Part shown: positions 1 through 64,000 of the stretch, in pieces
Numbering within the stretch: position 1 is the stretch's first letter
Layout of the letters: each line of letters begins with the position of its first letter
Assembly (NCBI RefSeq): GCF_964204865.1
Contig: NC_135252.1
Location: 18,042,001-18,106,000, forward strand
Direction: 5' to 3'
Origin: Styela clava
Taxonomy: Eukaryota
DNA length: 64,000 nucleotides
Translations under genes and position numbers: made by a program
Notes under the pieces: model-generated
Told to the model about the DNA's origin: nothing
Database searches by the model: none
What the model saw: the letters and a program-made list of their open reading frames with translations, nothing else

Positions 1-8550
<8,550 letters not shown>

Positions 8551-9341
8551 CTGAACAATGTATATATGTATATTTAGCTGTATAATTCTTCTACTATTCA
8601 ACATACTCTTGTATCTTATTTCATTATGAGACTTCAGAATCGTGGGGGCCAAAGCCGGCAAATATTTGAAATGAAGAATACCCAATTAAAATTTAACCCT
8701 AAACCAGTATATCAAATAAAGTTTGCAGTCCGCCTATACTATTACCAATTTCTGCGTTGTGCGCCTTTTACCTAGCGTTTACGGCTGCATTATTATAACA
8801 CCCAATCAAACCCACTTTGCGAGTCTGAATCTATACTGTTGTCTTACGTGAAACGAGTGTGTATTATACCGCTGATTTTGACGATCAAACTTGGATCTGG
8901 TGATATTTATCCAAATTTACAAAAACGCCATTCTGTAAATATCCCCTTATTGGCTAGCAGTCAGGTTACGTTAGTAGAAACGTGGATCTATTTTGTAAAG
9001 CATTATTTTCCGATTTGAACTTTTATTTTTAATGCAAACAGCATGGTCATCTAGGAAAAGATGACTGACTGATTTTATTGGTCTTTCGTCAATACAAGTT
9101 CGATACATTCGCGTATTTTTTTGTGTGTTTATTTCTGGCCCAAGAAAAGCTTAACGATGTTTGTGTTTTTTGTGAGTGTGTGCTGGTGAGCGGCATATGA
9201 ATATTGTCCTGATTTGAACTTTTCAAAGGTTTTGCTTGCTCTCCAAAATTCTCCATTTTCAAATTGGGTGTATAATGGAGTTTTTTTAAATAAACTAACT
9301 GTTCTCAATACTGAGAGTTCCCTTCTTTCTGATTGTTTCAT

Positions 9342-9890
9342 GTATCCAATCACTACGTTTTTTCTTCAAAGTATATAGCGTTTACTATATATATATATTA
9401 ACATTCCTCATTACAGTCAATAATGTCTATCTGTTTCTATGTTTGTTTATTTAAGCATTGATTATTAAAAAGTAGATGATTATTGATCTCCAATTTAGTT
9501 CGACTTAGCAGGCTTTGGGTATTTTCTGAAACTAATTTGCCGAACCTCAAAGAAAAATGCCACTGTTCAAAGTTAATCAAACAACGGTTTGAGATATCAT
9601 TGGTGAAAGCATATCCAATCACCACGTTTTTCTTCAACACATAGCTTTTACTAAAGGTACGGTATATATATATTTAGGCATATCCAATCACAACGTTTTT
9701 CTCAATATAATGTCAAATGTGTTTGTATGTTTGTTTGTTTAAGCATTGATTATTGAAAAGTAGAGATATCATCAAGATCTTCAATTTGGTTCGATTGGAT
9801 ACCAGGCTTTTGAGTATTTTCTGAAACTTATTTGCCGATACTTATTGAAATAGCGCCACTGTTCAAACTTAAATCAAGCAACGGTTTAAA
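9342..9890. repeat. Imperfect tandem duplication, unit roughly 250-330 bp
   Basis: The block atatccaatc..cgtttt..tgtttgttt..aagcattgattatt.aaaagtaga..aggcttt..gtattttctgaaact..ccactgttcaaa..caacggttt recurs at ~9342-9610 and ~9679-9890. Confidence 0.6.
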
Positions 9891-10549
9891 GTTAATTAAT
9901 GAATCTAAACCACTGATTTACAATGGCCTTCATAGGTTTTCACTGATAGGGCTTGCAACACACAGCCCATTTGCTCTATATGCATATATTAGTAGCGACT
10001 TCATATTGTTGGTTATTGTGGATGTGAATAATTTTAGCCACTTACTGCTGATAGCGCATGCTATCATACAAAACAACGTCGTGACCTGATTTATTTGCTA
10101 TGTGATTTACGGTGACAGACTTTTTATGCAATCATTTTATGACATGCAATATGGGTTTCGCGTTGTTTTTCGTATTTATAATTTGGTATTTATCACGTGT
10201 ATTTGTATTAAGATTTAAGAGTAGATCTATTCAATTATCTGCTACTTGTAATATTTTAATTTGATTGTTCATCTCTACAATATATTTGCATTTAAAACAT
10301 AAATATTGCGTGTTTGATAACCTCTGATGGTCGGGGTATTCCGCTAAGTTTACTATTGGAACCGAAAAGTCGATTCAAAATGCCCAGTCCTATTCATTGC
10401 AATATTAGAAATGACTTAGCAAAGGCTCTTCAAATATTGGCCTACTTGATTTTTCCGCGGAACTACAGGCTATACTTGTTACTTTAGCATAATTCCAAGC
10501 GAAATACCGAATAGTAGGCTATTTCTTGACTTTCCCTATCCAATTGGAA

Positions 10550-11300
10550 ACTATATATGGGGTTTTTCCGCTTTTCTGATTCTATAATCAGTGCTTTTGT
10601 TGAATTATCGATATATAACTTATTAGAGTTAGCCAGCAATGCAATATATGATAGAAGATATGCAGTTGGTGGTTACTCCAAAACTCAGTGATGGTCTGTC
10701 CTTATACGAATTCACTAAAAATGAAATACGAAACAAACAAACGTCATATTAGTTGAATTAACCGGTCTTGATCTTCTCCATGGAAGTCCACGCAAATTCC
10801 TGCTCCATTCATTATTTGGTGTCCGTGTTATTGATATTGCGTTGGTTCAGTTTCGTCAATTCATGCTAAAGATTTTCTGTATGTGCTGTCTCTGAAAATT
10901 CACGATAGACCTTGATTTTAGGATAGTTTTGGTGATGAAGATAAAAATCCAGCGTGTTAGAACATCCAAACGTTTCTGTTATCCTTGAAATTCTGAAACT
11001 ATATATGAAATCAAATTTATTGAAAAAAAAACGTGGTAATCCAAGCTTATCGCTCACAACATCAGGATTGTGCTGGTGACAACAGCAATATTGGAATATC
11101 TCTTAGAAATACTATTGTTCGATCCGCAGTCGACGAGCTATTCAAATAAAAGTTTAGTTCAAACCATCATTTTATACCTATTATACATAGTGTTTAATTT
11201 ACAAAGCATAAGCAGAGTAATTTTTAGGGTTTGGCTGAGCTGGCGGACTGTTTATTCGTCTACAAAAACAAAATCAGTCAATCATTGGAATATGAGAAAT
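10550..11300 (-). mobile_element. Possible highly decayed Penelope-like retroelement relic
   Basis: Broken minus-strand translations weakly resemble a GIY-YIG start (C.SS.IYCI) and a region downstream of a PLE reverse transcriptase (YSFRISRI...QNYP). Many stops; weak support. Confidence 0.3.
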
Positions 11301-14300
11301 GACTATTCACCAGTGCAAAATATATGTATTTCCTCGACCCAAAATATTTAATGTCAAGAATATATCGGTTTCATTCAAGGTCATCTCTGCATGCTATTTG
11401 TGCGCAAAAATCGTATGAAAAGATTATTTTTTACCAATAGCAGAATTATTGAACTAGTTTTCGTAGTTTGTTGCAAGCGCTATGGAAGAATATGGGGAAA
11501 ATCTGTGCACGAACTTTGTGCTTTTTGCAAAAGTACACCATCTATGTTTGCTGTATTTGTGGCCGCTTTCAACATTTACTACCATATATTTCTACACAAT
11601 TATCACACCTTTAGTTGCAATGGTCTTTGCGCAATACATGACATTTTGTGTCATCATTGTTTTATATCAAATTGTAAAATTTCCTGTTTAACTTCAAATA
11701 CCAGCATATTCCTCACAGTCAAAGAGATCAGCTGCTACAGCTAAAGGGCATTGTGACATCATAAATTGATTATAATCTGCACGGACGTACAACAACTGTA
11801 TTATACGTATTTATGAATTGCGAATGAATCTGAATATATCGTAATGCGCATATTAAGCCTAAATGTTATAGCTTGAATGCACGTATTACCTACTACAATT
11901 GTGATAAGACAATTTTCATACTTCAAACAATAGCTGTTTTATAGTGATTCATGAACTGTACACAGTGTAACGCAAGTAATGATCGTTTGCATTAGACCAG
12001 TCGTCCCTACTTCTTTCAGTCACGGACCCATTTCATACAAATATCAGGCTGCCAATGTACCCAACTACTATTATGGAGTGATATAGTATGGTTCAATATA
12101 TGGGGAATACCAGAAACACATAAAAAGCCCGGTTCCCAACATCAAACCTTTGTTGCCGGGACCTTATAATTGCAGTAATAGATATCAGTGGGTCAGATTA
12201 TTCCGCAGTTACGCACAATTTAATCTATCTATGACTATGAATCTAAACGAAGGCTAAATAAAGAATGAAAAATATTCACTTACGAATCAAAAAGTCCAAA
12301 ACTCATTGACAGACGTTCGCTCCCCAACAACCGCAGAACAAAGAGAGTCAAGTGATGGAGAATTTATAGTTGCCAGATTAAGAATCGGCATAAACAACCA
12401 AGTCAGCTCATTTAAAGTATGTTTGGGCTACTATCTGTCCATCGAATCCAATACAAAGTTTCTGCGTTTATATAATTGCAGAAATATTGCAAGACTGGCA
12501 CGAATATAATATATATGTGTGTTTTCATGAAAAAATCTGTAATACATATTTCGGGATCAATTGTGTACTAATTTGTTGTATGTATACATTTTTACATTTA
12601 CATTCAGTGCCGCGTTTTTTGTTTTCATAGAAATAATTTTAAAAATCAATAATCTTGGAAATATTTGCATTTACTGAGTTTTACTTGATAATTGATAATC
12701 TGTGACATCTTTGTAGGTATCACTGCATGAAGGTCTTTTCATGTCATGTCCCTAACGACGTCTGTCACACAATTAAAGTATTTTATGTTGGGAAATAAAA
12801 CATGATTGATTTTTTGTCACGAAAATGGTATAATTTCTTTCACATTACGTGCCTACATAAACGACAATGTTTAATAGTCTATTCGACTATTTACATATAC
12901 CAATATTCAACATGCATGGGTAGTTTATGATTTCGAAAATTCCGATTTGAAATAATGGAATATCGACAAATCGACATTTGGATGGTTGATAATAGTTCTC
13001 TTTGTGGTAATTTCAATGGAGAAAATTGTGAGCTCGCTTCTCTATTGCACTAGTGGGAAATTATTTTTAATAGAATATATAATATAAGTATATCAACCTA
13101 TCAGAGAGAAGTGATTACACCAAGCTTCACAACATGTTTTTCAACGACTTTATTTGGGCGGTCACGTGTATTTGGCATCAAGTAGTAAATTTTGACAATG
13201 TCGCTTAGAATTGTATTAATATTCTGTAAATCAGCGCACTATTTTTAACATTTCTGAAAATGTATCCAATACCTAGAATTTGCAGAACTTCCTAATATAT
13301 GAAAGATTAGATTCTTTAAAATGTGTGTTTATAGTGTGTGTGTTTATAGTATTCCTATTGCCGTACTATTTTAACGTATTTTGCGGAATATCTTGTTATA
13401 TTTTTCAGAATTGGATAAACACACAATATTTGCCAATGTTCATCTATATTTTGTACAGTTGCACAGTCAAAATGCCATGAAATTTAAATCCTAATGAGAA
13501 GTGAAAATTAAATCATTAGAATACTTAAGAACTGATGAAACAAGAAAGAACACGTCTTCAAAATTATAACATGCATGAAAAGCCTGTATGAAAAGGTTGG
13601 TTATGTAACTTAGATTAAAATACATTTGTAATCGCTACATGCAATTTCCATTTTTCGAATTTTCACATGATCTCACCAATGCTCAACTTTTCAGCATTCG
13701 ATCGGTGAGCATGCGACTGTTACAGACCTAAAATGGCCATATGAAAAATTACCATATAAATCTGATTTACGGGCTTATTTCTCTTGACAGAACATGAAAT
13801 CACTTATTTTATACAAAATTTGTCACAAAACATTTTTCACGAAATGTTGCTGATTTTGATTGAAAGTTGCTAAATTTGAAGTTGGCTTATGATAATCATA
13901 AATCTCTCTACTTTTTTGTCAGATGTTAGTGGGGGTTATAACAGGGGTGTGCAACAGATGGCCCGCGGGCCACAACCCCTTTCCGCTGAACCATTTTTTT
14001 TTTGGCCCTTGTCAACACTAAGTTTTTTTCCCATCAAACATACAATCTTGATCGTACCGTATATGTATAGAAAATGCTCACAACAATAAAAATACCTAAT
14101 GTTTTACCAGTCAGTTAATGGTTGCTACAACTTCTGTCAAAGCTGATGTTAACAACAACTACATAAAAACTCAAAATTTTAATTGTTCAACTAAAATGTT
14201 AAATAAATAAAACTGTGCAGTGTGAGGACTTTTTAATTCGTTTGTAAATAAAATAAAAAACTATTTTTTGAATGATCCAGATGTCTGAAGTTGGTTATAT

Positions 14301-14427
14301 AGTCAACCGACAAAACATGTTGCTAACCCGCAGGGTACAATATAATTGATCAATAACGTAGGACTAAAATAATCATTTACATTTTTCTAAAACAAATAGA
14401 ATTGATATATGCCTTACATTCAATTAT

Positions 14428-14576
14428 TTATAAAATATCTTCATATTGGCAAACTGCTATTTCGTATGGATTCCATTCTGGAGGATCGGTGATGTCCTCG
14501 TAACCATTTGATGCTTCAGCAATCGTTTCATAGGTGTTGATTGACGTATCCAGATGTTGTTGTGTATCTGTAGTAC
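14428..14576 (-). other. Terminal exon of receptor A encoding an ITAM-containing tail
   Basis: GTTDTQQHLDTSINT-YETI-AEASNG-YEDI-TDPPEWNP-YEIA-VCQ-YEDIL*. This matches the ITAM consensus YxxI/L-x(6-8)-YxxI/L. Confidence 0.85.
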
Positions 14577-17500
14577 CTGTTTTAATATTTATTTGCATGA
14601 AGTTATCGGATACTCAAATATAGGAATGTGTTATATCTCAATAATATTTTCCATTATAATGCTTTATCGATAAACAAGAGTCCACAAGCAATTTTGAACA
14701 AATAAAGTAAAAAACTTATCGCAACAACATCAATTTTCAACCACTAAAAATTCCAAAGCCATCGGTCCAGTGGTTAATGATAAAAAGATTTTTTTAATAA
14801 AATTCAAAATGACAAAACGATTCATAGGCACATCCCGTGTATTTAATATATGTCCTATATTGTGGGTGTCTACATGATAATAAAATTAAATGTATCAGAA
14901 TAAAGTGTTGAGAAACAAGTTATGGAATTGAGCAATTTTCCTAACATATGGGTAACAGTTATCGTCATCAAAAGTCCTGTCGTAATGTGAATCAAATTGG
15001 GAGTTGTGATTTGAAACCATGCGATGTTCTTTCAAATAAATTACGCATTTTTTCTTTTATTCATATTAAATTTATAAATACCTGATATATGTACACAGAA
15101 AGGACATCGTGATAAGTAAAGTCGGGATTCTTACCTGCTGATACAGGTTCTATCTTTTCTTTTTTCGAAACGTTCAATGAAATGCTTGAAATAGTTCCAT
15201 GGACTTTGTCTTTCTTTTTAATATTGCGATGTCTCACATAGCACAGACACACAATAGCAGACAAAACAGCAAGTATTCCTCCAGCTACCACTGCCCAGGT
15301 GATATCTATATGAAAAGTAAAATATGGACGTTGAGTAGTCACCTGAAATTTAGAGAATTCAGAGAAATTTTCAATGTTTTTAAAATAAATCGTCCATCTG
15401 TTACAAACTTCTATGTAATTTGTATATTACAATTCCACCTATTATATATCTAAACAAACTTTAACAATAATATCATAACCTTGAGTGGTCAAATCTTAAT
15501 TACGTTTATTACGCTTATGCATACATAGAAATAGTTTTCATTATCAATCTATTTTGTCACAATTTGTGTTGCAATCTAATTAAGCTGAGTGTGTTAGTGT
15601 TAATAAGGAATGTATAAAACATAAAAATCGCAAATTTACTTTGATTGTTATCTGGAACAATCTTTCTGATTGGAAGCTCATTTAAAAACGCTCAGCTCAC
15701 TAAAACGTTGCATTCAAAGAATTATTTGGTTCGTTGTGTACATTGAAAAATGTTTTTTGTGTTTCTAAGGTTTGTGTGTCTCTGTCTAGACCAGTGGTTC
15801 TCAAACTTTTTTAGTCCCAGAGCCGCATTTCAAACCTCAAAGGTATGAAGAGCCGCACACAAACAATGCAAGGTAAAATAGCAACAAACCTTTAAGCGCG
15901 TAAATCAAATACTAAGTCACCGTAACAACAACACACGTAACAACTAGGGCTGGGCAAAATTTTCGAATAATAAAATATCCGAATGGCATTTAACGATTCG
16001 AATATCCGGTACCACGTGACCTGCGCCGCTCTGCTTGGACACCGAACTCGAGCGTCTCCAACTCAATCGTGAATTGTGCGAGATTTCCCAACGGCGCTCG
16101 ATATCAGAAAAAAAGAAAAATTAGAAAAGTCGTCTTTGCGTTATGGTGTTATAGGCTTATTTTTGCACTTAACGTATCCTTTCAATTCATCATTTTGCAA
16201 AAAAAAAAAAACGTACCGACTGTTCCGTAAATTTAAAAACGGTATTTAAAATAAATTTCCCAATTTTAAACTCGGCATGCTTGGTGACATGTCATTAGCC
16301 ATTTCTTGCATTACCAAACATAAAGTTGCTTAAAATTAAATGTTAAAATGACTTTTCGGCGTTTCATTGTGAAAAAGGCGATTTTAGGTCGTTAAAACAC
16401 TCTAGTTATGTAAATAGCATGGATTTAAAAATGACCAAAAGTTTTTCCAAAAGCTGGTATGAGTTACTTGTATGGAAAACACTCATTAAGTTGTAACCAG
16501 ATAAGAAATGTCATGTCCTACTCCCTTTAAAGCACTTTGTATTAGCTCTTTAGTGATCCCTTCCATCCTTGCCAAGTAATGTTTCGAATATGTAAACATT
16601 TTACTCGACCCTGCATGACCCTGCACCCGTTAAGCCAAGAGTAAAACGTAAAATCAATCGTGAATTTGGTTGTAACTATGCACACTGACTCGTTCACGAA
16701 TTGTTGCGTCTATTATCATTGAAAATGATTACAATTGTTAAATTTTGAAGCATTTGGGCAGTAATAATTAAGCCTCAAGGCATGACATAATCAAAATCAT
16801 TAGGTGAAGTACTTTAATTTGCAAATTCCGTAAAGAAAAATTGAGCATTACTCAATACGTATTTTAGCTATAATAACCATCGGGGTGTTGTTTTGTTGAA
16901 GAAAAAAAAACGTTAAAACTTGAAGGAATTAGGTATAGTTAGAGTTTGACCCTCTATTAGGCACAAAGGTCTAGAAATGCCTTTATTGCCAATTTATTTG
17001 ATCGCTATTTTAAAACGACATTCAGGATTCACGCAATCATAAATTTGCTAGGTTTATCTATCTAATACAAAAATAACACGGACACCATAGAAGAGCATGA
17101 GAAACTTAAATATAATTATAATAAATATCTGCATCTCGGTTACCGTTCACTTTAATCATGTACGGTTAATTTACAAGCGGTGATACTTAAGATCGAATCC
17201 AAGGCAGAGGATAACCTTAGATAATAATTAATTTGGTTTTGAAATCAGTCCTTAAATGTATTCAACAGATGTCGCTGATGTGAACGCAAGGGTATATTAG
17301 AAATATGAAATTTCGATATTCGGCGACCGCTTATTCTTGCAAAAACGAGAAAGGGCGGAAATATAGAATATCAACTTTAGGATATCGCCGCCAAAACGAT
17401 CGCGGTGACAAAGACAATTAGCAATTATGATAAAATTAACCATTAAAAAACGCTATATTGCCGACTTTTTAATGTTTCTATTAATTTCCAAATGGAGTAT

Positions 17501-20500
17501 CGACCTCCGACGTTCTGGATCCCTGTTATGTATAAAAAAAGCATTCAAATTATCCGATTCAAAAAAAGATTCAATTTTGCCCACCCTACCCTAACAGCTT
17601 TTTAATTAGGCTTTGATTTCTAATATGTTTGTCAAAGCGGATCGTAATCGTTGAGGATGCAAGCTGCAGTAGCTGCTTGAGACGATCGCCAGATTTTTCG
17701 GGACTATTTTCGATTACTGGAACAAAATTGAAATGCTATAGAAATTAAAATAATCATCGAGTTATTTGATTTATACATGAGATCTGGAAATGCGACAAAA
17801 ACTGAAAATCCACGAAAGCAAGCCAATGATTACAGCCATGTCTAAAATCTTTCCAAGTGAAAAGTGTCCGATTGGCCGCGAAAACGCTCACTGTCGCGTC
17901 ACTATTGCATCTTATAGGTTAGTCAACGCTACGCAAATAAACACGGGGGAATCCATTCGACTAACTAATAGACTTCAGCATTTTAATTTTGAGTCAATGA
18001 TTAGTTTTCAATGAAAAATTTTCTTTGAAAATAATTAATTTTTAAAACATTAACGGGAGCCGCAGGAAAGGTTGTTGAGAGCCGCATCAAACCCTAGTTT
18101 GAGAATCACTGGTCTAGACTCTAGATGTCTGAGGTTAGTCACATGGATCACCGGCAGGAAATCTTATTGTGGTGTATTCATTCTAATAAAAAAATTTAAT
18201 TCCTGCGTAAAAATTTTTCACTTTTGACAAAGAAACCGGGAGATTAATTTTGTTTCATTTTTTAATCACCTGTAAAAGATTTGCCAATCACGAGTGCGTC
18301 ACTAGCACCGAATGAAACACCTTCATTAGTTTGTGCAGAAATCACAAGAAATATTCTGCAATATACAACGTTAGATCAAAAATTACAAAAAATAATGTTT
18401 ATATTTGACGTTTTTTTTAAATATAGTTTTATAGTTTTATAGATTTTGTTATCTGCAGCTGATATGCATATAAATATTCGTTATCTAAGATACCTCAATG
18501 TATTCTTTTCATAATTGAATAGCACTAAAATCTTGCAATACAGAGGCGGTGTTTCAAAATGGCGCGTCTAACTTATTGTTCTCTATATATATAATATATT
18601 TAAAAGGACCAGGGTAAAGTAGGGCAAGTGGGACTCGGCATTTATGTACATCCATACAGAAGCAATGAAGTTTAATATTCGAGAAACGAAAACTTTATTC
18701 TCGTACCTGTATGTTTCAGAGAGTGACAATCTCTTGTTATATGCAGCATAAGTATTTTTCGAATTATTTCCATTACCACTGTTGTTTTTTCCGCTAATGT
18801 CACACCTTGTTTTTACTTGATCTCCAAGAATCAGACTCATTTTCGGACGGTTATGCCCAACTCTTCAAAAGGAAAATATGTATTACACAATGTTTTGGTA
18901 AGGCCGCAGCATGTTGTATATATATATGAATCTGTATACTGAAATTTATTTTAGTGGTTGGGCTTTTAATAAAATTACCAAATTTATTTATTTAACAAAT
19001 TCGATTACATTGTAAATAAAACGAACCCACCAGAAAGATTGTGTTTATAGTTTCGCAAAATATCAAACTTGCATTATGTGTAATTGTTATGTTACACCTA
19101 CATACACATAATTAACACAAATTAGAAGCAGCAAATCAGGAAGAAGGAGCAATATCCCACCAAATTATTTTGCATAATTCTAACATAATATAATATCTTG
19201 TTGAAACCGTTCATACGTGAATCATACCTGGGTCTGTTCAAAGCTATTGCAATATATTCATCTTCAATTTCTGATTTATTCAGTTTACTCATTCGTGCAT
19301 TGTTAAAATCAGGTAAAGTGTTGCTTGTTTTTTTGACTTGTACGATGATAAAGTAACAACTAATAGTGTATAATAACATGGTGATAAAAAAATTAGTAGA
19401 ATTTATAGATAGTTATTGCTGTCTTTACAATGTATTACAATGGAGAAGTACTATTTTTTGCTTATTTTCCCTGCCAAATATTTTGTGTCTGATGGTTGAT
19501 TGGGCTTGTAACTGATATTTCAAATCCTGTATGGCAGCATAATTCAACCAAAGGCAGATTTAGAAGGCATAGCCAGACATTACATTTGACTTATAGTAAG
19601 CGTTAATTTACATCTTTATTCTGGCCAGTAAAACAACTTTTTACTTTGGCGAGAGACATCAAGTATATAATTAAATCACCTTATTGGACCATTTGTTTCA
19701 TCTGGAATGGTAATTGAAAATTCCATTATTCCGTAATTAGTTATTTCATCTCTGGTTGTTGGTACCGGAATGTTGGATGGTGCTGTAAATTACAAACAAC
19801 AGTTAAAAATTTATCTCTCTTTCTATTTTTATTTACCATTACGCATATGCTATATGCAATTGAATAAAGTATTAAACTCGGTTTCTTGAGTGCAGTATTT
19901 TTAATAGCTGTACTCTAAATTTTTATAGAATAAGACCTAATCCGCAATTGCAACAATAGAATAAAAGCGTTAAACAGTCCGTCAAATAGCTCAAAAACAT
20001 GCCAATGACACAATAGTCTGAAAACAAGAGGGATATTCGGTAATAAATATATTCATTGTGATATCAAATGACAAGAGCATAAAACGAATCCGTAGAGTAA
20101 CTAAGGAAAAATCTGAATTACCATAAGTATCGGTAACACATTCCCCCACCGCCTCTGACCCTGGTCCAAACCCTGCACAAGTTTTAGCTTGAATAGAGAC
20201 ATTGTATTTTCTATTGAAAATCTTTGGAAGAACATATGAGGTTTTTTCAGATGGCAGAAATATTCCATTTATTTTGAAACCATCTTTATAGTATGACGAC
20301 GCTTTTGTTGAGTTGATAACAAGCTAAAATGAAATGATTAGTGTTTAGGTATAATTGTTTTTACAATTTACGGAATATTATTCTCTATTTTTGGGCATCG
20401 AACATAGTCTTAAAGATCGAACATAGTCTTAAAGAAAGAGTCCAGTTTCAAAGAGTTTTATTTGCTGAAACAATTAAGCTAAACTAAATCAACTTGAACC

Positions 20501-23500
20501 ACTTGAAATTCTAAAACAAATGACGTTTTCGTGTCGCATGATTTAAACACAAAGTGATAAAAAATCGTCTTGTCAAAACTCTGAATCATTCACATCGTCT
20601 GTAGACAGTATACAAACCTTGAGACCGTAGATATATTCCTGGTTTATTACTGTCGACCAAGAAACATTGCAGGAACCATCATCAGTCATCCCAAGACTTG
20701 GTTTTGTAAAGGGACCGGGTAAACCCCCTGTGGTTGCAATTGTGGTTGTTGCATATTGGCTGAGGCAAGTTGACGTAGTTGTTAAGCATGGCTCAATCTA
20801 AAAGTTTAGAGTCAGGTAATTTCAAATTGATAATTTGTCATACGGCCATAGATTTTGCAACAGACAGATTATCGTTCATTTAAGATTTGCAAATCCTATA
20901 TTACAAAAAATACCTTGATAATATAAGATGTTGACGGTTGCAGACTTGTCACGTTGGACGTCATGGAGACATTATTCGGCGTCGTTAAGAAAACTTTATA
21001 ATTGTTGAAGTTGATAGAATTCATAATCTGAAATCTATGATATAACGGTATTCGATTGTTTATAAAACAAGCCGGTAGACGACTGGGATCTCCGCTGACA
21101 CATGAAGCGGCCCGCGTATCAGCAAACCGTTACCAATCACGCAATTTTGCACTCATAACGACAGCGTACTTTGCAACGACAGTGAACGGGATACCAAAAC
21201 TGCCAATTCATTTTAGATCTGCGCGTCTATCATGTATTCTTGGGTGAGCGGTGTACCGCGGCTAATATTAAATCATGTTCACTAAAAGGCTTCCCCAGTT
21301 CATGAATTAACGAGACGAACTATGCCTTGTTCGAATAGGTATTTACTTCTGCGGGGGTTAGCAATCTCCGAATTTTAATTTTCGAGATAGTTTACGAAAT
21401 AATAGCAACAACCTAAAAAAAATTTATTATTTCTCAACGATCGACACATTTTTCATTGATGCCATGAAAACGAAACAACAAACCGGTTGGTGAAACGCAC
21501 ATTAGTAGGATAACAGCAAAACTCTTATTGGAGATTTAAACCATAAGGCTCCATAGAGCGGAGATCTAATAAGCATGGATGATTTGAAACAAACTGACAA
21601 CAACTGAATGTATTAAACTTACTTACAAGCACAAGTAAAACGGTTAGATAATTCAGTATTTTGAATACTGTAATATTCACTGTTGAATGTTTCGTTTTTT
21701 GCTATTATGATATTTTATTGGTAGCATTCTTTTAAAAGTAAATTTATTATAAAATATACCGTAAATTTTTGCATTTAACATGTCAGCCTATTTAAAACAT
21801 TATTCGGCTTCAGTTTCTTCCTTTTTAATCGTGAGTTTACGTGGGATGTGTTTATTTCCGATTGAGAACATCGGGTCGTATTTTGTGCCGCTAGATACCT
21901 GTGTTGGATTCCAACTCCACGAACATGTGGCCTCCAAGTGACCAATAAATGGGAATTGCAAGGTGATGATGTAATGTTTGTGATTGATGGTTGACTTGGA
22001 ACTGAAAATATGTTTAAACCTGCATTCACCAGAAATCTTACATGTTTGTATATTCTTTAACACATATATAGTAGCATTACAGATTATATTATAAAAGCGT
22101 TGTTGAGCAATAACAAACAAATAATTTGTTCCTACTGCTCAATAAAACAAACGTATTTGATTATAAAAATTTAAGATCCACACACAACATCTTTCCTATA
22201 TTCCCACTATTTATATAAACTTTGTCGATGGCTATCCTACTACATAGAGGCAATTTATTGGTGTATTATTAAATTTTATTTAAGTGCATTATGTGTTTGG
22301 CCTCTCACCTTTTACATTGAGAATTCGTGTTAACTCATGAAAGGTTTGTCCGACTGTATTTGATGCGAAACATTTGTATTGTCCTTCGTCTGCAATTGTC
22401 AATTGTTTCAAATAGAAAACTATTTTTTGTCCTACTTTGGATTGGTAATTTATTTGTGTTGAAGTGAGTACAATGTTTCCTCTCATCCATTTAAAAGTCG
22501 GTGGTGGAAACCCAGATGCCATGCATGTTATTTCTTTTCTGCCAGTATATGAATCCGCAATGAAGTTAGTGTTTGATAACTGTATATCGTGCGTTCCAGC
22601 TGAAAAGTTATATAGATGATACATTTTTATATTTTAAATATTTAAACAAGACTCCATAAATATCTAAGATGGAGTAAACTGCTAATTTAATGTAACGAAT
22701 TCCATCTGCAATGAATCTTGATTAAAGTTTCAATAATTTGTCCTATTTTACCTTGTTCGCAAATGTAGTAATGCTTGTCAGTACAATATGTGATTCTCGA
22801 TGTGTAATCACTCAATGAAAATGAATAGCAAGTAGAACCTGTGTTTTCTAACCAGAGTTTATCATCAGGTCTGAAATGACTAAAAATCATAAATTTGAAA
22901 AATTAAATATGTTTTGTTACATTTGATCCAATATTTATTTTTGATATTTACTAACTTGGAGTTCAAATAGGTCTTGATCAGACCTTTCGTTGTCGATGTC
23001 AATTTCAAAATTCGAGATTGGAGTTTATAATAGCATTCTGTTCGAGCTGTTTCATAAGTAACCTTAGGATGAGGACTTCCAATTGCAGTCAGTTTGTATA
23101 TTCCCGAAGAAATTGTAAAGGGAGTCGCTAAATCGAAACAATATAAAAATGTAAGCATGAATGGTTGTTGGTTCATGTTTTGGTTTATAAAAAACACAAA
23201 ACGTTCCATAGAGTTTTATTTTAGACTCATTATTTTTTTGAACGCTTGGGTTTATTATACACCTCGATAACCACTCTGTCAAAATGAATTTGCGCAAAAA
23301 TGAGCCAAACCTTTTGCTTCCATAACTTATTTTGATTTGTTAAAAATTAATGGCGTATGGTGATTATATGATCATATATTATATAGAAGATCATGTAATT
23401 ATTTAATCATAATTATTATTGTAAGCAATATATTTTATAAAGATATGTAAGTTCAATTTACCACTGCCATTCATTACATCAAGCTTTAATATGAGATCAA

Positions 23501-26500
23501 ACTACATTCCTACTAATACTAATACATACAATGAAAGCAATGTGAATGCCAGGCAACATAATAGTAATTATAAACTATTCATAAGTCGTGGAGTTTCATT
23601 TGGTCACAATTTCATAGGAACATAAATATTTAAAGAGTTTCATTCGAATATTGCTCTTATGACTGGATGATAGACTTTATTAGATTATGTATTTTGGTAA
23701 AAATAACAAGATTGTGAAAACCGATCGACCATTGAGTGAGGAAAATCATATATATATCATAATGATTTTTGTTTTATATATATATCGTGATAAATTTTGT
23801 TTGGCGTTACAAACATTTATATACGGTATATATGATTGGTTTGCTGACCTTCTATGCATATAACTCCTTTTTGCTGGTTTGATCCATAATCATAAAATTG
23901 TCCGTTCTTGTCAATGACGAGATAATTTTCACTCCTTCCCCCATTTGGTTCTCCTGAATTCCTACAAAGTATCAAAACGTGCAATAACAAATTGAAGTAT
24001 TATTTATAATAAATTTTGAATAGAACTTTCGCAAAAATTAATATTCCTGCGTAAATGCCTGTTACAAATATGTGCTTTCTACCTATGACCGACCTTCATT
24101 ACATGAAAATATTTTATTTACAAATAAAATCTTGCTATCGTTAGGCTGATAACCGAATGCGTAAGTCACTCTTTGACAGTTTTGAGTTTTTTTACAAGAG
24201 TTATTTATTTAATGCTGCTCACCTGTCAGTTGACTCAGATTGTATCCCAAGTTTAAGAAGTTTTCTACGTTTTTCTCAAAACTGCTAAAAGCTACTTACG
24301 ATTTGAATATTAGATATTTGTAATAGTGAGTGATTTATGTGATTTATGAAACAAAACTATTTACCAAGAAGTAATCGATGCTGAAGATCCATCTATCCAT
24401 TTCCAATGTCCTTCAGAAGCTTCATCTGTTGCTCCAATCCAATATGAAGTGGTTCCAGAACTACAACATATTTAATTTCCTTATGATATGCCATTGAAAC
24501 CCATTGATATTAAAACGCCGAATGTAATAAAAATTATATTTTATAACGAATATTTAAAAAAATGACTAATTACTTTCTATTAATTTCAAAGGATTTTAGT
24601 CGAGAAGATCCTTTACATATTTATGACAATAATTCAAACATAAAATTTTGCATATTTATTTAAGTGTCTCTAGTACATTCCCATTATTTCTAAGCTTACA
24701 ACTAAACATTTTCAATAAAGCATTAACAATTTTATACGTGGATCGTTTTCTTATTACGTTGTCGTCTTGTTGTAATTAGTATTTTTGTACCATTGGATCG
24801 ATTGCTTTGAAATTTTTAGTAGTTAAAGATTGTATTTTTCGCTAGTAGGCTATTACTTTTGTTTATTTTCGTACTACATTTTCATGTATTTGAGCAACGC
24901 ACTCTTGTTTATCGTATTATAGGCTTGACTATGGTGGTCCATCGTTGTCACGCTTAAATTCGAAAAAAAAATTTAAAAATAAAATAAAAAACTGAAAATT
25001 AAAGTAAAATAAAAAAATAGTGGTGAAAAAACATAAAAAAATAAAACAAAAATGAAAAAAAAACAAAAATGTAAAAAACAAAATTAAAAATAAGAGCGAA
25101 ATAAAAAAAAAAAAAAGTAAAAAAAAAAAAATTTAACTAAAAAATAAATAAAAAGGTTGACAACGATGGTCCGCCTCGTGGCCCATCGTTGTCACGCGTT
25201 CTTATTTTGAGAAAATTTGCTGCTGCTTGGGACCAACGTTGTCATGAAAAATCCTACGCGCACAAACGGGGTTCCATGGGGTTCTAACTCACTTCGAATT
25301 TCTTTGAGCAATATTCAATATGAAAATCTTTTATAAATTCTCCATGCTACAAGTTTAACTACAAGTAATATAAATATAATAATGATAAGAGAATATAGAT
25401 TTGGATACGAAAATTCGGAAAATTTGTTTTTAATTGTAGAAGGTAATTGAATTGGATTATGCTGCTTAACTGTTAGGTTGTCCGGACACACGTGCGATGC
25501 CGGTACTGTCTGACCAAAGGTGTTATAGTCGCTTTGCGCCTGACCGTATCGGTGAAACGAATGGGAGATACGGATAGTCTAGTAGAATATAGACTACTGA
25601 AACACTCTCTGCGCCTGCCCCATATCGTACAGCCATAACATACCGATCCAGACCAATGATCCATCCCTTGATATACTATATTCTACAAGACTATCCTTAT
25701 CTCCCATTCGTTTCATGAGTGATTGCATGGGTACCGTTACGCTCAGACGCAAAGCGACTATAACCACTTTGGTCAGATGGTAGCGGCATCGCACGAGTGT
25801 TCGGACAACTGAGCAGTTAAGCAGCATTCTTTAATTCAATTACCTTCAACAACCTTCCGAATTTTCGTATTCAATTCTATATTTTTTTAACATTATTATA
25901 AATGTATTACTTGTGGTTGAACTTGTAGCATGGAAAATTTATAAAACATTTTCATATTTAATTTATTGATTATTCCTGAAAACGTTGGTCCCAAGCAGCA
26001 GCAAATTTTCTCAAATTGAAAACGCGTGACAACGATGGGCCACGAGGCGTTGTCAACTTTTTTTATTTTATTTTTATCCGAGTTTTTTTTTTCAATTTTT
26101 TTTTTTTTTTACATTTTTTTATTTCGTTTTTATTTTATTTTCGTTTTTATTTTTCATTTTTTTTTTCATTTTTTTTTTTTATTTTTGTTTTCAATTTTTT
26201 TTTTCATATTTTTTCACCTCTATTTTTTTTATTTTGCTTTTATTTTCAGTGTTTTTTTTATTTATTTTCCATTTTTTTTTTCAATTTTACGCGTGACAAC
26301 GATGGGCCACCATACTTGACTAAATCGTCACAGAGAGCTGATTCATAAATTCCTTAACCTCACGGGAGGTTAGTTAGTTCTTATGTGTACATTAGGATGA
26401 AATTCTAATTTGAATGGTCATTGAATGGAATTTAATTGTAACGGAACATATTGACTTGCTTACGAATTTTTACGCCTATTATCGTTGGAGACGAAAATAC

Positions 26501-27498
26501 ATTAGTGGCATTAGGACGCCTCCGTGCAGTAATAATTAGGGTATGACGTCATCAACTTGTTAAGTTCAGCGTTGAATTTGTAAATTACTTAAATACATTT
26601 GTGAATTTCTCCGTAACGATCTTAGCTATAACACAAGAAAACGATAGAACTAAAAATAATCAATTATAATTAACTAGTAGACTCAATAACACTCACGTTC
26701 AAGGTTATTTTATACTACATTTGGGGCATTAGGTCGAATATCCAAAGTGATATTTGCAAAAGCGCTTTTGCGACATTTCGCGGGCTAGAGCTTTGGCGTA
26801 CGCATTTGAAAAGCCATGAGTGACGTTTTAAGGCCTAATGGTTGACGACGAAAAAAATTGGAAGTGACCCCACAAAATGACCCCAGGATGGTCGATAGGA
26901 ATACTGCCAAATTTCACTAACACTGTTAAATCGAACGAAGATAAGAGTAAAGATTAAATAAATCATCACCTTCTGATTGTGTTAAGAACGTCCTTTTTTA
27001 CAGAGCTAACATCAAGTTGAACAAGACTTGATCCGCTTCCACACAAGAATTTTGCTCCTGACCAAGAATACTTAGTGTTGTAAAAAGTTAGTTTATAAAA
27101 AGGTCGGTTCACTGTCTTCCAAAGCCCTAAAAAATTAGAACTATTCTTCACAAATATTATTTGTTAATCACGGAAATAATAAGTTTTGCAAATAATTGAA
27201 TATACCATTGGAAGACAAGGATCTCAAGTGATATAATATCGAGGGTAATTGTAAACCGATAATCCAAGTTACAATAAATTACTAGCCCACTTCCGAAGAG
27301 AAAACTATAACATATAGGTTGCCGTTGCACATAATTCGAATTACTGATTAATATGCGACATTGCCTAATACATACACAATTCATTGCTACATATAATAAC
27401 TAACAATAGGCAAACAAATAAAAATAATAATTTTCAGTACCTGCACTAGATGTCGCAAGAAATGTTAACAAAACAAACCAGCAATTGAAACCAAGCAT
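14428..27498 (-). CDS. Receptor A: type I membrane receptor SP-CTLD-CTLD-Ig-FN3-FN3-RPTP-like juxtamembrane domain-TM-ITAM tail (17 exons, 802 aa)
   Basis: Exons in transcription order: 27498-27441 (MLGFNCWFVLLTFLATSSA), 27126-26970, 24460-24365 (YWIGATD..WKWIDG), 23961-23849 (EPN..VIC), 23127-22956, 22870-22752 (YICEQ), 22599-22309 (Ig: ITCMASGFPPPTFKW..DEGQYKC), 22001-21899, 21034-20914 (LQPSTSY), 20797-20618, 20323-20122, 19782-19680 (PDETNGPIS), 19359-19228 (EYIAIAL), 18862-18707 (LGD..YNKRL..YR), 18355-18270, 15305-15135 (TM), 14576-14428 (tail). All junctions are GT-AG with consistent phases; total 2409 nt with no internal stop. Confidence 0.9.
15792..18111. mobile_element. hAT (Buster/Charlie-type) non-autonomous element with a nested second element, in intron 15 of receptor A
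   Basis: TIRs cagtggttctcaaac...gtttgagaatcactg and a perfect 8-bp TSD gtctagac. Absent from the paralogous site in receptor B (~43611-43640). Confidence 0.9.
15945..17588. mobile_element. Nested hAT-like element
   Basis: TIRs tagggctgggcaaaat...attttgcccacccta inside the 15792-18111 element. The TSD is imperfect. Confidence 0.65.
24930..26314. mobile_element. Foldback-type non-autonomous DNA transposon, IS3EU-like
   Basis: Termini TATGGTGG...CCACCATA and a 6-bp TSD cttgac (24924-24929, 26315-26320). The ~650-bp arms are inverted copies of each other. The paralogous site in receptor B (~51727) is empty. Confidence 0.8.
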
Positions 27499-28219
27499 TC
27501 CAGTTGCCCCAAACTGCTATGATTAAGAAAAAATACGTCTAAACTTCATGAATTTTTCATAACTGAAATTGAGCTATATAATATAGTTATGCTGTTTATA
27601 ATATAGCCTCATATCAGCATTGAAAAACCCGACTAGATTATAGTCATAGGCTGCCACAATAATAATACTTAACTCTAAATATTGCACATTGTGTGTATAT
27701 GTTTCACACCCCTCGCACCGCGGATTGGACAACATTGAGAGGTTCCTGGTTATGTATACACATTACTATATCAGTCTACGTAGATTACCTCAATAATAAG
27801 AAATATGTATGATATGTAAGATCATATTCCAGCGTTCCAATATGTTAGATAAGTGAAATTCAAATACAGACATTAACCAGCTATTATTAAAAAAATATCA
27901 GTAAACAACATTCATATGATCGATATGAGAAATGTGTATAACGAAATAGCGGAGCTTTATCTTAAAATATTCATGCTTCAATACGCTGACTGGTGTTGAA
28001 CTATAATTTATTTTTGTTTTACTAAGATAGATTGTTTGACACTAAATCTTGTCATACAACCCAAACAATTGTGGTATCGCTGTTAACATTATTAACCAAA
28101 CTGCCATCTCACGTAAACAGGACTCAACAAGAGTAAAACTTAAATTTAGATAATAGCGAAAAAGAGAAATAGTATGGAAAAAAATATTAAGAATGGGCAA
28201 TGAGTCAAAAGTATGTGAT

Positions 28220-29060
28220 CCAGTTTGCATCGTCAACTACTTCAACAATCATTTTCGCTTTACAAGCCCACAACTGTCTGGAAATGTTCCACATTCTAAT
28301 AAATCTATATTGACTTATCTTATTTAAGGATCCATGGAAAGGATTCTCCTTACTAAAATATAAACATTCAAATCTACCTGGTGGTGAAGCAGTGAGAACA
28401 GACCTTCCAAATTTTTAATAGGCAACCGATATAGTGTCTACTATACTTTTAGAGTTAATTTGACGTCATTTCATTCCCTAACTGTTTGAAAAGTACTACA
28501 CCCATATTATATTAACCGGAGACAAAGAATATACATCAAACTTTCTCCCCATTTCAGTTCTTCCTATCATGACCATAGTATTCGAAAAACTTTCTACACG
28601 AAAATGACAAGACTAACTTATTTTTATCGATCAATGCGCCATCACACAAGACTCAAAAATTGGGCCAATTATGTTCATATTATTTTTCAACGATTTTGCT
28701 CACCCCATCAAATTATCCTTTTATTTACCTAATCAGTATTAATTAGCTCAAGTATAAATGAAACAAATATTCATTCTAATCAGGTTATAACTAAGGACAT
28801 TTAACTGAACGTCAAATTTTTACAAACAATCAGGCATACGCACTAACATTCAGCTATGTAATAACTATATAATTGGCAAGCTATGTAAAACTGCAGGAAT
28901 ATTATACAAACTTAAAATTTCTCGTCACCTATTTGATTAGCTCATTTCTATATTGTTCAGTTATATACGCAGTTTGGTTTTTTAAAATGGAGAAGCAAAT
29001 CCTCCGCAGGTTGGAGGCATCGCAAAAAAAGAAACCCTAAAATGATGCATATTGGTATTC
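28220..29060 (+). mobile_element. Decayed LINE (reverse transcriptase) fragment
   Basis: Broken reading frame resembling P..LK...PI...GDK..NxxPISVLP..IVFEKL. A paralogous copy at ~39780-40000 was duplicated together with the gene unit. Confidence 0.6.
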
Positions 29061-29099
29061 ATCTCTCATCGAAAAACCGCCATAGCTAGTAGTCTGCAA

Positions 29100-31127
29100 C
29101 AGTGGTTCCCAAGCTTTTTGTAGCATCGCCCCCCTAAAGTAGTTTATGCAACTTCATCTCCCCCCGGCACTGCAAAAAATAATTTGAAGTCTGAAACGAC
29201 GATATTACAGACCAAATAGGGAGACAAATCATAGTTTATAGTGTTTTTTAATGAGATGGATGAGCTTGGTGTTCTTCAGCGAGTTTTTTATTATATTTAA
29301 AATTAACCCGTTTACTGATGGAAAGGCGATTTAGTTGTTTTGATAGCAATAGCAGCACGGCTGAAACCCCTTCTTTCACCATATCAGAGGTTGAAAATGA
29401 AGAATCCAGGGTTCTACCCCCTCAACAACCGCCGTGTACTCTTGCATTTAACTCTTTAAATTCACCCCATTCCAAATTAAGATATTGAAAACAAAATTAA
29501 TTTTCCAAAACTTATAATAATGATTTTCGTACAACTCATTCATCCCTACAGCCTGATGACCTTCACACCAAAATACATGATATATAACGGTCTTCGGTAA
29601 AATTCATCCCCGATTCCTCATCCTACCACGTCCTCCAGTCCGATCACCAGTCCAAAGAATTATTCAGCCATTTGTTTTGAATTCGTGGACTCGGATGGCC
29701 CAGAGGTCGGCAAATTTTACGCTGCTCGCGGGACAAAATTTAGGGTTGCTATTCTTTTGCGGATCGCATATATTTTTTGAAAGTTAAAAACGGAACATCG
29801 CGCGAAAACTGCGACAATTTGCGAACTCAACTCAGTCGTCTTATTAAAAAATTATTACAATGACATTCAATGTGACACTGTCGCGTTGCTGCATCACGCT
29901 TGATAGCTTTACGACGCCAAGATTGGAAGATTTTCTAAATGGGCATCACTAATCCTAGTTCTTTGCTTGTTCTTTGTAATGTTTATTATCAAAAATAATT
30001 CTTCGCACAAATATGTACTTCCAAACATCGGAGTATATTTTTTTGCATGGTTTGTAAAATTTTGATAAAAATTTTCTTGAAGAAGATACATTCTTACAAA
30101 AAATTGAGCTGTGATGATCTCTCGAATAGAATATGAATTTGATTTCCTTATTGCATTGCAATAGCATCAACTTTTCTGCGTGTTTCCATTTGTCTAAATA
30201 TCATTAAATTGTAGGCTCGTTAAGCGAGTAGCTGTTCAATATAATTTTTGGGATATAATAAAAATTAGTCTAAACGTGTCTCACGATAAATTCTGTTACG
30301 TAAAAAAATGTAATTTACTCCTCGAGCGTAGATAATAAATCAAATAAATTCATCGTTAAAACCGCCGTTTGGATGTTTCCCCTGGCAAACCTTCCTTTTT
30401 TACTTCGGGACATTGGCCAATCAGCAAGATGCAAAAATAAACGTAACAATGCCCCCTTTTGCATCCACTCAGAGACAATCCTCACTCGGACAGACTTTCA
30501 GGCGTGGTCGTGAACATTACCTCATTTTCGCGACTTTGAATTGTATTCGTTAGTTTTGAGTTGTTTTTCGGAAATTTAAATAAAATAAGTCAATGATCAC
30601 CTTGTCCTCCTAGGAGTTTCAGTTTAATTACAGTAATCAAAAATTAGTGTGGAAATAGCTGTGATACACTAGGCTAGAATTCTTTACCGGTACTTTTAAA
30701 AAACAGATTGTTGAATGGTATGAATTAGAATGATAGTTTCAAACAAATAGTTCAACCACTCTTAAAATAAGCACCGAAAATTTTAGGATGGTAAAGTATG
30801 GGGAAAATTTTCCGGGGTCAAAGGTCGGGTAAAGATCAATTCAGTGAAGCGTCCCGGGCCAGATTAATACAGATTTCCCGACCACTGGGATACGCAAACT
30901 ACCGTACCTTACTGCGAAGGCGAGTCCAGCAACCCTTTTGCGTGTGACATCGCCCACGCGATTCAAACCTACGAAAGCACGCAGAGTACAGTAATCAAGT
31001 GCACTAAGCGCGGAGCAAAAACAGGTTTCGCGAAATTGCCCCCCTACCGCCCCCTTTGACTTTCTCGCCCCCCTCTGTATCGTTTCCGCCCACCGGGGGG
31101 CGATATCGCCCATTTTGGGAATCACTG
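29100..31127 (-). mobile_element. Composite/nested hAT relics with transposase C-terminal fragments
   Basis: Outer TIRs cagtggttcccaa...ttgggaatcactg. Minus-strand EEHQAHPSH* (~29250-29280) resembles a Buster-type C-terminus, and ORF 29909-30091 MFGSTYLCEELF..KNKQRTRISDAHL is an hAT dimerisation motif. Confidence 0.75.
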
Positions 31128-31189
31128 GTCGATAACACTTTCTTTGCATTTGACACACACAAATTCACTCAATAATTTCACATGGTAAT

Positions 31190-33940
31190 TGCACATTCAT
31201 TGTATGTGTGCTTTCATAAAAAATTTATAATACATATATGGATGATATTTGTTTACTAAATTGTTGTAAGTATATATTTTCACATTGTTACAGTGCCTCG
31301 TTTTTTGTTGCCATGAAAATAATATTAAATAATAACAATCTTACAAAACATCTGCATTTGCTAATTTTTACTTGACTTATTGGAATCATTGTTGTAGCTG
31401 AAGGTCTTTTCCTATTCCTAAAGACGACTGTCACACAATTTAAGTTAGTAACAGTTAGGTTGCAATTCTAAAAACCAGCCTGTTTTAAAACAAGTGCTTG
31501 TTTTGATGTATCTTTTCTAATATTCAATAGAATCGCATCTCCGTGAAACTTCGCCAAATTTTTGCGTTTTTCCAGTTGAACAGCCTGCCGGAATAATAAT
31601 TTCAAAAATGTAAGAAAAAATTCTTGCTTTGTTTTCCACCTCCAACGCGTAACTTTATAGCAAAATTAGTACCTACAGAAGAGTCATACGATTGTAACAG
31701 AAATGCTTATTCGAGATATCAAGGAGGCGCTTTGAGTAAACAAAACAAGAAAAATATTGAAAAGTAGCCCCTGGGCCTACTACAATCCGAAATCAGTTGG
31801 ATCAGGGGCCCTTCACCGTCTAGTATCTGCAAAACAAGTGCGTTAATACGATAATGGAAAATATATTTCGATATTCGGCAATCTCTACGTTGGTTCGAAT
31901 CAGGGCCGGATTCAGACGATAATACACCCCAGGTTGTCAGCGTCGGGGCCCACATTAGTCCCACAACATTGATTATCATTAATCAATGTTTTTTGTGTTT
32001 TTTTATCAGCAATTATGTTTGTCGTTGAAATTCCCATAACTGACATCCAATGTTTCGTTTTCCACCTGTTCCTTGTATTGGATTTCAGACTCAAAAAGTG
32101 ACGTAGAAAGTGCTTTCAAAAATAAAGCGCTGCCGAACATCCAAACAATGCCGTTTTAGTTTATATTCTTTTGCTCCGACACAACTTGCAGGCATATCTA
32201 GCATTGATGCATTGTTTTCTTCAAGCAAATACTTGTTGTCCCTTATCGAGTAAAAATTTTGTTTGAATTGTTCAGTTGTTTTTTACTCACGTCTTACAAA
32301 TCAATTACTAAATTTTGGCAATCATGAAGTTTGGTGATGCTAGGTTAGAGTGATATATATTTAGTTTTCTATGTATGCTGTTGAGATGATGTTAATGAGA
32401 TAATGTTACGAACCGTTTTCCAACAACAGTTTTTTTTTTTGGTGGTCACGTGTATTTGGCATCAAGTAGTAAACTTTGACAATGTCGCTTAAAATCGTCT
32501 CAATATTCTGCAAATCATTGTTTTTAACATTTCTGAAAATATATCCCCATTCTAGGGAAGATTAGAGCCTTTATGATGTTCCTATAGCCGTACTATTTTA
32601 ACGCATATCTTGTTAATTTTTTCCAAATTGAATAATCACATAATATTTGCCAATGGTATGGTATATATTGAGGGTTGTCCATGGAAATGGGATAGCACAC
32701 ATTTGTATTTCCCATGGGACACGTAGGATACAAATATCGTACGATTTTTGCAGAAATGATGGTAAAACATTTGGTTATGGAGTTCGTGTTCATATATTTA
32801 AGCATAGCCCTCCTTGTTAGGTCTGAAAGGCAAATATATATTCAACATTATAATATACTTCGTGAAGAGGTTGATGGACACATGTATAATATAAAATTAC
32901 CAAAATCCGTAAATTTTGTTGTTTTGTATGTCTCTCCGTACATGTTATCCTATTTAGTGGACACTAAACCTAATGTTAACAATTTATGTTGAATTTTATT
33001 CCAATGGGAATCCCATGGGATGGGATGGGACAGGCATAATTGCTATGGGATGGGATGGGAATGAGACAGAAAAAATGTCTCATGGACAAGCCTGTATATA
33101 TTGTACAGTTGCACAATCAACAAATTAAATTCAATTTAAATCTTAACGCAAGTTTACGGAAAGTAAAATTAAATCATTACGTAAAAACTGCATGATGTAA
33201 TAAAAGGGAGAACACGCCTTCAATATTATAACAGACATGAAACGCCTCTATGTAATAGTTGTTTTTGTAAATTACATAGAAAATACATTTGTTCTTGCTA
33301 CATGATATTCCATTTCCTGCATTTCACATGATCTCACCAATGCTCAATTTTTCACCAATTGAATCGGTGAGCATACGACAGTTACAGACCTCAAAGGGAT
33401 ATTATATATTAAAAATCAACATATAAATTAGATTTTCTCGCTTAGGTCTCTCAACAAAACATGAACTCACTTATTTATACATAATTTAAAATAGAACAAT
33501 TTTTACGTGGTGTTTGCTGATCTATTACATGGAATTTGGTAAATTTGAAAGTTTATGAGATGGCTCGTAATATGAATAATAAATACTAGATTTTAAGCTT
33601 TATTTCCGATTATTTGATATTCTCACATTCCGCTGATTTTGCGTCAGGTGTTAGTGGGGGATATAACAGGGGTTTGCAACAGACTGTCCACAGGCAACAA
33701 CTCAGTCGGTTAACCCATATATATATTGTGGGCCTTGTCAACCCTCAGATTTTCCCACCAACCAAGCAGAAAATCATAATAGGACTGTTTATGTTTAAAA
33801 AGGTGCTCACATGGGTGAAAATAAATAATATTTGACCAGTTAGTTAAGGGTTGCTACACATTCTGTCAAAGCGGGAATAAAAAATAAAATATTTTTTTTA
33901 ATTCTTTCCAAAACAAAGTTAATTGATATATTTCATTAAA
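31190..33940. repeat. Duplicated 3' flank of the gene unit (paralog of ~12490-14420; partial copies at ~41990-42260 and ~56390-57630)
   Basis: Colinear non-coding blocks, e.g. gtcacgtgtatttggcatcaagtagtaaa, tcacatgatctcaccaatgctcaa, gttagtggggg.tataacagggg. Confidence 0.8.
32670..33094. mobile_element. hAT MITE with atggg subterminal repeats
   Basis: TIRs gagggttgtccatgg...catggacaagcctg and an 8-bp TSD tatatatt. The paralogous site at ~13445 is empty. Confidence 0.85.
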
Positions 33941-33949
33941 TTGAAACTC

Positions 33950-36900
33950 TCATAAAACTGTCTCATATTGGCATATATGTTTTGAAAAAATAAAGTAATA
34001 ACGTTCTCGTGACAACATCAATTTTAAACCACTTAAAATTGCAAAAGAATTGATCCAGAAGTTAACAATGAAAAAGATTTTTGACAAAAATTCAAAAACG
34101 AAAAAACGAATCATAGGTCCACTCCGGAATTGAATAATTGTCCTTTATTGTGGGTGTCTAAATAATAATAAAATTCATTGTCGGCATCAATAGTCCAGTT
34201 GTACATGTGAAAGAGATTAAAAGTTTTGATTTGAAACCATGCGATGTCCTTTCAAATAAATTATGCATGTTTTTTTATTGATATCAATTTTGTAAATACA
34301 TGATCTATATACACAAGAATCGCCATCACCATAGGTAAAGTCGGCATTCTTACCTACTTATACATGTTCTATCTTTTCTTTTTTCGACACGTTTAATGAA
34401 ATGCTCGTTATTTCTTCATGGGCTTTGCCTTTTTTTTTTACTATTGCAATTCCTCACATAATATACTGACCCAAAAGCGGACAGAATAGCAAGTATTCCT
34501 CCAGCTATCACTCCTAAGATGATATCTGTGCCAAGAAAATATAAAACGTAGCCATTGAGTAGTCGCACAAAAATTAAAGATTTGAAAGAAATTTCCGAAG
34601 CTTATAAAACATATCGCCTATTTGTAACAAATTTCTATGTATTTTGTACTTTGCAATAACTCCTGTTATACATTCGAATAAACTTTTATAAAAATATCAA
34701 AACTTCAAGTGATCAAAACTAAATATATTAGACTTATAAAGATCGAGAAATACGTTCCTTGGTCTATCTAATTTGTCACAGTTTGGATTGCATTCTGATT
34801 AAAGCTGAGTATGAATGCATTCTGATTAAAGCTGAGTATGAATGCGTAGGATAGATAAATCATTAAACGTTCAAATTTAATTTGATTGGTAGAAGAATCT
34901 GGAAGAATCTTGTCAATGAAAAGTTCGTCACTGACTTTGAACAAAACTGTGTTTTTACTCGGTGTTGCTGTTACAAGAAATATTCTGCAAAACATAACAA
35001 AAGATATGCAATTACTCGATGAGTTACAAACTAACAGCATTTTCATCATATATTGACATCAATCATTAGCTGATATCGAGAAATATTGTTTCTATAATCA
35101 TAAATGAAAACAGAAAAATAAAACAACCAATGACTTGCTAACTGTTTCAGTTTCTCTTACTTGTATGTTTGCGAATTTGATAATCTTTTATCGTATGCTT
35201 TATATACATTGTCAAAATTATTTTTTTGTTTTATGTAGTTTTTTCCACTGACATCGCAAGTAGTGTTTACTTCGCTCCCAAGAACAAGATTTATGGACGA
35301 TCAATTTGACCCAATGCTTGGAAACGAAAAAAACATATATATATATATATATATATATCATTAACATATATATCATAAAAATGGTAAATGTGTGATATAC
35401 TGGACTACATTAATTTTGATACGAAATTACTTAAATCACATTTAGAAATGAATCAAACAAGCTATGCAATATGATGAAGCTAATTGATTGAATGTATCTG
35501 TAATCCAGCAATTTCTCATTTAAGCTATACCTTATGTCAACAATCAATTTGAATTTATGTCAAATTTACTATATATTATCACGCATCACGAATTCATTAC
35601 TATCCAAACAGTGATAAGACAATATATTCAGGAAATTATTAGTTATGACAATAGATAATGCGGCCCGCTTAATATTGATGGTTGTTTTCATTTAAACTAA
35701 ATTTTTGAAAGTTTCTCTGTTCATACCTGGTTTTATCAGGAGCTACTGCAATGTATTCATCTTGCAATCTGCCGGAACTCAATTCAGCCATACGTGATCT
35801 TCCGATAGAAGACAAACTTTTAGTGTTCACATTGGCTTGAACGATAATGAATAAACAACTGAAATATTAAAAAGAAAATGCGCTGAGGGATAAAGGACAA
35901 AAATACTAAATTTAAAAAGAATGTAGGTTAAAAAAACTCATTCGTAACTTTCAAACAGTAACTAAAGAAACAACAACCGATATATATATATAGCATTATG
36001 ATTTATCACTTTAACTCTAAAATGTGTTTCAGGGGAACAACTGTTATATAGACTAACTACCTCACAGGGCCATTGGTTTCATCTGGAATGTTAATTGAAA
36101 TCGCTAAAGTTCGATTGTTAATTTTTTTTTTTCGGCTATAGGTGATTGTAGAATAGACGACACTGTAAACATGAACTTTTTAACATAAATGTAAATGCAC
36201 TCTAAACATAAAAAGCGATAATGAGGATATTTTTTATACATTTGTTTTGATATGAGTATTTTTTTTTATTCAAAATATAATATTAATAACGGTAAAACAA
36301 ATATACAGTCAATATGAAATTAAGTACCCTTTTTAATAAAAGTAGTTTTTTAAATTTTGTGTTATTAAAAGGTAGTAATAATGCATTATAAATCACCAGA
36401 GAAATTCATACTCGCCAAAAAAATCTTTCAAGTTTTCGTACCAATAGCACAATTGTTTTAGCCACTGACGATTTTCCAAAATTGATAAATCGCCTATCTC
36501 TATCATTTATCAATTGCGAGTAAACAAATTATTGATGTATTCAATAATTTATGAAGTAGATTATTTACATCGTGATTCGTGATTGAAATTTATATTTTAA
36601 GAGTCCAACATAAATTTGCGAGAAATATATTAAAAAAATTTCAAGCGTCTTACCGTTAGCATCGGTAACACATTCCCCTACCGCGTTTATCTCTGTTCAA
36701 ATCCTGCACAAGTTTTTGCTCGAATATAGACATTGTAATTTCTATTGAAAACTGTTGAAAGCACATAATGAGGTTATCTGAGGTGGTAGCAGTATTTCAT
36801 ATCTTTTGAAGCCATTGTTAAAGTATGACGACACTATAGCTCTTGTTGAGTTGAATTATTTTTACAATTTACGGAAATTATTCTTCATTATTCGGCATCG

Positions 36901-38917
36901 ATCGTATATTCATGAAAATAGAGTTTAATTGCAGAGAATTTTATATGGTAAAACAATTATGCGGAACTAAAACATTTTGAAGCAATTGAAATTATAAATG
37001 GACTAAAACAAATGACATTCTCATGTCACCTGATAGTATTTATGTTCAAACAGAAATTTATATAAAAAATAAAACGCTTTCTCAAATAGGCCAATTCATT
37101 CACACAATGAGTAGACAGTATACGAACCGTGTAACTGAATATATATTCCGAGTTCATTACTGTTGACCAAGATACATTGCAAGAACCGTCATCTCCATCA
37201 TCCATCATCCAACCGTCAAGAAGTCATCTTCAGGCCTGGGTTAGACCCCAGTAGTTGCATTTGTGGTTGTGGCACTGAAGCAAATTAACGGGGTTGTTTA
37301 AGCATGGCTCAATCTAAAATAAGAGTTGATGATTTTCTTTTAATTTTTTTATGGTTACAATCGTTTGCAGCTGAGAGATTTTTGTCTATTAGCAATCGCA
37401 AAATTATATATCCTGCCCGAAAAATTACCTTGATAATATAAGATGTTGACGACTGCAGACCTGTTATGTTGGACGTCATGGACAAATTATGGGGTGCTGT
37501 GAAGAACATTTTATAATTGGTGAATAAGGTGATGTTGATAGAATCCATAATCTGAAATCTATGATATAGCATTGTACAACTGTTTGTGAAATGATCATGA
37601 AAGATTTATTTTGATATTTCATTTATAGTTGACATTTGAAACAACTTGGAATTAGATTTTCAAAAATTAAGACTGCAAATTTGTGTATAACATATCAGCT
37701 TAATTTAAACGTTATGCTGCTTCAGTTGTTCTTTATTACTGCTTTCTTATGTGAGACGTGTTTATATCTATGTAGGTACATCCAGTCGTATTTCTTGCCA
37801 AGATTTTAATGAATTATTGCAAATTCTCAGTAAAATGTAGACAGATACCTGTGTTCGATTCTAACTCCACGAACATGTGGCTCCCAAGTGACCAGTAAAT
37901 TGGAATTGCAAGGTGACGATGTAATGTTTGTGATTGATGGTTGACCTGAAACTATAAGTACATTCCGGAGCAGGGCATGAACGCACATTTCTATATATTT
38001 GATACATGAATACATATTAAGTATTTAAATAAGTCTCAGTGAGTAGTGAGACTGAACTGTTAAATTAATCTGAATTATTTTATTTTTAGGAAAACTTGAA
38101 CATTTTCATATATTTGGTTCTATGATACCTTGTTCACAGATGTAGTATTGCTTCTCAGTACAATATGTGGTTTTGGGTTTGTAATTTTTCAATGTTAGTG
38201 AGAGGCGATGAAAACCAGAGTTTGTCATCATTGCTGAAATGGCTTATAACCAGAAATAGTTTAGCATATTCGATTTACTTTATTTGTAGCAACATTCATT
38301 TTTGATATTTACTTACTCGGAGTTTAAGTGAGTCTAGATCAGAGCTATAGTGGTCGATATCAATTTCAAAATTCGAGATTGGATTTTTGCGCAATCTGTA
38401 CGAGCTGTTTCAAAAGGATGTGGTCCTAAAATAATCAATTTGTATATTCCCGAGGGACCCAAAATTCTAAAGGGAATCGCTAAAACAAAATATAATTGTA
38501 TAAAAAAAAGATTGTTGGTTGCTGTTTTGGGTTACAAAACTCTATTTTTTCTCTAAACTTGTAATTTTCCTAAAGCGTTTACACGCCTCCAAAACCAGGG
38601 TGTCAAATTGAATTTACCCAAAATTGAGACAAACATTTTGCTATTAAAAATGTAAATGTGGCGAAGAGAGAAAATTACTTGATAAGAGTTCAATAACTTA
38701 TATACATATGATTGAATTGCTGACCATTCATGCATATAACTCGTTACGGTGATTTGAACCAATGGCTGAGAAATGTGCGACATTGTCAAATCTAATGTAT
38801 ACTTGCTACATATCTTAATTAACAATACAAAAACTAATGAAAGTAATAATTTCCAATATATGCGCTAGCTGTTGCAAGAAATGCAAACGAAACAAACCAG
38901 CAATTGCAACCAAGCAT
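33950..38917 (-). pseudogene. Pseudogene C of the CTLD/Ig/FN3-ITAM receptor family
   Basis: Signal exon (ATG 38917) with its donor lost; the CTLD2 exon has an in-frame TAG (38334-38336); the CTLD2b and TM exons are frameshifted. The CTLD1 and Ig exons are absent. The ITAM exon is reduced to CQYETVL* (33950-33973). Confidence 0.85.
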
Positions 38918-39779
38918 CTCAGTTGCCTCAAATTGTCATCATCAGGAAAAATACGCTTCTATATGAAAAAAAAAAACTGAAACTGAAATCGATCTATATA
39001 ATTTAGAACCCCACGCACTACGGATTTGACATCATCGAGAGATTCCTTGTGATATATATACACATGACTTAGGACTAGCTCAGTAGATTAGCTCAATAAT
39101 TAGCAATATGTTCGATGTTAAAAGGTCTATGCGAGTCTTCCAATATGCTAGATAAGTGAAATATGAATATCGACATTAACCAACTATCAGTAAGAAATAT
39201 GAGTAATCAATCTTAGTATGATTGATATGAGAAATTTGTATAACCAAATAGGGGAGCTTTATTTTGAAATATATATGCTTCTACTTTGACTGGTGTTGAA
39301 CCATAATTTATTTTTGTTTTAATAGGATTGTTTGACGCTAAACGTTATATTTTTTATCTGTCGCATAAGCTTGTCAAAAATAAGTAAAAACAAAGGGTAA
39401 AATATATAAAGAACAGTACAACCAAATAACCGTGGTATCGTCGTTAACATTGCCATTTCACGTAAACAGGAGTAAAAATTACTCAGTTAACCAAACAGAG
39501 TTCTCTGAAAACTACAACAAACGATCATTAATGTGATAATTGTGATTCCATATGAACATTTATCAACTCACTATTGATGTTATGGAAAGACTATAGCAAC
39601 CTTCGAATCTTACATTCCCGAAACTAAGCAATAATAAATTAGTGGAATGATTTTTCTTCGATGGACTAAAAAGATTTCAGGCTACCTGAAGGTAAAGCAT
39701 TAGGATATGACTATATTCACACCGAATTTTAGGAGGCCCCCTATATAGCGAAACCTATATACACTCATATAAGTTATTC

Positions 39780-40000
39780 AGATGTTATTCCCCAATTGTT
39801 CGAAAAATGCTAAAAGTTCACGCGTGTTCAAAACCTATACTCCCAACGATCTTCCCATTTCAGTTCTTTCTATCATGACCATACTATTCGAAAAACTTTC
39901 ACACACGAATAGGACAAGACTAACTCAATTTGTAGATCAATGCGAAATCCCGCAATTATTTTCATACTATTTTGTCTACGAATTTTCATCACGCCATTAA
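39780..40000 (+). mobile_element. Decayed LINE RT fragment (paralog of 28470-28720)
   Basis: ORF 39782-40000 FPNCSKNAK..PISVLSIMTILFEKL. Confidence 0.55.
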
Positions 40001-40029
40001 ATTATTGGTCAAACTCTATGTGAATAGAT

Positions 40030-40334
40030 TATTTCTTATCGATCTTAGGATCGGTAAGTATGTTGATAGGTATTTGTATGTTTGTCTGTCTGTCTGTTAG
40101 ATGCACGCGATATTCACGAAAGCGAGGTTCAATCTGCTCGCAATTGCATGTGCATTCATCCTTGCTCGGACCAGAAGCCTATTGATTTTAGATGAATTAT
40201 GTCGTGTAATTTAGCGAGTTATTGATTAATTAGTGATGGGACACGTGGTGTCACTATAGGGTCAGAGTAAAGGAATGGAGGCTCCCTAACTTTCGATCGA
40301 TAAGGCTTCGGTCTCCGACCGATATTCTCGTTTT
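40030..40334 (-). mobile_element. HINE/DINE-1-like repeat (inverted copy of 608-914)
   Basis: Reverse-complement similarity to 608-914, with a (TGTC)n tract and a terminal hairpin. Confidence 0.55.
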
Positions 40335-40443
40335 TCTTTTGCCCAGTTATATAGCCTAGGCAGCATGATATTGTAGCAAGCAGTTGCGCATTCTCCACCC
40401 TCCTTCGTAGGCGGATAATGCATTCTTGCAATACAGAAATGAT

Positions 40444-40669
40444 TAGGGCTGGGAGATTCAGGGAGAACACTTTAACCGTTAATCGGGTAAAATCAACCGG
40501 TTAACCGCAGCGTGACGTTTCACGCAATAATTTATAATTTCAGCTTGTTACGTCACAATGATTCCAAGTATTTTCGCGTGATCTTATTCAGGTATCACTC
40601 AAAATTATTCACGAATCGAGGTAGTTTCATGATCGCTCTGCGATTAACCGTTAACCATTCCCAGCCCTA
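40444..40669 (+). mobile_element. Internally deleted hAT MITE family A
   Basis: Same TIRs as 6916-7608, with a perfect 8-bp TSD gaaatgat. Confidence 0.9.
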
Positions 40670-42267
40670 GAAATGATGTTTTGTAATGTGGAACTGAAAT
40701 AATTAAACTTTACTATTTTCATAAATTTGAGATAGTGAAAGTTATGCGCCAGTATGTCGACGACAAACTGCCAAAGACATTTGCCAGGCAAACTAATGTC
40801 ATTTCGTATTGCACACGATATGCTACAAAAGGCAGATTTCCATGTCTCAAGAAACTCGTAATGTGGAACGCAAATATGCATTAAATCCATGGATGTAAAT
40901 TTGTGGAATAATTTGCCAAGATTTATAGGATCACTGTCAAATCATGGTTTAAAACAGTGGTTCCCAAATTATTTTTTTCGTGACTTTAATTTTCCTAAAT
41001 TTAAAGCCTACAGATACTCGGGACCCCACAACTATATACATTAGGCAACTTTAAAAATTAGTAAATAAGTTCACTTCGATATACCTGTATATCGACTGCA
41101 AGTGGACGTTGACGGTGAACATTGGCCCAAAAATATATATGAACGAGTCCGACAATGCGCAGGGAAAACGGGGAAACCTCAGAAGAATTGATACCACATG
41201 ACTTCGTATGAAAACCGCGGTGCAAAAATCTCTCAAATCAGAATTATAACGGTTCTTTGAAGAAACATGGGCGGAATTGATAAAATGTGGTAGATTGTAG
41301 GGAAGCGTACGATGATTCGGAATTAGTAAGATTGCCTCTAAATATACATAAACTCAAAATCTTATTTAGTATATTTTAAAAGAGTTTTTATTATTTTCAT
41401 TGCGATATACAATATGAGCATGGAAGTAAAATAGGTGCAAAGTGTACGGAATCACATCTTTTATGTGTCTTTCATTACGCTAGAACAGGGGTGGCTAACC
41501 AGCCAAGAGTTGCATTTCGTACTTTAATACCGCGAAGAGCCACATTATAAACAAGAACACACATGAACATCAGTTATACCGTTATTCAACTGTGCTAGTT
41601 GAAGCTAGTGTAATGTAAGTATCACTAACCAACATGATTATGACAGAAATTCACAAGCCATTTATTATCATGTTTGCTACTCAGTGGTGGGAGTCGTTGT
41701 AGCCAATCGAAGCAGTTCTTTCTCATGGGTGTCAGTCAGATCAGATCAATGCTTTGATTTCACGTCTTTTAGGGTAGAAAATACAGATACGCAGACGTAT
41801 GTTGACTCAAACATTGACAATACCCTATGCGCAGCTCATTTGACATTGGCTTATTTCTCGCATTTCAGTTGGTCTTTCTTATAGAGATCAGTTGCAGCCT
41901 CATAATTAATTATAAAGTATTGAAACTAAGCCTAGAAAACATGTCTTCAAGCTTATCGCATGAATAGAAAGTTTGTGATTGTAAATATATTTGTACTTCC
42001 AGTATATTTTAATTTTGCGAATTTTCACATGAACACGCAATGCTTGAATGGCTATATTAAACAGTATCAATCAAATAGGATTTTGCTTGTTTTTGTCTTC
42101 CAACAGAACATGAACTCACTCACATCATAAATATTCATTATGAAATAGTTTCTACACAGTACTGTAGATTGTCGGGTTATAATATAATTCAACAAGAATG
42201 TAGAAATAAAAAAAAAAATAGTTATTCCCAGATCAAACAGAATTGATATATTGCATTACATTGACTA

Positions 42268-42416
42268 TTATAAAACAGTCTCATATTGGCCAACTGCTAT
42301 TTCGTATGGATTCCATTCTGGAGGATCAGTGATGTCCTCGTAACCATTTGATGCTTCAGCAATCGTTTCATAAGTGTTGATTGACGTATTCAGATGATGT
42401 TGTGTATCTGTAGTAC
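42268..42416 (-). other. Terminal exon of receptor B encoding an ITAM-containing tail
   Basis: GTTDTQHHLNTSINT-YETI-AEASNG-YEDI-TDPPEWNP-YEIA-VGQ-YETVL*. Confidence 0.85.
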
Positions 42417-45400
42417 CTGTTTCAATATTTATTTGCATGAAGTTATCGGATACTCAAATATATAAATATGTTATATCCCATTGATTTTTTTCATTATAAT
42501 GCTTTATCGATAAACAAGAGTCCACAAGAAATTTTGAACAAATAAAGTAATAAACTTATCGCAACAACATCAATTTTCAACCACTGAAAATTCCAATGCC
42601 ATCGGTCCAGTGGTTAATGATAAAAAGATTTTTTGAATAAAATTCAAAATGACAAAACGATTCATAGGTACATCCCGTGTATTTAATATATGTCCTATAT
42701 TGTGGGTGTCTACATGATAATAAAATTAAATGTATCAGAATAAAGTGTTGAGAAACAAGTTATGGAATTGAGCAATTTTCCTAACATATGAGTAACAGTT
42801 ATCGTCATCAAAAGTCCTGTCGTACTTGTGAATCAAATTGGGAGTTGTGATTTGAAACCATGCGATGTTCTTTCAAATAAATTACGCATTTTTTCTTTTA
42901 TTCATATTAAATTTGTACTATGTACACAGAAACGACATCGTCATAAGTAAAGTCGGGATTCTTACCTGCTGATACAGGTTCTATCTTTCTTTTTTTCGAA
43001 ACGTTCAATGAAATGCTTGAAATAGTTCCATGGACGTCGTCTTTCCTTTTATTATTGCGATGTCTCACATAACACAGACACGCAAAAGCAGACAAAACAG
43101 CAAGTATTCCTCCAGCTACCACTGCCCAGGTGATATCTGTATGAAAAGTAAAATATAGACGTTAAGTAGTCACATGAAATTTAGAGAATTGGGAGAAAAT
43201 TTAAAAATAAATCCTCCATCTGTAACAAACTTCTATGTATTTTGTATATTGCAATACCACCTATTATATATTTAAACAAACTTTAACAATCATATCATAA
43301 CCTCAAGTGGTCAAACCTTAATTACTTTTATTACGCTTATGCATAGAAAAAGTTTTCATGATCAATCTATTGTGTCACAATTTGTGTTGCAATCTAATTA
43401 AGCTGAGTGTGTTAGTGTTAATAAGGAATGTATAAAACATTCAAATTGCAAATTTAATTTGATTGTTATCTGGAACAATCTTCCCGATTGAAAGCTTATT
43501 TAAAAACGCTCAGCTCACTAAAATGTTGAATAAATACAATTTTGCATTTAAAGAATTATTTGGTTCGTTGTGTACATTGAAATATTTGTTTTGTGCTTTT
43601 AAGGTTTGTGTGTCTGTGTCTAGATGTCTGAGGTTAGTCACATGACTCGCCAGACCAAATATTTTTGTGGTGTTTGCAAGATATTCATTCTAATGTGAAT
43701 TTTTAATTTCGGCGTAAAATTTTTCCCTGAAAGTACAACTTTGTTTCTTTTTTAATCACCTGTAAAAGGTTTGCCAATCAGAAGTCCTTCACTAGTACCA
43801 AATGAAACACTTTCTCTCGTAGGTGTAGAAGTCACAAGAAATATTCTGCAACATACAATGGTGTCATGTAATTAATTCAATATTCAAAGAATATATTGTT
43901 CATACTTAACTTTTTTATAGTTTTAATTTTTTTTATTTATAGCTGCTATGCAAATATATATCCGATAACTAATGTAATCTATATATTCTTTTCATAATTA
44001 AATAGCACTAAAGTATTGCAAAAAAGAGCCGGTGTTTCAAAAATGGCGCTTTTAACTCATTGTTCTATTATATATAATATATGTAAAAGAACGAGGGGTA
44101 AGTAGGGCAAGTGGGACTCGGCATTTTTGTACATCCATACAGAAGCAATGAAGTGTAATATTCGAGAAACGAAAACTTTATTCTCGTACCTGTAACTTTC
44201 AGAGAGTGACAATCTCTTGTTATATGCAACTAACGTATTTTTTGAACTATACCCTTCACCACTGTTGTTATTTCCGCTAATGTCACACCTTGTTTTTATT
44301 TGATCTCCAAGAATCAGACTTATTTTCAAACGGTTTTGCCCAACGCTTCAAAAGGAAAACGTTTATTACACAATGTTTTGGTAATGACGTAGCATGTTGG
44401 ACAGCTATATATATATATATATGATTCTGTTTACTAAAAATATTTATAATAGTTTTAGTCTTAATAAATGTAATTATTAAAAAAAATTATTTATTCTAAT
44501 ATATTTGATCAAGTTGCATAAAAAACAAACCCACTAGAAGGGTTGTGTTCAGAGTTTTGCAGGATATAATATCAAACTGGCATTATTTGTAATTGTTATG
44601 ATACGCCTACATACACCTAATTTACACAAATTCGAAACTGCAAATCAGGAAGAATATATGTTTTGGCAACATCCCACAAAATAATATAGCATAATCCTAA
44701 CATAATGTTCTATCTTGCTCGAAACGTTCATACGTGAATCATACCTGGTTCTGTTCAAAGCTATTGCAATATATTCATCTTCAATTTCTGATTTATTCAG
44801 TTTACTCATTAGTGCATAGTTAAAATCAGGCCGAGTGTTGCTTGTTTTGTTGACTTGTACGATGATAAAGTAACAACTAATAGTGTATAAAAAAAATTAG
44901 TGATAAAAAAAAATTAGTAGCGTTCATGGATATTTGTTACGATCTTTGAAATGTATTACATTGAAGAAGTATACCGTGATCTCATAACCAATGTTTCAAA
45001 TCCCGTATGGCAGCGTAATTCGCCAAAGGCAAACTTGAAAAGCATCGTCAGACATTTCATTTGACCTATTGCAAGCATCAATTTTCATCCCCTTTCGGGC
45101 CACTAAAACAACTTTTTACTTTGAGAAACATCAATTAGATCAGGGGTTCTCAAACTTTTGGTGTTGCGGAGCCCTTGGAAAGGTTGACTATTATTCACGG
45201 AGCCCCAAAATAAATGTTAAAGTTGTTACTTTCAGATTAATATTCCTGAGCAAGTTAAAAGTACTTTACTTAATTTAAATGCTGAACCTTAGGGTTAATA
45301 CAAGTCATACATAAATCTAAATTTCAAACATAAATTATATATACACTAAAGCTGTAAATTTGACACTTGACAAACATATTAATAAATAAGGGGTCGAATC

Positions 45401-48400
45401 TTTTCCCTTTTGACATGTTTGGAAGACTTAAAAGGCCTCTAATAACGTGCGCAATTGCATTTTGTTACAATCGCCGATTTTTTTCGTCAGCATGGCGTGT
45501 CTTTGAACCTTTTAACATCTTTACGCCGGTGTTTATTCTCCCTAAATCAAAAATTTCCCTCGGCATATATATACATGTATAGTTACACAATGACGACGTT
45601 ATTCGCTTTTTTGTTCTCGTGGGGAATTATGAGTTCAATGTGAAAAACATGTTACCATATTATAGTCATCGTTACGAAATGCTAAAAATAATAATTAATA
45701 AAGAGATAAATCCGCAACTAAAATTTCTTGATTGAAAAGCGGCATTCTAAAATAATAAAACTAAAACTTAAAATGGAAGATCACAGGTTTGGTTTCAGCA
45801 GACTCACCTCAGATTGAAAACGTATTTATAGACATTGTGAATCACAAAAATTGGTGTTATGTTAGGTTTTCATCGTAGTAACTGCGAAATCGAAACAGAG
45901 TCAATTGTGCGCGCGATGTACCTTTTCCCCCATTATGAAACTACCGACGGAGCCGCACGCAATCAATTGTGCGCGCTCCGCGATGTACCTTTTTTTTCAT
46001 TCTGAAACTACCGACGGAGCCGAATGCAATAAAATAAATTTCAATTGTTCGTTAAATGCTCGCATCGGTCATGGATTAAATATTTTACGCAATAGAAATC
46101 TCTTTATCCGCTTTTTTTAATCGCGAAGAATGTTGCGCGGAAATTTCCGATTCCAATTTTGAACCACCACCGTCTTAAGAATCCTGGCTGCGCTCCTGCT
46201 TATAAATAATGTCATTTTTTAATTCCGCCTCTTTGCCATATTTCGAGGCTATTTTGTTGTCAGATTTTATCAAAGCTGTTATTGCTTCTTATTAGAACAG
46301 TTACAAAACTAGTCAGTATTTTGAAAAGTAATCCAATAGCTCGCGGAGCCCCTGGGTTTCTCTCGCGGAGCCCTGGGGCTCCGTACGGAGCACTTTGAGA
46401 ACCTATGAATTAGATAACCAAATCACCTTATAGGACCATTAGTTTCATCTGGAACGTGAATTGAAAATTCCAATATTCCAGAACTATTTCTTTCACCTCT
46501 GGTTGAAGGTGCTTGAATGTTGGATGGTGCTGTGAATTACAAACAAAAGTGAAATTTTTATTAATTTATCATAAGAAAGTGAACAAATCCGTTATGCGTT
46601 CAAATGAAGCTATAATGTAATGGGCCACTTGAGTGTGGTATTTTTAGAACGTAGTCTGAATTTTCATAAAATCGGACCTGGCCCGCAATTGCAAGCAAAA
46701 TCTTAGCGGTATTTTAAAAAATATTTAAAAAAAAATTACAAAAGTCTAAAACCAATTGGAAGAAAGACTTAAAATAAATTCTGAATTACCATTGGTATCG
46801 GTAGCACATTTTCCAACAGCCATTGACTCTGCTCCTAACCCTGCACAAGTTCTAGCTCGAATAGAGACATTGTATTTTCTATTGAATTTTTTTGGAAGAA
46901 CATATGAGGTTATATGAGATGGTAGCAGCATTTCATTCATTTTGACATCATCTTTATAGTATGAGGACACTATGGCTTTTGTTGAGCTGATAACGAGCTG
47001 AAATGGGATGAATAGTTTCCGGGTATAAATATTTTTACAATTTACGAAATATTATTATCTATTTTTAGCGTCTAATATATAGTTTTCAAGATGGAGTTTA
47101 ATTTCGAAGAGGTTTAACGATTAAACCAACTTGAACCACATCAAATTCTGAATCGACTGAAACAATTAACGTTTTTATATCACATGATAGTATCAATACA
47201 GAAAGTGATTAAAATTGTCTTGTCATATAGGCTAACTAATTCACTCATTAGTATTCCAATATTAAACTACACAATTCGTCCTGTCATATAATAAGCCTCA
47301 AGTCAAATTAAACAGTGAAAAGAATACAAACCTTGTAATCGGATATATATTCCGGATTCATTACTGTTGACCAAGATACATTGCAAGAACCGTCGTAAGT
47401 CATGTTCAGACTTGGTTTTGAAACAGGACCGGGGAGACCTCCAGTGGTTGCAAGTGTGGTTGTTGCATAATGGCTGAAGCAAGTTGACAGGGTTGCTAAG
47501 CATGGCTCAATCTAATACAGAATTTTTTCAAATTTTTACTTTATATAAGACCATAGGCGTTTGCACAAAAGAGATTTGTGCTCATTGAAATTTTATAATT
47601 TATATATTTCTCCATATAAATTACCTTAATAATATAGGATGTTGACGATTGAAGATCTGTCACATTGGATCTGATAGAGACATTATTCGGCGTTGTAAAT
47701 GAATCTCTATAATTGCTGCTGTTAAGAGTACCCACAATCCGAAATCTATGATATATATTTTTAAATTGTTTATGAAATAAGAATGAGGAAGGAATATAAT
47801 GGAAAAAAAAAAACTAAACCTAGCGAACACTAGGATATTAATGGTATTGAATTTTAAAGCAAACCGATTAGTTGAATTTAGTATTTTAATTATTAGTATG
47901 TAATGAGTACTTAGTAATTATCGTTGTAGTAAATATTTGAGGTACGGTAAATTAGTTTAGCCGCAAACTTTGTATATAGTATGCCACGTTAATTGAAGCA
48001 TCATCAGCTTCAGTGAGATTCATTTTTTTCATTCCTTCATTGTAAGTTTACTTCTGGGTAATTTCATTGGGCCGTATTTTGTGACAAGATATTAACATCG
48101 GAATGCAGGTGATCATTCGAATGCAGCTAGATACCTGTGTTTAATCCCAACTCCAAGAACATGTGGCTTCCAAGTGATCAATAAATTGGAATTACAAGGT
48201 GACGATGTTATGTTGATGATTGATGGTTGACTTGGAACTGAAAATATATTCAAACTTGTTTGTATATATATATTTACCAGAACTGTTATATATGTAATTG
48301 TATATTCTTTGACACATATCAACATCAAATATTACGCTGTGAAAATATATTCGAGCAATAATCAATTTTGTAGTTATTATTCCTGCTCAATGAAGCCAAT

Positions 48401-51400
48401 TTATTTTTTGTTATAAAATTGTATTTATATATGTATGCATTTTATGTGAAACTTCATTGCTAACCTCACCTTGTATATTAAGGATACCTGAAACCGAATG
48501 AAGAATTTGTCCAACTGTATTTGATGCGAAACATTTGTATTGTCCTTCGTCTGCAATTGTCAATTGTTTTAGATCCAAAACTAATTTTTGCCCGTTTTTG
48601 AACTGATTATTCAATGGTGTCGAAGTAAGCACAATGTTTCCTTTCATCCATTTAACGGTGGGTGGTGGATACCCAGATACCATGCACGATATTTCTTTTT
48701 TGCCAGTATAGGAAGTTACAATGAAGTTAGTTTGTGATAACTGCATATCGTGCGGTCCAGCTGAAAATTTATATAGATGATACATTTATATATTTCAAAA
48801 ATTTAAATAAGATGGAGTAAACTGCTAATTTAATGTAACGAATTTCATCTGCAATACATCTTGATTGAAGTTTCGATAATTTGTTCTATTTTACCTTGTT
48901 CGCAAATGTAGTAATGCTTGTTAGTACAATATGTGGTTCTTGATATGTAATCACTCAATGAAAATGAATAGCAAGTAGAACCTGTGTTTTCTAACCAGAG
49001 TTTATCATCAGGTCTGAAACGACTAAAAATCATAAATTAAAAAAATTAAATACGTTTTGTTTCATTTGGCCCAATATTCAATTTCGATATTTACTAACTT
49101 GGAATTCAAAATGGTCTTGATAAGACCTTTCGTTGTCGATGTCAATTTCAAAATTCGAGATTGGAGTTTATAGCATTCTATTCGAGCTGTTTCATAAGTA
49201 ACTTTAGGGTGAGGACTTCCAATTGCAGTCAGTCTGTATATTCTCGAGGAAATTGTAAAGGGAATCGCTAAATCGAAACAGTATAAAAATGTAGACAAAT
49301 GGTTGTTGGTTCATGCTTTGGTTTATAAAAAACACAACAGGTTCTACAGAGTTTAGCTTTAGACTCATTAGACTCACTATAAGCCTCGCCAAACATTTTG
49401 CTTCCATAAATTATTTTAATTTATTACAAATTTATGGGTTTATGGTGATTATATGATAATATATTAGATAAAGAATCATGTAATCTTTTAATCACAATTA
49501 TTATTATATATAAGCATTATATCCTATACAAAGATATATAAGTTCAATTTACCCCTGCCGTTCTTTATATCGAGCATTAATATAAAATCAAAATACATTC
49601 TTACTAATACTAATGCTAGTACAATGAAGGCAATGAGTATGCCGGGCATCACAATAGTAATTGTAAACTATTCATAAGTTGTGGAATTTTATTTGGCAAC
49701 AATTTCATAGGAACATAAATATTTAAAGAGTTTCATTCAAATATTGCTCTTATGGCTGGATGATAGACTTTTTCAAATTAAGTATTTTGGTAAAAATAAT
49801 AAGATTGTGAAACCAATTGACCATTGACTAAAGAAAAAAGAAATTCTTGATGGGATAAATACTCTAATAAAGTTATTGAAGATATTCCGGTTTATTTGCA
49901 AATTAAACAAAAGTGAAACGAAAGTGGTTGTTAAAACTTTTATATATATATATATCGTGATAAACTTTGTTAATCGTAACAAACATTTATATATTTATGA
50001 TTGGTTTGCTGACCTTCCATGCATATAACTCCTTTTTGGTGGTTTGATCCAAAATCATAAAAATTTCCTTTATTGCTAATGACGAGATAATTTTCACTTC
50101 TTCCCCCACTTGGTTCTCCTGGACTCCTACAAAGTATCAAAGCGTGAAATAACAAATTGAAGTATTTTTAATAATAAATTTTGAATAAAACTTTCGCAAA
50201 AATTAATCCTGCGTGAATGCCCGTTACAATTATGTTCTTACTACCTATGACCGACCTTCATTATTTGAAAATATTTTATTTACGAATAAAATTTTGCACA
50301 ATATAGTCAGGCTGAAAACCGAATTGCGTAAGTCACTCTTTGGGGGTTTTGAGTTTTTTATAAAAGAGTTATTTATGTAGAGCAGCTAATCTGTCAGTTG
50401 ACTCAGATTTCATCCCAAAGCGCATAAAAATGGAGATTTAGGTGACATGCTCATTATTGCCATTGTAATGGTTTACCATGCGACTACAAGAGCAAACCAA
50501 CATCGGTGGAGTATTTTTTTTTTGAGTTTTTACATCGTAGATTCGAGCTTATAAATTCGAATTCTAGTTTATACATTTGAACTTACTCTACAGTCTACAG
50601 CGTAGAGAAGTGGGCACTTGAAATATCCACTTTCTCGTACCACTTCATGTTGTTTGTGTTTTATTTGAGATGCATCGCTATTTTATTCTTTATATTTAAT
50701 ATTTATGGAAAGGTATTTTTGGTGGGTGTGCAGAGCGCGTTATATGGATAATATATAGCGTTATATTAAAAAATAATGTTATTAGACAGATATGCTGTTT
50801 TGGGATTAGACATTGTAGATACTGTAAATTACATACGTTCCGAATGTTTGGATTTCAGGAAAGATGGTGCGTATGTCCCCAAGGCACATTAATGCGTAAG
50901 TCACAGTGCGCTAATATGACGTCACATGTCTGCGTCATACAAATTACGGTAATTTAAATCCGGCTACGACTAAAAAATTGAACCATGGGAAATTATTTAG
51001 TCTCAATACCGTAACAACATTATTATGAATCTTTTTATGTTTTTTTCAAAACTGTTTAAAATGACTTATGTAATTTGGTTATTAGCGTGACGATATATTT
51101 TTAACAGTGAGTTTTTATGAAATAAAACTGTTTACCATGAAGTAATCGATGCTGATGATCCATCCATCCATTTCCAATGTCCTTCAGAGGCTTCATCTGT
51201 TGCTCCAACCCAATAAGCGGATCCAGAACTACAACATATTGAATTTTCCTATTATATGTATGTCATTGATATTAAAACGCCGAATGTAATAAAAATTATA
51301 TATTATAACAACTTTTTTCTATTAATTTCGAAGAATTTTAAACGAGGAGATTCTCAATATATTGATGCAATAATTCAAATATAAAATTAAGCATCTTTAT

Positions 51401-52986
51401 TTAAGTGTCTCCAGTGAACTCCCATCCTTGCTAAGCTTACAACTAAACATTTTCAATAAAGCATTAACAATTTTACTTATTCGTTTTAATTGACACAACA
51501 TAATTATTTTAATTATTGAACACGGACTGGCATATGGGTCGTTTTGTTATTATGTTGTTGTTGTTCTTTTTGTAACTAGTATTTTTGAACTACTGGATCA
51601 ATTGCTTTGAAATTGTAAGTAGTTATAGATTGTATTTTTCGCTAAAAGGCTATTACTTTTGTTTATTTCCGTACTACTACATTTCCATATATTTGAGCAT
51701 TGCTCTCATGTTTATTGTATTGCAGACTTGCCTGGAGGTTAGGTATGTGTACATTAATATAGGATTCTAATATGAAAGGCCAACGTCAACGTCTGTAGTG
51801 AAGATACACAATAAAACGCTTCAGCATCGCCAGAAACTGTCCGAAGTATAAATTGCGTCGATTTAAAAATGTTGAGTCATAGCTTTGAAAAATTGCCATG
51901 AATTATTTACAACCAAACGTGTAGTTAATTGGGAATTTCATTGTAACGGCACATATTGACTTACTTAAGGCTTTTTACGCATATTCACGTTGAAAAAATA
52001 ACATTTGTGGAATTAGGACGCCCCCGTGCAATAATAATTTAGGTGTGACGTTTTCAGCTTGTCAAGTTCAGTGTTGAATTTGTAAATTAGGTATATACAT
52101 ACATTTGTGAATTCTCCCTAACGATTTAAGCTATAATAATGATTGTGGTGTTGTTTTGTTGGAAAATAAAATGAGAAAACGATAGAACAGAAAATATTTA
52201 ATTAAAATTAACTACTAGACACAATAACACTCAAGTTCAAGGTTATTTTCTACAAATTTTGGGGCATTAGCCTAGGTCGCATATCCGAAGTATTATTCAA
52301 AAAAGCGCGCTCTAGCGACATCCCACGGGCTATAGCTCTAGCGTACGCAATTAAAAAGGCATGAGTGACGTTTTAGGGCCTAATGGTTGATGAGAAAACA
52401 ATTTGAAACTGACCGTACAAAATGACCTCAGAATGGTTGATAGGAATACTGCCAAACTTTACTAACACTGTTAAAGAGAACGAAGATAAGAGTAAACATT
52501 GAATAAATCATCACCCCCTGATTGTGTTGAGAACGTCATTTTTTATAGAGCTATCATCGAGTTGAACAAGACTTGATCCGCTTCCACACAAGGATTTTGC
52601 TCCTGACCAGGAATACGCAGTGTTGTAAAAAGTTAGTTTATAGAAGGGTCGGGTTACTGTCTTCCAAACTCCTAAAAAATAACAATCATTCATCACATAC
52701 ATTATCTGTAAATTGTGTAAGTTTTCGGGAATCGTATAGCATTATAGGTAACTTACTATGTTACTACCTTAAGCAAAACTACAAATTCAAAAGTATAACA
52801 TGTCAGTTGTATTTTAACATGATTTACTGAATACTTAGTAAAATGTGACATTGCCTAATGCAGACAACTTATTGTTACATATTATAACTATAAACACAAA
52901 AAAAGGTAAAAATATTCATTTCCAATACCTGAACTAGATGCTGCAAGGAATGTTAACAAAACAAAACAGCAATTACACCCGAACAT
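42268..52986 (-). CDS. Receptor B: paralog of receptor A, SP-CTLD-CTLD-Ig-FN3-FN3-RPTP-like juxtamembrane domain-TM-ITAM tail (17 exons, 802 aa)
   Basis: Exons: 52986-52929 (MFGCNCCFVLLTFLAASSS), 52671-52515, 51228-51136, 50126-50014 (EPS), 49267-49099, 49013-48895, 48760-48470 (Ig), 48237-48135, 47745-47625, 47511-47332, 46997-46790, 46529-46427, 44876-44745, 44345-44190, 43845-43760, 43136-42966 (TM), 42416-42268 (tail). All are GT-AG with the same phases as receptor A; total 2409 nt, open. Confidence 0.9.
45141..46407. mobile_element. hAT (Buster-type) MITE in intron 12 of receptor B
   Basis: TIRs caggggttctcaaa...tttgagaacctatg, a perfect 8-bp TSD aattagat and cggagccc subterminal repeats. 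Absent from receptor A (~19660). Confidence 0.9.
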
Positions 52987-53477
52987 CTTACTTGGGTCAA
53001 ATAGCCTTTATTAGGAAAAATACGTCATATCTGAAATAAATTTTTCAAAATGGAAGTCACTGTATATAATTTCAATTTGCTATTAACATCAACACCTAAA
53101 ATCTACATTAGCAAATCGTGACTACAATATAATTATATGCTGCGACTACATATAATACTGAACACTAAATATCCCTCATTATACGTATATGTTTCACACC
53201 CCACGCAACTGATTTGACAACACTAAGGTATTCCTTGCGAAGTATGCATACGTGAGTGTACGTATATTTACATCAATATTAGCTATTTCAATCACAACAT
53301 TATTATGATTAATATAACAAGTTAGATGTATATAGGATATTTGAATGGCCAAATGGTGGAGCATCGTGTTTTGTAATATTTACGTTGCCCTAGTAATTAC
53401 ACTTATTAGGAAATTCCAGTCAATTTAATATATTATCATTTATCATTTTTCGACATTTAAAATTCATGTTTGAACAA

Positions 53478-54171
53478 TAGGGCTGGGAATGGTTAACCGG
53501 TTAATCGATTAACCGATTTTAGATGGTTAACGGTTACAATATATTTTAACCGTTAACTGGCATCTCCGGTACAAATCATCTTTATAATGTACAGTTCTTT
53601 CAATATTGATTAGGTCATCGCAAATTTATCTCCTGTGGCGTTTAATTCAAAGGAATATCGCTAACTTTGTTGGTAAGGACCCAATAAATGTAAAAAATAA
53701 ATAGTACCAACTTACCAAGTACCAAGATTGCTAATTATCAAAATTTGACAATAAATAAGTATGAATCCGTTTTCGGTCGAAATATATTGTTCACGATTTT
53801 ATTTCAAAATCTTATATTCAATGTCAACCAACAAGTGCGTAGTTGATGCTGTTTTTCTTTATATATCTCAAAGTAGATTCTGCACATCTAACACTAAAAA
53901 TTTGTCAAATAAATGACATGGAATAACGGAATCGGGTTTTACTAAAATGCATCCATATTTCCTAACCACGCTGCATAACTCTTGCAGCAGAGCGATCACG
54001 TAACTATATCGATTCGTGAACAATTTTGAGCGATATCGGGATAAGGTTACGCAAAATTGCTTTGTTATCATTGTGACGTAACAAGTTAAAATTTTAAATT
54101 AATATGTGAAACGTCACGCTGCCGTTAACCGGCTAACAGTTAAAGTGTTTTCTCTAGAATTACCAGCCCTA
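53478..54171 (-). mobile_element. hAT MITE family A, about 490 bp upstream of the receptor B ATG
   Basis: Reverse-complement copy of 6916-7608 with TSD ttgaacaa/ttgaacta. The site is empty in the inverted paralog (~63770). Confidence 0.9.
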
Positions 54172-54954
54172 TTGAACTAGCATGTAAAGAAATTATAGTT
54201 TGGTAGACTAGAGCAGTAGGTCTAGCATAGGGTGCCTAGTACAAGGCTACATTTATTGAAATCGTTGTTTTTTGTGTTTCCTTCCTAAACATAGTCAAAC
54301 ATATTAGTGATAGAATGCATTGATAACTTTGAATTAAAAATAAAGTGCTATTTGATGAAACTGCTCTCATCAAAACTGGTGGAATTGATAAAAGCATTGT
54401 AAAGTTATTCGAAATTTTTAAAGTTGAAAATTGCAAACAAGGAGAATAAACAGCTTTCGAGTGAAATAGAATAGTATTGCAATTTCTCTTGAGTAAGTCG
54501 GTAATGTTATACAGGTGCACATAAAATTCATGCGTCAAGATTTTCTTTAAGGTTGGGAATAAACACGTACTATAATTGTTTCAAACGAACTCTAAAAAAC
54601 TAATTTTTATTCCAATACAAAATAATTTATTTTACTAAAGTGATATAAACATTACCTGCAAATAAGGGTGCGCTTTAATTGGGTTGCATAGGTAGTGCTT
54701 ATTGCGGAAATACCCTCAGATGTCGAGAAGAGTTTATAAATTCATCGTTACGCTTTCGACATTCTTGAAAAATATTATTTTCATTTCAATGCAGATGATT
54801 GATTTCACTAAAAATATATAAACATCGCCTGTAAATTAGGACCTGCGCTTTAATTGAGCTGCATGGATAGTGCTTCGTTTATAATGTTCTTGAAAGATAT
54901 TATTCTATTGGTAAAGCTGGCAACTCTAACTTGCCTCTAACTTACCTATTAGGA

Positions 54955-55225
54955 CAGGGGTGGGCAACTTCTCTAGTCGGCGGGCCAGATGTGGGAAAAT
55001 GAGGTCCTCGGTGGGCTGGATTATAACAAAAAATACTTCGGTATCCAATCTTTGTTAAATGCTCCACACTCTCTGTCAACTTTACGTTTCTTGGGATATT
55101 CCATGGTTAATAAAACTTAATATAAATTCTAAATTCTAAAATCTAGTTATATTTAAGATCTAAAGGCCGGTCAAAATCTCGTCGCGGGCCGGACGCGGCC
55201 CGCGGCCATATGTTGCCCACCCCTG
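54955..55225. mobile_element. hAT MITE
   Basis: TIRs caggggtgggcaac...gttgcccacccctg, imperfect TSD tattagga/ctttagga and gcgggcc subterminal motifs. Confidence 0.8.
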
Positions 55226-57636
55226 CTTTAGGACAATGTTACACAAAGTGTTCGATATTATCGCCGATCGCTATTTTTGGGCATGACGTAGCATGACTCG
55301 ACTCCTTTCCCAGATTGTGACTTTCCTAACGGCCATATCTTACAAATATTCATAAGTAATACTGTTTCAAGAACAGCTTAAATCTAAATATAATCCAGGT
55401 ATTTTATGTGAACAGATTTCTGTAGTATTTCAGAGTAGTAATCTTTGACTTTATTTTAATAAATTGTACCCATAGGACTTCGTCGCTGACCTTGAGATTT
55501 TGCTAACGACGATATCTTAAAAAAGTCTTCAACGGCTCAAAATTAAAAAATTACCAAGATTGAAAAACTCCAATCATAATCGGGCATAAAAATCTTGGTG
55601 TTTTATGTACGCATATTTTAGTATTTTTTAGAAGGGATACTTTCATATGTCGTATAAGTCAGCAATTTTAACGAATGGCGTAATCGACGACTGTTTCAAT
55701 CCGAATTTACGTTTTCTAATACAAAATGAAATTTAATGAAAATATAGTGTGGTGAAAGTCATTTGGCATTTTTGACGAAGTAGCATTGTTGATTCTTTCA
55801 TTTCTAACATCTTATTTTGTAGGATGGAATCATAAAATCAAAGAATACGATTTAAATTTGTACCGGAGTAAGATGTCTTCAAATATTAAAAAGTCTTGTT
55901 GAAATTCATTCATCTTATAAAAACATCATGCGTTATGGTTAGTCCACTCCGTTTGTTCAATTATTTGATTTGCAAGTAATTTGTTTCTAACCTCATGCTT
56001 TACTGTAATGCTAGGGTGCGATAATAAGAAAAAAAGTACTGCAATGGAGCTATGGTACAAAAAAGTTTGAGAACCCTAGATATCTCAATGGATGACTTGA
56101 AATCAATATAATGAATGTGAATATAATCATTGACGCCTCTAAGAACAAACACGCTTATTTGCCCGAAGGGTTCAACTAATTACTTATGCCTTATGGCAAT
56201 GTTCATATGCAGGGTCTGTTTATAATTTCGATAAGTTGAAATGTAGGAATATGGTATTTATTTCAGCACTTATAGATGACTTAAAATAGTCAATTGTTTT
56301 GTTTTTCTATGACAACATTCGTGATCTCGACTCTCCAGTGTTGGAAATTATTTCTAATGGATAAAATGAAAAGTATATTAGTGTATAGAAAAAATAAAGC
56401 CACCAAGCCCCACAAGATATTCTCAAAGGTCTTATGTTGGGTGTTCACACGTGTATCAAGAATTAATTTTGACAAGGTCGATTCGAAACTTTATAATATT
56501 CTACAAATCATTGTTTTCATCATTGATAGGAAAATTTCCAACATCACCTTGAATTTGCTCAACTACTCAGTAGTTCATTGCAGGGAAGATATGGCCCTCT
56601 TTTGCGTGTTGTTATCACCGTACTATCTAAACGTATTCAGCGGAATATTTCCGACTTTACGTTCTTCAGAGTTCCATAAACACCTAATATCTGCCAATGC
56701 CTATATATTGTAAGTTGCACAATAGATTTGAATAGTTTCAATCAACAGATAATGTAATTAAAGTTAAGTTTTAATTAAGTATTGATGCAAGTATGCGGAG
56801 TGAATATCAAATCAGCACTCCTTAAAAAGTATTTAAAAAAACAGGGAACACGTCTTCAATTTTATCGCATTCAACAAAACGCTTGCATGAAAAAGATGTA
56901 TCTAACATAGGAAATAGATTTGCACTCGAAATATCTTTGTCGATGTTCACATGTTCAAGTCTTCATACCTTCGATCGGATCTCAGTAAACACACAACATT
57001 TGTCAATATCGATACATTGTAAAGTTGCTCAATAAAATGGAACAGTTTCAAGTAATTAATGATGAAATTGAATTTAAATCATAAAGCAAATATACAAAAA
57101 CTTAAGATCAAGTTAATATTATAAAAGTCAGGAAACAAGTCTGCAATATAACTGCATACATGAAACGCTTGCAAGAATCGTTGTAACTATAACTGACATA
57201 AGAAATATATATTCGTACTCAGTAAAGTTAAATTTTGCCAATGTTCACACGATCAAATGAATGTTCAATTGCTGACGTTTTCGTCATTTGAGTCGTTAAC
57301 TATACAATTGTTCCAGACCTCAAATGGCTATATTGATAATTATTAATGGTAGCTTGGGCCTCTCAACAGAATTTGAACACACTCATATTATACCTATTTA
57401 TTATAAAACAATATCTACTTAAAATAGCCAAATTCAAAAGTGTATGAGTTATCTTGTAGTGATAATAAAACACCATGTTTTACACTTTATTTCAGAATAT
57501 TTAGTATTTCCCGAAATGCGCACTGCTTTTTTGTCAGGTGTTAAAGGGGTTATATTATTATTGATGAAGAACGTGGAACCTAAACAATTATTGAATTTTC
57601 TCTAAATATAACTGATATATTGCATTACATTAACTC

Positions 57637-59662
57637 TCATGAAACAGTCTCATACTGGCCAACTATTATCTCGCATGAATTGCATTCTAGAAGATCGGTG
57701 ATGTCCTCGTAACCATATGATTGCTGAAGCAATCGTTTCATAAGTGTTGATTGGCGTATTAGGCTGATGTTGTGTATCTGTAGTACTTTGTAATATAATT
57801 TAATACTCAAACATGTTATTTCCATCAATAATCTAATATTTCCAATTTAATGTTTTACTTATAAATAACCTGGCAATTGTCCTATATTAACATTAATTTA
57901 ACAGAATAAAGTGGAAAAACATATTATAGAATTGGCAGATTTTTTTTATAATACAAATGCACTAGTATAAATATCGGTTCAAAAAGTCTAGCTGTATATG
58001 TAAAAGAATTTGAAATTTCATACGATGTTCTTTCAAAAACATTACTCATGTTTTCTGTTATTCAGATCAATTTTGTAAATATATGATCAATGGACACAAG
58101 AAACGACATCGTTATGAGTTATTTAGGCATTCTTACCTGTTGACACATGTTCTATATTGTTTTTTGAAACATTAGGTGAAATGCTTGGTATTGTACCATT
58201 CTCTCTGCTTTTTTTCAATATTGCGATGTCTGAAATAATATACTGATCCAACAACATACAGCAATGCTAGAACTAACGCCCCTGGGATTATTCCTGTATA
58301 AAAACTAGTAAAAAGTAACTGTTGAATGTCAAAATAAAATTTTAAAATATTTCTGAAGTTGCTAAAATAAATCGTCTATTATGCATATTAACATTCCAAC
58401 AATAGCTAACAATCTAAAAAAAATACATTTTTAAAGAGACTTCACCAAAAATATTATAACTTCAATTGGCCTAACAGTAATTTATCTGCCATATAGCCAC
58501 GCGGAGAAATATTCGCCATTGTCAATTTATTGAGTCACATTTTGTGCTGTAATCTAATTACACCGAGTACGACGATGTGCGGGAAAGATAAAACATTAAA
58601 CCTTTCAAATTTAATTTTATTGCTATCTGCAACAATTTCCTCGATTGAATTGTACAAAATTGAATATTTACTCGGAATTGACGCTACAAGAAATATCCAG
58701 CGAAATATAATAAAGTTGAATATACAGAGTGTCTCAAAAATAAGTATACATTTTCAAATTTGCATTACAATCTAATAGCTTATTCAAATTTGTTATAAGT
58801 TTGAAAAATATTCTATAAACCTTTGGAAACAGATTATCATCTTTATATCTCTTTGAATTTATTTATTGACAGTTTATTAGACCGCAACGTGGGAACTTCA
58901 ATTTCGAGACATTTCAGCCACATTTTGGCGCATTCTTGTTCTACACTTTGCAATAAATCTTGTGTACCTAGTCCACATGTTGCTCTAATTTTTTATTCCA
59001 ACTCTTCAAGGTTTTGAGGTCGTGTGGAGTAAACTTTATTTTCAAGGAAACCCCAAAGAAAAAAGTCAGTGAAAGGTTAAGTCAAGTGAACGAGCAGCCC
59101 ATTTCAGAGGACCTCTGCACCCGATCCACCTATCGGGAAAAAAACTGATTTAAGTAATCTCTGACTTTCCTGGCGTAATGTGCAGTAGCTCCATCTTGCT
59201 GAAGTTACAGTTTTTGACCGAAGCATTATTTTTCAGCTCTGATAGGAAACATTTGGGAGCATTTCCAGATAGTTTTCTCCTGTGACAACTGTGGTTCTTC
59301 TGGCATCATCACGAAAAAAATAACGGCCTATGATGTCTTTAGCGAAAATTGCACACCACACAACAAGCTTCGGTGAATGACTGGAAATTAGTTGAAAGCC
59401 GCAAATACAATTTAGTATATAAAATGTCAAGTTAAAACATAATGCAGCTTCAGTTTTTTTAATCTATTTTTTGTGTGTTTACGTGACAAGTGTTTACTTC
59501 TGGGTACGAACAAAAGCTCGTATTTTGTGACAAGATATTAACAACTTGAAAGAAAGATACCTGTGTTCAATTCAACTCCACAAACATGTGGCTTCCAAGT
59601 ACCTAAGAAATTGAAATTGCAAGGTGACAAACTTATGTTGGTAAGTTATGGTTGACTTGGAA
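57637..59662 (-). pseudogene. Pseudogene D of the receptor family (FN3 exon 8, part of exon 15, TM exon, ITAM exon)
   Basis: Exon 8 (59561-59662) has an early TAA. The TM exon (~58137-58293) is frameshifted. The tail exon (~57637-57786) has a mutated acceptor and a +1 frameshift between YETI and YEDI. Confidence 0.85.
58725..59400 (-). mobile_element. Tc1/mariner (rosa/DD41D-like) transposase relic inserted in pseudogene D
   Basis: Minus-strand HSPKLVVWCAI..IIGRYFF..VTGENYLEML and QQDGATAHYARKVRDYLNQFFPDRWIG..WAARSLDLT..DFFLWG. One terminus is TA-CAGAGTGTCTCAAAA at ~58723. Confidence 0.8.
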
Positions 59663-60270
59663 CTGAAAGTATATGTAAAGTTGTATTCACCAGAGCTGTC
59701 ACATGGTTTCAAAGATTATGCTATCAAATGATAGTGGAGTAATAACGAATGAATGAAATACTAATTACTCACTACATACTAATATTTTAAATAAATAATT
59801 TAATCAATCGGTTTTATACCATTATTTTCGTATCGTCGTGTTTATTAGGTTATTGCTTTCCGTTGGTTGTACGTTGTATCAGATCGTTTTGTTATTATTA
59901 TTATCATTATGTTGTTGTTCTTATTCCTGTTGGTGTTCTTTTCCTCTTTTTCCTATGAATAGATCGCCTCTGTCTTTGATTACTGGACCAATTGCTTTAA
60001 AATTTTCAGTGTTTGAAGGCCAATCTATTCAATTATTACAAAAATTTCTGTAGGCCTTATGGGATTCGTTTTTTTGTGATGCATGACGTCATCAACAAAT
60101 AGGCGACTTGTGGCGGTTCTGGGTTGGCGTGGGTTAGTCGTGAGGATTACCGTACCGGTAGTCTACTGTGACAGATTGCATACCCGTACTACTTCGCTTT
60201 GATCTTCGTGTCCATATACTTGAGCATCGCTCTCTTGTTTTACAAACAATTGAATGCCGTCTTATTGTAG

Positions 60271-62184
60271 ATTCGGATTATGGATTCTTTCAACAGCAGC
60301 TAGTTTCAACCGAATAATGCCTCCATCAGTTTCAATGTCATAAGTCTACAACCGTCAACATCTTACATTATGGTAATTTCTAAGGCATATGTTTACTTGC
60401 TAATTTCGATGGACATCAGTCTATCTGCTGAAAATAGCTATGGCAATATATAAAGTAAAAACTTTGAAAACGTCAGTTTATATTTTCAATTTGAGCCATG
60501 TTTGACAACCCCGCCAACTTGCTTCCGCCATTATGCAACAACTACAAATGTAACCACTGGAGGTCTCCCCGACCCTGTTACCAAACCAAGCATGGAGATG
60601 ACTTTTGACGGTTCTTGCAATGTATCTTGGGCAACAGTAATAAATCCGGAATATATATACGCTGTCAAGGATTGTATACTGTCTACTGTGAGCGTGTGAA
60701 GCGTGTGTGACGTAAATACAATTACGAGACAATTCGATCAAGTTGTTTTATTTCAGTACAATTGTATCAGAATATACAATATATTGAACGCTATATTTAA
60801 ATTATACTCAATACCGAACATTAATGAAACACTATTCCCTGAATTGTTAAAATCATCATACCAATCATTTCATTTTAGTTATCAGTTCAAAAAGGGCTAT
60901 AGTGTCGTCATACCAGACGATAATAAATGACGTACAGCTATCATCTCAGAAGACCTTACATTTTCTTCCAATCAAGCAAAACTTGCGCAGGGTTTGGACC
61001 AGAGTCAGAAGCGGAGAACGGGAAATGTGTTACCGATACTCACGGTAATTCAGAATTTTTTTCAGAGTTTTTACAAATTTTCGTTTGTGAAATATTAGAT
61101 ATTTTGGAATATTGGAATTTTCAATTAACATTCCAGATGGAACAAATGGTTCTATAAGGTGATTTGGTTATATAATTGATGTTTCTCGATAAAGCTAAAA
61201 TGGTTTTTAACGTGGAGATGCAAATGGACGCTTCAAATAGGTCAACTTAAATATCAGGCCAGGCCTAAGTTGGCCATTGTGCAATCACGTTCCAATACAA
61301 GATTTGAAATGCCGGTTTTGAGTTCTTGGTAACCCAAAGTCAAGCTATACCAACCACCAGACCCAAAAAAAATTGCTAGGAACAAAAAAGCTAGAAAGTA
61401 CTTCTCTATTGTAATATAAATTCTTAAGATAGCAATTTTAATCAATGAATGCTGCAAATTTTATTAATCAACATGTTGTTATACACTATTAGTTGTTACT
61501 TTATCGTCGTTCGAGTAAATGAGAAAAGTAAAACGTTGTCTGGTTTCAACAACAATGCCCATATAAGTAAACTGAATAATTCAGAACTTAAAGATGAATA
61601 TATTGCAATAGCTTTGAACAAAACCAAGTATGATTCAGACATGAACTTTTGCATAAGAATATGATTATTATGTCCGAATTATGTATATATAGATTCATTG
61701 TGTGGAATATGGCTTCTGTTGCCAAAACATATAATCTGATCAGCGCCTTCTTTTATGTACAAAGTTGGCGTCAGCAGGCGTAACACAACAACAACACATA
61801 ATGATAGTTTGGTATCATATCCAGCATAAGGTAAAAAACAAAAAATCTGGGTGGGTTTGTTTTATATACAATATGATGAAATGCATTTGACTAAATACAT
61901 CATATAATACATACATCATATTCATGCATTAAAAGGCTGAATATTAAAAAAGCAACTCCTGGTAAACAGAAGCATGAATGACAAGCCGAACGTCCACGCC
62001 GAAATACTGTGTAATGCCATTTTTTTTATTCGTTTTAAAGCGTTGGGCAAAGCCGTGAGAAAATGAATCTGATTCTCGGAAGTCAATCAAAATTGAGTTG
62101 TGACATTACAGAGAAAAAGAAGATAATTTGAAAATTAGATATTGTTGCGTTCAACAAGAGATTGTCATTCGCTGAAACTCACAG
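60271..62184 (+). pseudogene. Pseudogene E: inverted relic of ectodomain exons 9-14
   Basis: Plus-strand homologs of exon 9 (60271-~60372, with a stop), 10 (EPCLTTPPTC..SCNVSW, donor lost), 11 (KTCAGFGP, deletions), 12 (partial), 13 (SCYFIVV..DEYIAIAL) and 14 (..NKRLSFAETHR). Confidence 0.85.
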
Positions 62185-62279
62185 GTACAAGAACTACAAT
62201 CTGCGTACATAAAAGTACATGGAATACCGCCCGATTATATTTAGAATTGATTCAGAATTTTGCGATCTTGGTAATTTGT

Positions 62280-64000
62280 TAATTTTGGGCCTACTATTCT
62301 GAGGACTATTTTAAAGATACCGCCGTTGGCGAAATCTCAAGGTCGGCGACGAAATCCTATGCGTACAATTTATTACGAAAAAGTCAAAGCAATATTACTC
62401 TGAAATACTGCAGCAATCTGTGTAGATAAAATACGTACACTCATTTGTTTGCGATATTGGGAATTTGACAAATTTGAGCTGTTTTGGAACACTATTACTC
62501 ATTATTATTTGTAAGACATGGCCGTCAGAAAAATCCCAAGTTCGGCGATAAATTTCCAAATATTACAATTTATATCAGAATGATAAAAAATTTATTGAAC
62601 CTATTTTTTACATTGATAAATCATATCATTATCATAATCTGGGAAAGGAGTCGAGTGCGACCTGGCGGAAATTTAATTAAGTATGGATAATGGAATGTAT
62701 AAACTTCAGTGACTGCGATATATTGTTTACGAACAAATATTCAGGAATGATCTAAAATAAAGTGGGTAATCTGTTGCTGTACTCCTGAAACAAATCTTAT
62801 AGCATTTTCCGTTATCTTTTAAACACTGCTATATGTATATATATAGTATGACACCGCTTTTTATTCCTAATATTCACTTTCTTATCTTAGGTTGTATTTG
62901 GCGTTTTGTCTCAGATGATTGTATAACAACTAGTTTTTCACACCTAACGACGAGAAATTCTTCATCAACGTCCTCAAACCATGTCCGTAGGAATACTTAT
63001 GAAAAAGGGAGAAATCGTGAAAATATAGTTTATCAGCATAATAACGTTGTTCATGGCCTAAACTCTAAATAACCACGTCCTGCTGAAAAAAAAAACGATC
63101 GGCGATTCTGACAAAATTTGATATTTCGAGAATGCGCCATCGCCGCTTGGTTACCCTTTTGTATTTTTCGCCCCCTGTTTTTCTCTTTGTCCCCCTGGGA
63201 AGATATCGCCCACTTTGAGACACACTGTCCTAGTGTTGGAGACATGTTAGCGTTGTCAGCTTTACCAATCAAATAATATCTTTCGAAAATGTCGGAACCG
63301 TAACGATGAATTTATAGACTCATTTCGACATCTAGTGGTATTTCTGAAAATAAAGCAATACCCATGCAGCACAATTAAATTGCAGCCCCTTATCTGTAGA
63401 CAATGTTTATATTCTTCTAGTAAAATCAATACTTTTGGCATTGAAATGATTTTTTTTTTAAATTGGAACAATTATAGTATGTACGTATTCCTGCATTTAA
63501 AAGAGATTTTGACGCATGAATTTCATTTGCACCTGTATATTATTACCGACTCACTCAAGATAAAGAAGTTGCGATAATATCCTATACCACTCAAAACCTG
63601 ATTGTTCTTCGCTTCAAAAACTTACAAAAGTTCAAAGGAATAACTCCACAGTTTTTTTATCAACTCCATGAGTTCTGACAACGATTTCAATAAAGGTAGT
63701 CGTGTTCTATGCTCCCTATGCTGGACCTACTGCTTTTGAAGTCTACGAAACAATAATTTCTTTAAATGCTTGTTCAAACATGAATGTCGAAATGTTAAAT
63801 GTCGAAAAATCATAAATGATATTATTTTATATTGACTGAAATTTCCCAATAAGTGTAATTACTAGTGCAAAGTAAATATTACAACACGATGCTCCACCAT
63901 TTGGCCATTTAAATATCATATATCTAACTTGTTATATTGTTCATAATAATGTTATGATCGAAGTAACTGTTATTGAAGTAAATCTACGCACACTCACGCA
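62280..64000 (+). repeat. Inverted segmental paralog of the receptor B upstream region (~53240-55540)
   Basis: 63781-64000 is the reverse complement of ~53245-53477, 63250-63770 of ~54175-54925, and 62280-62550 of ~55260-55540. Confidence 0.85.

What the first reader, a model, noticed from the sequence alone, without database searches (positions are those of the whole stretch)
14428..14576. Four-tyrosine signalling tail with a canonical ITAM, conserved across paralogs
Seen: the 149-nt terminal exon encodes YETI-x6-YEDI-x8-YEIA-x3-YEDIL in A and YETI-x6-YEDI-x8-YEIA-x3-YETVL in B (42268-42416). The ORF track missed both intact copies. Established: YxxI/L-x6-8-YxxI/L is the ITAM bound by Syk/ZAP-70/Shark-type tandem SH2 domains, and pYEEI-like sequences are preferred Src-family SH2 ligands. 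Inference: an activating receptor with a built-in ITAM. The TM has no charged residue, so an adaptor chain seems unnecessary.
Basis: partly seen in the sequence, partly recalled or inferred. Interest (0 to 1): 0.75.

Follow-up and report, generated by a model that had tools for sequence, protein, structure and literature searches.

The report
Sea-squirt receptor tail with four tyrosines
This is the last coding exon of a sea-squirt (Styela clava) lectin-type surface receptor gene, and it encodes a short inner tail with four strictly conserved tyrosine docking sites that fits the ITAM pattern only loosely and whose signalling role is untested.

Summary
On the minus strand, 14428-14576 (copy A) and 42268-42416 (copy B) encode ...YETI-x6-YEDI-x8-YEIA-x3-YEDIL* in A and the same ending in YETVL* in B.

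The exon fits in phase onto a charge-free membrane exon (A 15135-15305, donor G|gtaaga, G+GT = Gly).

The genome is Styela clava, by RefSeq names. It holds 11 intact copies of this exon in one 235-kb cluster. All four tyrosines are invariant in 11 of 11. The exon differs by 8% between copies, against about 37% in the flanks.

Four RefSeq models of three other paralogs join the membrane exon to this tail. No such model or cDNA was found for A or B, and B's model stops before the membrane exon.

"Canonical ITAM" is only a pattern match:
- The spacer is x6 in 9 of 11 copies and x4 in 2 of 11.
- The plain pattern occurs 29 times in the window's six-frame translation.
- No relative was found outside the species.

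A Syk-type kinase gene is present in the genome.

My reading is a real phosphotyrosine docking tail whose partner is still open. The scan met this receptor family before on other DNA of the same genome.

The parts
14428..14576 (-). Copy A terminal coding exon (149 nt: GT + 48 codons + TAA). It encodes four YEx[I/A] sites. A second in-frame acceptor (ctacag|AT) would start the exon at 14567.
14577..15134 (-). Copy A intron (558 nt) between the membrane exon and the tail exon, gt...ag. If read through it gives ...SAGKNPDFTYHDVLSVYIYQVFINLI*.
15135..15305 (-). Copy A membrane plus juxtamembrane exon (171 nt, phase 1 at both ends). Acceptor catatag|AT, donor GCAG|gtaaga. Uncharged membrane segment ITWAVVAGGILAVLSAIVCLCYV followed by RHRNIKKKDK.
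   Evidence: The acceptor agrees with RefSeq paralog models and with a contig piece ending at 15307.
18271..27127 (-). Copy A ectodomain exons: two lectin-like domains, an Ig I-set exon (22292-22633), FN3-like and stalk exons down to 18271-18357. No stops fall inside the aligned exon parts.
   Evidence: (I-set E 7e-12). Pfam Lectin_C, I-set and fn3 are on record for the RefSeq relatives.
42268..42416 (-). Copy B terminal coding exon, intact, ending QYETVL*.
42966..43136 (-). Copy B membrane exon, intact from the shared acceptor catacag|AT. The upstream site the eye first picks is dead in B (ttcat, then TAA).
33949..33972 (-). Copy C: only the last ~24 nt of the tail exon remain (..QYETVL*).
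34325..34529 (-). Copy C membrane exon, broken by a 1-nt insertion in an A run and a TAA before the donor.
57637..57786 (-). Copy D tail pseudo-exon. It has a 1-nt insertion (frameshift), and the first acceptor is changed from acag to aaag.
58099..58312 (-). Copy D membrane exon, frameshifted.
40..6947 (+). Neighbouring receptor tyrosine phosphatase gene. Its stalk exons (40-87, 361-438) are homologous to those of the tail genes. Phosphatase exons lie at 3930-6947.
   Evidence: RefSeq P0016, three pieces at 95% identity or more

Best explanation
The stretch is the last coding exon of a Styela clava-specific type I receptor. The receptor has a two-lectin-domain head, an Ig domain, an FN3-like stalk and an uncharged membrane span. 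After splicing in phase 1 to the membrane exon, the roughly 85-residue cytoplasmic tail ends in four YE-x-(I/A/V) sites.

Most likely these are phosphorylation sites for a Src-type kinase. Once phosphorylated, they would dock SH2-domain proteins, so the receptor would signal by itself without an adaptor chain. The first two sites (YETI-x6-YEDI) could be read together by the genome's Syk-type kinase, but this is only one possibility.

Shown here: the exon, its reading phase, its conservation, its junction in paralog gene models, and the presence of a Syk-type gene. Inferred: phosphorylation, the SH2 partners, and an activating outcome.
For: - Motifs and coordinates are as stated.
- The phase fits: donor GCAG|gtaaga plus acceptor cag|GT gives Gly.
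- 11 intact copies lie in one cluster, C3 17.96-18.20 Mb. All 4 Tyr, and the Glu at +1 of Tyr 1, 2 and 4, are invariant in 11 of 11.
- Mean p-distance between copies is 0.079 in the exon, 0.371 in the upstream intron and 0.375 downstream. Mean pN/pS is 0.49.
- 9 of 11 tail exons have an intact membrane exon with a conserved G|gtrag donor 479-782 nt upstream.
- Where the membrane exon is broken (C, D, L009), the tail exon or its first acceptor is also damaged.
- RefSeq models XP_077966859.1, XP_077966536.1, XP_039268400.1 and P0010 join the membrane exon to this tail.
- Four YEx[ILVA] in a row occur in 0 of 30 random windows.
- A 33%-identical relative (P0021) also ends in four YExI/YDMI sites.
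- The genome has an intact 615-aa SH2-SH2-kinase ORF. Its best full-length PDB matches bar one entry are SYK (E 4.6e-98) and ZAP-70 (9.5e-97), and both SH2 domains keep the FLxR arginine.
Against: - No transcript evidence for A or B. The reads call gave only one 85-nt contig inside the tail exon and one piece inside the membrane exon. It gave no joint, and the runs are only guessed to be RNA.
- RefSeq's model of B (P0014) ends before the membrane exon. An older B-like model (P0001) reads through the donor to another end. No public protein carries A's or B's tail.
- Synonymous divergence (0.13) is far below intron divergence (0.37). Part of the exon's conservation may therefore be gene conversion or poor intron alignment.
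- For the recent pairs A/B and A/L007 the exon is no better kept than the intron.
- No orthologue outside the species could be examined.
- Nothing shows phosphorylation.
Confidence: 0.6

Rival explanations
1. One reading: a true ITAM. Tyr 1 and Tyr 2 are both phosphorylated and bound together by the tandem SH2 domains of the Syk-type kinase, making this an activating receptor with a built-in ITAM.
For: YETI-x6-YEDI fits Yxx[IL]-x6-8-Yxx[IL] in 9 of 11 copies. A Syk-type gene is intact in the genome. The membrane span is uncharged. Built-in ITAM receptors are reported in another ascidian, Halocynthia (passage in PMC5465252). Syk-family kinases are expressed in the styelid Botryllus (passage in PMC12582321).
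Against: 2 of 11 copies, both with RefSeq models, have x4. x6 is the lower limit of the definition; from recall, the vertebrate chains use x7-8. There is no acidic residue at -3 of Tyr 1. The distant relative P0021 has x10/x10/x17. The pattern is common in this AT-rich DNA: 29 hits in the window. No sequence relation to known ITAM chains was found.
Confidence: 0.3
2. The tyrosines are mainly sorting signals (YxxPhi, read by clathrin adaptors). They would drive endocytosis or lysosomal delivery of a lectin-type uptake receptor rather than kinase signalling.
For: All four sites fit Yxx-hydrophobic or nearly so. One sits two residues from the C-terminus, as in lysosomal membrane proteins (recalled). 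The head carries lectin-like domains.
Against: Glu at +1 is invariant at three sites and near-invariant at the fourth. That suits SH2 and kinase recognition and is not needed for adaptor binding. Four sites are more than sorting needs. The third site has Ala at +3 in 11 of 11 copies.
Confidence: 0.15
3. In copies A and B the membrane and tail exons are unused relics. These genes would be expressed only as truncated (secreted) forms, and the exon looks intact because the copies are young or homogenised by gene conversion.
For: RefSeq's model of B ends in read-through after the stalk exon (KPFTGD). Four of the family models end that way (P0011, P0013, P0014, P0015). A and B differ by 5-6% in exon and intron alike. 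No public protein has their tails.
Against: Both copies keep intact membrane and tail exons with splice sites, while C and D in the same window have decayed. Older copies (L010, L011) keep the exon at 11% divergence against 45% in the intron, and RefSeq models them as spliced.
Confidence: 0.1

Closest known systems
Halocynthia roretzi haemocyte glycoprotein with two ITAMs (J Biol Chem 1997;272:32006). Known to me only through its citation in PMC5465252.
   Same: An ascidian of the same order, with a single-pass membrane protein carrying its own ITAM-type tyrosine motifs. It is reported to be tyrosine-phosphorylated and tied to phagocytosis and aggregation (passage).
   Different: I could not obtain its sequence (paper not held), so homology is untested. 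Nothing is known of the function of the Styela genes.
Botryllus schlosseri fester coreceptors (FcoR), PMC12582321
   Same: A styelid ascidian with clustered, fast-duplicating type I receptors. Their tails carry ITIM, hemITAM and 'core' YxxI/L/V motifs in varying numbers. Src and SYK family kinases are expressed (passages).
   Different: FcoR are Ig-only receptors with hemITAM or ITIM. Here there is a lectin-Ig-FN3 head and four YExI sites. No sequence match turned up in the profile search. The paper's supplementary figures could not be seen.
Vertebrate Fc-gamma-RIIA and the ITAM chains (CD3, FcR-gamma, DAP12, Ig-alpha/beta). Recalled.
   Same: Works like: paired Yxx[L/I] sites in a cytoplasmic tail. 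In Fc-gamma-RIIA the motif sits in the ligand-binding chain itself, with no charged membrane residue.
   Different: The spacers are x7-8 (x12 in Fc-gamma-RIIA) and the motif is split over two exons in the adaptor genes. Here the spacer is x6 or x4, in one exon, with no sequence relation.
Src-family SH2 ligands of the pYEEI type. Recalled.
   Same: Glu at +1 and Ile/Val at +3 at three of the four sites.
   Different: No binding data exist. The third site has Ala at +3.
Receptor tyrosine phosphatases with the same head in Styela clava (RefSeq P0016, 'receptor-type tyrosine-protein phosphatase C-like')
   Same: 73% identity over the FN3/stalk part to the tail-bearing P0002. One such gene lies in this window on the other strand.
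   Different: Two phosphatase domains replace the tyrosine tail.

Membership tests
ITAM | Two Yxx[L/I] sites 6-8 (at most 12) residues apart in the cytoplasmic tail of a membrane protein | tested here: inconclusive
   Met in A and B and in 9 of 11 copies (x6). Not met in 2 of 11 (x4). The bare pattern is frequent in this DNA: 29 hits in the window against 14 +/- 5 in random windows.
ITAM | Acidic residue shortly before the first tyrosine (original Reth consensus, recalled) | tested here: not met
   The residues before Tyr 1 are S-I-N-T in 11 of 11 copies. The nearest Asp is at -6, in 2 copies only.
ITAM | Sequence or gene-structure kinship with known ITAM chains (motif split over two exons; recalled, and echoed by note s1-829419) | tested here: not met
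   The whole motif lies in one exon. The profile search of 1.84 billion representatives gave 7 hits at E <= 0.001: 2 Styela clava proteins and 5 low-complexity repeats.
ITAM | Both tyrosines phosphorylated and bound by the tandem SH2 domains of a Syk-family kinase | not testable with these tools
   Needs peptide binding or cell assays.
ITAM | A Syk-family kinase exists in the organism | tested here: met
   G000 C5:24185278-24187023 (minus strand) holds a 615-aa ORF with SH2, SH2 and kinase domains. PDB matches are SYK 4.6e-98 and ZAP-70 9.5e-97.
Src-type SH2 docking site (pYEEI-like) | Tyr followed by Glu at +1 and Ile/Val/Leu at +3 (recalled) | tested here: met
   Site 1 is YETI in 11 of 11. 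Site 2 is YE[DE]I in 11 of 11. Site 4 is YE[DTN][IV] in 11 of 11. Site 3 has Ala at +3.
Tyrosine-based sorting signal YxxPhi | Tyr with a bulky hydrophobic residue at +3 in a cytoplasmic tail, bound by adaptor mu subunits | tested here: inconclusive
   The pattern is met at three sites. Binding is not testable here.
Styela clava lectin-Ig-FN3 receptor family (RefSeq 'uncharacterized protein' models) | Same exon set as the RefSeq members, from lectin head to membrane exon and tail | tested here: met
   Copy A aligns exon by exon to P0012 and P0010 with no stop inside the exon parts. All 13 relatives found are Styela clava.

The most novel reading that the evidence does not exclude
The cluster could be a home-grown paired-receptor system of a vertebrate sister group. 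One lectin-Ig-FN3 head is wired either to a double tyrosine phosphatase or to a self-contained YExI/ITAM-like tail that feeds the genome's intronless Syk-type kinase. The same ligand could then switch tyrosine signalling on or off. This would be an independent invention of activating/opposing receptor pairs, with the ITAM built into the ligand-binding chain.
Probability: 0.2. Interest if true: 0.75.

Novelty: new member of a known kind. Interest (0 to 1): 0.4.

Why it matters
Tunicates are the closest living relatives of vertebrates. How tyrosine-motif immune signalling was wired before adaptive immunity arose is still pieced together from a few cases (Halocynthia, Botryllus).

This finding is a clean, testable example: an 11-copy, species-restricted receptor family with an invariant four-tyrosine tail. 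It sits next to a phosphatase twin with the same head, in a genome that also has a Syk-type kinase.

If the tail binds Syk, ITAM-like wiring arose here independently, in one exon and without an adaptor. If it binds only Src-type SH2 domains, it warns against calling ITAMs by pattern in AT-rich genomes. As it stands the function is unknown, and similar ascidian receptors are already in print.

Tried and rejected
- Reads. The one search for runs listed 12, none on record as RNA. I laid X1, X2, X4 and X9 on 14350-20340. Only short contigs came back: 85 nt inside the tail exon, and 75 nt inside the membrane exon with 38 unplaced letters beyond 15307. No joint between the exons appeared, so splicing of A could be neither shown nor refuted.
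- Pfam on ten single exon frames. Only the Ig exon passed. The lectin halves and FN3 pieces are too short alone. The lectin and FN3 labels rest on Pfam hits on record for RefSeq relatives and on alignment to them.
- Word search with the membrane-exon frame. It gave one hit, a 205-aa RefSeq model that reads through the donor.
- Word search with the tail region of P0010. It found only P0010 and P0002, so there is no model for A or B.
- Poly(A) signals downstream were uninformative in AT-rich DNA.
- The acceptor cag|GTGACT upstream of the membrane exon was rejected. It is dead in B (ttcat, then TAA). The RefSeq models use the site at 15305.
- ITIM, ITSM and NPxY readings were rejected. Position -2 is Asn at sites 1-3. 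At site 4 it is Ser in 6 of 11 copies only, and not in A or B. 'NPY' lacks the spacer residue.
- Paper searches. 'A74' + Halocynthia + ITAM gave 0 papers. Styela clava + ITAM gave 5 papers, none on this family by its listing. Styela clava + C-type lectin + tyrosine phosphatase gave 1 unrelated paper. These three searches are my basis for saying the family is not in print in the held library.
- What I saw of each paper: passages only of PMC5465252, PMC12582321, PMC13344425, PMC4016189 and PMC10253181. The 1997 J Biol Chem paper is not held. Supplementary figures of PMC12582321 (motif alignments, list of signalling homologues) were not seen and may bear on the comparison with FcoR.
- Recalled, from no call: the pYEEI preference, the Reth consensus, spacers of the vertebrate chains, Fc-gamma-RIIA, lysosomal GYxxPhi, and the two-exon split of ITAM genes.

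Full report
WHAT IS THERE. The finding lies on the minus strand. Read as reverse complement, 14428-14576 follows an acceptor (aaacag|GT) and encodes, after a split codon, TTDTQQHLDTSINTYETIAEASNGYEDITDPPEWNPYEIAVCQYEDIL, then TAA. Copy B (42268-42416) is the same with YETVL at the end. The ORF list missed both because the 61-codon open frame has no start codon.

GENE MODEL.
- 558 nt upstream lies a 171-nt exon (15135-15305). It encodes DITWAVVAGGILAVLSAIVCLCYV-RHRNIKKKDKVHGTISSISLNVSKKEKIEPVSA and ends GCAG|gtaaga.
- The final G plus the GT that opens the tail exon makes Gly, so the two exons fit in phase 1. The membrane segment has no charged residue.
- A second acceptor 9 nt further on (ctacag|AT) is also in frame (G+AT = Asp). 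Across the genome's copies, the first acceptor is in frame in 9 of 11 and the second is present in 10 of 11.
- Upstream, copy A aligns exon by exon with RefSeq relatives: two lectin-like domains, an Ig I-set exon (Pfam E 7e-12), and FN3-like and stalk exons. No stop falls inside the aligned exon parts.
The lectin and FN3 labels come from Pfam hits on record for the relatives.

ORGANISM AND FAMILY.
- Every protein relative found is named Styela clava by NCBI or UniRef: 1 of 1, 13 of 13, and 3 of 3. Earlier notes of the scan had said so, and I confirmed it this way.
- The window holds four tandem paralogs (self-comparison). A and B are intact at the 3' end.
- C has a frameshifted membrane exon with a stop, and only the last ~24 nt of the tail exon. 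D has a frameshifted membrane exon and a tail exon with a 1-nt insertion.
- On the plus strand at the left end lies a receptor tyrosine phosphatase gene whose stalk exons are homologous to those of the tail genes.

CONSERVATION.
- A six-frame search of the whole assembly with the 48-residue tail gave 14 matches. Eleven are intact exons, all on contig C3 between 17.96 and 18.20 Mb: five on the minus strand, then six on the plus strand. Two of the remaining matches are the pieces of D. One is a weak hit with a stop on another contig.
- In the 11 intact copies all four tyrosines are invariant. So are Glu at +1 of sites 1, 2 and 4, and Ile at +3 of sites 1 and 2. Site 3 is YEIA in 10 and YDIA in 1. 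Site 4 has Ile at +3 only in A and Val in the other 10.
- The spacer between sites 1 and 2 is six residues in 9 copies and four in 2 (L010, L011).
- Mean pairwise difference is 0.079 in the exon, against 0.371 in 240 nt of upstream intron and 0.375 in 250 nt downstream. Mean pN is 0.064 and mean pS is 0.132.
- Caveats. pS is much lower than the intron figure, so gene conversion or poor intron alignment may add to the contrast. For the young pairs A/B and A/L007 the exon and the intron differ alike.
- 9 of 11 tail exons have an intact membrane exon, with the same acceptor and a G|gtrag donor, 479-782 nt upstream. L009 has a frameshifted membrane exon. In L007, homology to A ends just after where the donor should be, and no membrane exon was found within 1.5 kb.

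IS IT SPLICED?
- The profile of the 11 tails, run against 1.84 billion representative proteins, found 7 proteins at E <= 0.001. Two are real, both from Styela clava. Five are low-complexity repeats.
- With cluster members and the word searches, four public proteins carry the tail: XP_077966859.1 (copy L008), P0010 (copy L010), XP_077966536.1 (copy L011) and XP_039268400.1. In all four the membrane exon runs straight into the tail...VSAAGTIIT......VSAGTTDT......VSADTQHH.... Three different in-frame acceptors are used.
- These are Gnomon models, and I could not see their RNA support.
The RefSeq model that maps to B at 95% identity or more (P0014) ends in read-through after the stalk exon. An older B-like model (P0001) reads through the GCAG|gtaaga donor and ends elsewhere.
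- My single reads call gave only an 85-nt contig inside the tail exon and a 75-nt piece inside the membrane exon that stops at the 15305 acceptor. It showed no joint, and the runs are only guessed to be RNA.

IS IT AN ITAM?
- At the level of the pattern, yes for A and B. But the pattern is cheap here: 29 hits in the window's six-frame translation against 14.0 +/- 5.1 in 30 random windows. Four YEx[ILVA] in a row occur only at the two tail exons, and in 0 of 30 random windows.
- The signal is therefore the fourfold YExI tail and its conservation, not the ITAM spacing.
- Further points against 'canonical':
  - x6 is the lower limit.
  - Two modelled paralogs have x4.
  - No acidic residue precedes Tyr 1.
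  - The motif is in one exon.
  - There is no kinship with any known ITAM chain.
  - The 33%-identical relative P0021 keeps the head, stalk and juxtamembrane TIS(T/S)IS, but has YEHI-x10-YEEI-x10-YEFI-x17-YDMI.
Its best full-length structure matches are SYK and ZAP-70, apart from one entry titled EGFR. Both SH2 domains keep the phosphotyrosine-binding arginine.

MECHANISM.
- My best reading (0.6) is a self-signalling receptor tail. Clustering by ligand brings a Src-type kinase to the YExI sites, and the phosphorylated sites dock SH2 proteins.
- Whether the Syk-type kinase reads sites 1 and 2 as a pair is open (0.3).
- A sorting role for the YxxPhi sites (0.15) and non-use of the exon in A and B (0.1) remain possible.

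WHAT IS KNOWN.
- Built-in ITAM-type tails in ascidians are in print. A Halocynthia haemocyte glycoprotein has two ITAMs (passage in PMC5465252). Botryllus coreceptors carry ITIM, hemITAM and 'core' YxxI/L/V motifs, with SYK and Src kinases expressed (passages in PMC12582321).
- Oyster Syk is reported to work downstream of ITAM-bearing Ig receptors, and a Ciona SYK accession is listed (passages in PMC13344425).
- I found nothing on this Styela family in three searches. The genes are 'uncharacterized protein' or misnamed in RefSeq.
- The scan has met the same family, and its phosphatase twins, on other pieces of this genome.

VERDICT. This is a new member of a known kind: invertebrate receptors with their own tyrosine-motif tails. 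Interest is moderate.

Noticed in passing
window 40-6947 (+): A receptor tyrosine phosphatase gene whose stalk exons (40-87, 361-438) are homologous to those of the tail genes. Its older RefSeq model (P0016) passes from the stalk straight to '...VEEEEISSTNVPL...' and the phosphatase domains, with no membrane segment. A membrane exon may be missed or skipped in that model.
   Followed up: partly
RefSeq models P0011, P0013, P0014, P0015; in the window, B at about 43755: Four family models end in read-through just after the stalk exon (KPFTGD / KPFAGD / KPYPDGE). These are either soluble isoforms or truncated predictions.
   Followed up: no
G000 C5:24185213-24187060 (L015 413-2260, minus): An intronless 615-aa Syk/ZAP-70-type gene (SH2-SH2-kinase) in one open frame. 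An intronless copy of a normally multi-exon gene may be a retrogene.
   Followed up: partly
G000 C3:18260013-18260153 (minus): An SH2-domain exon (E 1.3e-12) lies about 60 kb beyond the last tail exon of the cluster. The gene was not identified.
   Followed up: no
window 15750-18150: The intron between the stalk and membrane exons of copy A holds a very high-copy repeat. Summed contig depth there is 100,000-430,000 in run X9, against about 1,000 nearby, with many internal joints. It is probably a mobile element.
   Followed up: no
window 24930-25962 versus 25313-26314: An inverted repeat of about 1 kb at 72% identity, with Phe-rich low-complexity frames, inside an intron of the lectin region of copy A.
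   Followed up: no
window 23820-23999 (-): The second half of the first lectin-like domain reads ...NSGEPNGGRSENYLVI.... It contains an EPN triplet, which in C-type lectins marks mannose-type calcium sites (recalled, not tested).
   Followed up: no
L008 about 1480-1500; all copies at the tail-exon acceptor: Tandem in-frame acceptors at -3, 0 and +9 nt. RefSeq models of different paralogs use all three, which adds or drops 1-3 residues at the junction.
   Followed up: partly
G000 C3:17964248-17964391 (L007): An intact tail exon whose homology to copy A stops just after the expected donor of the membrane exon. No membrane exon lies within 1.5 kb, so it may be an orphan tail exon or may follow a large insertion.
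   Followed up: partly
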